From positions 37,245 to 101,244 of IMG/VR virus record IMGVR_UViG_3300020442_000013: a stretch of DNA of 64,000 nt. One strand, given 5' to 3'. A model generated the notes under the pieces. That model was not told the origin of the DNA. It searched no databases and saw nothing but the letters and a program-made list of their open reading frames with translations. The translations under genes and the position numbers were made by a program. The stretch's first letter is position 1; each line of letters begins with the position of its first letter. Origin of the DNA: a virus. Of the stretch, positions 1 through 64,000 are shown piece after piece.

Positions 1-1
1 A

Positions 2-862
2 TACTGACTTAGGTTTGATTGCTCTAAACAATCTACGCATTGCTGGTGATTCACCTTGTGTTACTCCTAGCACGTCTCCGCGACTCAACAAGTCGCTGGT
101 GGCTTTGTCTTCTTTGGGATAGTGTCTCAGTTGTGTTACACCATCTATTTCTAGCAGTTGGCTCAGTCCTCTATTGGCTAGTATATCAACCTTTAGATGT
201 TCTAAGTCTTCTACTTCATATTTGTCTAATAATATTTGATTGTCTTGTGATATTAGTGATTTTGGTAATTGCCTTGTAAACATTACTATGCCTCCACAAT
301 GTTTTGATATTGCTCTTTTCTTACCCATCAGTTTGCCTTCTATACGTTTGGCTTCTTTAGGGTCTACGCCTACTGAATCGTAGGTAAAGTTACGAGGAAG
401 ATTACCTGTGGCTCCAAGTCGCTTGGCAGCTTCTCGGCGGGCTGACTTTTCCTTATAGGTCACATAGTTGCTTAACCTTGCCGTCATGCCTGGCCACTTT
501 TTGAATATGCGTTCCATTACTTCTGTTTGACGCCAATGTTCAAAGTCTATATCAACATCGGGCAGGTCGTCCCTCAAAGGGTTCATAAACCGTGCCACAG
601 GTATACTCCACTCTATAGGGTCTACATCTGTAATACCCAATAGGTAGCATACAAGACTACTACCAGCAGAGCCTCTAGTCATATGAGTAAGGTCTGTAGT
701 TAAGTCTATGATGTCGCAGATTTGTATGAAGTAATCAGTGAAACGCTGGTTAAGAATTAATTCAAATTCTTCTGCCAACCGAGTTTGATATATGTTTCCG
801 GGTGGGATAGGCCTTTTAAATCTATCTAATAGCCTTTGTATGTTTTCTAAATCTGTTGCCAT
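2..862 (-). CDS. dnaE: DNA polymerase III alpha (family C, DnaE-like) lacking the PHP domain; 3' end runs off the window
   Basis: Not in the ORF track; translated by hand from ATG at 862: MATDLENIQ...RLAEEFELI...FTDYF...TRGSAGSSLVCYLLGITDVDP...RFMNPLRDDLPDVDIDF...SKHCGG...LKVDIL...QGESPAMRRLFRAIKP. All DnaE palm motifs are present. Confidence 0.9.
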   Translation of the reverse strand, partial: MATDLENIQRLLDRFKRPIPPGNIYQTRLAEEFELILNQRFTDYFIQICDIIDLTTDLTHMTRGSAGSSLVCYLLGITDVDPIEWSIPVARFMNPLRDDLPDVDIDFEHWRQTEVMERIFKKWPGMTARLSNYVTYKEKSARREAAKRLGATGNLPRNFTYDSVGVDPKEAKRIEGKLMGKKRAISKHCGGIVMFTRQLPKSLISQDNQILLDKYEVEDLEHLKVDILANRGLSQLLEIDGVTQLRHYPKEDKATSDLLSRGDVLGVTQGESPAMRRLFRAIKPKSV

Positions 863-911
863 TTTAGCCTCTTGCGTGTCTTGTTATGCCTAATGCACTC
901 TTGTGCAAGAG

Positions 912-919
912 TATTTATA
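912..919 (-). promoter_or_regulatory. T4-type late promoter TATAAATA upstream of the dnaE-like gene
   Basis: Exact TATAAATA on the minus strand, about 50 nt upstream of ATG 862. Confidence 0.6.
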
Positions 920-949
920 TTTTGGAAAACACCGACAACAGAAAAAAGA

Positions 950-1480
950 TTATAGATAATTGACTACTAAGGTTATCCTTCTACCTGATGTTGGTGTTAA
1001 ATGACAATGTTCTAGGTTGCCATCGAATATAATTGCATCATTGGGTTTAGGTTCAAAACTTTTCTGATCATCTTTGTACCTAACCATAGTTGCACCGCCT
1101 TCAAACATACTCATGTAAACCAGTAGATTAAAGTGAGGAAAACTTAAATCTTTATGCCAACTTGATTGCTTTAGTTCTCCGTCAAAGGTTGAATTTAAAT
1201 TTATTCTGTATATTGTGTTTAGTTGGATATTGTTTGCTTGTAGTATTTCTTCTATTACTTTGTAACTTAAATCAAACAAAGGACTAGTCACTGAACTATA
1301 TGATTTCCCAGGCATAGGTCTACTCATAATCATATGACTGTAGTATGGTAATTCTTTCTCTCTATTTTCTCCTGGAAAGCTCATAGGATCATGATAGTTC
1401 CAAGTCATATCAGATTCAAATATTATATTTTGTAGTTGTTGATAATTTTGTGTACAAGGATTCTTTAATTGTTGTATCAA
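950..1480 (-). CDS. 2OG-Fe(II) oxygenase family protein
   Basis: HxD (WHKD) ... H (LEHCH) ... R (RRITLV) pattern typical of phage 2OG-Fe(II) oxygenases. Confidence 0.75.
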   Translation of the reverse strand: MIQQLKNPCTQNYQQLQNIIFESDMTWNYHDPMSFPGENREKELPYYSHMIMSRPMPGKSYSSVTSPLFDLSYKVIEEILQANNIQLNTIYRINLNSTFDGELKQSSWHKDLSFPHFNLLVYMSMFEGGATMVRYKDDQKSFEPKPNDAIIFDGNLEHCHLTPTSGRRITLVVNYL

Positions 1481-2908
1481 CTATTCATCTCCTAGATTAT
1501 TTAAAAATTGTCTTAGTTTTGTAGAATCTGTTTCAGCCCTTATTTTTCCTACAGTATCTCCTTTGCTTGGATCAACATCTTCTTCGTTGGCAGGTTCTGC
1601 TGTAGATGATCTTTTCAAGCTATCATAAATTGTTGACTTGCGTTTGTTAAATTCTTGATAATCATCATCTTCTGCTAAATCTCTAATACGCAAACTGTCT
1701 ACATCAAATTCAAGATCAACTTTTGCACCTACACCACTAGAACTTCTAGTTTTCATTAACTGTATTTGATATCTACCACGTTCACGCATAGCTCTACTTG
1801 TAAAGATACCAATCACGTTATCAGCAGTTTGAATCTTACTAAGGCCACCACTAATATGCGAATGATCAAATTCTATTTCTTCTACTGCACCTCTATTCAA
1901 TTGTGCCGCAGTAACAAAGACTGTATTCAACTCCATTGCTAGATTACGTAGTTCTTCTGATACAAACTTATCTTTAATAAACAAGTTTTCTGCACTTACC
2001 CTTGCACCATTAGGCATAAGCAAATCAAGATAATCAATCAATAACACATCAATCTTGCGTCCTGTTTTAATTTCATATTCTTTGATATAACTTCTTACAT
2101 CATTAGGAGTCTTACCACTAGGCATATACTTGACTTGGAATGCCCCAGACTTCTTACCTATCATTTTTACTTTCATCTCAACATCATCTATTGATTTGAA
2201 AATATCACGAGTTGGAATATCTGTAACCATACTATCAACACGCATACTAACCAAGTTCTCAGAAAGTTCAAGAGTTAAGTATAAAACGTTCATACCTGCT
2301 AGTGCCCAGTTAACTCCTAAGTTTGCTAAGAACAAACTCTTACCTGCACCAGAACCACCTGCAAATATATTCAGTTCTCCTCTATTGAAACCACCGAATA
2401 GTTTTTTATCTAAACTTGCCCAGCCAGTTGTAACCTGTCCGTTATTATCTTTAATTGCTGTTAGTCTAGCCTTAGGATCTTTCCAATAGTCTGTGCCTAA
2501 GTCTTTTTGCAATCCAATTTGTACTGCCTTCTTTACCAAGTCTTCTACTGGACCATACTCTCCCTTTTCAAGCAAGTCTGCACCTTTCAGTATCGCCGAT
2601 TCTAGTGCTTTGTGTCTACTAAAAGTTTCAAACTCTGCTAGTAGCCAATCATAATGATTTTCTGCTAACTCACCAGGATGTTTTAGATCTGCTTTGGTTG
2701 CGGCATTGATTATATCAAAAGTAGGAAGTGCGTTATGTTCACTTACGTAGTCATTTAAAAATTTTGCTGTTTCTTGTAGACGTCTATCAAACGCTCTATG
2801 ATCAAATACACTTTGACATCTTACAAATGTTTCAGCATCAGTAAGCATCATTTCTAGATATACTTTTTGTATATCATATCCATAATCTGTATTTTGTCTA
2901 GTTGCCAT
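1481..2908 (-). CDS. gp41: Replicative DNA helicase (DnaB/T4 gp41-like)
   Basis: Walker A GGSGAGKS, LIDYLDL, TAAQLNR, KTR motifs. Confidence 0.93.
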   Translation of the reverse strand: MATRQNTDYGYDIQKVYLEMMLTDAETFVRCQSVFDHRAFDRRLQETAKFLNDYVSEHNALPTFDIINAATKADLKHPGELAENHYDWLLAEFETFSRHKALESAILKGADLLEKGEYGPVEDLVKKAVQIGLQKDLGTDYWKDPKARLTAIKDNNGQVTTGWASLDKKLFGGFNRGELNIFAGGSGAGKSLFLANLGVNWALAGMNVLYLTLELSENLVSMRVDSMVTDIPTRDIFKSIDDVEMKVKMIGKKSGAFQVKYMPSGKTPNDVRSYIKEYEIKTGRKIDVLLIDYLDLLMPNGARVSAENLFIKDKFVSEELRNLAMELNTVFVTAAQLNRGAVEEIEFDHSHISGGLSKIQTADNVIGIFTSRAMRERGRYQIQLMKTRSSSGVGAKVDLEFDVDSLRIRDLAEDDDYQEFNKRKSTIYDSLKRSSTAEPANEEDVDPSKGDTVGKIRAETDSTKLRQFLNNLGDE

Positions 2909-3056
2909 TAAGTACCTTTTCTAATTCTTTTAATATATCTATATATTGATATACCACCCTCTTCTTCTCCTCATCTGAAACATTGCTATAAACAACTTCC
3001 ATCATTTTAGGAAATTCTTCTGTAAGTCTTTTGTTTATTATAGCTTCTGATACCAT
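2898..3056 (-). CDS. Small hypothetical protein (52 aa)
   Basis: Hand-read ORF MVSEAIINKRLTEEF...KVLNGN* fills the gap and overlaps both neighbours. Confidence 0.5.
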   Translation of the reverse strand: MVSEAIINKRLTEEFPKMMEVVYSNVSDEEKKRVVYQYIDILKELEKVLNGN

Positions 3057-4009
3057 CGTTTGTCAAGTTCTATTTTGGTTTTTGTTTGTGCTAGTACAGC
3101 ACCTATACAGCTACCAGGATCGCCTGGATTTGGTGGTACCCAACAGTTTTCCCATTCTTTTGCCACTAGCCCTATTGCTTCTTTGTTTAAGGCGCCGCCT
3201 CCTGCGAAAGCCACAGCCTTACCATGATTTGTTTTCCAGTGGGCATAGTTGCTTAATATCTTTACACAATAATTAAATACTGCTTGTGTAGCGGCAGCAA
3301 TATCATACATGTCTTGTTTTGAAGTAAGTTCAGGTCTCCACCACATGCAACCTCTATGTAAGTTTTCACGCATGCGTATAGAGGGTTTATGTGCATCTTG
3401 ATTTACCTTTATAATTTCTTGTAGCATGGTATGCATAAGTTTAATACCATCACCTTTCTTTGCCCATTCAGAGACAAGATACTCATCTCGTTGTGGCACT
3501 AATCCTATACGTTGTGTCATAGCACTATAAAAAAGTCCTAGGCTATGTGGATATCCTTGACTGTGAATCTTTTTTAATTTATTATCTTTTCCATGCCATA
3601 TTGTAAGAGTTTCAAATTCACCTATACTATCTAAACATATTACTGCACAGTCATCATGTGGCTGTGTGTAGTATGCATATGCGGCATGACTTAGATGATG
3701 TTTTGTATAGCTTACAGGCACATCTAAATCCCAACGTTTCAAGTAATTAGGAATATTATTTTCTTTCAACAACCATCCTTGTCCGGCTCTCCATTGGCGA
3801 AGTGTTTTTAAGAAAGGCTTTTCATACCATTGTATAGACCAAGGCGGACCAAAACTTTGTTTTGCAACTTCTATCTGTGTCCAGTTAAAGTCTGGATCAT
3901 TTGGAACTTTTGAAAAGTCTTTTGCTAGACTTGCCCATAAAAGTTTATCATCATCAAATACAGCAAGACTTGCATCATGGCTATTACCAACCATTCCCCA
4001 TTGTATCAT
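3038..4009 (-). CDS. Carbamoyltransferase N-terminal (Kae1-like) domain only
   Basis: SHDASLAV, HHLSHAAYAYY, LDSIGE, SLGLFYSAMT, GGGALN, PGDPGSCIG motifs; ends before any YrdC-like C-terminal domain. Start at 4009 (GGAGG SD, ATGA overlap with the upstream gene). Confidence 0.85.
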   Translation of the reverse strand: MIQWGMVGNSHDASLAVFDDDKLLWASLAKDFSKVPNDPDFNWTQIEVAKQSFGPPWSIQWYEKPFLKTLRQWRAGQGWLLKENNIPNYLKRWDLDVPVSYTKHHLSHAAYAYYTQPHDDCAVICLDSIGEFETLTIWHGKDNKLKKIHSQGYPHSLGLFYSAMTQRIGLVPQRDEYLVSEWAKKGDGIKLMHTMLQEIIKVNQDAHKPSIRMRENLHRGCMWWRPELTSKQDMYDIAAATQAVFNYCVKILSNYAHWKTNHGKAVAFAGGGALNKEAIGLVAKEWENCWVPPNPGDPGSCIGAVLAQTKTKIELDKRWYQKL

Positions 4010-4665
4010 ACTACTTCCTCCATAGCCCATTGTCTTTCTTTACACCACCAACATTCACCACAAGGTACAGTAAAGTTTTGTGTTGATTCTATGGTGCCCT
4101 CACAACTCCAAGTCTTTTCAAACAAAGACATAATATCTAATTTTTTATACTGCTTCATTATTGTTCTTTTGTCGTTTTGTGCAAACGGTCTGAATACTGG
4201 TACTAGTAACCATTCGTCTTCAATTTTTAAAGGCATAGGCTTATCTCTACGTTTGTCTCTGCCTTCATCTAATATTCCTTTTGGTGGATTCATCGTAACA
4301 CCATTAAGCATAAGATCTAAATTATATTTCTTAGCAACATTGTGTAACATACTTTTTCTATATATTACATTTGGATCAGTACCAGCTTGTTCACCCCTCT
4401 TACGCTGACGTTTAAAAATATGATCTTTAATACTTTTTGTGCCTGTAAGTCTTATTACCTCTTGCACTACATCTTTTGCATATTGTTCATTAAAATTATT
4501 TTCTGTGTTTAATGATCCGGTTATAACATATATGTCAGCTTCATTTATACACTTGACTAAATTATAAAGCAATAGAGCACTATCTGCTCCACCACTAACT
4601 TGTACACCAACACGTTTTACGTTTGGAAAAATTGTCCATAAGTCTGCGTCTAGATAATTTTCCAT
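4006..4665 (-). CDS. QueC-like PP-loop ATPase (7-cyano-7-deazaguanine synthase-like)
   Basis: PP-loop SGGADS; C-terminal TWSC...PCGECWWCKER zinc motif. Confidence 0.75.
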   Translation of the reverse strand: MENYLDADLWTIFPNVKRVGVQVSGGADSALLLYNLVKCINEADIYVITGSLNTENNFNEQYAKDVVQEVIRLTGTKSIKDHIFKRQRKRGEQAGTDPNVIYRKSMLHNVAKKYNLDLMLNGVTMNPPKGILDEGRDKRRDKPMPLKIEDEWLLVPVFRPFAQNDKRTIMKQYKKLDIMSLFEKTWSCEGTIESTQNFTVPCGECWWCKERQWAMEEVV

Positions 4666-4673
4666 AGCATAAT

Positions 4674-4916
4674 CTAAGATTTAAATTTTTTCCATAATTT
4701 ATGCAACACATAAAACCATACTGAGTTTATTGCAGGCTCTACGATTGCTACTGCCCCTGCTTCCCAAATACTTGCACCTGTAATAGCACTTACAACACAC
4801 ATAGCAATTAGTATGTGTCCTATAAAAAATATAATTGCTAGTGCTAGACTTTCATCCATTTTGTGTTTTACAGCATTAACTATACCTTTTGTAAATTCAG
4901 TCATCAATTGAACCAC
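4674..4916 (-). CDS. Small membrane protein (DUF2061-like)
   Basis: Two hydrophobic segments; ITGAS..EAG.VA.VEP..N.VWFY..H..W pattern. Confidence 0.55.
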   Translation of the reverse strand: MVQLMTEFTKGIVNAVKHKMDESLALAIIFFIGHILIAMCVVSAITGASIWEAGAVAIVEPAINSVWFYVLHKLWKKFKS

Positions 4917-4924
4917 TCTCCTTT

Positions 4925-5068
4925 CTATTTGTAGATATAAGGATCTTTTTTCTTCATAGCCTTAATCTTTTTTTGATATTCTCTTTCTTCCTTCCAGTCA
5001 TCATATCTTGCGATCCAATACTTGATAGGAAAGGTTACCATATCTATTATAGCTTTTAACCAAACCAT
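4925..5068 (-). CDS. Small hypothetical protein (47 aa) ending KKKDPYIYK
   Basis: Hand-read ORF with AAGGAG SD; basic C-terminus. Confidence 0.6.
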   Translation of the reverse strand: MVWLKAIIDMVTFPIKYWIARYDDWKEEREYQKKIKAMKKKDPYIYK

Positions 5069-6036
5069 TTTTTCTCCTTTAGTCTTATTTTTAAAGGACT
5101 TGTTTCTACAGCACTAACAATTTTATGTAGTGCATATAGACGTCCGTGTTTGTTAACTGCTTCACCTATGTCGTTTATATTTTCACCCCAGTCGGGCATA
5201 GAAACTCCCCAACCTAAATCAATTGCTTCTTGAATTAATTTAGATCCTGCCTCATCTCTATCAGGTACGACAATAACATCTTTATTTAATCTGTTTATAA
5301 GCATCGCTTGTTGATCTTTGATTTCGCTTCCTAACAACGCAACTCCTTCTATGTGTATTGCATCTAATGGACCTTCGCATACAATAGTAAAAACTTTGTT
5401 AGGACTTTGTTCATCTAAATTGAATACGTAACCTGGTTGTTGTTCTGACAAGTACTTAGGTTTCTTATCATTTAATACTGTTCTCGCAGTCCACCCAACA
5501 ATACGTTTTTCAAAATAAAATGGAATAATCAATCTATCTCTATAGCCTAAGTTAGATGACCAAAAATATTTTGTATCATCTAAGTTTAGATTTCTTGTAG
5601 CCATATAATTTAATACAGCCATACTATGTTTGTCAAAATCTTTTATACTTGAAATTTCAATAGAGTTATCAGGTAAGTCTACAGTATTAAACTTCGGTAG
5701 ATCAACAATTTGTTTTTTAATCTGTACACCTTCATTTTCTTGCATGACTTGTAGTGCAAGTTTATTAATTACATCATCTGGTGCATTTAACCATTTCAAC
5801 AAGTTTCTAAATTTGTAAGATATATTACGTCCTGGCTGCCAGCTGGCCTTGAATCCGCAATTGAAACAATGATAACTTAGAGCATCACCTTCTTGTATGA
5901 TGCCGCCTCGTTGTCTTGTATCAACGGATTGGCCATTATGCTGACAACACGGAGCATTGAAGGAGATCCAACCGCTAGGCGTTTTTTTACGCTTAGGCGG
6001 AAGATATGTCAGAACTGTCTCGGCTACAATACTCAT
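5056..6036 (-). CDS. gp61: DNA primase (T4 gp61-like)
   Basis: N-terminal Zn-binding APCC...HCFNCG; TOPRIM CEGPLDA and PDRDEAG. Confidence 0.9.
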   Translation of the reverse strand: MSIVAETVLTYLPPKRKKTPSGWISFNAPCCQHNGQSVDTRQRGGIIQEGDALSYHCFNCGFKASWQPGRNISYKFRNLLKWLNAPDDVINKLALQVMQENEGVQIKKQIVDLPKFNTVDLPDNSIEISSIKDFDKHSMAVLNYMATRNLNLDDTKYFWSSNLGYRDRLIIPFYFEKRIVGWTARTVLNDKKPKYLSEQQPGYVFNLDEQSPNKVFTIVCEGPLDAIHIEGVALLGSEIKDQQAMLINRLNKDVIVVPDRDEAGSKLIQEAIDLGWGVSMPDWGENINDIGEAVNKHGRLYALHKIVSAVETSPLKIRLKEKKWFG

Positions 6037-6042
6037 AGTGTT

Positions 6043-6071
6043 ATTATAGCGCCTTAAATGGCAAAAGTCAA
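6043..6071 (-). promoter_or_regulatory. Sigma70-type promoter for primase (TTGACT-17-TATAAT), 6 nt from ATG
   Basis: ttgact tttgccatttaaggcgc tataat aacact ATG; no SD. Confidence 0.75.
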
Positions 6072-6863
6072 CTAGTTTCTAACAAGTATTTTTGAAATTT
6101 TATTGGTTGGTGACGCTGTAGTTTTAAATCTAATATAACTGTATACACCATTAAAGTTTACAGGAATTGGTGTAGTTTCTGTACCTGTGAATGTTACAGT
6201 AGCAATGTCTCCCCAATGTGTAGATTCTGTTACTACCGAATCCAAAGTAGCTTGAACTACAACATCTCCAATATATGTATCTGTATATATAGCGGCTGTA
6301 TGTAGTGCTTCATTTCCGTTTATTGCCGGCTCAGCTGATCTTGATTCACTGAAAAATATTTCACTCTCTTCATCGTTTTGTTGAAATTGTGTAAAACTAT
6401 ATGAATCTCTTGGTCCAGGCATAGCATCAGATATTACTTTAATAGTACCAGAATTTCCAAAGAAGCTATCTGAGTATGTTATTGTTTTATCACTATTAGA
6501 ATCTACTAGGTGTATGTTATATCTTAGATACTGATCTTTTACATTAAGTAAATCGTTTTCTGTAATGGTGACTGTACATAGTCCTCTTGTAGCGGCACTA
6601 TCATCTCCTGTTACAGCAGTAGCATCGTGTTCAATTATTAAACTTTTGTTCTCATCAAATGCTGTAAATTTTACAGTATAACCACTTATTGATAATGGTT
6701 TTTGATCTGCATTTAAAATTCTAAATTGTAATTTGTTATCTATATTCTTATATATTTTTATTTGTCTTTGGTACACTGGTCTATACTCCGTTATGAATCC
6801 TGAGTCATTAGCGACAATTTGGATTCTGTTATTGACTAAATATCTAGGTATTAGCTGCGACAT
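6072..6863 (-). CDS. Hypothetical late (probably virion) protein
   Basis: 263-aa beta-rich ORF preceded by GATAAATA at 6869-6876. Confidence 0.5.
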   Translation of the reverse strand: MSQLIPRYLVNNRIQIVANDSGFITEYRPVYQRQIKIYKNIDNKLQFRILNADQKPLSISGYTVKFTAFDENKSLIIEHDATAVTGDDSAATRGLCTVTITENDLLNVKDQYLRYNIHLVDSNSDKTITYSDSFFGNSGTIKVISDAMPGPRDSYSFTQFQQNDEESEIFFSESRSAEPAINGNEALHTAAIYTDTYIGDVVVQATLDSVVTESTHWGDIATVTFTGTETTPIPVNFNGVYSYIRFKTTASPTNKISKILVRN

Positions 6864-6892
6864 GCTAGTATTTATCGGATAAAAAATTAATA

Positions 6893-7264
6893 ATGCTACT
6901 AAAAAATATAGAGAATGACTTCCCGTTTATAAGTGTAGCTACATATGGTGGTATAGAATATGTAGGTATAATTGTAAATCAAGATCAATACGTCACTACA
7001 ATGTACGTATATAATGATCTTATAGATGACAAACACAAAAAACAATTTTTAGAATTAGGAGATATATGGTGGTGGGAATCAAACAGAATGATTCCGATCA
7101 ATATATTCCTTAGAGCTGAGATGGAAAAGTTTCAGTACGCTTTGATGTCAATGAATTCTAAAGATGTTAAAATTACTATAGGACCTGTTGTAAACTTAGG
7201 TAATTTATCTGTGAAGAGAATTAAGCGTAAATCTGTGCAATTAGTTAGGCGCCAGAAGAAGTAA
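6893..7264 (+). CDS. Hypothetical phage protein
   Basis: 123-aa ORF divergent from the 6863 ORF; WWWESNR.IPI motif; no function recognised. Confidence 0.65.
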   Translation: MLLKNIENDFPFISVATYGGIEYVGIIVNQDQYVTTMYVYNDLIDDKHKKQFLELGDIWWWESNRMIPINIFLRAEMEKFQYALMSMNSKDVKITIGPVVNLGNLSVKRIKRKSVQLVRRQKK

Positions 7265-7484
7265 CGTATTTTATATACCTGTAGTATATATAATCAAATA
7301 AAATAGTATTAAAAAGCAAACCAATTGCTGTAATCTGAAAACCGATCAAAAACGGTAAAAGCCAAAGCCAAAGAAACATTTTCACCAAATAATCTGTAAC
7401 AAAGATTTTGGGCACTATATATGTTCGCCAAGGTCCTAGTTCTGGTTTTTTATTTGGTCTATAATCTTCAAATTCCCAATTCAT
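7245..7484 (-). CDS. Small membrane protein
   Basis: 79 aa with a hydrophobic central region; ATGA overlap with the upstream gene. Confidence 0.5.
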   Translation of the reverse strand: MNWEFEDYRPNKKPELGPWRTYIVPKIFVTDYLVKMFLWLWLLPFLIGFQITAIGLLFNTILFDYIYYRYIKYVTSSGA

Positions 7485-8164
7485 CTATTCTCCCACTCTT
7501 GTTTATCTAATATAATATACCAAGCTCGATACGGCTTGGCCATTGAGTTATTTCTTAATCTATCTTTGCCGGATCTATTTTTTTCAGGCCACCACAAAAA
7601 AGGTTGAACACTCTCTGGAAATACTTTTTTATTTGCTATACTACCCCAATTTGTTTTCCAAAATAGTCTACTTGTATATTTAAAAATCTCATTTATAAAA
7701 TATTCATAGTCAAATAATTCGTCTGGATATTTGTTCTCGTAACCACCTGGTAGTTCTTCTCTATCAAAAACTGATCTTGTAATTGTAATCATATCATAAT
7801 TTTTTGGTAATACAATAGGTTTTTTATTTTTTATTTCTAACAAGTGTCGAGGTGTTTTCATTTTTGCAAACATTTGTTGGTACAAACCACCGTCGAATGT
7901 TGATTTTACATCAGTTGCTTCTACTTCTATATCGTACCAATAATTTAAAAGCACACCTAATAATCCTACACCTGCACCTATATCACATACAGTTTTAACA
8001 TTCTCTATATCCATATGTTGTATGCAAAATTGTTTTTCATTATAGTAGTTCCAAAAGTTTTTGGAATACTTATAACCTTCTTCGTAGATAGTTTTGCCTG
8101 TTTCGTCTCTTTCTGATTTTACTTCAAGCTCGTCTAAAAATTTTCTAAACTTTTCTATGTTCAT
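7481..8164 (-). CDS. Class I SAM-dependent methyltransferase-like protein
   Basis: Motif I VCDIGAGVG, acidic residue after strand 2 (ATDV), YDMI. Confidence 0.7.
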   Translation of the reverse strand: MNIEKFRKFLDELEVKSERDETGKTIYEEGYKYSKNFWNYYNEKQFCIQHMDIENVKTVCDIGAGVGLLGVLLNYWYDIEVEATDVKSTFDGGLYQQMFAKMKTPRHLLEIKNKKPIVLPKNYDMITITRSVFDREELPGGYENKYPDELFDYEYFINEIFKYTSRLFWKTNWGSIANKKVFPESVQPFLWWPEKNRSGKDRLRNNSMAKPYRAWYIILDKQEWENR

Positions 8165-8717
8165 CTAATTGCTCGCATAGTAAATTCATATGAACAACAC
8201 ATGACATGGCGTAGGCTACTGCATGTGCTTTCTTAAAATAATATTCACCGTCTTTTGGTTTTGTCCAAACAGTTTTCATTATCGTTGGCCACGGCTGACT
8301 TGCTAGATGTCTCTTTGCTGGTCTTATTATTGCTAGTGTCGCCGCCAATTGTTCTACCGAGGTAGGTTTCAAGCGTTTCAAGAGATCGCTGTGACCGCTT
8401 AGATGAAATACTTGATCTACGAAGTCTTTGTGCTCCAAAAGTTCCCATATTGGTTTCCTTTCCATTAATGTCTGTAAGTGGGCTTCGTCTTTAATGTCTT
8501 TGTATATGCTGACATTAAGAAAGTCTAACTTAAAGTATCCGCGATCTTCTGCGTCTTTATAGTCAATTGTCGATAAATTATCTACGGGATTGTGTGGAAT
8601 TTCTGTTACATAAACACCCGTATTGTGTTTTTTGTTTGTATCTAATTTTGCTATTCTATGATCTATCAAAGAAAGAATTTGTTCTCTATCTGCAAAGTCT
8701 ATATCTATATCAGGCAT
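8145..8717 (-). CDS. Minimal DnaE-like (family C polymerase) core fragment, 190 aa
   Basis: Starts directly at catalytic MPDIDIDF, then KKHNTGVY, GYFKLDFL, KPTSVEQLAATLAIIRP and YYFKKAHAVAYA. Confidence 0.85.
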   Translation of the reverse strand: MPDIDIDFADREQILSLIDHRIAKLDTNKKHNTGVYVTEIPHNPVDNLSTIDYKDAEDRGYFKLDFLNVSIYKDIKDEAHLQTLMERKPIWELLEHKDFVDQVFHLSGHSDLLKRLKPTSVEQLAATLAIIRPAKRHLASQPWPTIMKTVWTKPKDGEYYFKKAHAVAYAMSCVVHMNLLCEQLDEHRKV

Positions 8718-8868
8718 TTATTTTTTCCTTGCATTTCTTTCCGTGTTCTTTATTATAATCATATTCACTAACTTGTTTTTTGCATATTTCACAGGTATGA
8801 TCTTTCCATTCCTTGCGTCTTCTTTTTAATTCAGCCCAATATTTAGGATGTCTAAATTCATGCGCCAT
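8710..8868 (-). CDS. Small zinc-finger-like protein (52 aa)
   Basis: Hand-read ORF MAHEFRHPKY...CEICKK...EHGKKC...; overlaps both neighbours. Confidence 0.5.
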   Translation of the reverse strand: MAHEFRHPKYWAELKRRRKEWKDHTCEICKKQVSEYDYNKEHGKKCKEKINA

Positions 8869-9359
8869 TATTTTCTTTCAAGTTTTTTTGCTTTCTTCTT
8901 AGCCATATCCCATTTTAATTTTGATACTCTATCTTTAAATGTTATGCCTTGCAAATGATCCCACTCGTGTAAAAAACATTTTGCTGAGTATCCTGATATC
9001 TTAGTACTTACCTCTTTCAAATTTTCATCGTACCATTTTGCGAGTATTTCTTTTGGTCTAGTTACTTTTACAAATACATTAGGAAAACTTAGACAGCCTT
9101 CAATGTCTTGTGTTGTTTCTTCGGTGTGTTGTAATACAACTGGATTAATTACAAGTATAGCATTTTCTTTTGTGTCACCCATTACAAATACTTGTGCATC
9201 CATACCTATCTGACTTGCACTTAAACCTATGCCGTGATTTTCAAGCATAAAGTTTGTCATATTTTCTTTTAATTCTTTAGGATCAAAAGATGGATTCTTG
9301 ATATCTACATCTTTTAATTTTTTTTCTAAAAACTCATCCGGGTGATATATTAGTTTCAT
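8868..9359 (-). CDS. def: Peptide deformylase
   Basis: GIGLSASQIG, EGCLS and HEWDHLQG motifs. Confidence 0.95.
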   Translation of the reverse strand: MKLIYHPDEFLEKKLKDVDIKNPSFDPKELKENMTNFMLENHGIGLSASQIGMDAQVFVMGDTKENAILVINPVVLQHTEETTQDIEGCLSFPNVFVKVTRPKEILAKWYDENLKEVSTKISGYSAKCFLHEWDHLQGITFKDRVSKLKWDMAKKKAKKLERK

Positions 9360-10045
9360 AAATTACTTTCCCTTACTACTTCTTTAACAGTTTCAACATC
9401 GCTAATTTGGCGTTTGAATCTTCTAGCCCAATGCTGAGGATCCATAACATTGTAAATAATACTTAATTGTTCATCATTAAACTTACTCATCATTTGCTTA
9501 CCAGATTTACAATTAAGTATTAGCCAAGGACTTACCTTTCCATCTTTGATATGATAGATAGCCCGATTTAAACTTACATAATGGAAATAATGATTCCATA
9601 CACTATTGTTTTCGTCAGCCCAGTCCATCATTGTAATGACCGAACGTTCTAATGCTGTTTGTACACCTTCCTTTTTAATTAGCTCTAAAGCATACTTTTC
9701 GTACATTTCCTCTCTGCACCAATGGTCTAATTTTACACCACTAGTAACAACATAGTCAACATATTTTTCTGGATACAAAGGACGCACATTGTTTACAAAA
9801 CTTCCAAATTTTACAAATGCATTATAATAAGGACTCTTACAAAAATCATCATATGTTTTATCTTTTTTTGATCCTGCACTTAATTTATAAAATTGATTGA
9901 ATGCATATAAACCCAATTGAACACGCTTTTCATTTTTTTGTAACGCTCTTCTTTTTTGTTCACACATATGTACTGCGAGAGTTTTTTCTCGTGTAAAGCC
10001 CGCTCCACAATATTGGCATACATATGGTTTTTCAGAACTTGGCAT
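9356..10045 (-). CDS. Hypothetical protein with an N-terminal C2H2-like zinc finger
   Basis: Probable start ATG 10045: MPSSEKPYVCQYCGAGFTREKTLAVHMC. Confidence 0.7.
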   Translation of the reverse strand: MPSSEKPYVCQYCGAGFTREKTLAVHMCEQKRRALQKNEKRVQLGLYAFNQFYKLSAGSKKDKTYDDFCKSPYYNAFVKFGSFVNNVRPLYPEKYVDYVVTSGVKLDHWCREEMYEKYALELIKKEGVQTALERSVITMMDWADENNSVWNHYFHYVSLNRAIYHIKDGKVSPWLILNCKSGKQMMSKFNDEQLSIIYNVMDPQHWARRFKRQISDVETVKEVVRESNL

Positions 10046-10502
10046 TCTCAATCCCGTGTTCTTCTGCAAGTTCTTTAAGTTCTTTTTTTGTAGATATTGT
10101 AGCAAGTAATTCAACCTCTTTTTGTTTCATGTTAGGGTAAATTTGTTCTAAAAATTTTATTACAGCATTATTATTGGCGCCTTTTTTCTTAAAGCCTATA
10201 TACGGATGGAATTTTATTTTACCCCAAGCACCGCTCATACATAACAGTTGCCACATAAGTTCTTGATGTCCATTTTCTCTACCTACACCTATTGTATTAA
10301 AGTGCTTATTGTAGTATTCATTTGTTTTGAATACTGCGAGCTCCATTTCTTCTCTAGACCCTTGTACGGCGCTTATATAGCGATTAAGAAGCCAAAAAGA
10401 CACCTGTTTACGTTCTTCAATAGAAAGTTCTTTCCATACATTTTTGGCATTCATATCAATTGCCGCTAGTATATCTTTTATTGGGAGTTTCTGCGATGCC
10501 AT
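10032..10502 (-). CDS. Putative clamp-loader small subunit (T4 gp62-like)
   Basis: Size, FWLLNRYIS and FHPYIGFKKK segments resemble gp62-type proteins; replication context. Confidence 0.5.
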   Translation of the reverse strand: MASQKLPIKDILAAIDMNAKNVWKELSIEERKQVSFWLLNRYISAVQGSREEMELAVFKTNEYYNKHFNTIGVGRENGHQELMWQLLCMSGAWGKIKFHPYIGFKKKGANNNAVIKFLEQIYPNMKQKEVELLATISTKKELKELAEEHGIENAKF

Positions 10503-11170
10503 TCTTCAAGTTCCTCAGGAGTGTTTATTTCCATGCCATTAAAATCAACTTCAAACACAGACATACTGTATCCATTCTGTAACCATCTCAGTTGTTCTAA
10601 TTTTTCAATTTGCTCTTCTGTATATTGCATCAAATTTTTGTAATTTGTTAGTGCTTCTTTTGTATATCCGTATACACCAAGATGATGTGAACCATACTCA
10701 AGACTAGATCTACAAAACCAATGTGCTTTGTTATCTGTATGTATAAGTTTAACACTATTAGGATCTTTTTGCAAGTCCTTATTCATCTTTGTATACACGG
10801 TCACAACGTCCTCGCTCAAAGCAAGTCCATTTGCAATACTTTTAATTATTTCAACTGTTATGTCTGGCATGTCACCTTGAACATTGATAATACCATCGTA
10901 AGAATCTAGCATAGGAAAAGCAGAGCATCTTTCTGTGCCGTTATCATAATATTTCTCCATATAAAAGCAGTCGCCTTCAGGAAATAAACTATGCACACGT
11001 TTGCTATCTGTTAAAACATATACGGGAAATCCTGATTCCTTACATCTGTCATAAACTCTTTTTACCATTGGTTTTCCGTTAAGTAAAGCAATAGGTTTTT
11101 CAGGAAATCTAGTACTACCCATTCTTGCAGGAATACAAATTGCATAATTTAAATTTTTATGTTTCATCAT
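10478..11170 (-). CDS. kdsB: 3-deoxy-manno-octulosonate cytidylyltransferase (CMP-Kdo synthetase)
   Basis: IPARMGSTRFPEKP, NGTER, INVQGD, HLGVYGY, EKLEQLRWL. Confidence 0.9.
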   Translation of the reverse strand: MMKHKNLNYAICIPARMGSTRFPEKPIALLNGKPMVKRVYDRCKESGFPVYVLTDSKRVHSLFPEGDCFYMEKYYDNGTERCSAFPMLDSYDGIINVQGDMPDITVEIIKSIANGLALSEDVVTVYTKMNKDLQKDPNSVKLIHTDNKAHWFCRSSLEYGSHHLGVYGYTKEALTNYKNLMQYTEEQIEKLEQLRWLQNGYSMSVFEVDFNGMEINTPEELEEWHRRNSQ

Positions 11171-11484
11171 ACTGCTCCGAAATAATATTTAAATAAGCCC
11201 ATTAATAAAATTGTTGCAAGTGTGCCGTTAAGCATTGTTAAAGCTCTATCATGCCAAAGCATTCCTACCCATAACCAGCCAAGTGTTCCTGCAAAACTAA
11301 ACCATAAATCAATTAAAGGTATGCCAGCACTTCTTGCGGCTACGGCAATTAATATTAAAGCACTAGAGGCCCATTTAACATACCAACTTAAATCTCCTTT
11401 AGGTGTCACTTTTTTAAACACCCTTGTAGAATTAAGAGCTTTTATTTTATCATCTAATTTTTCTTTTATAGGCTCTATCGTCAT
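11167..11484 (-). CDS. Small membrane protein
   Basis: Three hydrophobic helices; WYVKW...LWVGMLWHDRAL..LN pattern. Confidence 0.6.
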   Translation of the reverse strand: MTIEPIKEKLDDKIKALNSTRVFKKVTPKGDLSWYVKWASSALILIAVAARSAGIPLIDLWFSFAGTLGWLWVGMLWHDRALTMLNGTLATILLMGLFKYYFGAV

Positions 11485-11705
11485 TTCTCCAATTCGTCCC
11501 ATTCTTCATCATCCTTATAAAAATCTGGACATCCGTCATCTGTACAATAATTAGGATCTACCTTTTCTATTTCCGATGTATCGCCCGATCCTAATGCTTC
11601 AAAAAATTTGGATAATGTAGAAGTTTGTTCTTTTACAGATTGGCAAGCGGTTAACATTGCCAAACACATTAATATTAAAATTTTATTCTTTAAGCTCTTC
11701 TGCAT
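11481..11705 (-). CDS. Small lipoprotein
   Basis: Basic N-terminus, hydrophobic core, lipobox LTA-C. Confidence 0.6.
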   Translation of the reverse strand: MQKSLKNKILILMCLAMLTACQSVKEQTSTLSKFFEALGSGDTSEIEKVDPNYCTDDGCPDFYKDDEEWDELEK

Positions 11706-11958
11706 CTTTTATAGTATAATACATTAACAGTATTCTGTCAAGTTGTTTTTTTAATACTTTATGATTTTGAGCAAGTTTTAACATATGCCTCCATTCAGCA
11801 TGGGAAAATAAATCACCAGTTTCTCTAGATATCGCGTTTGGATCTCCTCCAACTATCCATCTAGGAATTGTATTGTGTGGGGGGTCTCGATAACGAGCGA
11901 ACACAACACCGTTGGCCCGCTCGTATATCAAAGGTTGATTTGGAATCAATCTCGACAA
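11683..11958 (-). CDS. Hypothetical protein
   Basis: 91-aa ORF with AGGAG SD; LIYER.NGVVFAR motif. Confidence 0.55.
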   Translation of the reverse strand: MSRLIPNQPLIYERANGVVFARYRDPPHNTIPRWIVGGDPNAISRETGDLFSHAEWRHMLKLAQNHKVLKKQLDRILLMYYTIKDAEELKE

Positions 11959-11969
11959 CCATGTTCTCC

Positions 11970-13262
11970 TTACACGGCTACGAAATAAACTACACTTATT
12001 GCTGCTATAGCTAGGCTACCTGCATTAAGTTCATCATGCTTACCACTAAGTGCTTTGATAACTGCATAAGCAATAAAGCCTAATGCAATACCATGAGCAA
12101 TACTAAAAGTCAACGGCATAAGCACAGCCGCTAATACTGCTGGTGCATACTCAGTAACATCATCCCAATCAATGTCTGCAATGTTACGTAAAAAGTATGT
12201 GGCAATAAAGATTAATGCTGGTGCTGTTGCAAATGCTGGAATACTTTGTGCTAGTGGAGCAAAGAATAAGCAAGCCGCAAACAATACTGCTACTGTTACA
12301 GCCGTTAATCCTGTTTTACCACCTTCTTTGATTCCTGCACCGCTTTCAATATACGATGTGGTATTCGATGTACCAACTAAGGCTCCTGCTGAAGTAGCTA
12401 CAGAGTCTGCTAGTAAGGCTCTATCGATACCTTCTACTTCTCCATCATCATTAACTTTTCCTGTCAGATTAGCAACACTAGTAAGTGTTCCTGCCGTATC
12501 AAAAAAGTCAACAAACAAAAATGCAAAAGCAGTACCAATAAATCCTGCGGTAGCAATCATACTAAAGTCTAAACTAAAAGCATGTTCTGGACTAGGAATA
12601 GCACCTGCAAATCCGTTTAGATCAGCAATACCAAAAATCCAAGCAATAATACTTACTGCAAGAATACCAATAATAATTGCACCTGGTACTTTACGTTTGT
12701 CAAGCATTGCCATAATAACAAAACCAAGTCCTGTTAGTAACACAGGCCAACTTGCAACATCGCCTAACCCTACAAGTGTTGCTGGATTGTCAACTACTAC
12801 GCCTGCATTTTTCAAACCAATAATGGCTAGAAAAAGCCCAATACCTGCACCTACACCCAATTTCATTGATTTGGGAATACTATTAATAATGTATTTACGA
12901 GCTGGTGTTACACTCAGTCCGATAAACACAATACCGGCTACAAATACTGCTGCCAATGCTTGTTGGAATGTATAACCCATTCCAAAGATTACACCAAACG
13001 TAAAGAACGCATTAAGTCCCATACCTGGTGCTAGTGCTACAGGCCAATTAGCCCATAACCCCATTATCAGGGTACCGATCACTGCGGCAATGATAGTTGC
13101 CGTAAAGACAGCGCCAAAGCCCATACCTGTTCCTTCTGTTGAAAGAATAGCTGGGTTGACTACAGTAATATAAGCCATCGTAAGAAAAGTTGCGATACCT
13201 GCCATTACTTCTGTCCTAACGGTAGTTTTGGCTTTTTCAAGCCCAAAGAGTTTTTCTAACAT
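11970..13262 (-). CDS. NCS2/AzgA-family purine (adenine/guanine/hypoxanthine) permease
   Basis: TTVRTEVMAG.ATFLTMAYI..VNP, APGMGLNAFF, DFFDTAGTL, TSYIESGAGIKEGGKTGLTA; many TM helices. Confidence 0.93.
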   Translation of the reverse strand: MLEKLFGLEKAKTTVRTEVMAGIATFLTMAYITVVNPAILSTEGTGMGFGAVFTATIIAAVIGTLIMGLWANWPVALAPGMGLNAFFTFGVIFGMGYTFQQALAAVFVAGIVFIGLSVTPARKYIINSIPKSMKLGVGAGIGLFLAIIGLKNAGVVVDNPATLVGLGDVASWPVLLTGLGFVIMAMLDKRKVPGAIIIGILAVSIIAWIFGIADLNGFAGAIPSPEHAFSLDFSMIATAGFIGTAFAFLFVDFFDTAGTLTSVANLTGKVNDDGEVEGIDRALLADSVATSAGALVGTSNTTSYIESGAGIKEGGKTGLTAVTVAVLFAACLFFAPLAQSIPAFATAPALIFIATYFLRNIADIDWDDVTEYAPAVLAAVLMPLTFSIAHGIALGFIAYAVIKALSGKHDELNAGSLAIAAISVVYFVAV

Positions 13263-13273
13263 TTTTTTCTCCG

Positions 13274-13621
13274 TTATATTTTAGTGCCAACTGTTCGACG
13301 AACAATGTCGTCATGATTAAACTCAGCCCAATAAAGTTCAAAAGCGACACCGTCTTCTAAACCTTCAAATTGATGGACTTTGCCCGGCTTCACTTGAGTG
13401 AAGTCACCTGGACCAAGAATTGTTTCATCAACTAATCCTTCTTGGTCATCTTGCCAAACACGGACAATCATTTTGCCCGATTCAACAAAGAATCCGTTCC
13501 ATTTAAATTTATGCTCATGTTCTGAACATTTAAAGCCAGCATTAAATTCAATACGGTGAAATTCTAGTACACCATTTGCATGAATTAATTCTGTCTGACC
13601 CCATATCTTTCCTGCTTTCAT
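13274..13621 (-). CDS. Cupin-domain protein (sugar isomerase-like)
   Basis: K.WG...CSEHEH..K...F.VESG...PGKVHQF cupin motifs; start ATG 13621 with AAGGAG SD. Confidence 0.75.
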   Translation of the reverse strand: MKAGKIWGQTELIHANGVLEFHRIEFNAGFKCSEHEHKFKWNGFFVESGKMIVRVWQDDQEGLVDETILGPGDFTQVKPGKVHQFEGLEDGVAFELYWAEFNHDDIVRRTVGTKI

Positions 13622-13632
13622 CTTCGTCTCCT

Positions 13633-14139
13633 TTACAATATTAAACCATAATCTATTATTTCTGATTGGCGTGATATTTCTTTGATAAAATATGCACAAA
13701 GCGGGTTGTCTCCTTCAGTAATAGGAACTGCTAATAATTGTCCGTTTTTTACTTTAGGAAAATACCATTTTACATCATTGTAAAAATTGGTAATTTTTAT
13801 TTCTCCATAATCGATCTTGTAACTAGATATAGGATTGAATAAGAAAGCTTCGAATCCCCTATTGTTAATACTAGTTAAGGGAAGAACTTCTATATCATTT
13901 CCACTAGTACTATCGCCAACTGCAATAGACCAATCTAATGGCATCATTATTTCTTTACCAGCTATTTCTAAAACCATTGCTGGTGCATTAAAACTTTCAA
14001 GAAAAATTAGCGGTATAAAAAAGAAATCAGGATCTTTTGGATCACTATTATCTAATACTGCAAATCTTATATCTTCTTCAAGTTCATCAGGTAAGTTGGT
14101 TAATGGAAAACACTTATCCTCTAATGTTAATATTCTCAT
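13633..14139 (-). CDS. Hypothetical phage protein downstream of UvsW
   Basis: 168-aa ORF with SD; no confident function. Confidence 0.6.
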   Translation of the reverse strand: MRILTLEDKCFPLTNLPDELEEDIRFAVLDNSDPKDPDFFFIPLIFLESFNAPAMVLEIAGKEIMMPLDWSIAVGDSTSGNDIEVLPLTSINNRGFEAFLFNPISSYKIDYGEIKITNFYNDVKWYFPKVKNGQLLAVPITEGDNPLCAYFIKEISRQSEIIDYGLIL

Positions 14140-14150
14140 ATATTATTCCT

Positions 14151-15608
14151 TTAATTCCATTCAACCTTTTCAATGCTGAAGGGATATTCTGCTTCTTTGT
14201 AAAATTTTTTACGTTGAGTTAAATGTCTTTTTGCAAATTTGCATGTAGATGTAAGATCCCATATTTGCACAAAATCTTTGTCTTTAGCTTTTCTCACACC
14301 ACGACCGATACTTTGGATTACACGAACGAATGACTTACCAGGCTCAATAAGCACGAGATTAAAAATACGTGGAATATTAATTCCCACCGACGCAACTCCA
14401 TAGGTCGCGATAACCACGTGATTACTTCCTTCGTTAATTTCGTCATATGCCTCCTTTCGATCTTTTAGTTTGACATCGCCTTTAACAAAAACGCTATTAG
14501 GGATTAACTGCTGAAGTAATTCTCCAGCAGATATTCTGTCCACTAATATAAGGGTATTGCCTGTTTGTGATATTGTATTTAACAGTTTGCCTAAATAATT
14601 TATCCTGTCTTTATTAGTGACAAGATATTTTAATTCTTCTTGATAATTTTTGTGTGCTACTGTATCTATAAGTTGCACAACATTTACATGACAGTTAGAA
14701 AGCACTCCTTTGTCTTGTAATTCTTTTGCTGTAACTTGACCTATCACAGGACCTAAACTTGCATGTATGCTTTCAAATTCAAATTTTTCTTTTGGAATAG
14801 TGCCAGTTAGTCCCCATCGTATAGGTGCATTGCGTAAGTTTTGTGTTAATAATTTTTTCAGTACTTCAGCTTTTGCTTGATGTACTTCGTCAATAATTAT
14901 TGTACTTACACCTTCAAGAAACTCTGCAAGACTCAATAATGCTTCGCCGTCTTTAGATTTTTTGTCTAATATATTTAAAGACTGCCAAGTACATATTGTA
15001 TGAGTTTTGCCTAGTTCTTTTCTGTCGCCAAAGTAAACACCTACGTCCAACCCACAGTTAATATAATCTTCCTCAGTCTGCGTGACTAGACTTTTATTAG
15101 GAACAATTACCAGACTACGTCCGTACGTGTCTGTGATGTTGCTTAAGGTGGCAGTAATAATAGTTTTACCGGCTCCGGTTGCGACTTCTTGTAATGATTG
15201 AGGATTTTCTAAAAAGTTATTGATTACCTCTACTTGATAATCACGCAAACGAATTTTTTCACCCTCAGCAGGATGTCCCTTTGGCCATGTTTTATCACCC
15301 CAGTAGTCTGAAGCAATTGGATCAAACTTTAAGTCTACAGTTTCTCGTCTATCTTCAATATCTACAATTTCAACGTTAGACTTGTGTAACACATCTGTAA
15401 TAACATCAAGATGATTAACATATCCTGTACCGCCGATACCAAAAAAAGCAACCTTTCCGTCCCATCTGCCTAGTTTATATTGTGGCATATAACGAGCATA
15501 CGGAACTTCAAACTTTAAAGAATTTGCAATTCTTCTTCGGACATCGACTTCAAGTCCGACAAGTTTAATGTTTACTTCATCTTCAATTATTAATTTACAT
15601 GTAGCCAT
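14151..15608 (-). CDS. uvsW: SF2 DNA helicase (UvsW)
   Basis: LRDYQ, ATGAGKT, DEVH, GLTGT, QSIGRGVR. Confidence 0.92.
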   Translation of the reverse strand: MATCKLIIEDEVNIKLVGLEVDVRRRIANSLKFEVPYARYMPQYKLGRWDGKVAFFGIGGTGYVNHLDVITDVLHKSNVEIVDIEDRRETVDLKFDPIASDYWGDKTWPKGHPAEGEKIRLRDYQVEVINNFLENPQSLQEVATGAGKTIITATLSNITDTYGRSLVIVPNKSLVTQTEEDYINCGLDVGVYFGDRKELGKTHTICTWQSLNILDKKSKDGEALLSLAEFLEGVSTIIIDEVHQAKAEVLKKLLTQNLRNAPIRWGLTGTIPKEKFEFESIHASLGPVIGQVTAKELQDKGVLSNCHVNVVQLIDTVAHKNYQEELKYLVTNKDRINYLGKLLNTISQTGNTLILVDRISAGELLQQLIPNSVFVKGDVKLKDRKEAYDEINEGSNHVVIATYGVASVGINIPRIFNLVLIEPGKSFVRVIQSIGRGVRKAKDKDFVQIWDLTSTCKFAKRHLTQRKKFYKEAEYPFSIEKVEWN

Positions 15609-15609
15609 A

Positions 15610-16821
15610 TTATAAAGTTTGTACCTTTACACGGTTAAATGGACTAATATCAGTATCATAATGTATTATCAAATCCAAAGGATTTACATAATCAGATACT
15701 TTGGCATGCATTCTTACACTACCAAAAGTTAAAACTGTATTAGGTCTCCATTCGCTCTTAAGTAACGGTTTAGGAAACTTATTGCTATTAATATACACTA
15801 CTTTTGTGTTTGTGTCAAGTGGATTATTTAATTTGTTCAATTTAACATATTCATTAAATTCTCGATTTATTCCTTTGTCATTGTCTACCCTAAATAAAAC
15901 ACTCATATCTTGTTTAAAAATTATATTATTCAGACCTTTGTTAATTTTTACTAATCCTTCTAAGGGCGATTCTATTGGTAAAATTACTAATAAAGGAAAT
16001 CTATTCAATTCTAATAAACTTTCTAAAACACGTTCTATAGGATATACATTTGGTGGTACTACTACATTGTATTCTTGCCGTGTTACAATTTTCTTACTCA
16101 AAACAGTTAAAGCATTTAAACTATCTTCTAGCTCTTGTTGGTCGAAATGATAAAGGCCAAGTTGATCTTTGCGGTCATTATATATTGCTAGATTATCTTT
16201 TGTAGGCTCGCCAATTGACGAGATCATAAAATTAATTGCTTTGTCAGAAAGATTTTTTAGTTTGAAAGAATAAATGCCTGGTATATAATCGTCTTCGTTA
16301 TTACTCATTGCTTCTACCTTTTCATAAAAAGTTAACAACTCAGGTTGTATATCAAAGTTGCTATTTTTAAAATTTTGTATTACTTTAAATACATTCTGTT
16401 CATTAAAAGGAAAATAATGTATTTTATTTTTGCTATCATATATATGGCCCTGGGTGCCTGACTTTGCCTTTTCAATCGCGTTAATTAGTTTTTTGTTGAA
16501 TATAAATTTTACTGCAATAACAAGTTCTTCAGCGTTGTTATATTGTAATGTTATGGATTTTTCTCTGTCTAATTTTCTTAAAGGAATGCGTAGATTGTCT
16601 AACGAATCGTGTATGTTATGGTCATACATATCATTATAACAAACAAGTTTTGTCTTTAACAATGCATGTTGTCTATCAGTAAGACCTATACCTCTTACAG
16701 TTTGTCTACCTATGCTTGTAAGTATAGTATAATCTTCTTTCTTCATTGTAAATTTTCCAGGTTCTGCGTTCTGAAATCCTACAAGAAGTTCAAGACAATC
16801 CTCTATAGTTTTTGTATTCAT
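15610..16821 (-). CDS. Hypothetical protein upstream of UvsW
   Basis: Long ORF; likely start ATG 16821, 6 nt after a sigma70 -10 box. Confidence 0.65.
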   Translation of the reverse strand: MNTKTIEDCLELLVGFQNAEPGKFTMKKEDYTILTSIGRQTVRGIGLTDRQHALLKTKLVCYNDMYDHNIHDSLDNLRIPLRKLDREKSITLQYNNAEELVIAVKFIFNKKLINAIEKAKSGTQGHIYDSKNKIHYFPFNEQNVFKVIQNFKNSNFDIQPELLTFYEKVEAMSNNEDDYIPGIYSFKLKNLSDKAINFMISSIGEPTKDNLAIYNDRKDQLGLYHFDQQELEDSLNALTVLSKKIVTRQEYNVVVPPNVYPIERVLESLLELNRFPLLVILPIESPLEGLVKINKGLNNIIFKQDMSVLFRVDNDKGINREFNEYVKLNKLNNPLDTNTKVVYINSNKFPKPLLKSEWRPNTVLTFGSVRMHAKVSDYVNPLDLIIHYDTDISPFNRVKVQTL

Positions 16822-16827
16822 GTATAC

Positions 16828-16856
16828 ATTATACAAGATTATAACTTAAAAGTCAA
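16828..16856 (-). promoter_or_regulatory. Sigma70-type promoter (TTGACT-17-TATAAT), 6 nt from ATG
   Basis: ttgact tttaagttataatcttg tataat gtatac ATG. Confidence 0.75.
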
Positions 16857-17672
16857 GTGTTTATGCGGTATTCCTGCAGATATTTCTTCGATAGTGTATT
16901 CTGTATGTGCGTAATCATTAAGCCATTGTTGTCTATCAGTAAGGTTAGGAGAATTAATATCTTTCAAATCTTTGTTTGCAACTTCATATGCTAAACTACT
17001 AGGTCCTGTAAATGCAGGTACGCCTGCAAGTATACTATGTATGCCTGGATTGCTAGACCAACTTACAGTTGCCCATGCACCTTTGAATGACATATCAAAA
17101 TCATCATATGTGTTAGGAATTTTTTTTGGTTCTTGCCTGCGTACATTTTTCCATTCTCGCTCTATGTCTGGTAACCAACATCTTGGGTGTGGCCTAAATA
17201 TTATTGGCAAATTACAATGAAGTTTAATTGTATCAATTGTCTTGATTACCCAATTTGCCATTGACCCCATATTTTTCCATTGTAGACTTTTGTCATGTTG
17301 ACCACAAATTAAAATATGTTCTCCGCTAGTTCTCCAAGGTTGTAATTTAAGTCCTAGTTTTTCGGCTCTACTGCTATCATTTCCTTTAGGGCCAAAATAC
17401 GCATCTCTGTTTATTCCGTTAAGTCCAACTTTCCAGGTTGTACCTCTTTTTATTCCACCAACTTCTAATACAATCGTTGGTTTACCTTGCTCCCAGACTT
17501 CTTTGTTTCTCGCCATTCGACCATGAAACAATACGCTCCAAATAACATTAACATCGGCACTAGGATCATTATACACAACATCAATCCCGTGATGTACACA
17601 GCCGTCAGCAAAAGCACTGAAAACAGGCTGACTATTAAGTGCGCCATAGTCTGTCCATAAACTAACTTTCAT
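16839..17672 (-). CDS. Capsule-polysaccharide-synthesis (KpsS/KpsC-like) glycosyltransferase
   Basis: ILICGQ..D.S, IIFRPHP, TVSWSSNPGI.SILAGVP; paralog of the next two such domains. Confidence 0.6.
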   Translation of the reverse strand: MKVSLWTDYGALNSQPVFSAFADGCVHHGIDVVYNDPSADVNVIWSVLFHGRMARNKEVWEQGKPTIVLEVGGIKRGTTWKVGLNGINRDAYFGPKGNDSSRAEKLGLKLQPWRTSGEHILICGQHDKSLQWKNMGSMANWVIKTIDTIKLHCNLPIIFRPHPRCWLPDIEREWKNVRRQEPKKIPNTYDDFDMSFKGAWATVSWSSNPGIHSILAGVPAFTGPSSLAYEVANKDLKDINSPNLTDRQQWLNDYAHTEYTIEEISAGIPHKHLTFKL

Positions 17673-18501
17673 TCCAGTATGATTCATTTCTTTGGTTAAT
17701 TAAATCTTTTGTTAAACTTTTTCCAGTGTCTTTACGAGCACCTTTGAGATGGTCCATCCATCTACCCAATTCACAGTTAATAAGTGGATGACCACCTCCA
17801 CCTGTAATTGCGCCTTTCATTATCATATCTTCTGTATAATCTAAAACGTTAGAATATTCTATTTTCATTTTATTTAGAATATGTCCAAAAACAAAACTAT
17901 CATGCCATTCTTCTAATAAAAAAATTCCGTTTTCTGCATCTTCATATACTCTTTCAAATTCTGCCATAAATTTTTTACATATTTCATTCTTAACATTTAA
18001 ACCGTAAAATCCACATTCTGGCCATGTTTGAGAACCTTTGCCTCTACCAACATATGTTATCCATTTATCATTTGGCAATAGTTCAGCAAACTGTTCATAA
18101 GTCCAAGCACTATGAATAAACGTATCTGCATCCATCCATATACACCAGTCCTTAGAGCGTCTTACAGCGTCATACACAGCATATGTTTTGTTAGCGAACC
18201 GTATGGCATCCCATTTAAATTCTTTATGATGATCCCTTGGTCTGCGTTCTGGCCACGGGCATTTACCATTTGCCTTAGGAACATTTTTCCATTTGTTTTT
18301 AAAATTATTTAATTTTGGTAATGCTTCAAAAGAATCTAATATAGTTATTTGTTCAGGATCAGGATTTACTGGGTTACAAGATTCTGCATATACTAGTAGT
18401 TTGATACGTTTGTCAACCTGTTCTGCAAAACTATTTAAAAAACGCTGTCCATATTTGTCCAATCCTGGTTGGTGAAAAGTTGTCAGCACTAATATTTCCA
18501 T
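17662..18501 (-). CDS. GT-A fold glycosyltransferase
   Basis: DAIRFANK, WMDAD (DxD), ECGFYG, EWHDSFVF, DHLKG.RK. Confidence 0.7.
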   Translation of the reverse strand: MEILVLTTFHQPGLDKYGQRFLNSFAEQVDKRIKLLVYAESCNPVNPDPEQITILDSFEALPKLNNFKNKWKNVPKANGKCPWPERRPRDHHKEFKWDAIRFANKTYAVYDAVRRSKDWCIWMDADTFIHSAWTYEQFAELLPNDKWITYVGRGKGSQTWPECGFYGLNVKNEICKKFMAEFERVYEDAENGIFLLEEWHDSFVFGHILNKMKIEYSNVLDYTEDMIMKGAITGGGGHPLINCELGRWMDHLKGARKDTGKSLTKDLINQRNESYWNES

Positions 18502-18539
18502 TTCATTAAATCCTTGTGTTAATTGCCATGCATTAAATG

Positions 18540-19469
18540 TCAAATAAATTCTCTCATATGTCGCCAGCATGAGCCATTTCTAAGTTCTTCAAAATTCCAA
18601 TGGAACATACTAATTCTTTGCAACCATTTCAATCTATCAAAGTGATCAGGTCTTTCTATTTTACTAAAATCTGTATTTGCAACTTCTCTGCATTGACTGT
18701 CTATAGGATCTGTTAAGAATGCATGAAAACCTTTTGCAATTGGACCAACTGCTGCACTACTATTATGATTTACTACAGCCCAAGCTCCTTGTAGATCTTG
18801 ATCAAGAGTTCTTCCAGGCAAACTTAATTCAACATTAGAAAAATGCTCTAATGGATGTCCTGGTCTTTTGGCAAGGTAATCAACTGCAAGTTTATCTCCA
18901 GGATGACTGCGGATAATTATTTTTCTATCTGTATATCTTTGTATTAATTGGATAGTATCCTGCATCCATTGCACTACATCATAACCTTTCATACTCCAGC
19001 CACCTTGTCTTTGGCACATTAACACTATATGATTTCCTGTACGTGTATATTCAGATATTGGTAAACCTAAAGTTTTAGAAATAATACGCCAGCGTTTTTC
19101 GTTGATTGTTGTATCACAATACTTTCCTGTTGTTGGAAATATACCATCAAAGCTATATCTTAAATAGCCTTTAGTATTATTTGGATCATGAAATAAAAAT
19201 AAATTTGCATCAGCTGTTATTGTATGTCGTCCGTATTCTTTTTGTGTTCTAATAACATTATGTCTTAAACGTAAATGTGGTGTAGTAATTTTATCATACA
19301 CCCATCCTTGTATCATACCAGCATCACATTCGATCAAATTATCATGTGTATGAACAATTCCTGTATCTCCGGCCTGACGAACACCCTCAGCAAAATCAAA
19401 TAAAAGTTGCTCTTTTTGAGGGTTTATGTTCTTACCTGGAACAGTTTTTAAGTAACTAACTACCTTCAT
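18540..19469 (-). CDS. Capsule-polysaccharide-synthesis (KpsS/KpsC-like) glycosyltransferase
   Basis: IVLMCQR, IIIRSHPGD, AVVNHNSSAAV; start ATG 19469. Confidence 0.6.
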   Translation of the reverse strand: MKVVSYLKTVPGKNINPQKEQLLFDFAEGVRQAGDTGIVHTHDNLIECDAGMIQGWVYDKITTPHLRLRHNVIRTQKEYGRHTITADANLFLFHDPNNTKGYLRYSFDGIFPTTGKYCDTTINEKRWRIISKTLGLPISEYTRTGNHIVLMCQRQGGWSMKGYDVVQWMQDTIQLIQRYTDRKIIIRSHPGDKLAVDYLAKRPGHPLEHFSNVELSLPGRTLDQDLQGAWAVVNHNSSAAVGPIAKGFHAFLTDPIDSQCREVANTDFSKIERPDHFDRLKWLQRISMFHWNFEELRNGSCWRHMREFI

Positions 19470-21159
19470 TGAGGATATCCCATGCGTAACCAGAACGAAG
19501 TTCATTTGCAGTAAATTGACAATATGATAAATGTCTTGCAAAAGCATGTACTTCATCTATGCTTGGACGGTTCAAATTTTCAACCTCATTAAGATTTTTG
19601 TTACATAATACACTTGCCGCATTAGGAGCTAAAGCTATAGCTGGAGTGCCAACTAATAATGCCTCTGTGGCTGCAATACTGTTAAATGTAACTAAACAAT
19701 GTGCATCTTTCAGAGCGTCCCATATTGTATTTTGGGTTACTCTTTCTCGCCTTGATGGTTTTAGCCTTACAACTAGTTTTCTATCTGTATGTTTTTTAAG
19801 TTCACTAAGTGTAGTTTCCATCCATTCGTCTACGTTTTGTCCATAGAACTTCATTACTTTTGCACTAGGTGGACATATTAAAACATAGTCGCCTCTTTTA
19901 AATTTACTAGGTCTCCATCCTAATCGATGTAACCTATCGTCTGGTCGTTCTACTATAGGCCCTAAGTTTTGTAAATTATTTTTTGTTACACGATGATAGT
20001 CTTTCCTTGTAGTCCATATAGGTTGCATATATCCTGTATCAATTGCATAAAAATCTCTTCCAGTTTCCCTACAAAATTTTATAGCTTTTTGTCCTCCGCC
20101 GCCTAAGCCTCTAATAACTAAGGCGTTTTTGGTTTTTGATTCTCTATCAAAATCACTAATTACTCCTCCGCTACCAAGTATAAAGTCTTCGCAAAAAGGA
20201 TCGTAGGCAAGTCCTTTAGACTTTTCGCTTAATGGGCTGAATTCAGGTTTGTTAATAGCCGCAACTTTTATCCCCATTGTTTCCTCCTTTATTCTTTTTA
20301 TTTCATCTTTTGTCTTATAAACGACTTCGTCTGGATCGGAGAGTTCATGCAAACATAGTGTTAAGTATTTCTTTGCATTCCAATTTAATGTCAAGTCATC
20401 AATGTTTACTCTTTCCTGTTGTCTCCTCTCTTCTTTCTTCTCCATCTTTACAATTTTTTTTTGGTAGTAATCAGCTTGTACACTTATCCAATCTAATGCA
20501 TATTCACATTCTTTACATTCCTCAAACCAAGGACCGCCTTCAGTATAATGTAATGCTTTGGGCTTTCCGTCTTTTGGTTCTTTGTACCATCCTACTAACC
20601 AATTCCATTCGTGTGTTATTTTACCAACAAACTTATCTGGTAACCAGCTAAATCTATGCAAGTATGCTCCTGTAGTATCAGCATGATTAATCAAATCTAA
20701 TGTTACTGCTTTATTCGATGCATGACCGCAGTTCCATAAAACCATACTTGACCAATTTTTTCTTGGATAGGGTAATTGTGCTTTACCATCCATCTTTTCA
20801 CCTTCTTTAGGAGTGTAGTCATGATGGGCACACATTACTGCATACTTGTCGTCAGCAAGAGCAAATAAATCTGCTACATCTTGCTTAAATATAAAATCAC
20901 AATCAATGAACAATGCCCAACCTGAATAGTCAGTTAGGAAAGGCACAAGAAATCTTGTAAATGTAAACTCTGTAGAACCTAGCTTATCTTCATCACGCCA
21001 ATACCAATTTTGACTGCGTAATTTGTCTTGTCTTAAAGGAATGACTTCAACAGGTACTGATGCAGTATTGTAAATGCTTTGTTTACATACTTCAAAAGCA
21101 ATATCTTCTCTACTGTCATATCCTACAAATATTTTTAATGGTTTAATCTCTTCGCTCAA
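19456..21159 (-). CDS. Fusion of an N-terminal GT8/CDI-like glycosyltransferase and a C-terminal KpsS/KpsC-like domain
   Basis: IFVGYDSRE, STEFTFTRFLVP, FIDCD, RKNWSS, LHYTEGGPW; C-terminal VLICPP, VVRLKP, LVTFNSIAATEALLVGTP. Likely TTG start 21159 with GGAGG. Confidence 0.75.
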   Translation of the reverse strand: MSEEIKPLKIFVGYDSREDIAFEVCKQSIYNTASVPVEVIPLRQDKLRSQNWYWRDEDKLGSTEFTFTRFLVPFLTDYSGWALFIDCDFIFKQDVADLFALADDKYAVMCAHHDYTPKEGEKMDGKAQLPYPRKNWSSMVLWNCGHASNKAVTLDLINHADTTGAYLHRFSWLPDKFVGKITHEWNWLVGWYKEPKDGKPKALHYTEGGPWFEECKECEYALDWISVQADYYQKKIVKMEKKEERRQQERVNIDDLTLNWNAKKYLTLCLHELSDPDEVVYKTKDEIKRIKEETMGIKVAAINKPEFSPLSEKSKGLAYDPFCEDFILGSGGVISDFDRESKTKNALVIRGLGGGGQKAIKFCRETGRDFYAIDTGYMQPIWTTRKDYHRVTKNNLQNLGPIVERPDDRLHRLGWRPSKFKRGDYVLICPPSAKVMKFYGQNVDEWMETTLSELKKHTDRKLVVRLKPSRRERVTQNTIWDALKDAHCLVTFNSIAATEALLVGTPAIALAPNAASVLCNKNLNEVENLNRPSIDEVHAFARHLSYCQFTANELRSGYAWDILNEGS

Positions 21160-21916
21160 TATCTTCCTCCACACACTTCTCCCCATACTGTACTTCTAGT
21201 ATATGACAATGCTCGTCAAAGGGGTTACTTGCCTTATGCCATACTTCACATCCTATAGAATAACCATTTGTACATTCTGATAAAGTTACTGTATCTTTGT
21301 TAGAATTATATTCTGTATCTAAAACACATTTTCCTTTAAGTACATACCAGTGTTCTGATCTAAAATAATGTTTTTGATCAGATAATGATCGTCCAGGTGT
21401 TATTACTAATTCTTTAACTTTATATTTTATTTTATCATCTAAAACTCTGTACCATCCCCAATTACGGACAGTTTTTGGGTTTTTCCATTCTTCTAAAATC
21501 CAACTACTGCTGTTCTTTTTAGTTTTTCCTCCTACGCCATAAACAAAACTTACATTTGGGTAATCTCCATATGTAGCTTCTTCAGGCACATTACCTTGAT
21601 TTCTGTCGCCACCGTTGGCAAATATTATATGTGTTTTACTACTATTTGTTGACAATAATTTAAAAATAGCTCCACCCGCATCATCAAATTTGTCATCGTT
21701 CATTACTTCAATTACTTGATCAACCATTGAAAGATTTTCTATAATAGCACAACGTTCTTTGAAAGGCATAAAAGGTCTACCTTTTTTACGTGTTAGCCAA
21801 TCATCACTGTTAACCCCTACTACTAACTTGTCACCTAATTTTTTTGCTTCACGGAAATAATCAATGTGTCCAGAATGTAAAGGATCAAAGCCGCCAGTGA
21901 CCAAAACTAATTTCAT
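21143..21916 (-). CDS. Cytidylyltransferase-family nucleotidyltransferase fused to a cupin (mannose-6-P isomerase type II-like) domain
   Basis: TGGFDPLHSGH (HxGH), GVNSD, ANGGDR, KKNSSS; C-terminal R.WG.Y.VL, SLSDQKH..RSEHW, EVQYG..C.E.DIER. Confidence 0.8.
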   Translation of the reverse strand: MKLVLVTGGFDPLHSGHIDYFREAKKLGDKLVVGVNSDDWLTRKKGRPFMPFKERCAIIENLSMVDQVIEVMNDDKFDDAGGAIFKLLSTNSSKTHIIFANGGDRNQGNVPEEATYGDYPNVSFVYGVGGKTKKNSSSWILEEWKNPKTVRNWGWYRVLDDKIKYKVKELVITPGRSLSDQKHYFRSEHWYVLKGKCVLDTEYNSNKDTVTLSECTNGYSIGCEVWHKASNPFDEHCHILEVQYGEKCVEEDIERRD

Positions 21917-22095
21917 CTACCTAACCATCTCCTTGCCGCGTCAATTGGATTGCGTAAGCCTTCATAAGTTTTATCAATAAAGTCTATATGTCTACTTAAT
22001 TTTTCGTCTAATTTTTCTTGATTCTTTTCAATCTTATCAAGTTGTTTTTTTAACTTGTCTATTTTATCTAATATTAAAATTTCATGAGGTTGCAT
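21913..22095 (-). CDS. Small coiled-coil hypothetical protein
   Basis: L.RHIDFID.TYEGLRNP motif; translationally coupled to neighbours. Confidence 0.5.
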   Translation of the reverse strand: MQPHEILILDKIDKLKKQLDKIEKNQEKLDEKLSRHIDFIDKTYEGLRNPIDAARRWLGR

Positions 22096-22096
22096 T

Positions 22097-22723
22097 TTAC
22101 CATCCAAATATATAATCACGTCTTACATTAGTAATTTCTTTTGCACCGTGACGTTTTAAAAATTCTCCTGCACAATATTCTGTATCAGAATGTTGTTCTA
22201 CTATTACTATAGGTTTGTATTTTAGAATTGTTTGTATACTGCCTTCTAGAATCGGAAGTTCATGTCTTTCGCAATCTATTTTAATTAAGCCAAATTTAGG
22301 CAAATCTAAATCATCTAACTTTTTAACTTCGAATGCACCTACACCAAATGTATTTTCATTTACATGACTGTTACCTGTGTTTATACTGTCATAAATCATA
22401 TCAACAGTTGTAGCAGTTTTACCTAGTGCATATTTGTTTATAATCACTGGTAAATCTTTTACATTTAATTCTAAACATTCTAAAACTTGTGGCATTGGTT
22501 CGTATGCTATTACTTGTTTGAATTTTTCCGTTAATGGTTTTGCCCAAAATCCTACATTTGCACCAACGTCAATAGCAAGGTCAAAATCAGTTATATATTT
22601 GTATGCTTCATCTCTAACATCATCTTGATATTCAGCAGGGCCGCCTTGGCTGATTCTTTTTGTAATCATTCTGTAAAAGTGATTGTCAGTATCAGGCATC
22701 CAATAATTATATACTTGCTTCAT
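22097..22723 (-). CDS. FkbM-family methyltransferase
   Basis: IDVGANVG, AYEP, KLDDL, LIKIDCE.HE..IL.G...TI...KP.VIVE. Confidence 0.85.
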   Translation of the reverse strand: MKQVYNYWMPDTDNHFYRMITKRISQGGPAEYQDDVRDEAYKYITDFDLAIDVGANVGFWAKPLTEKFKQVIAYEPMPQVLECLELNVKDLPVIINKYALGKTATTVDMIYDSINTGNSHVNENTFGVGAFEVKKLDDLDLPKFGLIKIDCERHELPILEGSIQTILKYKPIVIVEQHSDTEYCAGEFLKRHGAKEITNVRRDYIFGW

Positions 22724-22724
22724 G

Positions 22725-23276
22725 TTAAACTTTCTTTAAATATACAATATATTTTACTACAAATATTTCAGGAGCCTTTTTCAACTTTACCCAACGTTCT
22801 GTTATATCTTCACTAATAAGTTCCCAACCATGTTCTTTATTTTTAGTTTCAATTAAAGATTTCCACCATTTAGGTTTTTCAATTATTAAATGTGCATTTC
22901 TACCATCACTTAGTTTTTTCTTTGCAGGATGGCAAGCAATAAGGTGATATTGATACTTGTCTGCAATGCTATATAAATTGTTTAAAACACTTTCTAATTG
23001 ATCTGGCTCGATATGTTCTAACACATCACTGCTATAAACTAAGTCTGCTTTTTTTGGTAAATCAATAGGAGATGTTACAGGGTCATAATTGTATACTTGA
23101 TTTGATTCTTCTAATTGCTTAAAAGGCATGCCTTTACCGCAACCAAAATCTAATATAGATTGCAGTTTTTCTTCAGAAATTAATTTTTGTACGCCTTGGG
23201 GAATATTTTTTGCAACTCCAAAACCTTTTCTACTGTGCAGTCTTTGAAGTTCTTTTAAGTATTTTTCTGAATGCAT
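22725..23276 (-). CDS. Class I SAM-dependent methyltransferase
   Basis: ILDFGCGKG, YDP, DVLEHIEP. Confidence 0.85.
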   Translation of the reverse strand: MHSEKYLKELQRLHSRKGFGVAKNIPQGVQKLISEEKLQSILDFGCGKGMPFKQLEESNQVYNYDPVTSPIDLPKKADLVYSSDVLEHIEPDQLESVLNNLYSIADKYQYHLIACHPAKKKLSDGRNAHLIIEKPKWWKSLIETKNKEHGWELISEDITERWVKLKKAPEIFVVKYIVYLKKV

Positions 23277-23333
23277 AAGACCTCTTTCATATAATTATAT
23301 ATTACTTATCTCACGCATTTGAAGGAGGGTTAT

Positions 23334-23789
23334 TTATAGGCTTGCGTCTTCCATGCCAGCAACTCTTAATTTAACTACGTTTGTAATTTGCCACTGTTTC
23401 TGATCTAATCCTTTAAGTAGACCAAGCCATTTATTACGTAATAATGCAAATTCGTTTATGATTTTTTCATAGTCTACTACATCTGCTTCGCCATCTACGT
23501 ACTTTTCAACGTCTCTGCTAGACAAAGCTCTTTGATAGTTTTCAAGATATTTTTTAAAGAATGAACTACGTAATCTTCTCAATTCAATATTTAAATAATT
23601 TAGGATTGCTTCGATTTCTTGTAGTTGATTAAATCTATGTTCAACTATTCCTGGCATTTGTGATGCTTGTTTTTCAACACTACCTTTAAGTTTTACTTCT
23701 AATCTTGCATCTTGTAATTCACTTTCAAAAAACTTTATTGCTTCAGGAATTTTTGAAACATCTCTTGCTACTTCTGAATACCAACCCAT
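23334..23789 (-). CDS. uvsY: Recombination mediator UvsY
   Basis: 151-aa helical protein, EKYVDGEADV, near uvsX. Confidence 0.75.
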   Translation of the reverse strand: MGWYSEVARDVSKIPEAIKFFESELQDARLEVKLKGSVEKQASQMPGIVEHRFNQLQEIEAILNYLNIELRRLRSSFFKKYLENYQRALSSRDVEKYVDGEADVVDYEKIINEFALLRNKWLGLLKGLDQKQWQITNVVKLRVAGMEDASL

Positions 23790-24289
23790 TAATGTTTCTC
23801 CATAAATAATAGTTCTCGTTTTTGCACAATATCAACTTTATATCCAAACATACCTTTTAAACGGTTGTTTATTGTTCTCTGAACTTGAGTGATGGATCGT
23901 TCTCCAACAGTATCCCAATCGATTAAAGTCCATTTGCCTTTATGCTCAAGCACATTTGCCAATGTCCAATCACCATGCGAATAAGGAAAAGTTTCTTTTA
24001 CATTGTCTATGCAGAATTTACGAAACTTTTCTATAAATTGCGGAGTATGACTGTATTTCATTATAGACGTACCTGGTAAAAATTTATAATCAATAAAGTA
24101 ACTGTGTTTGTTAAAATTGCCATAATCTAAAAGATATCCTGGAAAAATTTTGTGCATAATATCAATGTGTTCTTGCACACTTGATGCGTATAAATGTTGT
24201 TCCCAATCAGCCCCAACCCAAATTTTTCTAATACGATCATTTAATTTGTAAGTATATCTTCCTTTTGAAAGTTTTTTCCTTAGTAACAT
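23789..24289 (-). CDS. Small protein-kinase-like (APH/Kdo-kinase type) protein
   Basis: HGDWTLANVL catalytic loop and LIDWD. Confidence 0.6.
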   Translation of the reverse strand: MLLRKKLSKGRYTYKLNDRIRKIWVGADWEQHLYASSVQEHIDIMHKIFPGYLLDYGNFNKHSYFIDYKFLPGTSIMKYSHTPQFIEKFRKFCIDNVKETFPYSHGDWTLANVLEHKGKWTLIDWDTVGERSITQVQRTINNRLKGMFGYKVDIVQKRELLFMEKH

Positions 24290-24528
24290 TATTCATCATA
24301 CATTTCGTCTTCGTCTTCTTCGTCAGCCTTATCCAAGTCTAAATAGTAATAAATTGCATCATCCAATTCATTATCAGCACCTAACATTTCGTTAAAAGTA
24401 TGATCATCTACTCCCATGTCTGCAAGTAAATCAACATATCTTTCAGCGGCCGCATGTATAGATTTTTTATCTAAGTACTCCTTAAACATTGTCCAAACTT
24501 CGACAATATGAGTTTCATCCATTTCCAT
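24289..24528 (-). CDS. Small acidic hypothetical protein
   Basis: 79 aa, very D/E-rich; overlaps the end of uvsX. Confidence 0.65.
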   Translation of the reverse strand: MEMDETHIVEVWTMFKEYLDKKSIHAAAERYVDLLADMGVDDHTFNEMLGADNELDDAIYYYLDLDKADEEDEDEMYDE

Positions 24529-25597
24529 TTGCCTCCTCGGTTACAGTTTCAGTATCGTCTACTTCTGCGATATTTACCTCCGAGGACGTCTTTTCATTGA
24601 ATTCTGACATAACTAAATCTAACTTTTCGCCTGTCCAATTCTTTCTATACTCAAGATGTTCTTCGCCTTTTATATCAACGTACTTTAGTCGATTGCCTGA
24701 CTTTTCTATCAAGCCTTTCTTTTCAAAAAGTTCAACTAGACCACTATATGGATTCATACCAGTTTCGTATGGAATCTTTACTTGTACACCTTCAAAAGGT
24801 TTACTGTATCTAGTTTTCATAACTTTACAGCCAGCACGTATACCACGTACTTCAGAAATCTTGTTACCTGCTTCATCTTCTTTCAGTTTTAGTTTTTTCA
24901 TTGCAACAACAATACTTGATGCATAGATAAAACCTTGTCCACCTGATATCTTGTCATCTGGATCAAACATATCTTGAGATGCATATGTATGGTTAGTACA
25001 TACAAGACCTACGTTATGTGTACCAATCATGTTTACTGTATTTCTTACTAGAGCAGTAAGTTGTTTAGGCTTACGACCCATGTCGCCTTTCATATCACCT
25101 TTATCAAACTGATCAACATCTGTGGGTGTTAATAGCATACCTAAACTGTCAATTACAAATAAAACTTTAGGGCGATCTTCTTCAGCCATTGCTTTGTAGT
25201 CTGCCATAAAAGTTGATACTGTTTTTGCAACATCATCAATCATGGACATATTTAATTTTAATAACTTATCTTCACCAGTGTCAACACCTAGTGCCTGTAA
25301 CCATGACTCGTCTAGAGCATTTTCTGAATCTATCAATACAACAAAGATTCCTTGTTCTTGTGCATGTTTTACAATATTACCACTACAAAAATAAGATTTT
25401 CCTGCGCCTGATTCTCCTGCAAACACAGTAACTTTTCCGAGTGGTACACCTTTTTTAAAGTCTCCACTTATAAGATAATTTAGTGCATAAGAGCCTGTAC
25501 TGATCCAATCTGTAGGATCATTGAAGCCAGCACTCATGCCTGAGATGCTTTTTGTCAAGTCTTTACGAAACTTGCTTACGTCAAATGATTTAGCCAT
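24515..25597 (-). CDS. uvsX: RecA-like recombinase UvsX
   Basis: ISTGS..LN, GESGAGKS, IDSE, VIDSLG, TNHTY, SGG.G..YASS. Confidence 0.93.
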   Translation of the reverse strand: MAKSFDVSKFRKDLTKSISGMSAGFNDPTDWISTGSYALNYLISGDFKKGVPLGKVTVFAGESGAGKSYFCSGNIVKHAQEQGIFVVLIDSENALDESWLQALGVDTGEDKLLKLNMSMIDDVAKTVSTFMADYKAMAEEDRPKVLFVIDSLGMLLTPTDVDQFDKGDMKGDMGRKPKQLTALVRNTVNMIGTHNVGLVCTNHTYASQDMFDPDDKISGGQGFIYASSIVVAMKKLKLKEDEAGNKISEVRGIRAGCKVMKTRYSKPFEGVQVKIPYETGMNPYSGLVELFEKKGLIEKSGNRLKYVDIKGEEHLEYRKNWTGEKLDLVMSEFNEKTSSEVNIAEVDDTETVTEEANGNG

Positions 25598-25616
25598 AAT
25601 TTCTCCTTATCAATTT

Positions 25617-25640
25617 GGGGGTAGCATTACTACTACCCCC
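25617..25640 (-). other. GC-rich stem-loop with a GTAA (GNRA) loop between gp32 and uvsX; no U-tract
   Basis: GGGGGTAGTA-GTAA-TGCTACCCCC on the minus strand; likely an mRNA stability or processing hairpin. Confidence 0.6.
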
Positions 25641-25646
25641 GATATA

Positions 25647-26645
25647 TTATTTTGCTTGTCGCTGTCTGATCATTGCAAGAATGTCAGCCGCATCACCTGT
25701 TGATGCTTCTGCTTCGGCTTTTTCAGCTTTAGGCTCTTCTACCTTTGGAGCCTCTTCTTGCTTTGGGGCAGTAGCCACCTGCTCTTCAGGAGCACTTTGA
25801 CTTACTGCTGTCGCTTTCGGCGATGCCGCTACAGTTGGATCACCAGTACGTGCCGCCATACCTGCTGGACGGAAATAGTTACCCCAACGTTCTGAATCAT
25901 ATGCTTCACCGTCAACTGACGCTTCAAACATTTCTTTCATAACCTTTACTGCAACTTCGTCTGGTTTCTTCGGAAGGAAGTCACTAAAATTAAACAAGCC
26001 ATGTGTATTGATTGCTTGCATTTCAGCATCTGCAAGTGGACGTTCTCTACGAGCCCAGTTAGATGTTGAATAGTCTGCATATCCGCCTTTACTTGTTTTG
26101 TTAAGACGAAAGTCTACACCAGCAGTATAATCTGTTGGTAATTCTTCCATATCTGGATCCATAAGAGCCGCTTTGATAATTTGAAAAATTTGTGGACCAA
26201 TAATAAACCTGCGAATTGGATTCTCAGGAGTACTATCTTCTTGTAGTGGATTGTCAGTAACAAATCCTTGGAAGATATATGAACGCTTCTTCCAATACTT
26301 ACGACCCATGTCTTCTAGACTTGGATCTTTGAACCAACCACGTACCTCGTTCAAGATATCACAAGTATCACCATACATTTCCATACATGGTACTTGAACT
26401 TGAACTGGACGAGAATCAGTTTCACCTTTTACACCGTTAAAAGGTAATTTAATCATCAAACGTTCTTTCCAAAAGAAAGTGTTTGAATCGTCACCATCAG
26501 GAAGGAAACGGAGTGTTGCACTCTCGCCTTCTTTAATATTCCAAAATGGGTAAATTGCGTTGTCGCCGCCGCCACTTGATGAACCGCCGCCTGTGCGTGA
26601 TTCTTGTTCTTTGAGCTTTGCTCGGATTTCTGCTAATGTTGCCAT
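25647..26645 (-). CDS. gp32: Single-stranded DNA-binding protein (T4 gp32-like)
   Basis: LRFLPD, G.DFRL.K..KGGYADY..S, acidic tail. Confidence 0.85.
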   Translation of the reverse strand: MATLAEIRAKLKEQESRTGGGSSSGGGDNAIYPFWNIKEGESATLRFLPDGDDSNTFFWKERLMIKLPFNGVKGETDSRPVQVQVPCMEMYGDTCDILNEVRGWFKDPSLEDMGRKYWKKRSYIFQGFVTDNPLQEDSTPENPIRRFIIGPQIFQIIKAALMDPDMEELPTDYTAGVDFRLNKTSKGGYADYSTSNWARRERPLADAEMQAINTHGLFNFSDFLPKKPDEVAVKVMKEMFEASVDGEAYDSERWGNYFRPAGMAARTGDPTVAASPKATAVSQSAPEEQVATAPKQEEAPKVEEPKAEKAEAEASTGDAADILAMIRQRQAK

Positions 26646-26703
26646 AGTTAAGCCTCCTTTAGTTGCCTATGTTTTGTGCCTGTTTGTATAGCACATAATG
26701 TAC

Positions 26704-26732
26704 ACTATACAGTCTTATTTATCAGAAGTCAA
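26704..26732 (-). promoter_or_regulatory. Sigma70-type promoter (TTGACT-17-TATAGT) with a nested late box GATAAATA (26716-26723) for gp32
   Basis: ttgact tctGATAAATAagactg tatagt. Confidence 0.65.
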
Positions 26733-26743
26733 CCTGAAAATGC

Positions 26744-28045
26744 TTATTTTTGGAAATATTCCTGCTGTCCGCCTTTTCGAACAGTATCTACTGTCAAACA
26801 ATGTAAGCCACCATCCCAAAAGTTTCTATGCCTGAAACGGCAATATATTGGTTCAATTTTATGTTGCTTGAGTTTGTCATGTACATCTTTTTGATAATTT
26901 AAACTTAATATAGTGTTTTCATTTATAGACAGCATATTAACTTCAAAACTTGTTTCTTCTATATAGCCTACCCATTTGTATAGCCATTCTTTAACAAAAT
27001 TAACCAATTTAGGATTATTCTTTGCATCAGGTAACCACCACTCTCCGTTAGTAATTGCTTTTATCTCTCGCCAATCTTTAAATTCTTTCCAGCGTCTTTT
27101 TTCTCCTGGATGTTCTATTCTAAGGACGTCCCAGCCTGGTAATGTCTTTTCGTATTGTATAGGATTTTGACTTGGTGCTGTAATCACTAATCCAGGCTTT
27201 GGTAAACAAAATACCCCGTCATTATGTCCTCCTACACTAACTGCATCTGAATTAAAATTTGGATACATGTTTTTCAAAACAACATTTAAATTGCTTATAT
27301 CTTTTAAATCCACAATTAATCTTGTACCTACCCTTGTCACCACAGGAGCCCAAAAATAATATGTGTTCATTCTGTAGGGTTCGAATTGTGGGCAACCCAT
27401 AAATTGCCATGCTAATTCAGGATTGTGACCTATAGAAGATGGATTATAATCCTGACCGCGTAATGTCATAGTACCTACGTGTTCATCGCAATATTCTGCA
27501 GATGGCTTAAAAGGCCCAAGCAGTTTAAATTTTGTAGGATCATTTATTTCTTTGTTATATTCAATATGTTCCATAAACATATCGCTAAGCCTAAAATCAA
27601 CACATGCAGGATTTATCATATTTTGTAAATTTGGATTTGACCAATTTTTTCTTAATTGATATATTGGTGTAGTTACAAAAAGTTTGTCGCCCATAGTAAT
27701 ATAGTAATCTCTTGGAGTTAGGCAGGGTTTAGGTAAGCCTTGTATTTCATCCGGATGTCCTAGGTGGGGTGATGTCAAATGCGAAAGTTCTTCAACTCTA
27801 TCTAGTCTATCATGTCCTGCAACATTATCAGGCATTTGCACAACATCAACGCCTAGGTCTTCTAAAGTTTTTTTAATACCGGCTAAATCTTCTTTTGTTT
27901 CATATAGTATCTTTTGTAACATATCTCTAAGTTCAGGATCTTTTACATCATCAAACATATCTGGTTGCCAGCAATCTCCTAATATAACTTGACGTAAAGG
28001 ATCCCAACCATTCCAAGCGTTTACTTTATTAATTCTATATTTCAT
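26744..28045 (-). CDS. Amidinotransferase (glycine/inosamine-phosphate amidinotransferase-like, pentein fold)
   Basis: N.W..WDPLRQVILG, PRD, GHNDG (His), F.VNMLSI, WDGGLHCLT.D..R (Cys). Confidence 0.85.
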   Translation of the reverse strand: MKYRINKVNAWNGWDPLRQVILGDCWQPDMFDDVKDPELRDMLQKILYETKEDLAGIKKTLEDLGVDVVQMPDNVAGHDRLDRVEELSHLTSPHLGHPDEIQGLPKPCLTPRDYYITMGDKLFVTTPIYQLRKNWSNPNLQNMINPACVDFRLSDMFMEHIEYNKEINDPTKFKLLGPFKPSAEYCDEHVGTMTLRGQDYNPSSIGHNPELAWQFMGCPQFEPYRMNTYYFWAPVVTRVGTRLIVDLKDISNLNVVLKNMYPNFNSDAVSVGGHNDGVFCLPKPGLVITAPSQNPIQYEKTLPGWDVLRIEHPGEKRRWKEFKDWREIKAITNGEWWLPDAKNNPKLVNFVKEWLYKWVGYIEETSFEVNMLSINENTILSLNYQKDVHDKLKQHKIEPIYCRFRHRNFWDGGLHCLTVDTVRKGGQQEYFQK

Positions 28046-28484
28046 TTAATGGTCCTAGCACTTCATAGCCTTTTATTTGTGCCTTATATTCAGAGTGAAA
28101 TCCTAAATAATAATTTACAAATCCCCTTGCTTTATAAATGGCACATTCATTACGTAAACTCTTTATACCTAAGTGTAATTTAGGATTTTTGTAATCCCAG
28201 GCAAATTGATAACATTCTGCATTTCTATCATCATATATAGATATCATACTCCAAGCTACAAGTTTACCTTCATCAAAATATCCCATTATTTCATTGTCTG
28301 TATATTCACAGTCATGGATAGGCATAAAACTTTTAAACTTTTTGTATCTAGCATATTTGTAATATATTTCATTTAATTCTGGAATGTTTATATCTGTAAG
28401 TATTTTAGAATCTTTGTAAGGTTTATAATTTGTTTTTTTTAAATTTATTTTTGTAAAATATATATCCTCCACTATGTTCTCCAT
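28035..28484 (-). CDS. Arginyl-tRNA-protein transferase C-terminal (ATE_C/Bpt)-like GNAT protein
   Basis: YFDEGKLVAW, FAWDY..PKLHLG..SL..E....KARG...YYLG resembles the ATE_C pattern. Confidence 0.65.
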   Translation of the reverse strand: MENIVEDIYFTKINLKKTNYKPYKDSKILTDINIPELNEIYYKYARYKKFKSFMPIHDCEYTDNEIMGYFDEGKLVAWSMISIYDDRNAECYQFAWDYKNPKLHLGIKSLRNECAIYKARGFVNYYLGFHSEYKAQIKGYEVLGPLNEI

Positions 28485-28942
28485 TCAACTACATCTTCTA
28501 AATTTTGTTTTGACCAATTTTTATAATATCCTTGTTTGCGTAAAATTTTACTTGCTTTATTTAATTTACTTAGTCTTTGTATAAGGACAATGCCGCACAA
28601 TCCAAAGTTCATTTGTACGCCGTTTACTATTTCTACATCATTTGGATGGTCTTCTAAACTTACAATATCTTTAGGCATAGAATATTCGTTTAGCTCTTCT
28701 ATATCTTTTGATAATTGTTCAGTTGTAATGATCTTTTCGTCAAAGTATACGCATACAACTTCATAGTCATCAGACCAGTTGTCACAAACATCTTTGACTG
28801 TGTTTTTGACAGTTGTAGTTTGTATAAAATTTATTTTGTTGGTAATTAGTGCTTGTTTAGCAAAAGGACAAGGTATATGTTCTAAGGTTGAATGGTGTTG
28901 TGATACAAAATTTAGTATCCACTGTTTAATTTTTTCAACCAC
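28472..28942 (-). CDS. CPF-motif protein (DUF1415-like)
   Basis: I..WI..FV......PCPFAK.A, DHP, IQRLS.L..AS. Confidence 0.55.
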   Translation of the reverse strand: MVEKIKQWILNFVSQHHSTLEHIPCPFAKQALITNKINFIQTTTVKNTVKDVCDNWSDDYEVVCVYFDEKIITTEQLSKDIEELNEYSMPKDIVSLEDHPNDVEIVNGVQMNFGLCGIVLIQRLSKLNKASKILRKQGYYKNWSKQNLEDVVEWRT

Positions 28943-28945
28943 ATC

Positions 28946-30871
28946 TTATATACCAGCAAGTTTAAGTACGTCTTGTAACCCTTCTGTCTTTTTGAAAGGT
29001 TTACCAAATGGATCTGTTACAGGACTACCATCTTGGTCTTTATGGTCTTCGCCTTTACTCATTCGTTTAAGTTTGTTGCGTGATTCAGCATCACGTGCTT
29101 GTTTTTCAGTTGAATACACTTTGCCTTTGTACTCCCAGCCGCCATCAACTTTTTTGTAATGATATCTGCCGTAACCTTCTAAAACATGATCTTCAAAAGC
29201 AGTATCAAACTCTTTTTGTTTATGGCCTGCTGTTAATGTAGTCAATCTTTCGATAAATTGCTTTGATGGCTCTATAAACTGTTCTCCGTAATCTTTTTCA
29301 ACTGCTGTTAGTATTGCTGTCTCACCTTTAGGAAAATTATTTGTTTCTCTATCAAACATTGACATAATAAATTCTGTAACAGGTATTTGTGGCTTTTCAG
29401 GTTCGACTTCTATATTACCAAATTGACCCATTGCTTTTTCAAATGTATCATCTATTTCTTCATCGTAATTTGTAAAACCGCTCGGCATACCTCTTGTTGC
29501 TCCGTCTGGACCGCCGCCCATAAAGTAAGGCATTTTTATTACCATACCCGGCATAATCATTGACGGGTCTTTGATATCTGGATTAAGTTCCATTATAGAT
29601 TCAATTGCATCTTTCATTGAATGCCCTTGGAAGTTCTCGTATTTAAATTTTTTGTAAATGCGATACATGTTATCGCCTTCTTTAACTTTGTAAGTTTCTG
29701 CTGGTAAACCTACTTCTAAGTCATCTACTGGACTTCCTTCTTGTACCTTATCGTTTATTCCATTGCCGTCCTTGTCTTCCCACCATGAGCCTGTTTCATC
29801 ATGCGAATCATGTTTACAAGTTGTCGTTGGCATGTGCATTGTATCTCCACAATCACAACAAGTATATTTTTTGTAGCCTTTCATGTAGCCTTCATCAACT
29901 ATATCTTCTAAAGCTATTTCTTTTGCCTTTGTAGCTTCGCTGACTAATTTGTATATGTATGGAAATACATCCTTAAGTTCTTCATTAAACTGTTTGATTG
30001 TTAATTGATCAATCCAGTTTTCTGCAACATCTGAAGGAACATCTTCTAGTACAGGTTCTTCATAAGAATCAAATGCTTCGTGATAATATTTTGTTTTTTG
30101 TAAATTTGTTATTTCTCTTCTAATAGTATTTGCACGTTCTTTTACAACTTCTACATAGTCTTTTAAACTTTCAGCCATCACTGCTGAACGTCCCATGTAT
30201 GATTTGAATTTTTTCAGTTTTGCAAGTTCTTCTGATAAACGTGTAATATGTTTACCAAATTGATCATATGGATTGCCACCTTCCGCAACATGGCGAGCCA
30301 TTGCCCTTGCACCGTTTAGATGTTTATATGGATATTTAAAACGTTCACCTTCTGCACTTTCAATATAAATTGAATTTATATGCTGTGTTCGTCTTTCCGG
30401 ATTGACTGGGTTAGAATGTTTAATTGCTAACCTAGCGCCACCTACATTTTGGTAACTAGTTTTACTTGTTCCGTACATTGTGCTCTCCATAATATCATTT
30501 CTATTTGCGGCTAAAAACTGATAGTCTCTTTTGTCTAAATTTGTTTTATTGATATCTCTTGTATCAAAATTAAGCATACGTTTTTTTGCAAATACTCGTA
30601 TTTCCTTTAAAAAATCGTACCATGCATTTTTTGTAAGTGTATCTTCTTGAGTAACAAAATCATTACTATACATTACAGCAATGTTCTTATCATCTAAACT
30701 GACACTGACTTTTCCTAAATTTCTTCCGCTTTCCATATAGTCAAAGTCAAAATACCTTGCTTCTTTAGGCTTATTTGTAACTTTGCCTTCCATATTTCCA
30801 ATGGTTATAGATGGAAAACGTCCTCTAATTTTATTGAAAAGTTCTTCTGCTATGATATCTAAGTTTCTCAT
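28946..30871 (-). CDS. Late modular protein containing a LysM domain (putative internal head protein)
   Basis: LysM YKVKEGDNMY.I...IMELNP.IKDP.MI.PG..IKMP; GATAAATA 7 nt before ATG 30871; repeated hydrophobic-x-E sites. Confidence 0.6.
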   Translation of the reverse strand: MRNLDIIAEELFNKIRGRFPSITIGNMEGKVTNKPKEARYFDFDYMESGRNLGKVSVSLDDKNIAVMYSNDFVTQEDTLTKNAWYDFLKEIRVFAKKRMLNFDTRDINKTNLDKRDYQFLAANRNDIMESTMYGTSKTSYQNVGGARLAIKHSNPVNPERRTQHINSIYIESAEGERFKYPYKHLNGARAMARHVAEGGNPYDQFGKHITRLSEELAKLKKFKSYMGRSAVMAESLKDYVEVVKERANTIRREITNLQKTKYYHEAFDSYEEPVLEDVPSDVAENWIDQLTIKQFNEELKDVFPYIYKLVSEATKAKEIALEDIVDEGYMKGYKKYTCCDCGDTMHMPTTTCKHDSHDETGSWWEDKDGNGINDKVQEGSPVDDLEVGLPAETYKVKEGDNMYRIYKKFKYENFQGHSMKDAIESIMELNPDIKDPSMIMPGMVIKMPYFMGGGPDGATRGMPSGFTNYDEEIDDTFEKAMGQFGNIEVEPEKPQIPVTEFIMSMFDRETNNFPKGETAILTAVEKDYGEQFIEPSKQFIERLTTLTAGHKQKEFDTAFEDHVLEGYGRYHYKKVDGGWEYKGKVYSTEKQARDAESRNKLKRMSKGEDHKDQDGSPVTDPFGKPFKKTEGLQDVLKLAGI

Positions 30872-30884
30872 TATAATATATTTA

Positions 30885-32465
30885 TCAATAATTCCTACTA
30901 ACGAATATAGGCATAGGTGGCTCATATTCTTCTGATTGTTCTGCTTGTGTGAATGTGTTATATACTCTAGGATCCCAATCTTTTAATACAGCTATCATTC
31001 TAATTGCTAAAAGCGTAGCAGATATCAAGTCATCTGTTGCTCCTGCTTTGGCTCTATAACTAGAACCAGCGGCAACATAATTTTTTAATTCACTTATCAA
31101 AGGTTTACTGTTTACAAACATTTTGTTTGATTCGATCATTGTTTTTAACCTACTGCATGCAGATACCTTAGTGCTGTGAGTAGTATTGAATCCTTTACGG
31201 AATTTTCTAACATGTCCTTTACGCATAGGCTCACTTACAAAAAGTCCTGGTATGTTTTCTTCTCCAAAATCTTGTATGACTAGTAAACATGCTTCGCCTA
31301 TACCGTTGTTCTCAACACTCCAATATATTGATGTGGACGATTTAATTTCTGATTCAATATACTTGCAAACATCTGCTAGTATCCTTACCTGTCCTGGTAT
31401 TCCAGTTGTGTTATGTTGCCATTCAGCTACTTGTTTATAACTTGGCAATTCCCATACTTGTATCGCGGCATTATCACCACCAGTGCCCATACTAGGATCT
31501 AAAGCTACCACATAACTAAATTGCGGGTCAGGTTTTTTATACCAACGTGTTTGCCCCATATTAATTATAGGACTGTCCCCTTCCATGTTAGCAAGATGTA
31601 TTGCATTAATTAGAGTTTCGTCATATACTAAAAATTCGCAACCGTATTCTCGTCTAAATCTTTCTTCGCCGATCCTACCAATTTCTGCATCTTTCCATTC
31701 TTCGTCTCTATCAGGATGTTCGTCCCAATAACTTCTAAAACTATGGAAGCCGTTTATTCCTATATCTTGCTCATTGCCATGTTCATCAAATTTATCTTCT
31801 GCTTGTTTCCATATAGTAGCAAATGTGTCTTCGTCTGAGTTTGGTGTGCTTGTAAGAATTGCACGACCACCTGTTGCGAGTGTAGGAGATATTGATGTCC
31901 AAAATTCTTCTGCTATATTTGGTGCAACAAACGCAAACTCATCACAATACAACAATGAAATACTCATACCTCTACCTGTATTACCAGTTGTAGTTGCACT
32001 AACTATACGAGATCCGTTTTCGAATTCAATTGAACCTTTGTTGTAGTTTACAACACCTGCCCTAATATAGTCAGGGCATAATTCATATACATATCTTATT
32101 CGTTGCATAATCTCTTGTGCGCCTGTATATTTGTGCGCCGCAATTAATATTGTTTGATCAGGATGAAACATTGCATACCAAGCTAGATACACAGCCGCAG
32201 AGGTTGTCTTGCCAGTTTGCCTTGGTAACATGTTTATATTGAATCTGTAATTATGATAACTTGATAATAATCTTTCTTGAAATTCAAAAGGATCAAACAG
32301 AAGTTTACCTTTGACAGGATGTTGTATATATGCAAAATTTTTTGCAAAGTGCATATATCCGTCTTTAGGATCCATACATTTACGTAAATGGTCTACTTGA
32401 TCTTCAGTAAATGTTTCTTTTGTATTGGCTTTTTTGGTTAAGACACCATCTAAACTCTTGCTCAT
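30885..32465 (-). CDS. gp17: Terminase large subunit
   Basis: PRQTGKTT, LLYCDEFAFV, TSTPN, FRREYGCEF, ALDPSMG.G.D, VENNGIG, DDL. Confidence 0.95.
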   Translation of the reverse strand: MSKSLDGVLTKKANTKETFTEDQVDHLRKCMDPKDGYMHFAKNFAYIQHPVKGKLLFDPFEFQERLLSSYHNYRFNINMLPRQTGKTTSAAVYLAWYAMFHPDQTILIAAHKYTGAQEIMQRIRYVYELCPDYIRAGVVNYNKGSIEFENGSRIVSATTTGNTGRGMSISLLYCDEFAFVAPNIAEEFWTSISPTLATGGRAILTSTPNSDEDTFATIWKQAEDKFDEHGNEQDIGINGFHSFRSYWDEHPDRDEEWKDAEIGRIGEERFRREYGCEFLVYDETLINAIHLANMEGDSPIINMGQTRWYKKPDPQFSYVVALDPSMGTGGDNAAIQVWELPSYKQVAEWQHNTTGIPGQVRILADVCKYIESEIKSSTSIYWSVENNGIGEACLLVIQDFGEENIPGLFVSEPMRKGHVRKFRKGFNTTHSTKVSACSRLKTMIESNKMFVNSKPLISELKNYVAAGSSYRAKAGATDDLISATLLAIRMIAVLKDWDPRVYNTFTQAEQSEEYEPPMPIFVSRNY

Positions 32466-32479
32466 ACATGTATTTACTC

Positions 32480-32506
32480 AAAAAAATAGCACCCGAAGGT
32501 GCTATT
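32480..32506 (-). terminator. Rho-independent terminator with cUUCGg loop, abutting the terminase late promoter (GTAAATA 32471-32477)
   Basis: AATAGCACC-TTCG-GGTGCTATT followed by a T run. Confidence 0.85.
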
Positions 32507-32532
32507 GAGTATATAAAATTTTTTGTTTTTTG

Positions 32533-33792
32533 TTATTTCCAGCTATCTGACTTTTTAAGATCGCCTAAAGCCTTTAATAGTGTCTCTTTTACAGCCATTG
32601 GGTTATCGCCTAATTGTGTGGCTGGGAATGATTTTTTAGGTTTGTTAATACCGCCTGCTAAGTCCCTTAACATATAATCGTCATCTTTATATTCAGGATC
32701 TGGAGAATTATCCCATTCGTCCATTAGTGCATGATATTCAGCTTCATCTTCTTCACTGCAACCACAAGGACTAGGACCTTCTTTGTCCATGCCCATTGGA
32801 GGCATATCCATTGATGGCATTGCTTTTATAGCCATCATCTTTGGCTCATCCATTCCTGCATTTTTTAGAATACCTACTAGTTCTGCTACTTCTCTTGCAT
32901 CAGTACCATTCATTGAAATGTTCATTGATGCTTCGTTAACTGTTTCAGCAGCCATCTGTTGTCTATCTGTTTTTGGTTTTGGTGCTGGTTTTTTAGGAGC
33001 CGGAGCTTGTCCTGCACCTGCATCTAATTCTGCTTGATCTGCTCCATCAACACCTGCATTCGCTTGCCCTTGTGCCGCTGCAACATCTGCCTGATCAACA
33101 CCTTGTTGTGATGCTTGAGCCGCCGCTTGATCTGCTGGCACTTCAGTTGCATCTACATCATCTGCTGGTGCATCTGCTGGTGCATCTCCTGGTGTTGCTG
33201 CTGGTGCAGGTTCGGCTGGTTTAGCTGCCTGAGCTGTACCACCTGCTTTTTGTAATGCTTTCATTGTATTAGGACCGGCCTGTCCGTCTGCTTGTAAACC
33301 TTGTGCAGTTTGAAATGCTTTTACTGCCGCAAACGTACCTGGACCATACTTACCATCAATGCCTCCAGGATCATGCCCTGCATCTTTCAATGCCTGTTGC
33401 ATTGCCTTGATGTTATCCATAGGCTTCTTTCCACCAGCATTGTACGCTTTCATTAAGTTTGGTGTTGTAGTATCAAGTCCTCCACCTGCTGGTGCTTGAC
33501 CTTGTGATGCATCGCTTGCACCTGCATCTGCTGTTGCATCTGCTGGTCCGTCTATTCCTTGTTTTGCTGGTACTGGTTTTTTAGCTTTTGGATCTGCTCC
33601 TGTTTGCTGTTGTACACCTTTAGCGACTTCAGCTGCTTGTGCATCGTCCATTCCTAATGTTTTCTTAACAAAACCAGTTAAGTCTTCCCACCAACCTTCA
33701 TCTAGTTGTCCAGCTTCTTTTTTATCTAATAAATCTCTAGTTTCTGTGCCGTAAGCGTCAGCAATTTTAATTAAATCTTTAAAATCTTTCAT
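32533..33792 (-). CDS. Peptidoglycan-binding-domain protein with A/Q/P/D-rich linkers (putative internal head protein)
   Basis: PG_binding_1: IKAMQQALKDAGHDPGGIDGKYGPGTFAAVKAFQTAQGLQADGQAGPNT. Confidence 0.75.
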   Translation of the reverse strand: MKDFKDLIKIADAYGTETRDLLDKKEAGQLDEGWWEDLTGFVKKTLGMDDAQAAEVAKGVQQQTGADPKAKKPVPAKQGIDGPADATADAGASDASQGQAPAGGGLDTTTPNLMKAYNAGGKKPMDNIKAMQQALKDAGHDPGGIDGKYGPGTFAAVKAFQTAQGLQADGQAGPNTMKALQKAGGTAQAAKPAEPAPAATPGDAPADAPADDVDATEVPADQAAAQASQQGVDQADVAAAQGQANAGVDGADQAELDAGAGQAPAPKKPAPKPKTDRQQMAAETVNEASMNISMNGTDAREVAELVGILKNAGMDEPKMMAIKAMPSMDMPPMGMDKEGPSPCGCSEEDEAEYHALMDEWDNSPDPEYKDDDYMLRDLAGGINKPKKSFPATQLGDNPMAVKETLLKALGDLKKSDSWK

Positions 33793-33793
33793 G

Positions 33794-34351
33794 TTATCCT
33801 CCTACAACACTTTTTGCGTTTTCAACATTTTCAATATCTTTTGATTCTCCAGGTTTTACACCTCCTGTATAATCAATATCTCTTTCTGCTTTTGCTGTTT
33901 CTAATTCTTTTAACAAGTCCATAATTCTTGCACCAGCTACATCTTGTTGAGCACTTTCTGATTCAAGTTCTACTGTGTTTAATTTTGATTCATATGGACT
34001 ATCATCTATTTCGCCTTGATATTCTTCAATTGGGTCATGTTCACCTCTAACAATAATATGACTATGTGTTATTCCGCAACAATCTACCAGATACTTTTCT
34101 AGCAAATGAGCAGTAACAGGATAATTAACCTCAGCTTCATAGTGCGTCACTTCCATATTTTGTAATTGTGGGAAATCCAAAGGTTTTTCTGTAATAGGTG
34201 TAGTTTTACCTGCACTTAAATTTTTTACGTCATATTTTTGTAAAGCACCTTCTAAAGTGTTTGCAAAACCTTCAGGAACTTCACCTGCAACACGAATTTT
34301 AAATTTATATGTCTTCTTAGACTCTGTTAAATATTGCTCAAAAGATTTCAT
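33794..34351 (-). CDS. Hypothetical late protein (MKSF..YLTES N-terminus)
   Basis: N-terminus resembles capsid-targeting/processing leaders; GATAAATA at 34380-34387. Confidence 0.55.
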   Translation of the reverse strand: MKSFEQYLTESKKTYKFKIRVAGEVPEGFANTLEGALQKYDVKNLSAGKTTPITEKPLDFPQLQNMEVTHYEAEVNYPVTAHLLEKYLVDCCGITHSHIIVRGEHDPIEEYQGEIDDSPYESKLNTVELESESAQQDVAGARIMDLLKELETAKAERDIDYTGGVKPGESKDIENVENAKSVVGG

Positions 34352-34407
34352 TATTAAACCCCAAATATGTATATAATGTTATTTATCATTAATTACCCAC
34401 TTTTGCT

Positions 34408-34905
34408 TCATTCTTCCATCCTTTTTAATTTTTCAAGTAAACTGTTTCTATCTGTAACAACATAGCCTTCACCTGTAGTTATATTGCCGTTATCTATGGT
34501 ATCGTTATCTAATTTTGACTTTTTAAGCTGTAATTCTATCATTTTTAGCTTTTTGTCCATTTTTGCAACTTTGGCGTCAAGAGATGTCTTAAGCATTCCT
34601 CCAGCCACTTCAAAAACTCTGCCACTATATCTACTCTCCACATTCATACCTAAATCCATAAGATCTTCATACGCATTCAATGCTTTGTCTGCAATCTCAT
34701 TAAGCTCTGTATCTGCCATTTCACCTAAGCCTTTTACAGCTGGCAAAGCACCTGCAATCTTATCAAATTCTGCAATGTCACGCATTACTGGCTCTTGAGT
34801 TTTAAGTGCCATATCTGCTTTATTGGTGTTGATTTTAGTTTCTTCAACTATTTCTTTTGAAGAAGGCAAATTCAATAAATCTTCAAGTTTTTTGGTCATT
34901 GTCAA
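34408..34905 (-). CDS. Putative terminase small subunit (gp16-like)
   Basis: 165-aa helical protein, RVFEVAG.ML motif like gp16 PRAYEV; near gp17; GATAAGTA upstream. Confidence 0.5.
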   Translation of the reverse strand: MTMTKKLEDLLNLPSSKEIVEETKINTNKADMALKTQEPVMRDIAEFDKIAGALPAVKGLGEMADTELNEIADKALNAYEDLMDLGMNVESRYSGRVFEVAGGMLKTSLDAKVAKMDKKLKMIELQLKKSKLDNDTIDNGNITTGEGYVVTDRNSLLEKLKRMEE

Positions 34906-34926
34906 AATCCTTTATATATGTACTTA

Positions 34927-35169
34927 TCATTCCTTAAACTTTTCAATTTGTTCTTTGGTCCACTTATTTCCCTTATAATCTCTTTCTTTAAAAGGTAAAG
35001 GATTGCGGTCTACATATAATTTTCGAGGGCATTGATATTCCTTTAAAGTTCTAGCAAACTCTTTTGTACTATCTCTACATTGATAAAAACAAAGTATATC
35101 TTCATTTACTATCATTTCTTCTTTGATATCACAGGCTAACATTCCTGCCATTGCAAGTTCAATGATCAT
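34927..35169 (-). CDS. Small Cys-containing hypothetical protein
   Basis: 80 aa, four Cys, hydrophobic N-terminus. Confidence 0.5.
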   Translation of the reverse strand: MIIELAMAGMLACDIKEEMIVNEDILCFYQCRDSTKEFARTLKEYQCPRKLYVDRNPLPFKERDYKGNKWTKEQIEKFKE

Positions 35170-35377
35170 ATATATTTGGTCCGTCCTGAGTATAAATTGG
35201 TTTACAATAAGCAGTAATTCTATGTTCTGAAGGTACTAACGAACTATAATTATAATTTCCATACTGCATTGGTATGCGTTTTGCATAATACTGACAAACA
35301 TCAATGCTTCTAAAAATCATAGGCTTAGGTTGTTGTACTTCACCTATAAGAACAACTAATAAAAAAGCATGTATCAT
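35159..35377 (-). CDS. Small hypothetical protein
   Basis: HAFLLVV...F.SID.C.YYA...TAYCKP pattern. Confidence 0.55.
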   Translation of the reverse strand: MIHAFLLVVLIGEVQQPKPMIFRSIDVCQYYAKRIPMQYGNYNYSSLVPSEHRITAYCKPIYTQDGPNIYDH

Positions 35378-35544
35378 TTTCTTCTCACAATCTTTTTATT
35401 TGCTTTTGCTTTTTCTTCTTCTTCCTTTTCTTTATCTTTTTGCTTTGATTGTTCAAATATTTGACCCATACAAAATCCTATTGTATAACATATAATTATT
35501 GTTACACACATAAAACTTACCAGGCCATAATTTACTTCACTCAT
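35374..35544 (-). CDS. Small single-TM protein (56 aa)
   Basis: Hand-read ORF MSEVNYGLVSFMCVTIIICYTIGFCMG followed by a charged tail; overlaps both neighbours. Confidence 0.5.
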   Translation of the reverse strand: MSEVNYGLVSFMCVTIIICYTIGFCMGQIFEQSKQKDKEKEEEEKAKANKKIVRRK

Positions 35545-35755
35545 TTTTATGCTCGCTTTTTTGAAAACGGGGTTTTTCTCTTTGTTCTAGTCTTGCTTTG
35601 AATAATGCTGTAACTTTTGGGTCGTTACAATGTTTGATAAAAGTCAACATGCCAGGGTAGCCGGATCCTTTAAAAATAAGTTTTCCAGCAACGTATACCT
35701 TTGCCCTATTATTTCCTAAAAATAAAATTGCATCTTTGTGTTCATATCTTGTCAA
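35537..35755 (-). CDS. Hypothetical protein
   Basis: 72-aa ORF coupled to gp4. Confidence 0.5.
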   Translation of the reverse strand: MTRYEHKDAILFLGNNRAKVYVAGKLIFKGSGYPGMLTFIKHCNDPKVTALFKARLEQREKPRFQKSEHKNE

Positions 35756-36189
35756 CCTCTTCTGCCTTTATGAAAAATATCCCCTTCTGTAATAACTCTA
35801 AAAAAAATTCTTTTTTGTTTACACCAAGCTCGAGCTGCTTTCCACTTTGCTTGGTTTACAACAAAATGTGCTTTGTTGTATTTACTTCTTCCTAACTTTT
35901 CTTCTAGTGCTTGGTTAGATGGTTTAACTTCAATAAGTTCGACATGTTGTTTGCCTTGTGCATTAACATATGTAATAAAAAAATCTGGTACATAAATTGT
36001 AAATTTTCCTGTCAATGGATTTCTATATGGAATCTTTACTGCTTCACTGGCCCAATTACGCACACTATTATGTTCATCACAAAATTTCATAAAAGCAAAT
36101 TCCCAACTGGACCTATAAGTTGGAACAGTAGTACCTATATACTTTGCGGGATTCTTAAGCGTGTATTTGCCTTGTGCAAACCTTGACAT
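35752..36189 (-). CDS. gp4: Head completion nuclease (T4 gp4-like)
   Basis: NP.KY.G, YRSSWE..FM..CD, WASE...IPY, Y.PDF, EVKP, N.AKW.AA, F.VITE. Confidence 0.92.
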   Translation of the reverse strand: MSRFAQGKYTLKNPAKYIGTTVPTYRSSWEFAFMKFCDEHNSVRNWASEAVKIPYRNPLTGKFTIYVPDFFITYVNAQGKQHVELIEVKPSNQALEEKLGRSKYNKAHFVVNQAKWKAARAWCKQKRIFFRVITEGDIFHKGRRG

Positions 36190-36192
36190 AGC

Positions 36193-36561
36193 TTACACCA
36201 ATATGTTGCGACGTTCTGTTTTGTCTGAAACTTGATCTGCTGTAGAATAACCTATTGAACTAGTAGCGTCTCTATTGAAGTTTAATATTTCAGCAACTAC
36301 ATTACTTAATTGTGCTTCTGACAAACCTTTCAAAGTATCTAAAAGTTGAAATACAGGTATTTCATCAAGTTTAGCTTGCGTCAATAAAACTGTTGCTGTA
36401 GCTCTTGATGCTTCATCACTAAAGCCACGTTTTTCAAAGTAACCTATTACTGCATTGACATCATTAGTTGGAAAGCTGATAGACTTAGTATAATACTTGT
36501 CAAAAAATTCTGTAACTTCTTTATCGCTGTTTGCTGTATTTGTTGATGGTAAACTTGGCAT
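36193..36561 (-). CDS. Hypothetical virion-region protein
   Basis: 122-aa ORF in the tail gene cluster. Confidence 0.55.
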   Translation of the reverse strand: MPSLPSTNTANSDKEVTEFFDKYYTKSISFPTNDVNAVIGYFEKRGFSDEASRATATVLLTQAKLDEIPVFQLLDTLKGLSEAQLSNVVAEILNFNRDATSSIGYSTADQVSDKTERRNILV

Positions 36562-36562
36562 T

Positions 36563-37831
36563 TTATGTTCCTGTTACTTGGGCGTTAAGTGCTGCTCTAT
36601 CTGCTGATCCTTGATTGTCAAAATTAGCGTTTGCTTCATTCACTCCGCCAGCATTTCCATTTGCTTGAAAATTAGATCTATTTTGTTGTCTTGCCGCTGA
36701 TTCTGCCGCGGCTGGATTTTGACTTGCCTGAGAGCCACTTATAGCTGAAGATAATGAACTTAATCCTACTACTGCGGCAGTTGCTCCTAGTAAATCAGCT
36801 GCACCTCCAGAACTTCCTTTAGGAAAAACTGTTTGAGATACACCACTTACATTTGTACCGCCTGCGGCTCCTATTGCGCCAGTTAGTAAACCAAATCCTT
36901 CTGCACGTAAACCATCTGCACTTAAATTTCTTGCATTTGCAATCAAACCTGCAGCAGCTAATCCTGCCTGTAAAGGACTATTAAAGCCTGTGCCTTGTGT
37001 AATAAAACCAAATAGTTGCGATGCTGTGCCTAGTATTCCTCCTAAGCCTTTACCACTTAGCATACTTGGTGTATTATCATAATGTTCTGGTGTGCCAAAA
37101 CCTTTTGGATTTCCGTTTGTACCAGTTTCAACATTGCCTCTATCATAGAACACAGATTCATATGCAACTGTAATGGTATTAGCCATTGTAGTTGTACCAT
37201 CTGCAGAATCAACAGTATCATGTTGCCAGTCTGTAATAATTGGATTTACTAAAGTGTAGGTTGTATAGGCTTTCCTAGCCATTTGTGAAATTTGTATATT
37301 TTGAAAAAACGGTACAGTTTGATTATTATCTAAACCATAGGAATGTGTATTTGCTCCAGGTCCTTTGTATGTGTTATCACCTGCACCTGCTTTGTTGAAT
37401 GCTCCTGGAATTTCTTTATAATTTCCATCTGCAAAATAGTATCTATAATATGCTTCTAATAAAGCTGTAGTTACACCATAGTTATCGTCGTGAAATGTAA
37501 TAGTAACTGGATTATATTTTATTGCAGTTTGTACATTCTTTTTTCTATTGTATTTGTTTTTAGTTTCAACATCTGCACTGAATCTAGGAAGGTCAGCACT
37601 TTTTACAAGCATACCTATTTCTAATTCATGTTTTTGTTTTAGATCAGGTAGAATACTTGCTGCGACCGGATCCATCTGGAAGAAACAATGATATAAAAAT
37701 TTTTGGTGTGGTGCTAACTTTTGATTTTCAGTTACAAATAATCTGCTGGCGTGAGCGTAATCTCCTAAATTTCCTTTAGGGCTTAATACACCATCTGCTA
37801 GTTGTCCTAAAAAACCGTTGAATACTGACAT
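36563..37831 (-). CDS. Tail-tube-like baseplate/tube initiator protein (gp48/gp54-like)
   Basis: VKSADLP.F......N.YNRK, YNPVTITFHDD, TLVNP.I tube-fold motifs; G/A-rich tail; late box at 37853-37860. Confidence 0.6.
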   Translation of the reverse strand: MSVFNGFLGQLADGVLSPKGNLGDYAHASRLFVTENQKLAPHQKFLYHCFFQMDPVAASILPDLKQKHELEIGMLVKSADLPRFSADVETKNKYNRKKNVQTAIKYNPVTITFHDDNYGVTTALLEAYYRYYFADGNYKEIPGAFNKAGAGDNTYKGPGANTHSYGLDNNQTVPFFQNIQISQMARKAYTTYTLVNPIITDWQHDTVDSADGTTTMANTITVAYESVFYDRGNVETGTNGNPKGFGTPEHYDNTPSMLSGKGLGGILGTASQLFGFITQGTGFNSPLQAGLAAAGLIANARNLSADGLRAEGFGLLTGAIGAAGGTNVSGVSQTVFPKGSSGGAADLLGATAAVVGLSSLSSAISGSQASQNPAAAESAARQQNRSNFQANGNAGGVNEANANFDNQGSADRAALNAQVTGT

Positions 37832-37868
37832 TAATAGAGTCTCCTATAGCAGTATTTATCTACAATAA

Positions 37869-38063
37869 TTAAGTGGGTAGATTAAAATCTAGATGTTTAA
37901 AAGGTATAGGCTTACCATTATTGTCTACAACTATTTCACCATCTATAGCACCAACCATTAATGATCCATTAGAGTGATATAGTTTACATGGTTTTATTTC
38001 AACACCATCTTTATATCTTTTCCAATTTGGTGTAAGCTGACCTTTACGTTTTTTGAACGCCAT
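37869..38063 (-). CDS. Small hypothetical protein
   Basis: 64 aa, AAGGA SD, CTAAATA at 38084-38090. Confidence 0.5.
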   Translation of the reverse strand: MAFKKRKGQLTPNWKRYKDGVEIKPCKLYHSNGSLMVGAIDGEIVVDNNGKPIPFKHLDFNLPT

Positions 38064-38092
38064 TATTAAATCCTTTTTGATGGTATTTAGTC

Positions 38093-38121
38093 AAAAAAAA
38101 AGGAGCCGAAGCTCCTTTTTT
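38093..38121 (-). terminator. Rho-independent terminator after the tail tube gene (cUUCGg; T runs on both strands)
   Basis: AAAAAAGGAGC-TTCG-GCTCCTTTTTTTTT. Confidence 0.9.
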
Positions 38122-38141
38122 AATATATTTTATTTTAAATT

Positions 38142-38768
38142 TTAAACGCCGCCGCCTGTAATAAGCGTATTCACTGTTCTTCCAACTGCTGTACCTAATC
38201 CAGTACCTTGTGGTGTTTGGATAGCGTTGTCATATTGGATTTCTAATGTAACTCTCATTGGTTCGTTGTTAGCATATGCAAGTTCGTTATAGTTTGCATT
38301 TGTTACAAAACAACCATACAATTCAAAAGTTTCTAGCGTAGTTGGTGTGTTTGCACCATTACCACCATCTAAAATTTCAATCGTAGTTGAAAATTTATAG
38401 TCTTGTCCTGATGCTGCACTTGACTGTTCGAAAAAGTCAAATTGTTTCTGTAACTGTTCACCTACTAATTTCTGTACGTTGTTGTTAACATCTTCACGTA
38501 AGTTTATAGTAATTGGTGACCAAGTATGTTTACCTGCTAGATATGCTTTAGAGTTGTAAACTGGAATTTCAATTGGTTCAAAAGCAACTGTTGGTCTTGT
38601 TACATCCACTACTTGTTTTGTTAATTCTGTAGTTGGTGTAGTTACACCAAAATTTTGCAAAGACACCCTAAATCGATATTGCAGTTTCGGCATTAACAAG
38701 CCCTGATTGCTTGCGGAATCTCCACTAGCTAACGGGACTGTAATTTTTGATAGTGTTGAAATAGACAT
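38142..38768 (-). CDS. gp19: Tail tube protein
   Basis: YRFRV, RPTV.F, AGK.TW.PI.I, DYK, L.GCF, L.Y; follows the sheath gene; late box at 38792-38799. Confidence 0.85.
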   Translation of the reverse strand: MSISTLSKITVPLASGDSASNQGLLMPKLQYRFRVSLQNFGVTTPTTELTKQVVDVTRPTVAFEPIEIPVYNSKAYLAGKHTWSPITINLREDVNNNVQKLVGEQLQKQFDFFEQSSAASGQDYKFSTTIEILDGGNGANTPTTLETFELYGCFVTNANYNELAYANNEPMRVTLEIQYDNAIQTPQGTGLGTAVGRTVNTLITGGGV

Positions 38769-38802
38769 TTAGTTTGCTCCTATATTAATTGTATTTATCA
38801 TA

Positions 38803-41800
38803 TTAGAGTCCTGCAATTTCACCAGTATTTTTAAGTCTTAGCGGAATATAAATAAATTCTACTGCTTTTACTGGTTCTATAGCTATATCTAAGTATAGTT
38901 CGTTACGGTCAATCCTACTAGGTGTATTGTTGGACTCATCACAAACAACTAAGAAGTCATACAATGCTCTTTGTCCTACTAATTCTAATAGTAAGCTCTC
39001 TGCTGCTCCTTTGATCTCATCTCTAGTAATCTTATCATTAGGTTCAAAGATATAAGGCTTAGCAAGTTTCTGTAATTGGCTACGTAAGTAAATAACCAAA
39101 CGTGCTACGTTGATTCTATCTAATGCACTTGTACCTCTTGCACGAGTCTTTTGTCCGTATGCTACTAATCCTGCTCCTGTAATAAAAGTAATTGGATTAA
39201 CATTTTGAGCATATAGTGTATCTCTTTGACCTTCGTTCAAAGACACTACATTAAACTCGCCTTCGGCATCAACATAACCTGTTGATGTTGCATTTGTAAT
39301 ACCACCTCTTCTAATACCTGCTGGTGCAAACCAAGGAAAACTTACTTGATCGCTTAGTGCAATAGTTCTTAGCATCATGTGACTTGGTGGAACAACAATG
39401 TTGTTACCTGCGTTGTCACTTGAAAATCCTGCTGGATAAAACACACCTAAGTACTCATCTCTTGACACAAGACCGTCGTCGTTATCTTCTGGTGCTAACG
39501 CTTGGTTAGTTGCCCAGTTATTTAAATCAGTTGCATTAGGTTTCAATGTGAACGGTGAATCACCAACGATAAATGCACTTAATCCTCTATCATAGTTTAA
39601 GCTAATCATTTCACCAATTAATTCTGGATAACCTGGAGTTGCCATTAAGTTAAACAATCTAGATTCATCATCTCTAATGTCTTCATTGCTGTTTACTAAT
39701 GACTGTAATGCTTGTACAACAACTTTACGCTGTGCTTTAGCACCAAAGCTACCTGAACCGTCTGCTTGGTTTCCTGACTCTGTTACCCAACGATGTGGAT
39801 AATAATTTTCCATTGCTTCATCATTAAATCTTAAATTGTCAGCATTTACATTTACCCAATTACGCTCAAAACGTTTTACGTTAAATCCGCTTCTACGTAG
39901 ATTGTAAAGTAACATTCCTTTTGGATACAACGCTGGATCTGGAGCATCTGTATCTAAGAAGTTACTTGTAAGTAAGTCTGTGATATCACTTGCTGTTGAT
40001 AAAGAACCTGCTGTAGCATAACGAGCGTCTGCAAATAAAACTCCATTTTCTGTAGTTTGATCTGCACTATCACGTAATTCCCATCTATTTGCTATTGGTG
40101 TATTTAATTTATTTGCATTAAACACATAAATTTGCGGATAGCTAGAAAGTGTAGCTGTGCTCACCCAAATATCACCATGTTTTAAGGCTGTGCCATCACT
40201 CTGTAATGTTGGTGTAGATGCACTTACAATTGGCCCTGCTGGATCTGTTTGTTCTGCTTCAGATGCTTGAAAGTATGGACTTGTTGAGTCTAAGTAACCT
40301 ACCCAAGTAGTACCATTGTGAATCATAATATCTACTTCATCAACAATTGAACTGTACCATAAAGTTTTTGCTTCTGTTAAAGCAGTTACTTCATTTGGAC
40401 TTGCAGTATAAGCTAACGGTTTCCATTGACTTGCTTGAAGCTGTTTTGGATTTGTAGTTCCGTCTGTGCCTGGTACATAATAAAGATTAGGTGTACCACT
40501 TGTTGAACTAACATATGCAGTAAAGCCTGCTTCTGTTAATACACCGCTTGTATCTACAAAACGTATATCACCAAATTGTGAATGTGATATAGTAATCCTG
40601 TTTTGACTATCAACGTCTGCTGTTACATTTTCAATATTTGCACTTGTAATTGCAGCCGCAATAGTATCTGCATCTTCAGTTGTTCCGTTTGTAACTACAG
40701 AAACTGTAATTGGTGTACTAAACGAAGGTTGTCCAGCATCAGTTGAAGCTACTGTAAATGTTCTTGTACCTGCTCCTATAGTAGACGCTAAAATTTTGCT
40801 AGATCTTACAGCAGTTACAGCCGCAGCTTCTCTTTTATAAATTTTATATGAACCTAAAGGTTGTGCATCTCCTGCACAGTTAGTTTGTACATACAAAGCA
40901 CCTGCTGCTAAATTTGCTCCGCCGCCTGCTAAATCAAGTTTGTAAAGAGCTTCTTCATTGCTTGAATATAATGGAGCTTCTACTGTGTCCCATAAAAGTG
41001 TTGCACTATTGAAAGATTTAACTCTAAATCTTGCTCCTGCATTTGCTTCTGTTGTTTTAAACCAAATACTTCCTGTTGGACGAGTGTATGTATCAGAAGT
41101 TTTAAATTCTGGTACTGAAGTGTGTGGTGAAATTTGTAATGCTGGTGGATAATAAGTTCCAGCACTAATACCTAACAATGTTAGTGTACCACTATCTCCA
41201 GCAATAACAACTGGACCTCCAGTTGTTGAATCTGCCGCTCCAGATGAATTACCATCACTGTAAATTTCTAGTTTGCTGTTTACAGCCGCTGCAAGTACTC
41301 CTGGAATATTTAATCCGTTTATAGTTGCCGCAATAGTTGTTACTGTATCAACTGAACCAACTGAAACTGACACGCCATTAACTGTAATTGTATTGCTACC
41401 TACAAATGATGGATTTGATTTTGAACCTTGAACAGTAGGCCAACTCTTCATCCAATCTTCGCTTCCCAACTGGACCCAAGTACCAGGTGTTACACCAGGG
41501 GCATTACCTGCTGTTTTATACCACATAGTATTGAGTGTTGTAATAGCTACAACGGCATAGTCACCTATAGTTCCAAAAGATGTTTTTGGAGCTCCTGGTG
41601 ATTCTTGTGTACCTGTAACAAATGTTACATCTGTAATTACGCTTGGAATTCTATTTGTAAAACTTTGTCCGCCTGTTACTGTAACTGCGGCTCCGTTCCA
41701 TTCTTGGAGACCAAAAGTTGTTACTGAAGTATCAAACCAATAAGTTCCATTTGCTGGATAAGCTGCTGGTGCAGTCGCTTTTGGTTTTAATTGATTAGTA

Positions 41801-42144
41801 TCTACATCTGCTCTTGTTACAAAAGCCGCATTACTAATTCCTAAATATGAATATGCAGCCTGAAGTCCGTATTCGTTCAGCTCTCCTGCATGTACTGCGT
41901 TGTTGCTTGCGTCTGTTTCAAATACCGGATCACCAAATGTATCTGCTAAATCTCTCTGAGATGTTAACAAGAAAGGTTTTCCTGCATTTGCTTTAGTTGT
42001 TCCTGTTGCTGTTCCCGTACCCGCCGCGTTCTTTTTATCTTGAGCACTCACAACAAATATCATAGGTGTTGTGCCTGGCTCTGCCGGAGTATAAAAACTC
42101 TCGTCGATGACGCTTACTTGTACGCCTGGTGAAGTTAATGCCAT
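38803..42144 (-). CDS. gp18: Contractile tail sheath protein with a large insertion domain
   Basis: SPGVQVSVIDES, PWFAPAG.RRG, RDTLY..NVNPI, YGQKT, ALDRINVARL, IFEPND..TR, VVCDESNNTP..IDRNEL, P.KAVEFI. Confidence 0.95.
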   Translation of the reverse strand: MALTSPGVQVSVIDESFYTPAEPGTTPMIFVVSAQDKKNAAGTGTATGTTKANAGKPFLLTSQRDLADTFGDPVFETDASNNAVHAGELNEYGLQAAYSYLGISNAAFVTRADVDTNQLKPKATAPAAYPANGTYWFDTSVTTFGLQEWNGAAVTVTGGQSFTNRIPSVITDVTFVTGTQESPGAPKTSFGTIGDYAVVAITTLNTMWYKTAGNAPGVTPGTWVQLGSEDWMKSWPTVQGSKSNPSFVGSNTITVNGVSVSVGSVDTVTTIAATINGLNIPGVLAAAVNSKLEIYSDGNSSGAADSTTGGPVVIAGDSGTLTLLGISAGTYYPPALQISPHTSVPEFKTSDTYTRPTGSIWFKTTEANAGARFRVKSFNSATLLWDTVEAPLYSSNEEALYKLDLAGGGANLAAGALYVQTNCAGDAQPLGSYKIYKREAAAVTAVRSSKILASTIGAGTRTFTVASTDAGQPSFSTPITVSVVTNGTTEDADTIAAAITSANIENVTADVDSQNRITISHSQFGDIRFVDTSGVLTEAGFTAYVSSTSGTPNLYYVPGTDGTTNPKQLQASQWKPLAYTASPNEVTALTEAKTLWYSSIVDEVDIMIHNGTTWVGYLDSTSPYFQASEAEQTDPAGPIVSASTPTLQSDGTALKHGDIWVSTATLSSYPQIYVFNANKLNTPIANRWELRDSADQTTENGVLFADARYATAGSLSTASDITDLLTSNFLDTDAPDPALYPKGMLLYNLRRSGFNVKRFERNWVNVNADNLRFNDEAMENYYPHRWVTESGNQADGSGSFGAKAQRKVVVQALQSLVNSNEDIRDDESRLFNLMATPGYPELIGEMISLNYDRGLSAFIVGDSPFTLKPNATDLNNWATNQALAPEDNDDGLVSRDEYLGVFYPAGFSSDNAGNNIVVPPSHMMLRTIALSDQVSFPWFAPAGIRRGGITNATSTGYVDAEGEFNVVSLNEGQRDTLYAQNVNPITFITGAGLVAYGQKTRARGTSALDRINVARLVIYLRSQLQKLAKPYIFEPNDKITRDEIKGAAESLLLELVGQRALYDFLVVCDESNNTPSRIDRNELYLDIAIEPVKAVEFIYIPLRLKNTGEIAGL

Positions 42145-42180
42145 TTCTTTGTCTCCTGTTGGAATAAGTTATTCTACATG

Positions 42181-42188
42181 TATTTATA
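42181..42188 (-). promoter_or_regulatory. T4-type late promoter TATAAATA for the sheath gene
   Basis: Exact match, about 36 nt upstream of ATG, with AGGAG SD. Confidence 0.75.
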
Positions 42189-42255
42189 AGATTTATTTCA
42201 AAAACGCCTTAAAGATGCCCAAATAAAGGGGCGATAAAGGGGAGCTAAATACAAT

Positions 42256-42594
42256 ATGAGACCTTTATGTGTGTGCGGATTGCGGCCTGCGGCTATAAAC
42301 TATAAAAAAAACAACAAAATTTTTTATAGGAGAAAATGTGAGCTATGCTGTAAACATGGAGGCACAGGACATGGTATTCCAAAATGGAAACGTGCAGGTT
42401 ATGAGAAAAAATCACATTGTGAAAAGTGTGGCTATAAAAGCAAACACAAAGAGCAGTTCAATGTCTTCCATATTGATGGTTCCTTAGATAATTGTAGATT
42501 TAATAATTTAAAAACTATTTGTGCTAACTGTCAACGTATTATGCAGAAGCAAGGTGTTCGGTGGAAACAAGGTGATCTTGTACCTGACTTTTAA
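42256..42594 (+). CDS. Zn-binding HNH-like protein
   Basis: CxC, CxxC, CEKCG...VFHIDG...N....NL.TICANC; GCTAAATA 4 nt before ATG. Confidence 0.65.
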   Translation: MRPLCVCGLRPAAINYKKNNKIFYRRKCELCCKHGGTGHGIPKWKRAGYEKKSHCEKCGYKSKHKEQFNVFHIDGSLDNCRFNNLKTICANCQRIMQKQGVRWKQGDLVPDF

Positions 42595-43150
42595 GCGACT
42601 CTATAGTACTATTATTTTCAAGAATACACGTAAACTTTGTATTTGCCCATGCCCATTCACTAGGATGAACGTCTTTAGGTTCTACACCTAATGATTGATA
42701 TTCACTGAACCAATCTGGATCTTGCCCACGTTTTACACGCCACACTTGTCCATTTATGCCGTATATCATTTTTGCTTCATTAGGAAATCTTACATCTGGT
42801 ATAACAAAATTTTTATCAGGATTATCTAATATTTTCTTTTTAGTCAAACTTACCCAAATACCGTCATAAAATCCGTCACGCATACATTCTGTACCAAATA
42901 ATTGTAAAACATATCTAGGTGTTATTTCTTCGCCTGTCTCATTAGTCCAGTATTTGTCAATTGATTCACGCCATTGCCTGCTTTCATTTGTTTTGCCGTC
43001 TAGTAATTCACGGTCCCAATCAAACATTGTTGCTACGCTATCTTTCAGCTTATCTGCAAAACTTAATTTTATGTAGTTGTGTTCTTTTATTAGATATTCA
43101 GCTATTGTATCTTTGCCACTACCTATTAATCCACAAATTCCAATAATCAT
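42539..43150 (-). CDS. gp1: Deoxynucleoside monophosphate kinase (T4 gp1-like)
   Basis: IIGICGLIGSGKDT, SFAD.LK, TPR.VLQ.FGTE, IPDVRFPNE, HPSE. Confidence 0.92.
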   Translation of the reverse strand: MIIGICGLIGSGKDTIAEYLIKEHNYIKLSFADKLKDSVATMFDWDRELLDGKTNESRQWRESIDKYWTNETGEEITPRYVLQLFGTECMRDGFYDGIWVSLTKKKILDNPDKNFVIPDVRFPNEAKMIYGINGQVWRVKRGQDPDWFSEYQSLGVEPKDVHPSEWAWANTKFTCILENNSTIESLKSQVQDHLVSTEHLASA

Positions 43151-43171
43151 ATAGATCTCCTAAGTATCTAT

Positions 43172-43200
43172 AGTATACTGGATATTTTTCAGAATGTCAA
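43172..43200 (-). promoter_or_regulatory. Sigma70-type promoter (TTGACA-17-TATACT) for the dNMP kinase
   Basis: ttgaca ttctgaaaaatatccag tatact, then AGGAG SD. Confidence 0.75.
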
Positions 43201-43207
43201 GTGTTTT

Positions 43208-43966
43208 TTAACCAATTAAGAAACTATAGCCTACACCACCAGGAACTTGTGTTGCTATATCAGCTTCTAATTTTTCCATTTCAGCTTGTGCTTCTTGTTT
43301 TAATGTATCACCATTAAGCTGGCTTCCGCCTTGTGGTCCTGCAATAGTAGCAAACTTGCTTCTAGCCTCACCTAGCATAAATTTACATGTTGCAAGTGTG
43401 TAATCTTTGAGCCATTGGTTAGCTAGATAATCTGTTATTAGTTCGCTGTTTGGTCTATAATTATAGCATAAAAGAAGTAGGTCTTCTTCAGCTCTAGGTC
43501 TTTGTAAAAGTGTTAATTTTTTGTTTGCTGTGTTCCATTTAAATTCAATAAATGAACCAAACATACGTCCTACTATTTCTTGGTATCCAGAAAATAATTC
43601 ATATGATGCTAGACCGCCCATATTACTACTTGCTAAAAGATATGTATTTGTATATGCTAGGTTAAAAGGTTCAAATAAAGATCCTCCGTCTCCCCCGCCT
43701 GTTCTAGAACCTATTGAACGTCTATGTATTTTTCTGACTTCGACAATTTCATTAGGTAAAACATATTCGTTTTGATCAATAATAGTAGGTAAAAACACAT
43801 AGGATTCTTCTACAGAATTATCAGATCTTTGTCTAAATTTGCTAAATGCTTTATCTAATGCTGTTTGATAATGTATAGGATCAAGCTCTACATCAATCAT
43901 TCCTCCACCCAGCATTGTATGCACATAATCAAATATTTCTTGTTTCTGAGTTTGTAGATCTGCCAT
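43208..43966 (-). CDS. gp13: Neck protein (T4 gp13-like)
   Basis: LGG.MIDVEL, WLKDY.LA..K..LG..RSKF..I.GP.GG..LNG; start MADLQ at 43966. Confidence 0.85.
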   Translation of the reverse strand: MADLQTQKQEIFDYVHTMLGGGMIDVELDPIHYQTALDKAFSKFRQRSDNSVEESYVFLPTIIDQNEYVLPNEIVEVRKIHRRSIGSRTGGGDGGSLFEPFNLAYTNTYLLASSNMGGLASYELFSGYQEIVGRMFGSFIEFKWNTANKKLTLLQRPRAEEDLLLLCYNYRPNSELITDYLANQWLKDYTLATCKFMLGEARSKFATIAGPQGGSQLNGDTLKQEAQAEMEKLEADIATQVPGGVGYSFLIG

Positions 43967-43990
43967 TAATATTCTCCGAATTGTCCTCAT

Positions 43991-44013
43991 AGTATTTATC
44001 GTCGATAAATACT
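43991..44013. promoter_or_regulatory. Palindromic back-to-back late promoters driving gp13 (-) and gp14 (+)
   Basis: AGTATTTATCG-T-CGATAAATACT, perfect 11-bp inverted repeat with GATAAATA on each strand. Confidence 0.8.
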
Positions 44014-44016
44014 TGT

Positions 44017-45177
44017 ATGCCGAGACTTAGTTTATATAAACCAGAACGTGGTAATGATTTTGAATTTTTAGACAAGCAAATACTTGAAATGTTCACTGTT
44101 GGTGGTACTGATATGTTTGTTCACAAGTATCTAGGTCCTAAAAATGCTGATGAAGATACTGCTACAGCAGATCAACCTAAATATGATGCTGTAAAACATA
44201 CTAATATACAGGACTTATTATTCCTAGAAAATAGAGATAGGAAATATGATAAGGATGTATACACAATGCGAGGTATCTACAACGTACAAGATGTAGACTT
44301 TGATCTAAGCCAGTTTGGACTATTTTTACAAAATGATACCCTTATGTTAACAATACACATAAGAAGTAGTGTTAAAACATTAGGTCGTAAAATTATGCCA
44401 GGCGATGTTATAGAATTACCGCATTTACGAGATGAATACGCACAAAATGATCTAGCAGTTGCGTTAAAAAGATTTTATGTAGTTGAAGATGTAAATCGTG
44501 CAAGTGAAGGATTTACTCAAACATGGTATCCACATTTGTATAGATTAAAACTTAAACAAATTTACGACAGTCAAGAATATAAAGATATATTAGATTTACC
44601 AGCAGAAGAAGATGCACCTGGAGGTAGCACATTAAGAGATCTACTATCTACCTATGAAAAAGAGATGCAAATTAATAATGCTGTAGTAAAACAAGCGGAA
44701 GCAGATGCGGCAAAAAGCGGTTACAATACAAGTCATTTGTTTACATTACAAACGGACGATAAAGGTGAAACAGAACTAGTTACTGTTGATTCTAGTGATA
44801 TAGATGTTTCAGATGGCATTAGTGTTGATAAAATTATGGTTCCGCCGGATAAAAACGGATACCAAGGATATTTATTAGGCGATGGTTTACCACCTAATGG
44901 AGAAGTATTTGGTCACGGAATTAGTTTTCCTGTTGAACCATCAACTCATGATTACTTTCTAAGAACAGACTTTTTACCAAACAGATTGTTTAAGTATGAT
45001 GGTAATCGTTGGGTAAAACTAGAAGATGGAGTTAGGATGACACTTTCACAAACAGATGATAAGAAAACACTTAAAGGTGGCTTTGTTAACAATACTAAAA
45101 CAGACAACATTGGTGGCGAAACTGTTCAAGAAAGACAAAGTCTTTCTAAAGCTCTTAAAGCGAAGCCAGATAATTAA
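44017..45177 (+). CDS. gp14: Neck/head-closure protein (T4 gp14-like)
   Basis: LSQFGL, GRK..PGDVIELP, FYVVEDV; position between gp13 and gp15. Confidence 0.7.
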   Translation: MPRLSLYKPERGNDFEFLDKQILEMFTVGGTDMFVHKYLGPKNADEDTATADQPKYDAVKHTNIQDLLFLENRDRKYDKDVYTMRGIYNVQDVDFDLSQFGLFLQNDTLMLTIHIRSSVKTLGRKIMPGDVIELPHLRDEYAQNDLAVALKRFYVVEDVNRASEGFTQTWYPHLYRLKLKQIYDSQEYKDILDLPAEEDAPGGSTLRDLLSTYEKEMQINNAVVKQAEADAAKSGYNTSHLFTLQTDDKGETELVTVDSSDIDVSDGISVDKIMVPPDKNGYQGYLLGDGLPPNGEVFGHGISFPVEPSTHDYFLRTDFLPNRLFKYDGNRWVKLEDGVRMTLSQTDDKKTLKGGFVNNTKTDNIGGETVQERQSLSKALKAKPDN

Positions 45178-45187
45178 GGTATAACAA

Positions 45188-46714
45188 ATGCAACATTTTT
45201 ATGACGGACAAATAAGAAGATACTTAACTCAGATGATTAGACTTATGAGTAATTTTTCTTATGAGGACGGTGATAAAAAATTAACACAGATACCTGTTAT
45301 GTACGGTGATATTACTAGGCAAGTTGGTAGTATTATACGTGAAAATTCTGAAAACAAAATACCTAGTGCTCCTAGAATGGGAGTGTATGTCACTGGTTTA
45401 GAAATGGATACAGCAAGACTAGCTGATGCAAGTTTTATCAGTAAGGTCAACGTGCGAGAAAGAGCATATGATGCACAAGGGCAAGAATATCTTAACGAGT
45501 CTGGAAAAAATTATACTGTAGAAAGGCTTATGCCGACACCATACAACCTTTCTGTAAATTGTGATATCTGGTCAACAAACACAGATCAAAAATTACAAAT
45601 ACTCGAACAAATACTAATGTTATTCAATCCAAGTTTTGAAATTCAAACCACGGACAACTACATTGATTGGACTAGTCTTAGTGTAGTAAATTTAGAAGGT
45701 ATTACGTTTAGTAGTAGATCAATACCAACAGGGACTGAATCTGAAATTGATGTTTGTACATTACAATTTCAAACACCAATATATATTTCACCACCAGTAA
45801 AAGTAAAAAGACTTGGAGTTATTACAAATATCATAACAAGTATATTTGACGAAACTGGTAACATTAATAATATCAATCCAGATAAAATATTTGATAGCTT
45901 CGGTAATCAAATACAAAGCGAGCTATCTTCAGACTTTGATAGTCAAGATCAAATTATGCCTGAATTAAACACAGATCATACAGAAGTACACGGCAGAGTA
46001 GGAGTATTACCTACTGGAGAAATAGAACATATTACACAGACTGGTAAAGTTAAAAGAGGTACTGCTGATGCTGTATATGGTATATCTCATCAAGGTCATG
46101 ATTTACTTGTGCTTAACAATACTTTACAATTAATTAACAAAGGCATTGTTGGAAACACGTTATGGACACATTATTTAAATGAGGTACCTGGTAATTTTAG
46201 AACAGGGCTTTCACAGATTAGATTAGCTAGAAAAGATCTTGCAAATGATATAGTAGGAACTTTTGCTATTGATCCTAACGATGAGACTAAAGCAGTTGTT
46301 AATTGGGACACTGATACTTTACCTAGCGATACTATTATTACAAGTGCGTTACAAGAAAAAGCAAAAATAGACTACATTCTAGATCCTACAAAAACAAATC
46401 CAACAAGTCTTAAAACAGCTGGAAACAGAATTTTACTTTTAGGTGCTATAGGTTCTACGTTAAACGTCGACGGTGCAGATGCATGGAAAAATGCAGATGG
46501 CACTGACTTCATTGCTAAAGAAAATGATATTTGTGAATGGGATGGAACTAAATGGGTTATAGTATTTGACGCCTCCAAAAAGACAAATCAATTAACAGAT
46601 GTTACATATGTAACCAATTTAAACACAGGTATTCAATATAAATGGGATACTTTTGAATGGGTTCTTTCATTTGAAGGCGAATATCCAGACGGCACCTGGC
46701 GTATCGTATTTTAA
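45188..46714 (+). CDS. gp15: Tail sheath stabiliser/terminator (T4 gp15-like) with a C-terminal extension
   Basis: HFYDGQIRRY, IPVMYG, PRMG, P.PYNL, DQ.LQILEQIL..FNP. Confidence 0.85.
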   Translation: MQHFYDGQIRRYLTQMIRLMSNFSYEDGDKKLTQIPVMYGDITRQVGSIIRENSENKIPSAPRMGVYVTGLEMDTARLADASFISKVNVRERAYDAQGQEYLNESGKNYTVERLMPTPYNLSVNCDIWSTNTDQKLQILEQILMLFNPSFEIQTTDNYIDWTSLSVVNLEGITFSSRSIPTGTESEIDVCTLQFQTPIYISPPVKVKRLGVITNIITSIFDETGNINNINPDKIFDSFGNQIQSELSSDFDSQDQIMPELNTDHTEVHGRVGVLPTGEIEHITQTGKVKRGTADAVYGISHQGHDLLVLNNTLQLINKGIVGNTLWTHYLNEVPGNFRTGLSQIRLARKDLANDIVGTFAIDPNDETKAVVNWDTDTLPSDTIITSALQEKAKIDYILDPTKTNPTSLKTAGNRILLLGAIGSTLNVDGADAWKNADGTDFIAKENDICEWDGTKWVIVFDASKKTNQLTDVTYVTNLNTGIQYKWDTFEWVLSFEGEYPDGTWRIVF

Positions 46715-46727
46715 GATAATTACTTAT

Positions 46728-47165
46728 ATGAATAATATTGTTTGTAGTGGTGCTCTCTTCTATACTTTAGACACCCATAGATTTTTATTTTTATTTAGAT
46801 CAAATGGAAAAAAAGCAGGATTATGGGGTTTAGTTGGAGGAACAAATGAAGGAGTAGAAACTCCTTTTGAAGGGCTACAAAGAGAAATTAAAGAAGAAAT
46901 CGGTAGCTTACCTGAGATAAAAAAAGTGCTTCCTTTAGAATCTTTTGTATCAAATGACGCACATTTTCATTTCCATACATATCTCTGTGTAATAAAAAAT
47001 GAATTTATACCAACACTAAACAACGAACACAGCGGTTATGCTTGGTGTAGTTTTAGAAACTGGCCTAAACCTTTACACTTAGGGTTACGTAATACCTTAC
47101 AAAGCAAAGCTAATCTAACTAAACTAGAAACTGTATTCGAAACAATTAATTTACTTGACAAGTAA
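46728..47165 (+). CDS. NUDIX hydrolase
   Basis: WGLVGG..EGVET..EGLQREIKEEIG, LNNEH..YAW; GATAATTA 5 nt before ATG. Confidence 0.85.
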   Translation: MNNIVCSGALFYTLDTHRFLFLFRSNGKKAGLWGLVGGTNEGVETPFEGLQREIKEEIGSLPEIKKVLPLESFVSNDAHFHFHTYLCVIKNEFIPTLNNEHSGYAWCSFRNWPKPLHLGLRNTLQSKANLTKLETVFETINLLDK

Positions 47166-47183
47166 GTTTAGAGAAAGTAAAAT
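47155..47183 (+). promoter_or_regulatory. Sigma70-type promoter (TTGACA-17-TAAAAT), 6 nt from the hldE ATG
   Basis: ttgaca agtaagtttagagaaag taaaat gaattt ATG. Confidence 0.75.
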
Positions 47184-47189
47184 GAATTT

Positions 47190-48440
47190 ATGATAAGAGT
47201 ATACGGTGACATCATGTTAGATAGATGGATACTAGGAGATGCCACACGGATAAGTCCTGAAGCTCCTGTACCTGTTTTATTAGAACAAGAACAAAAATAT
47301 AGTATAGGTGGAGCAGGAAACTTAGCTCTTAATATACAATCTATCAATGGAGATGTATACTTATATGGAAATGTTGGACAAGATAAAGAAGGATTTAAAC
47401 TACTAGAATTACTTGGAGCAACAAAATTAAACACAAATATTGCTAGTGATCATGATATTACTACAACCAAATCTAGATTAGTTGGACAACAAGGACAACA
47501 CATTGTACGTTGGGACAAAGAGAAAAAATACACAGGCCAAGATGCATTTGAAAGATTAGTATCTTCTATTGAAGCACTTGACATTATCTGTATAAGTGAT
47601 TATAACAAAGGCACAGTTACAGAAGCTACAATAGAAAGAGTTTTAACCAAAACAAATAGAATTCTTGTTGATCCAAAACAAAATTATAAAATTTATCGCG
47701 GTGCGTTATTAGTCAAACCAAATATGAAAGAGTATAATGAATGGAACGGACCTTATAATCCTGAAACAGCATTAGATTTTATGAAAAAAAATAATTGGAG
47801 ATGGTTGGTTGTAACTGACGGTGCAAACGGTATGCATGTTCTAAACGATAGCGGAGAATATAAAAGATTTATAGAACCGGTAGCAGAAGTTGCAGACGTT
47901 ACTGGAGCAGGCGATACTGTACTAGCAATAATTGCACACGGTATAGAAAAAGGTATGGGAATATTTGATGCTTGTAAGATAGCTTGTTATGGTGCTGCAA
48001 GGATAGTTGAAAAAAGAGGTGTGGCAATAGTAAACCATTTAGATCTAAATCAAGGAATAGTTTGGACTAATGGTGTATTTGATATATTGCACACAGGACA
48101 TTTAGAATTACTTAGATATGCAAGCACACTTGGTAAAAAACTTATTGTTGGCATAAACAGTGATGAAAGCACAAAAAAACTTAAAGGAAATGATAGACCA
48201 ATCAATAATCAATCTGTTAGAAAACAAAATTTACAAACTTTGCCTTGGGTAGATGAAGTAGTAATTTTCAATCAAGAAACACCTAAAGAAATAATTAGTA
48301 AGACAAAACCTAATATAATAGTAAAAGGCGGAGACTATACAGTTGAGACTGTAGTAGGTAATGAGATTGCTAATGTAGTAATTTTTCCTACTGTAAAAGG
48401 ACATAGTACAACTGAAATTATAGAGAAGATGAAAAAATGA
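47190..48440 (+). CDS. hldE: Bifunctional heptose-7-P kinase / heptose-1-P adenylyltransferase
   Basis: GD.MLD, RISPEAPVPV, GGAGN.A, SDYNKG, DVTGAGDT; TNGVFDILH.GH, GINSD, KG..RP, KGGDY, GHSTT. Confidence 0.95.
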   Translation: MIRVYGDIMLDRWILGDATRISPEAPVPVLLEQEQKYSIGGAGNLALNIQSINGDVYLYGNVGQDKEGFKLLELLGATKLNTNIASDHDITTTKSRLVGQQGQHIVRWDKEKKYTGQDAFERLVSSIEALDIICISDYNKGTVTEATIERVLTKTNRILVDPKQNYKIYRGALLVKPNMKEYNEWNGPYNPETALDFMKKNNWRWLVVTDGANGMHVLNDSGEYKRFIEPVAEVADVTGAGDTVLAIIAHGIEKGMGIFDACKIACYGAARIVEKRGVAIVNHLDLNQGIVWTNGVFDILHTGHLELLRYASTLGKKLIVGINSDESTKKLKGNDRPINNQSVRKQNLQTLPWVDEVVIFNQETPKEIISKTKPNIIVKGGDYTVETVVGNEIANVVIFPTVKGHSTTEIIEKMKK

Positions 48441-49072
48441 AAGCTGAAACACTTGCGGAAAATATTGTAAAAGGATCTGGCGGTCATGGACTTAAGAAAA
48501 ATCAATTAATAAAAATTTTTAACAATATAGAAAATTTAGAAGATTTTGCTTACACTTTAAAAAAAGTTTTAGAACACGGTGGAAAAGATTATCTTACTAC
48601 GCAGGTTTTTCAAACTGATATTCCTAGTTTCGATACCTTTACAAAATGGTTTCATATAGATGAGAAATACGATAACAGTTGGGGATTTGATAAAAAAGAT
48701 GCAGGTTGTTATATGTATGGATTATACAAAGAGAAACCACCAACTAGTGTTGATATTTTAGATCCTGGTGTAATTTACATAGGAGAAAGCAGAGCGACTA
48801 CAAGAAATTGTATGTTAGGTAGACGCACAGACTTTAAAGGTACTGTACGTAATGATAGATTATCGCCTTATGGTTGTGGAACAGCTTTTAAAGAAAAGTT
48901 TGGCAGAGACAATATTAATTTTGTTTATCAATGTTATTTGCCTATGCATAACAGTCTTGTAAAAGAAGTAGAAATGCAGATGCTTTGCATGTATTACAAA
49001 AAGTATAATACAATTCCTGCGTGTAACCCGGAAAATGATTTACGTAGGGTAAAATTAAGAATGGAAAATTAA
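48437..49072 (+). CDS. GIY-YIG-like domain protein
   Basis: GCYMYG...VIYIGES...R...E......Y...P.CN. Confidence 0.5.
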   Translation: MKAETLAENIVKGSGGHGLKKNQLIKIFNNIENLEDFAYTLKKVLEHGGKDYLTTQVFQTDIPSFDTFTKWFHIDEKYDNSWGFDKKDAGCYMYGLYKEKPPTSVDILDPGVIYIGESRATTRNCMLGRRTDFKGTVRNDRLSPYGCGTAFKEKFGRDNINFVYQCYLPMHNSLVKEVEMQMLCMYYKKYNTIPACNPENDLRRVKLRMEN

Positions 49073-49413
49073 TGGATCATTTAAGAAAGTATATTGGACT
49101 TTACATGACTGCAATGATATTGCCGTTCATGTTTGGATACGGAGTAAGCGAAGAACATCCAATATGGGTATGGTGGCTAATATTTGTTATTGTAATATGG
49201 AAAGTTCCGCCTTATAGTATTGGTGATCGATTCTGGGGTAATGTTGCACGATTCTATGAATGGCTGTTTCAAGTACCTATGAGTTGGATAAAGAAATCAC
49301 CAAAATGGTTTCAATATACTTTTGTGATTGTAATGATTATATTGTTTGAAGAATTTATATTTTCTCCGTTAGGATATACTATGTACCCTTGGAGAATGGA
49401 TTTTGGAAGTTAG
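49072..49413 (+). CDS. Membrane protein
   Basis: Trp-rich, three hydrophobic segments; TAATG coupling. Confidence 0.55.
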   Translation: MDHLRKYIGLYMTAMILPFMFGYGVSEEHPIWVWWLIFVIVIWKVPPYSIGDRFWGNVARFYEWLFQVPMSWIKKSPKWFQYTFVIVMIILFEEFIFSPLGYTMYPWRMDFGS

Positions 49414-49423
49414 GAAAGTAAGG

Positions 49424-49834
49424 ATGAATATATTTAAAAAAATTAATCAATCTATACCAGATTTTTGTTTGAGTCATTGGCTATTTAGAATACCTTTAGC
49501 TATAGTTTTTATACAACAAGGGTTATCTAAATTACCTGTGACTATTGAGGAGGCAAGTTCTTTTGATTTACCATACTTAGTATGGTGGTTTGTAGCTTAT
49601 GGTGAACTTGGTGGCGGACTAGGTTTAATTGCAGGCGGTGTAGTAGCACGTTGGTGGGAAGAGATTGGAGATCTTGTTACACGGTTTAGCGGAATTACTA
49701 TATGTTCAATTATGACAGGAGTAATATGGATTGGTCAACCTGAAAACGTAATGGATGTATTATTATATGATAATCTACATGTATTTTTATGGGTAGGCGG
49801 ATTATATTTTGCTCTAAGAGGAAACAGACGATAA
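49424..49834 (+). CDS. DoxX-family membrane protein
   Basis: RIPLAIVFIQQGLSK, VAYGELGGGLGL. Confidence 0.75.
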   Translation: MNIFKKINQSIPDFCLSHWLFRIPLAIVFIQQGLSKLPVTIEEASSFDLPYLVWWFVAYGELGGGLGLIAGGVVARWWEEIGDLVTRFSGITICSIMTGVIWIGQPENVMDVLLYDNLHVFLWVGGLYFALRGNRR

Positions 49835-50652
49835 TGAAAATATTAGTGACTGGATACAAAGGATTTATAGGACAGAATATGTCTCATTACCTAATGAGCA
49901 AAGGTCACGAAGTAGAAGGTTGGGACTTTATGGAAAATGCTGTGCCTGATCCAAGCAGTTATGATTGGGTAATACATCTTGGTGCAATAAGCGATACAAC
50001 ATGCACAGATGTAGAACAAATAATGGCACAAAACTTTGAAAACAGTATGAGACTTTTACAAACCTGTGATACAATGGGTACTAATATACAATATGCTTCT
50101 AGTGCAAGTGTATATGGTCCTACAACACACTTTAAAGAAGACGGAAAACTTTTACCACAGTCTCCTTACGCTTGGAGCAAATATCTGTTTGATAGATTTG
50201 TAAAACAGCATATTGACGACTTTAAAGTAATTGTGCAAGGATTTAGATACTTTAATGTGTATGGTCCTTATGAAGATCATAAAGGTGATCAAGCAAGTCC
50301 TTACACAAAATTTACTAAACAAGCTAAAGAAAATAAAACTATAAAGGTTTTTGAAAATAGCGAAAATTACAAAAGAGATTTTGTATGTGTAGATGATGTT
50401 TGTCAAATTCATGAAAAGATGTTTGATGTAGATAAGACTGATATTTGGAATGTAGGAACAGGCAAGCCAGAAAGTTTTGATGCTGTAGCCAGAACAATAG
50501 CCGATAAGCATGGCGCCGAGATTAAATATATACCTATGCCAGATAACTTAAAAAGTCAATATCAAAAATATACTTGTGCAGATTTAACAAAATTAAATTC
50601 AGTAGTAAACCATAAATGGATAGATATTAAGGATTATATAAATGGAAGTTGA
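49834..50652 (+). CDS. hldD: ADP-L-glycero-D-manno-heptose 6-epimerase-like extended SDR
   Basis: ILVTG.KGFIG, HLGAISDTT, YASSASVYG, Y..SK, FRYFNVYGP.E.HKG.QAS, RDFV, YQ.YT.AD. Confidence 0.9.
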   Translation: MKILVTGYKGFIGQNMSHYLMSKGHEVEGWDFMENAVPDPSSYDWVIHLGAISDTTCTDVEQIMAQNFENSMRLLQTCDTMGTNIQYASSASVYGPTTHFKEDGKLLPQSPYAWSKYLFDRFVKQHIDDFKVIVQGFRYFNVYGPYEDHKGDQASPYTKFTKQAKENKTIKVFENSENYKRDFVCVDDVCQIHEKMFDVDKTDIWNVGTGKPESFDAVARTIADKHGAEIKYIPMPDNLKSQYQKYTCADLTKLNSVVNHKWIDIKDYINGS

Positions 50653-51058
50653 AAGACTTAGTGGTGTTGTACAAAAAGGTTGGGGATACGAACTAATTTG
50701 GGCAACTAATGACAAGTACTGTGGTAAAATTATGGTATTTGAAAAGAAGGGTAATAAATTTTCTATGCATTTTCATCGTGAAAAAGATGAAACATGGTTT
50801 GTAAATAATGGTAAATTCAAAATAAGATGGATTGATACAAAAACTGCTACATTGCATGAGCAAGAATTAATTGAAGGCCAAACTTGGCATAATCCACCGT
50901 TACAACCTCATCAACTAGAATCACTAGAAGATGGTAGTAGCATAACCGAAGTCAGTACACCTGACTCAGTAGAAGATAATTATAGAATTATTCCCGGAGA
51001 TAGTCAAAGTGAACGAACAACAGATACCAGTGACGGAAGTACCGCAACCGATAATTAG
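50642..51058 (+). CDS. Cupin (sugar isomerase/epimerase-like) in the heptose cluster
   Basis: KGWG.ELIW, YCGK, FSMHFH.EKDETW, P.QPH, EVST.D...D.YR..PGDSQ. Confidence 0.75.
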   Translation: MEVERLSGVVQKGWGYELIWATNDKYCGKIMVFEKKGNKFSMHFHREKDETWFVNNGKFKIRWIDTKTATLHEQELIEGQTWHNPPLQPHQLESLEDGSSITEVSTPDSVEDNYRIIPGDSQSERTTDTSDGSTATDN

Positions 51059-51665
51059 ATGGTCCTCGGACATTCCAAACTTAATCCAAAGTAACGACAG
51101 AAATAAAAAAATTGTTATAGGATTAGATAGAGATGGTGTTATAAATGTAGACCTAGGAACATATGTCACTAAGCCAGAAGATTTTGAACCTATTCCTGGT
51201 AGCTTAGAAGCAGTCGCTACAATCAAAAGATTAGGATTTCAAGTTGTAATTATAACCAATCAAGGTGGTATTGCAAAAGGCATAATGACACAAGCTGATG
51301 TTAACCGAGTACATGATCGTATGTTTAAATTGCTAGGTGAAGCTGGTTGTGCTTTTATTGAAGCATTATACTACAGTGAAACTAATAGAAAAGACGACAA
51401 ATTTGCAAAACCAAATATAGGTATGTTTAAAAGATGTCAAGATGAACATCCTGATATTAGATTTTCTAGAGGATATTATGTTGGAGATAAAATTTCCGAT
51501 TTAAAAGCCGCAATGAAAATAGGAGCAAAACCTATTTTGGTTCGTACTGGTTATGGTAAAGAAACTGAAAAACTTCTAAATAGATTTACCTATAAAAAAA
51601 TAAAAGCTAAAACAAAAGTATATGATGATTTAAAAAGTTTTGTCGATACTTTAGATCAAGCCTGA
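51009..51665 (+). CDS. gmhB: D-glycero-D-manno-heptose 1,7-bisphosphate phosphatase (HAD IIIA)
   Basis: LDRDGVIN, ITNQGGIAKG, KPNIGM, VGDK.SD..AA, LVRTGYG; the usual Zn-binding Cys/His residues are absent. Confidence 0.88.
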   Translation: MNEQQIPVTEVPQPIIRWSSDIPNLIQSNDRNKKIVIGLDRDGVINVDLGTYVTKPEDFEPIPGSLEAVATIKRLGFQVVIITNQGGIAKGIMTQADVNRVHDRMFKLLGEAGCAFIEALYYSETNRKDDKFAKPNIGMFKRCQDEHPDIRFSRGYYVGDKISDLKAAMKIGAKPILVRTGYGKETEKLLNRFTYKKIKAKTKVYDDLKSFVDTLDQA

Positions 51666-54600
51666 GCTTCACCCCATTTAAGCAAAATATTAGCGTTGGT
51701 GTCTGAACCAGCAATCTTGTAAATGTTAATAGCTAACACATCAGGCCCATTTGGAAATGTTCCTCTACCACCTAATGGTGTATTTGTAATTTCTTTCAAA
51801 TCTTTAAGATCTAGTGTTGAACGTTCTCCTGGAACAGCAATAAATGAAAATACTGTTTCTCCTGGAAGAGCAAACGGTGGTTGTTCAAATGTAAATTCTA
51901 CTGTGCCGGATCCATTTGCAAGTGTACCTGTAAATGCATTGTTAAAAATAACTTCATAATAAGTAGTGCCTGCCCATGTTTTTAATGCTACACTAGATAC
52001 TAATGAACCAGCTGGCCATGTAACGCTTCCGCCTGTAGCTGCAGTACCGTTAGCCGCTCCTGCGTTTACCCAAGAAGTTTGATCGAATAATGCTTTGTTT
52101 GAATTCGTCTGTGGATTATTCAAAGTAATCGTAAAGTGATCTGTTTGATTTTGGGCAATGTTACCACCACTAATACGTTGACTTAGATAAAAGTATCCAT
52201 AGGTACCTGTTGGGCTAATGTATCCACCATTTATAACAGTACCAGCTTGCACTCTTGTACCTGAAATGTTTCTTCCCAATACATGATCTAAACTGTTATC
52301 CCCAAAAGTATTTCTATAGTCAGCGGCACCTATATACACATATCTACTGTTGTTATACGAAGTATATATTCCTGAATCAATTGCCGCTGTTGTTGTTGCA
52401 AGAGCAGTAGCACTTGCAGTAGTTGATGATACACCAGTACTCCAGTTAACAGAAGTACCTGAAGCAACTTGAGCAAAACTAGGCTGTCCACCTTGTGCAA
52501 GTCCTGCTAGTCCGTTCCAACCAACATCAACAGGGTTAATTGGGTAATTCTGTGGATTGATAACACCTTCAACAATAATACCTTTACCATCACCTGCTTC
52601 TGAAGTAACCTCAATACCATTAAGCAATAACTGAGCTCTGTTAAGTAGTTCGCGTTCTCCTAGGTCACCAATAATAGCGTTTGATACGCTAGGTGCTAGT
52701 CTAAGTAGGAATGCTGTCTGTTTAATTGTACTGACAGTGATGTTGGTTTCTGGATAGGAGAAAATATATCCTCTATCTTCATCAAACCCACCATCTGTTA
52801 TAAATGCCGAACCCCAGTGACTAATTAAAGGAGTAATCGTGTTTGAAATAAGCACAACTCCTGTGTTAATAACATGAGTAGTTGCTGTCCCTGCAGAATA
52901 TGTTCTCTGTGCTCCTGCTTGGAAATTGGCAAATGTTGTGCCTCTTACACAGTTTTGTAAATTATTTCCGCTTATTCCGTCATATTGTATTATTTCATTA
53001 TTAATATAAACTGTACCACTTTTTGGAAAGAAACTTGCATCTTTTAATGGGATAGTAGTTTGTGTAGCATCAATAGCTGCACTTAATTGTCCTGGAGGTC
53101 CTTCATTAGTTACTTCATACCTAACCGGCAAGTTACCTGATCTCATAAATGCTTCTGTGTTGACGTTTGAATTACGCATTCTATGGCAGTATACAAAATT
53201 TCCATCTGCTCCACGTACCATATAGTCGATAAAACCAGCACCGTACCAACTGTATTGAATACCAATCATCTGCATTTTTGCAGGGTCCATATTGTATTTA
53301 GATTTACCTGTGCCGTCTAATTTGTCAATATTAAAGTCTTGTTGTTTAACTTTTCTATCTGTAACATACATCATCTTAGCGCCAGTGATATCATTCACAC
53401 CCCTAAAGTCTGGAGTAACTGTACAATTTGTGTCGTCTGTTACGTTAGTGACAACATGGGTCATTCCTTTGATAATGACCCTGTCTCCTGCTTTTAATTG
53501 TTTTGTAAATTTAGTATTTGTACCAGTAATTAAGTTAGCATCTGCTAACATTGCAATAGTACCAGCTAATTGGAATGTACCTGTTCGTTGAACAACATTA
53601 ATATTCACTCCATCATATTCCCAGAAAATTCCGTTTTGATCATCAAATACTCCTGCTCTAACAGTAGCACCGTGCCATGTAACAACACTCATCTGTGCGT
53701 TAAACCCTAGGTCAGGAGTGGTGCTTCCTAGTCTACGTTTAGCTCTAACTTTAAATGTTCTTTCATCTGTTACTTGTACAACTTCATAATCTTCATAAGG
53801 TTGATAATCATTTCCATTACCTGGACCACTATTGTATCCTTCAGTTTCTATACCGAGTAATCTAATTACACCGCCAATCTGTACTCCATGATCATGATCA
53901 TCTGTGACTACTGTAATTAATGAATTTATTTCTACACCATCAGCAGTAACACTTTGAAGATCATAACTAGGTGCAAATAATGCACCAGTGGTATACATAA
54001 TACCTTTACCTGATTGATATCTAATATATTTTTTACTTTGACGTATCGCTTGTGCGCCATGTTGTGGCCCGCCTGTACCTAACTGCACACCTCCATCAAA
54101 TGGTCTATGTATAAAAAAGCTGTCTGGTTTTGGATAAACGATTGCAATAATATCGCTTGCACTTGTATCAATTGTTCCTGCCGCTCTAGCTTGATATCTA
54201 ATTTTATCTACAGCGGGAATATTTGTTGCAATAAAAGTACCGTCAGCTAGACTATGATTATTTGACCCATCATCTGACTGTGTGGTTACAATAAAACTAC
54301 TGCCGGGTACTAATCCGTGTGCATTTGGAAAGTCTATCTCTAGTGTTGCTAATGCTTCAAAACTAATACTTGTGCTTGCAGCAATTTGTGAAGTAGTAGC
54401 TTCTGTCATTGTAAATGTACATAATAAATTCAAAATATCTGCTTGTGCAGGCTGTCCAGATACAACATCAAAAGATGCGAAGTTGCCATTAGTTGATACT
54501 ATTGTAAGATCATTTGCAGGAGTTGCGCCGCCTAGTAAATTACCAGGAACAACAACTTTGTCTCCTGTAACATAACCAGCACCATTATTATAACTTATAC

Positions 54601-57600
54601 TTTCGTAGATTCCGGTTGAGTCTTGTGATGACCTAGTAACATTAAATAATGCACTAGTGCCGCTTGGTGATCTATTACTAGAATTTACAGAAGTAGCACC
54701 AAATGCTCCCTGTGATGCAGTTCCTGATATACTCACAGAAGTCACTTCACCTCTTGCAGTTGAATCATCTGATACAACACCAGTAATTGTAATTGTTAAA
54801 TCATTAGCAGGTGATAAACCTGCTAAGTCTGTGCCCAGAATAGTAAATGTTTGATTCAAACCGTAATTAGAACCGCCATCACCTGGACTATCAAAGTCAA
54901 TACTATAAACTCCTCCAGATGTGCTAATGTCTGCAATAAAGCCTGATCCTATTAATTTGGTTCCTGCTTGATTAGTATACTGTGCGCCATTTACTGCTGT
55001 TCCAGATGGTGAAAATCCTGTTATAGCACCGCTACCTAAATCTATACCTGTGATTTTTACTACACAATCGTTAGCAGGAGTTGAACCCCCTAAAATGTTT
55101 CCTGGTACTGTAATTGTTTCCCCACTCATAAAACTATCGCCGCCAACTAAATTTACCAAACCGTATGTTGTGCCATTTGTTCTTACTGTGAAACTTGCAT
55201 TTTGTCCTGTACCTGCTCCTACTGTTTGTACCACAAAGGTTAAATTAGCAGCGCCACCACCGCCTAAATCACTGTCTTGAATTGTGATTGTATCGCCTTG
55301 TGAATGGCCAGACCCTATTGTCTTTATATCCAAATTTGATACAGCACCTGAAGCATTGATAGTAATATCAAAAGTTCCTACAACACCCGATCCACTAGAT
55401 GTACCTGACACATTGAGATACGTGCCTGCTGTTCGTGATGCATCTCCAGCTGAAAAGTTACCAACAAGCAGATGTGATCCTGGTGCGGACATAATCATTT
55501 CAGTGCTGTCGTCTGTGATGGCAAAATCATTAACTGCATCAGGTGCTGTACCTGTTTGAGTAGTACCTGTAATTCCACCAGTACCATTCACACTAGAAAC
55601 CGTTATAACAAGGTCATGTGTACCATCAATTCCATTTGTTCCAAATGTTGAACCTGGAATAATTATTCTGTCATTCACTATATAATCAGCACCAGGTGCA
55701 GTAATTGTTACTGCTTGGAACGTGTTATTAGTAAAATCAACAGTAAAGTTTGCGCCACCACCTTGACCACCATTAGTTGTTGGTGTTAAACCGGTATAGG
55801 TTGCAGTACCATCAAAAGGTGTGCCTGACACTATAGATAAAGATGTAACTCCTCCTACAGCATCAACACTTTCTACTTTTAATATTAAATCGTTGTTAGG
55901 ACTTGTACCACTAAGATTATTACCTACGATTTTTACGACATCAGCTACTTCATAATTTTGTCCTGGATTAGTTATGTTACCTACGCTGTATGCAGTTCCG
56001 TTAGAACTTATTTCTACCTGTAAGTTTGCTCCTGATGGAGTATAATTATTTGCTTGTACTCCACTGTACGTAGCTGTGTTGGCTGTCAAAGGGGCTGTTA
56101 ATGCACTTGATAAAGTAATTACATTTGTGCCTTGATCTACTGTTTCAACATACGTTGCAACACCGTCTCCTCTATCAAAAGCCAAATTTGGTACTACACC
56201 AGTTGCATCTAGTAGTGTAATAGATTGTGCACCTATTAGTGTATCTGTAGCAATGTCGGGAGTTAAAAACGAACCTCCGCCTGCTGAATTATCTATAACT
56301 GCTGTAGTCTGTGAACCTGTTGGTATGGATGCATTTACTAAAGGAGCACCAATAGTTGGTGATGTTCCGTCATATGGTATACGTGTTTCACCTTGTGGAA
56401 CTATTACTTCTGCTGTTAATGTTCCGGATGCACCCTGTGATACCACTGTAAATCCTTGAATAGCCACTGCGGCTTGTGGACTACCAATAGCTGCACCTGT
56501 GTAAAATCCTGCTTTCCTTAATTGTGTATAATTTGTATAAAGAACTTCTCCGTTAGTACTTCCTACTTTTGCTTTAGCAAAGTATGTAAAACTAGTTGTG
56601 CTTGGTACTGTGTATATTATAAAAGAGCCTTCAGCTCTTGCCGCTCCTGCAACGGAGTTTTCTAATGCTTTGATAGTAATAGGATCGCCTTCAATAAAAC
56701 CGTGCGGCGAAACTGTTGTAACTGTAATTAAACTTTGACCTACACCTGAAGTACCTGCACTAGCATCTGTTACAACTGATTGTACATCTGTTGTTGTTCC
56801 AGGAACTTCATATATACTAGGATACCCTCTAAGTGTTCCTATAGCTGACCATTTAGTAGGTTGTAGTCCATATTCAAAGTCAGCATCAAGCATAGCCAAT
56901 GGTGATGCATGACGCATACGTTCAATAGCATCAACACCAAAATCATAAGGGCGAACAGCAAGTTCTGGAGCTTCTTTGAATATTTGCAAATCATCATTTG
57001 CAGTATGTGCTGACGTGTCTTTGTTAAGCGTTAATGTCGTAACAGCATCTGTAATTTGTAAAAATTTTGGAAAATCTGTATCTGTTGAATATTGGTCTTG
57101 TGAAATTGTACCGCCAAGTTCGTTGTTTGAAAAATTAAATATTACTTCATTTGTAGTTGAATTTGTAATTAATAGTAAATCTTCTAGCTCGCATCTGCCT
57201 TGAAATTTAATTGTACCTGCACCTGTAGGAACATGCGTAGGTAAAGCAGATAAGCCTGTAGTAATTACATTTATAATTATGTTAGATAATTCTGTTATTC
57301 GAGCAGTGACTCCTGACTCAGTTGTTTTACTGTTATCAATCACTTGACTAGATGCACTTAAACTTGTATGAGCAGTATTTGTTAAAATAAAATTGTTAAT
57401 TATGTTTCTTATTTCTGTATGATAATTTATTTCAGCTTGTCTTGTACCTGAGATTTGTGCAGTGGCTCCTTCCCAAAAGAATCTTGCATTTTTGCTTGTT
57501 TCTTGATTGCCACCATATCTTAAATCATGTAGGTATGCATCTATAATGAGTCCTACATCTTTTTGTGTTTTTGTAATATCAAAAGTATAGCCTGAAAACC

Positions 57601-57760
57601 CAGTTGCTCCAGCATTTACTTGGGCTGTTATGTATGCCGTAGCTTCTGCTTGAAGATATGCTTTGTTGCTGTTTAACAAACTATAACCATTAGGGTACAG
57701 GTTAGCAAGTCTACTTATACCTGGTTTAAATACGTAATCTTTTATTTGTGTCTTTGCCAT
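51656..57760 (-). CDS. Very large virion structural protein (tail fibre/baseplate-associated), 2034 aa
   Basis: T/G/S-rich, with repeated 'G.NY...D...I.G..LGG..PANDL.I' units in the middle third. Confidence 0.75.
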   Translation of the reverse strand: MAKTQIKDYVFKPGISRLANLYPNGYSLLNSNKAYLQAEATAYITAQVNAGATGFSGYTFDITKTQKDVGLIIDAYLHDLRYGGNQETSKNARFFWEGATAQISGTRQAEINYHTEIRNIINNFILTNTAHTSLSASSQVIDNSKTTESGVTARITELSNIIINVITTGLSALPTHVPTGAGTIKFQGRCELEDLLLITNSTTNEVIFNFSNNELGGTISQDQYSTDTDFPKFLQITDAVTTLTLNKDTSAHTANDDLQIFKEAPELAVRPYDFGVDAIERMRHASPLAMLDADFEYGLQPTKWSAIGTLRGYPSIYEVPGTTTDVQSVVTDASAGTSGVGQSLITVTTVSPHGFIEGDPITIKALENSVAGAARAEGSFIIYTVPSTTSFTYFAKAKVGSTNGEVLYTNYTQLRKAGFYTGAAIGSPQAAVAIQGFTVVSQGASGTLTAEVIVPQGETRIPYDGTSPTIGAPLVNASIPTGSQTTAVIDNSAGGGSFLTPDIATDTLIGAQSITLLDATGVVPNLAFDRGDGVATYVETVDQGTNVITLSSALTAPLTANTATYSGVQANNYTPSGANLQVEISSNGTAYSVGNITNPGQNYEVADVVKIVGNNLSGTSPNNDLILKVESVDAVGGVTSLSIVSGTPFDGTATYTGLTPTTNGGQGGGANFTVDFTNNTFQAVTITAPGADYIVNDRIIIPGSTFGTNGIDGTHDLVITVSSVNGTGGITGTTQTGTAPDAVNDFAITDDSTEMIMSAPGSHLLVGNFSAGDASRTAGTYLNVSGTSSGSGVVGTFDITINASGAVSNLDIKTIGSGHSQGDTITIQDSDLGGGGAANLTFVVQTVGAGTGQNASFTVRTNGTTYGLVNLVGGDSFMSGETITVPGNILGGSTPANDCVVKITGIDLGSGAITGFSPSGTAVNGAQYTNQAGTKLIGSGFIADISTSGGVYSIDFDSPGDGGSNYGLNQTFTILGTDLAGLSPANDLTITITGVVSDDSTARGEVTSVSISGTASQGAFGATSVNSSNRSPSGTSALFNVTRSSQDSTGIYESISYNNGAGYVTGDKVVVPGNLLGGATPANDLTIVSTNGNFASFDVVSGQPAQADILNLLCTFTMTEATTSQIAASTSISFEALATLEIDFPNAHGLVPGSSFIVTTQSDDGSNNHSLADGTFIATNIPAVDKIRYQARAAGTIDTSASDIIAIVYPKPDSFFIHRPFDGGVQLGTGGPQHGAQAIRQSKKYIRYQSGKGIMYTTGALFAPSYDLQSVTADGVEINSLITVVTDDHDHGVQIGGVIRLLGIETEGYNSGPGNGNDYQPYEDYEVVQVTDERTFKVRAKRRLGSTTPDLGFNAQMSVVTWHGATVRAGVFDDQNGIFWEYDGVNINVVQRTGTFQLAGTIAMLADANLITGTNTKFTKQLKAGDRVIIKGMTHVVTNVTDDTNCTVTPDFRGVNDITGAKMMYVTDRKVKQQDFNIDKLDGTGKSKYNMDPAKMQMIGIQYSWYGAGFIDYMVRGADGNFVYCHRMRNSNVNTEAFMRSGNLPVRYEVTNEGPPGQLSAAIDATQTTIPLKDASFFPKSGTVYINNEIIQYDGISGNNLQNCVRGTTFANFQAGAQRTYSAGTATTHVINTGVVLISNTITPLISHWGSAFITDGGFDEDRGYIFSYPETNITVSTIKQTAFLLRLAPSVSNAIIGDLGERELLNRAQLLLNGIEVTSEAGDGKGIIVEGVINPQNYPINPVDVGWNGLAGLAQGGQPSFAQVASGTSVNWSTGVSSTTASATALATTTAAIDSGIYTSYNNSRYVYIGAADYRNTFGDNSLDHVLGRNISGTRVQAGTVINGGYISPTGTYGYFYLSQRISGGNIAQNQTDHFTITLNNPQTNSNKALFDQTSWVNAGAANGTAATGGSVTWPAGSLVSSVALKTWAGTTYYEVIFNNAFTGTLANGSGTVEFTFEQPPFALPGETVFSFIAVPGERSTLDLKDLKEITNTPLGGRGTFPNGPDVLAINIYKIAGSDTNANILLKWGEAQA

Positions 57761-57763
57761 CTG

Positions 57764-58612
57764 TTATGTTCCAAGTGCTATAGCCAAAGCTGATACTGTT
57801 TCATCTACATATTTTTTATTTGTTGCTGATGTAGCTGTAGTTGGTGTATTGGCTACTGTTGCTGATGTAAAAGCCGCTGTTGACGGTGTAGTCGCTCCTA
57901 TTGTTGTGTTGTTAATTGTACTATTATTTATTGGTCCTACAATATTTCCGCTTGCACTATCTACTAATAATGTAGCATTATTTGCATATACAGATCCAGT
58001 TAAGTCTCCTGTAACACCACCTAATGCATTTAGAGTGCCACCAAAGTTTGACTGCAATCCTACACCTAAACCTCCTGCTACTATCAATGCGCCATTGTTA
58101 GTTGCATTACTATCATTTGTGCTTTTTACAGTCACAGTAGTAAATGATCCTATAGGATCCTCTACACTAATGTTTCCTGAAATAGTGCCTGCTAAATTTC
58201 TGTATGTAATATTATCTGGCGCTGTAGAAGAAACTGCAAACACTAATCTGCCTGAAGTTTTTCCTAATGCTGTTGCCCCTATTCCACCGTCTGAATGTGT
58301 AAGTCCTGTGTGATATTGATCTGTACCGTTATAAAAATAAAATGCGTTAGTTAGTGAAGATAAATCAATTATATATGATTCGCCTCTATACATTGTAATA
58401 TTTGCACTTTCTCCGCCAGGAGTCCAAATATAAGCTGTGTTTGAACCATTTTCTGTAATTGTAAAATTTGCTGGAGTAGCTAAATCAAAAGTTTCTGATC
58501 CCTGTGTTTCAACAAGCGATCTAGCAGTTATGTTACCTTGTGCATCAACAGTAAATCCAGTACTTTTAAATCCGTATGCTGATTCTAACGCTTTATTTGT
58601 AACTGTTGGCAT
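57764..58612 (-). CDS. Virion structural/fibre protein
   Basis: GALIVAGGLGV repeat, ATNKKYVD neck motif; late box at 58640-58647. Confidence 0.65.
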   Translation of the reverse strand: MPTVTNKALESAYGFKSTGFTVDAQGNITARSLVETQGSETFDLATPANFTITENGSNTAYIWTPGGESANITMYRGESYIIDLSSLTNAFYFYNGTDQYHTGLTHSDGGIGATALGKTSGRLVFAVSSTAPDNITYRNLAGTISGNISVEDPIGSFTTVTVKSTNDSNATNNGALIVAGGLGVGLQSNFGGTLNALGGVTGDLTGSVYANNATLLVDSASGNIVGPINNSTINNTTIGATTPSTAAFTSATVANTPTTATSATNKKYVDETVSALAIALGT

Positions 58613-58660
58613 ATTTCAATAATCCTTTTGGCTTTAACATATTTATCCATAATCTAAATG

Positions 58661-59056
58661 TTAGATAACTTGAGGATTTTGATTCTGATAATACTGGGCA
58701 GTATAAATTATTTTAGCACCCTCTTTTCCTGTGGTTGGATTTACTATTATATCTACGTAACTTTGATTTACAGTAGCTGATATGTCTATTAAATTGGTGC
58801 CTAAATTATTTCTTGCATATACAATCACACTAGCTTCATCTAAACTTGCAGTTACCAATACTTTTATTATTTCTTTGTTATCTTTATCAAAATCTGCTGA
58901 TATTGTATACTCAGCACTTGAAAAGTCAGCTACATGAAATCTATCTATAAGAGTATCTGTATACGCTTGCTTCCAGGGGCCATTATGAGATATTGTGCCT
59001 GTTAGAAGCACACTATCTTTTAATCCTTTGCTAAAAAATTTATCTAATTTAAACAT
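58661..59056 (-). CDS. Small virion structural protein
   Basis: D.F....FSSAEYTI pattern typical of T4-like fibre domains; AATAAATA 7 nt before ATG. Confidence 0.55.
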   Translation of the reverse strand: MFKLDKFFSKGLKDSVLLTGTISHNGPWKQAYTDTLIDRFHVADFSSAEYTISADFDKDNKEIIKVLVTASLDEASVIVYARNNLGTNLIDISATVNQSYVDIIVNPTTGKEGAKIIYTAQYYQNQNPQVI

Positions 59057-59066
59057 TATACAATAT

Positions 59067-60884
59067 TTATTCGTTTTCTATTTTAAATAAATGCTTGTAT
59101 TCTGGTAGATATAAGTATTCTATTTTGCTTTCTTTGAGTGTTCTAAGTGCATCATCTAGTGTTTCTACTAATGGTTCTCCACCTAGGTTAAAACTGGTAT
59201 TAAATATAATTGAACAGCCTGTTTGTTTTTTAAATTCTTTAATTAAATCATAATAGTGTTTATTTTGTTCTTCGCTTACAGTTTGTATTCTACACGTACC
59301 ATCTACATGTATAATTGCAGGAATTTTTTCTTCTACTCCTGGCTTGCAGTTTACAGCATACATCATAGTTGGTGAATTCTTCATGCCTCGTAAGTCAAAC
59401 CATTCGTGTACATCTTCTTCTAAGATTGTTCCTGCAAAAGGTCTAAAGTATTCTCTTCTCTTTACTTCGTTAACATGATCTTTGCCTTTTGGGTCTGTCG
59501 GATCATATAACAAAGATCTATTTCCTAATGCTCTTGGTCCATTTTCGCTTTGTCCTTGAAAAATTGCAACAATATTTTTTTCAGTAATTAATTTTACAAC
59601 ATCTTCATGTGTGGCATTTTCTGTTACGTCAGCCTCATAAGTTTTTGCTATGGATCTTAATTGTTGCAATGTAAAATCATACTTTGGTCCTAAATATAAA
59701 TTGTCACCTTTACGTCCAGAAACTTCTGTGCTTTGTGTTAGTTCATGATACATTATCAATGCTGCACCCATTGCTGTACCAGCATCATTACTTACAGGTT
59801 CTACATAAAGTTCGATATCAAGGTCTTCTAAATCTTTCAAATAGTGATAATTTGCTACACAATTTAAACCATAACCTCCACTTAATACTACCTTCTTTTT
59901 ACCTGTCTGTGTAACTGCTTTTCTAATCAAATCACTTGCTTGTTGTTGTGTTTGGATTTGACATGCATAAGCCATGTCTCTCCTGTTTGGCATCAATGTT
60001 AAGTCTACTCTATCGTAGTCATCAGCTTTGCCATTGTCTACTCCGTCAGGAGTTAGTTCTTCGTATAATCCATCATTTACTAATGCCGCATTTGGATATG
60101 TAGGAACAATCAAATTTCTATTAGACAGCGGTATTTTTCCTAGGTCGTCAAATAAAGCAGGAATTTTTTTATTCTCTTTTCCATAAGGAAATAAGCCCAT
60201 AGTTTTGCCAGCTTCAATTGCACTAAAGCCACAGTATTGTGTTACTGCTTCATATACTTTTGTAATACCTGCTCTATCAGAAATTGCAATTTCATATTCA
60301 GTACCATCAGCATTTTTTTCTGTCAAGAATGAAGTTGTGTTAGGACCTCTTGTGCCTAAGTGCTTGTAGACAACACCAAAATCAGCAGGATAGTTACAAT
60401 TAAAAACTGTTTCAGTTTCAAAACCATATGTTGATTCTCTGTTTATCTCCATCGGAATAAATGTACCAGCTCCGTCTATCACTACAGCCACAGCTTCAGT
60501 AAATCCGCTTCTATAAAAAGCACATCCTGCATGTAACTTGTGATGTTCCATTGCTACATCTATTACTTGAGGGTGCTTACCTCTTGAATGCCTATCAATC
60601 AAACCAAGTTTTCTACACATACCAGTATATACATCATCACCTGAAAATTCTAACCTGCCAGCTGATTCTGTAAGTGGTTGTGTATGGGCTACTACTAGAT
60701 AATCTAATTTGTCTGTATAATCTAAAATTTTTACTATAGAAGCTAATGGTCCACCATCATACTTGCTCCTACTAAGTCTTTCCTCCTCTATAGAAAAAAC
60801 AACTTCGCCATCCTTTAATAAACATACTCCACTATTATGTCCTCTTGCAATTCCTGCAATCCATTTTGAATTATTTTTACTCAT
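59067..60884 (-). CDS. Full-length carbamoyltransferase (NodU/CmcH/TobZ family)
   Basis: GHNSG, EEERLSR.K, HHKLHA, IDGAG, EAGKTMGL, SGG..LNCVAN, NDAGTAMG, E.GPRALGNRS, KRREYFRPFA, HVDGTCRIQTV, NTSFNL.GEPLVET. Confidence 0.95.
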   Translation of the reverse strand: MSKNNSKWIAGIARGHNSGVCLLKDGEVVFSIEEERLSRSKYDGGPLASIVKILDYTDKLDYLVVAHTQPLTESAGRLEFSGDDVYTGMCRKLGLIDRHSRGKHPQVIDVAMEHHKLHAGCAFYRSGFTEAVAVVIDGAGTFIPMEINRESTYGFETETVFNCNYPADFGVVYKHLGTRGPNTTSFLTEKNADGTEYEIAISDRAGITKVYEAVTQYCGFSAIEAGKTMGLFPYGKENKKIPALFDDLGKIPLSNRNLIVPTYPNAALVNDGLYEELTPDGVDNGKADDYDRVDLTLMPNRRDMAYACQIQTQQQASDLIRKAVTQTGKKKVVLSGGYGLNCVANYHYLKDLEDLDIELYVEPVSNDAGTAMGAALIMYHELTQSTEVSGRKGDNLYLGPKYDFTLQQLRSIAKTYEADVTENATHEDVVKLITEKNIVAIFQGQSENGPRALGNRSLLYDPTDPKGKDHVNEVKRREYFRPFAGTILEEDVHEWFDLRGMKNSPTMMYAVNCKPGVEEKIPAIIHVDGTCRIQTVSEEQNKHYYDLIKEFKKQTGCSIIFNTSFNLGGEPLVETLDDALRTLKESKIEYLYLPEYKHLFKIENE

Positions 60885-61827
60885 CGTCTTCCTTTGGTTC
60901 TGGTTTACCTAGTACTCTGTCTATAACGTAATCGACTATTTCTGGACTCATAGTCATTAAGTGTTCGTTATGCCTTGACGTAGTTTCGTCAGGCATTATT
61001 CTTATAGGATCATAAACTCTATCGGTCATTCCTAAATCAACAATATTAAAGTAATCACAGTTTGGATAAGAAACATTGATAGGAAATGTTGGACCTAATA
61101 CTACAGTAGAAGGTGTATCTACCATATATGCCAAATGTTGTCCTACACTATCACAACCAAGAAAATGATTTGCATATTTTATTGCAGCTGTCCAGTTCCT
61201 TAGTGCAACCTGTTCAGGCATAGCTACATCTTCTTTAAATTTATCTTTGCTAAAATCAAATCCCATTTCAGCCATTGTGATTACTGCAAAGTCGTTTTCT
61301 TGCAATTTTCTAATGAGTGATTTAAGGTCTTTGAATTCAATACTTCTACCAGTGTTATCAACAAACGATCCATCTACATGTTGTATTGCCCTTCCAAAAG
61401 GTTGTATAATAATTACTTTATCTTTTTTTAATCTATCTTTTACTTGATTGATAATTTGTCTACCAGTTAACATTTCTTCTTTGGAAAGAAACATTCTTGG
61501 TTTGTCTAATTCTCTTAAACCTTTGTTATTAATAGCAATATCATAACCTTGAGCAAGACTAGCTTTTTGGTTGTAGTATTCCCAAATTCTATATGGTTCA
61601 GGAGAAATAATATCTCTATCTTTGAGTTTTTCTTGAAATAAATTTTTGTGCCAATTGTCATAAGCACGATGATCTAGATCTGGATGACCTTTAAATGCAT
61701 CAGTGCCGCCTTCACATACGATTATAAAATCATCGTCATTTGATTCTTTAGCATATAATTCGAAAGCTGGTATTGAACTTACTACTCTTCCGTAGCCACC
61801 GTTCACAAAAAAAGCCTTTGATCTCAT
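60877..61827 (-). CDS. GT9-like (ADP-heptose-type) glycosyltransferase
   Basis: N-terminal GG.G...SS.PA; IIQPFG; C-terminal FLGCDSVGQHLA....P..VVLGPT, matching the GT9 DSG..HLA signature. Confidence 0.7.
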   Translation of the reverse strand: MRSKAFFVNGGYGRVVSSIPAFELYAKESNDDDFIIVCEGGTDAFKGHPDLDHRAYDNWHKNLFQEKLKDRDIISPEPYRIWEYYNQKASLAQGYDIAINNKGLRELDKPRMFLSKEEMLTGRQIINQVKDRLKKDKVIIIQPFGRAIQHVDGSFVDNTGRSIEFKDLKSLIRKLQENDFAVITMAEMGFDFSKDKFKEDVAMPEQVALRNWTAAIKYANHFLGCDSVGQHLAYMVDTPSTVVLGPTFPINVSYPNCDYFNIVDLGMTDRVYDPIRIMPDETTSRHNEHLMTMSPEIVDYVIDRVLGKPEPKEDDE

Positions 61828-61913
61828 CTATAATTCCTTTTTAGGTTTGTAGTAAACATTATACTACTACTTATAGGTTGAGACCAAAGGCTGTACTTAA
61901 TTATGGTTTATTT

Positions 61914-62579
61914 TTATTCCCAGGTAAAACTAATTTGTTTATGTGGAATTTTCCAAGCATCAATACTTGCATAGTTACTTCTCACTGTCTTTAACCATGC
62001 TGACATTGCTTGCATTTCTGTTTTTTGTGCCGCAGTAAAGTTCTCTGGGCGATCTGCTAAAGCCTCATCAATCCGTGCTGCTTCTGCATCATATCCATCA
62101 AATAAAGATTCTTTGTCAATAGGATGTTCCTGATAACCTGGCATTGTAAATTTAGTGCCATCATATTTCATTGCACTAGCTCCATTATGAATTGACTGCA
62201 TAAAGTTCTGCGTTCTATATTCGTATTCATAATCTGGGTCATCACCTGGTGTTTCAAACTTGTAATCAGGTATACCTCCTGTTTCATCTTTGGCTGGTAT
62301 AGTGTCATCGCCCTGCATCAATGCTATTGCTTCAGGGTGATCATTTGCATCTACCAAGTAAAATTTATGACCTTCATGTACATGATTTGGCAAATCGTCC
62401 TCTAGTTCTTTTTTAACGTCATGTGAACCTTCAATGGAAAATACTTCTCCTGTAGCTTCAACTACGCTAATTATATGGTAACGTAGTCCAGTCCATGTAA
62501 CATCTACTGTTTTTCCCTCGGACACAGATGGGTTCCATGGTTCATTTGGATACGTGTATGTAAAAGTTTTTGTAATCAT
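61914..62579 (-). CDS. Putative tail-fibre assembly/chaperone protein
   Basis: Follows the Cys-rich adhesins; C-terminal helical hairpin resembling tail assembly chaperones; late box at 62614-62621. Confidence 0.4.
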   Translation of the reverse strand: MITKTFTYTYPNEPWNPSVSEGKTVDVTWTGLRYHIISVVEATGEVFSIEGSHDVKKELEDDLPNHVHEGHKFYLVDANDHPEAIALMQGDDTIPAKDETGGIPDYKFETPGDDPDYEYEYRTQNFMQSIHNGASAMKYDGTKFTMPGYQEHPIDKESLFDGYDAEAARIDEALADRPENFTAAQKTEMQAMSAWLKTVRSNYASIDAWKIPHKQISFTWE

Positions 62580-62643
62580 ATCTGTTTCCTTAATTAAGTA
62601 CCTTTCGTATTGTTATTTATCATACTATAGTAAGTTACTACTC

Positions 62644-63759
62644 CTAATCGTGGGCTGGAGGTGTACCCTTATATTTAATTCTAACTATAGAGCCTCCGCC
62701 GGACCATCCATGCGTTCTCACGCCATTACATGGAAATGTAGCTGGTGCTGGCATAGCTGGTCTCCACCATGGAGAACATCCAGTCCATTCATAACATTCA
62801 CACATTTTGTTACCACTCCAACAACTTGTAGGTCTTCCGCCCCAGGTTGGTCCTCTATCCAATCCTTGTGTAGCATGGTCCATGTTACCAAAGGCTGATC
62901 CTGCGTATGTATACATATCTTGCCATCCGTGGTTGATTTGCATTTCTGCTCCACATGTAGAATATAACATCGGTGGTGAGTGGATAATTTGTCTGTGGCA
63001 ATTCCAACAACATGGGTTACAGTGACCGTAATACATACAAGCCACCCTATCAGCTTGGCCCCAACAACATGTTACATTAGTTGCAAAAGCTGTATCTCCC
63101 CCAAGGTAAGATTTTGCTAGTCCATCTGCTGTCGGCCAATTGTTTCCTGATCCTAGATTACATACCATACCGCATCCATCGCCTACTGCATTTCCTTCAT
63201 AGTCAACGTTTGGTGTAATACATGCACCGTTTGAACCTAAACAACACATCATTGATCCATCATTTATACAAATTGTACGTCCTCCATACCCTGGTTGGGC
63301 ACAAACACACATACAACCATATTGGCATGTGATGGCGCCGGTGCCGTCGTTTGCACATGTACTTCCTGGACATATGTATATACATGCGGCACCACTTTGT
63401 CCGCCACACATACAGTTGTTTCCTGAGTTACATTGACGACCACCATAGATGAATATCCATCCGTTTGCTGCCATTGGAGTTGTAAATCGAATATATGCGC
63501 CTGGATTTCCTCCTACGCCGCCACCGCAACAACAGGAACAAGCATTACCTCTACCGCCAGCACCCCATAACTCAATTTCAAGTTCAACTGGAGTTGTTCT
63601 ATCACAGGTTACTTGACATCCGTACCATTTAGCACAATGTGGATATTCTGAGTAGTTGTTAGGTGTAAATCCCCATACTCTACCATATTCTAAATTTGTT
63701 TCTTTCGCCCCTTCAGTTATTACGCTCTTTGACGATAATAATGATCTAAGTGTTGCCAT
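62644..63759 (-). CDS. Cys/Gly-rich adhesin-like virion protein
   Basis: Gly-rich adhesin frame IELWGAGG.G...GG.PGAY...GG.G.VRIKY; 36 Cys in 371 aa by hand count. Confidence 0.65.
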   Translation of the reverse strand: MATLRSLLSSKSVITEGAKETNLEYGRVWGFTPNNYSEYPHCAKWYGCQVTCDRTTPVELEIELWGAGGRGNACSCCCGGGVGGNPGAYIRFTTPMAANGWIFIYGGRQCNSGNNCMCGGQSGAACIYICPGSTCANDGTGAITCQYGCMCVCAQPGYGGRTICINDGSMMCCLGSNGACITPNVDYEGNAVGDGCGMVCNLGSGNNWPTADGLAKSYLGGDTAFATNVTCCWGQADRVACMYYGHCNPCCWNCHRQIIHSPPMLYSTCGAEMQINHGWQDMYTYAGSAFGNMDHATQGLDRGPTWGGRPTSCWSGNKMCECYEWTGCSPWWRPAMPAPATFPCNGVRTHGWSGGGSIVRIKYKGTPPAHD

Positions 63760-63787
63760 ATCTATTATTCCTAATTGTTATCATGTA

Positions 63788-64000
63788 TTAGCTACTTGCC
63801 TTCCATAAAATTCTAACATATCCTAATCCACCTCTTGAACCAACGTCTCTAACATCTGGACAACCCATTGCTTGTGTAGCACCTTGTCCTGGTGGTACAA
63901 AAGGCACACAACCTACTGCTTCATAACATGCACATACTTTACTAGAGTTCCAGCAACTTGCAGTACTTGGGTACCAACTTGTTATATTTCTAGCAATAGA
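63788..64000 (-). CDS. C-terminal end of a paralogous Cys-rich adhesin-like protein (5' end outside the window)
   Basis: Hand translation ...SCWNSSKVCACYEAVGCVPFVPPG...CPDVRDVGSRGGLGYVRILWK* aligns with SCWSGNKMCECYEWTGCSPW...CNGVRTHGWSGGGSIVRIKYK of the next ORF. Confidence 0.8.
   Translation of the reverse strand, partial: SIARNITSWYPSTASCWNSSKVCACYEAVGCVPFVPPGQGATQAMGCPDVRDVGSRGGLGYVRILWKASS

Follow-up and report, generated by a model that had tools for sequence, protein, structure and literature searches.

A 190-residue protein of an uncultured marine phage as the probable C-unit of a split minimal family C DNA polymerase

Introduction

Cyanobacterial DnaE, such as that of Synechocystis, is a family C polymerase whose coding sequence is divided between two genes far from each other, and its two parts, DnaE-n and DnaE-c, are joined by a split intein. 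A split minimal DNA polymerase III alpha (Pol III alpha) of phages was described from sequence by Iyer, Anantharaman, Krishnan, Burroughs and Aravind (2021, Viruses 13:63, PMC7824862). According to the same work, jumbo phages of group 2.2 (RaK2/PA5oct/Atu_ph07-type) carry a phage-specific minimal Pol III alpha together with a family B polymerase. The C-terminal piece, or C-unit, corresponds to protein family PHROG 11778 (annotated 'DNA polymerase') and to EST35_0220 of phage PA5oct, and the coding sequence in phage Phosso is annotated 'DnaE-like DNA polymerase III alpha'. The N-terminal piece, or N-unit, is encoded far away. We found no biochemical or genetic test of this family in the literature, and neither the PA5oct omics paper nor a 2026 jumbo-phage review contains anything on expression or function of the two units.

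Other phages reduce family C differently. Single-chain DnaE-like proteins lacking the PHP domain, annotated for example in Streptomyces, Rhizobium and Cronobacter phages, are also reduced family C cores, but unlike the C-unit they retain the RGS motif, the DxD motif, the thumb and the greater part of the fingers within a single polypeptide.

Here we analyze a 64,000-nucleotide stretch of DNA (the window) from an IMG/VR virus record of 101,244 bp that is estimated to be 29% complete. Its genes include a T4-type primase, a DnaB helicase, a large terminase, a tail sheath protein and a peptide deformylase. We conclude that a 190-aa gene of the window very probably encodes the C-unit of the minimal family C polymerase that group 2.2 jumbo phages have in two pieces, an enzyme that would serve as an accessory DNA polymerase. 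The arrangement is real and it is not new, given the description by Iyer et al., the PHROG family and several annotated GenBank phage records. The protein matches the published C-unit in length, in its start at the DxD strand and in its invariant residues, and its gene lies in the same primase/helicase neighborhood. Unlike the published split members, it comes from an uncultured marine lineage, its N-unit is outside the record, and an unsplit DnaE of 549 aa is also present. This coexistence with an unsplit DnaE is the only feature particular to this member.

Results and discussion

The C-terminal (Mg2+-/template-binding) unit is encoded on the minus strand at positions 8145-8717 by an ORF of 190 aa, complete from ATG to stop, and was recognized by its motifs, PHROG 11778, residue conservation, dN/dS and modeled fold. 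The gene sits in a long run of same-strand genes and overlaps both adjoining ORFs by a few bases. The protein contains, all in DnaE order, MPDIDIDF (residues 1-8), KHNTG (30-34), FKLDFL (62-67), IIRP (130-133) and FKKAHAVAYA (160-169). Its very first residues, M1-P2-D3-I4-D5, are the catalytic DxD strand, preceded by neither an upstream palm segment nor an intein. Comparison with PDB sequences using phmmer aligned residues 1-12 with residues 413-424 of Mycobacterium tuberculosis DnaE1 (5lew), residues 52-135 with 568-664 and residues 144-172 with 759-788. Relative to DnaE1, the thumb (~100 residues) and a fingers sub-domain (~86 residues) are cleanly deleted, and nothing corresponds to the part beyond approximately residue 805. 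The only Pfam match, to DNA_pol3_finger, is sub-threshold, and Pfam and motif inspection detected no PHP, RGS, clamp-binding, HhH or OB part in the 190 aa. An earlier note on this DNA had listed the motifs PDIDIDF, KHxxG, KLDFL and FxKxHAxAYA, all of which are indeed in the ORF; the 5lew alignment and the Pfam search likewise bear out its statements that thumb and fingers sequence is deleted and that PHP, RGS, HhH and OB parts are missing.

The protein shares with bacterial DnaE (E. coli 2hnh, T. aquaticus 2hpi and 3e0d, M. tuberculosis DnaE1 5lew) and with PolC (3f2c) a Pol-beta-like palm, the motifs PDxDxDF and K.D and the fingers motifs RP and KSHA, and its fold matches these enzymes exclusively. 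It differs from them in being one sixth of their length, in having an active site divided over two chains and in lacking the PHP, thumb, clamp-binding, HhH, OB and tau-binding parts. The 190 aa alone do not make up a complete family C enzyme, as the GS motif and the three carboxylates are not in one chain.

PHROG 11778 matches the C-unit over its full length (E 2.3e-60; residues 3-183 on profile positions 8-194 of 197), and an exhaustive HMMER search of 1.84 billion proteins returned 433 cluster representatives at E <= 1e-3; both results place the match far beyond chance. Among the best 150 of the 433, proteins matching the whole query are nearly all 183-219 aa long, and the match begins within their first 16 residues, mostly within the first 10. 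The ORF is intact, at 185-201 aa, in all of the 80 best IMG/VR loci, and in 77 of these 80 relatives it is 185-197 aa long with a methionine directly before PD.D.DF. Pairwise Nei-Gojobori comparison of the relatives gave a median dN/dS of 0.11 (0.15 for pairs with dS < 1). Across 76 homologues of 30-55% identity, D3, D5, D7, K63, D65, R132 and P133 are invariant, and H31, G34, K135, K162 and H165 are at least 90% conserved. The earlier note had proposed dN/dS among homologues as a check and had argued from the clean deletions with retained catalytic motifs that the gene is no pseudogene; the purifying selection and the 80 undisrupted ORFs uphold that argument.

A tblastn search found a relative of the C-unit in 96 phage records, and the matches listed are all jumbo-phage genomes or fragments of them. 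Identity is 53% to PA5oct-like phages, 51% to Phosso, 48% to Atu_ph07 and 37-38% to RaK2/121Q-like phages. The family extends over alphaproteobacterial, gammaproteobacterial and marine phages. The split mini-Pol III is very abundant in aquatic viromes, with more than 546 IMG/VR loci related to the C-unit (70-89% identity) and at least 8000 N-unit clusters.

AlphaFold2 modeled the C-unit with high confidence (pLDDT 96.7, pTM 0.88). In a Foldseek comparison with the PDB, Pol III alpha and PolC structures account for all of the 16 best hits (among them 5lew, 7pu7, 4iqj, 2hpi, 3e0d and 2hnh); the TM score on the C-unit query is ~0.5 because of the deletions. Of the palm, the model contains the DxD strand (D3, D5) and the strand of the third carboxylate (K63, D65), followed by cut-down fingers (IRP.K, K162..H165).

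The counterpart of the C-unit is found in its relatives. The only PF07733 match that we found in Phosso is to an ORF of 177 aa; it ends ...GVGRGSSVASYVLFLIGIHRVNSITYELDFDEFLN and lies 224 kb away from the C-unit. Two close marine relatives on 236-kb contigs, G002 and G003, encode a 185-aa ORF that ends ...GVGRGSSVASYVLYLIGVHRINSIQYGLDWREFLR (EFLR) and covers PF07733 positions 19-95. This GVGRGSS protein, the N-unit, stops at PF07733 position 95 and the C-unit starts at 95/96; the end of one meets the start of the other without overlap or gap, leaving no room for intein halves. All 77 N-units from a further IMG/VR scan, 150-209 aa long, end with EFL[KR] and a stop, and the C-unit starts at the catalytic motif; split-intein halves are thus absent at the break. 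The arrangement resembles cyanobacterial split DnaE in that a family C polymerase is encoded in two distant genes, and differs from it in having no intein. Unlike the cyanobacterial break, the cut of the split Pol III runs through the catalytic palm, and hence the pieces would have to stay two chains.

On the contigs, N-unit and C-unit are 122 kb (G002) and 226 kb (G003) apart, and across relatives their separation ranges from ~34 to 226 kb. N-units occur in 99 phage records, whose hosts cover the same spectrum as those of the C-unit records. When a natural N+C fusion (P0092, see below) was used as the tblastn query, it matched 186 places in 96 records of the phage collection, with both halves together at none of them; the two units thus occur together almost one to one, in about 96 cultured jumbo phages. 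The genes next to the N-unit are conserved too: first a small ORF, then a gene for a GroES-like (Cpn10) protein (L085:1762-2908, L086:1759-2912; EST35_0289-0290 in PA5oct). This neighborhood is common to the marine relatives, PA5oct and, apparently, Phosso; in the marine relatives a gene for a MazG/PRA-PH-like pyrophosphohydrolase comes after the GroES-like gene.

Natural fusions of the two units also exist. The exhaustive search recovered P0092, a protein of 375 aa whose residues 190-369 match the C-unit, and a second search added P0154 and P0155 (376 aa each, 78-81% identity), which come from different sources. All three are metagenomic proteins and represent independent fused sequences. In all of them the layout ...GVGRGSS...KEFIK-DNKEGIYNI-ADFDIDT... 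corresponds to the N-unit, a nine-residue linker and the C-unit. P0092 was modeled from a checked alignment of the fusions with 40 N-units and 18 C-units, since a joint MAFFT alignment placed the N-units correctly only with at most 18 C-units. AlphaFold2 predicted a single compact domain (pLDDT 90.1, pTM 0.88), and confidence was low at the linker only. The model aligns with DnaE1 over 330 of 375 residues (Z 21.6, rmsd 4.6 Å), with the T. aquaticus ternary complex at Z 20.1 and with PolC at Z 17.8; Z then drops to 3.5 for the fold class that comes next (MenT4, Cid1). These results agree with the proposal of the earlier note that the gene belongs to a natively split, intein-free mini-polymerase, which is supported by the N-unit in relatives, by co-occurrence and by the fusions.

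A quick IQ-TREE phylogeny of C-units groups the three fusions in a single clade (SH-aLRT 100) within a 12-row clade of split forms (95). The 12-row clade nests among split forms, and the two unsplit outgroups, whose branches are very long, join elsewhere. Because the fusions are nested within split lineages, fusion looks secondary, and the fused protein may tentatively be regarded as derived from split forms. We found no fused N+C forms in IMG/VR.

A further candidate for a fusion, P0003 (425 aa, on a 1405-bp ENA contig), was rejected. Its N-terminal part is reverse-transcriptase-like, with motifs resembling ...TVDFDSLYTRIP... and GLGMGTSLAS, and is joined in frame to C-unit residues 40-184. 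P0003 has no Pfam match and is probably an assembly chimera or the product of a retroelement insertion into a C-unit gene.

The earlier note had also suggested a search for a short ORF with G.GRGS ending just before the PDIDIDF position. Such an ORF exists in the relatives, as the 185-aa N-unit, whereas there is none in the 101-kb record: searches with PF07733, the Phosso N-unit and the N-unit of a close relative returned only the 549-aa DnaE and the C-unit itself. In the coding direction of the C-unit, 122 kb separate it from the downstream N-unit in G002, and here only ~45 kb of record remain on that side; truncation of the record would explain the missing gene, and we attribute the absence to it. 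The partner in this phage is accordingly inferred from relatives. A family B polymerase was found in G002 and G003, and was not found in the present 101-kb, 29% complete record.

The 549-aa protein is an unsplit, PHP-less, DnaE-like polymerase encoded on the minus strand at window positions 2-862 and continuing off the window (L001:538-2187). It starts at position 862, immediately preceded by genes for DnaB and a 2OG-Fe(II) oxygenase-like protein, and matches PF07733 at 141.5 bits (138 in the genome scan) and the fingers domain. Like the single-chain PHP-less enzymes of other phages, it has the thumb and most of the fingers in the same chain as the RGS and DxD motifs. With its own RGS, PDVDIDF and KVDIL motifs, its palm is complete. 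It is the only RGS-bearing gene in the 101-kb record and lies 7.3 kb from the C-unit, with which it shares 28% local identity (over 116 residues). The best match in the phage collection is in an uncultured 484-kb phage (LR756508.1, 36%), and at least 309 relatives exist in IMG/VR. Seven of 80 relatives have the gene no more than 10 kb from the C-unit. The five largest relatives (147-262 kb) lack it; all five have the C-unit, and two of them the N-unit. We found no contig with the unsplit DnaE gene and both units of the split enzyme, and none of the available contigs bearing the unsplit gene is long enough to show such a combination. As a candidate for the missing half of the C-unit, the 549-aa DnaE was rejected on account of its own catalytic aspartates. 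By its motifs it is a separate, complete enzyme and not the partner, and the split enzyme may be redundant beside it.

By itself the C-unit has only part of a Pol-beta-like palm, namely the metal-binding strands, together with trimmed fingers. From these data we infer that the triphosphate-binding GRGS helix/loop and the preceding part of the palm would come from the separately translated 185-aa N-unit encoded far away, and the two chains would dock non-covalently, without an intein, into one active site. The completed Pol-beta-type site is predicted to extend a primer with dNTPs. Thumb, clamp-binding, HhH, OB and PHP parts are all missing from the core, and relatives possess a T4-type family B polymerase; the role would therefore be that of an accessory enzyme of low processivity rather than the main replicase. 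Most likely it belongs to a replication/repair module, where it would serve gap filling, primer extension or repair. An accessory role was also suggested by Iyer et al. (2021, PMC7824862). Templated DNA synthesis by this core is putative, since the thumb, the bulk of the fingers and every domain that holds the duplex have been lost.

The same losses leave some room for a different function of the two chains. The heterodimer might have been repurposed as a template-independent or non-replicative nucleotidyltransferase and no longer be a DNA polymerase; terminal transfer, primer tailing, synthesis of a nucleotide second messenger and nucleotidylation of protein or DNA are the options. The parts that hold primer and template (thumb, clamp-binding, HhH, OB) are all absent, relatives already have a full family B replicase, and beyond Pol III alpha the fused model has only Pol-beta-type nucleotidyltransferases as neighbors (MenT4, Cid1; Z 3-3.5). 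Yet R132, P133, K135, K162 and H165 are near-invariant, and these belong to the fingers motifs that in Pol III alpha, we assume, face the incoming dNTP and the template. The gene also lies beside primase and helicase in all lineages examined, and the fused model follows Pol III alpha over 330 of its 375 residues, which makes repurposing unlikely. For this marine sub-lineage it would mean that, among three coexisting cores, namely a T4-type family B polymerase (seen in relatives only), the unsplit 549-aa DnaE and the split mini-Pol III, the last is a two-chain nucleotidyltransferase that has left replication for a new job; we hold this, too, to be improbable. Candidate jobs would be making a nucleotide signal or, at the primase/helicase complex, tailing or extending primers; with the two halves in separate genes, the phage might govern the timing of active-site assembly.

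Readings that do without the N-unit, or without a function, fare worse. The C-unit could work with or regulate the 549-aa DnaE, as an alternative catalytic module or a dominant-negative subunit. That protein is encoded by the sole RGS-bearing gene of the record and by a gene near the C-unit in 7 of 80 relatives, but its palm already contains PDVDIDF and KVDIL, only 28% identity over 116 residues connects the two, the five largest relatives have the C-unit without it (two of them with an N-unit) and cultured phages pair the C-unit with the N-unit; such a pairing is very improbable. Slimmer still is the chance that the C-unit acts as a partner-free minimal polymerase or nucleotidyltransferase: it has all three acidic residues and a confident fold on its own in silico, yet the triphosphate-binding GS motif, a defining feature of the Pol-beta-type fold, is missing from it, and the near one-to-one co-occurrence with the N-unit and the natural fusions speak for a partner. 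Decay of a full-length dnaE, which a length below one fifth of DnaE might suggest, has practically no likelihood and is refuted by the dN/dS of 0.11, the 80 of 80 intact ORFs and their constant length and start. Moreover, neither the ORFs of the window nor the PF07733 search of the record revealed a DnaE-like coding remnant adjoining the C-unit, and the family spans alpha- and gammaproteobacterial as well as marine phages.

If the two chains form an active enzyme as in our preferred reading, a two-piece accessory DNA polymerase, this would be a very small family C core of ~375 residues in total, with an intein-free catalytic fold made of two polypeptides, and a natural minimal model for the working and evolution of Pol III alpha. 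The rare natural one-piece versions (375-376 aa) offer a simple construct for activity work. Some marine members, like the present one, carry an unsplit DnaE beside the split enzyme.

The genomic setting of the C-unit is conserved. In all lineages examined it lies a few genes before the primase and a DnaB-type helicase. In the window these are a DnaG/T4 gp61-type primase at 5056-6036 (minus strand; Toprim_2, phrog_47), a conserved neighbor of the C-unit in the replication module, and the DnaB-type replicative helicase of the module at 1481-2908 (minus strand; DnaB_C E 3.7e-20, synteny with Phosso). In both the window and Phosso, the C-unit is followed by an opposite-strand ORF, a structural protein gene, the primase and the DnaB-type helicase; PA5oct shares this series up to the primase, and its next gene is annotated only as 'hypothetical protein'.

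Several other genes around the C-unit were noted. An ORF of 227 aa at 7481-8164 (minus strand) overlaps the stop of the C-unit by 20 bases and contains a glycine-rich VCDIGAGVGLLG motif like motif I of SAM-methyltransferases; it has no Pfam or PHROG match and no counterpart at the same position in PA5oct or Phosso. Just upstream of the C-unit are a phage peptide deformylase (8868-9359, minus strand, E 9e-41) and a CMP-KDO-synthetase-like cytidylyltransferase (10478-11170, minus strand, E 1e-25). Within the phage gene array, positions 11970-13262 (minus strand) encode a xanthine/uracil-family permease of 430 aa (Xan_ur_permease, E 1.6e-51). The G+C content of this gene is slightly above that of its surroundings, and an auxiliary gene of the transporter type is unusual for a phage.
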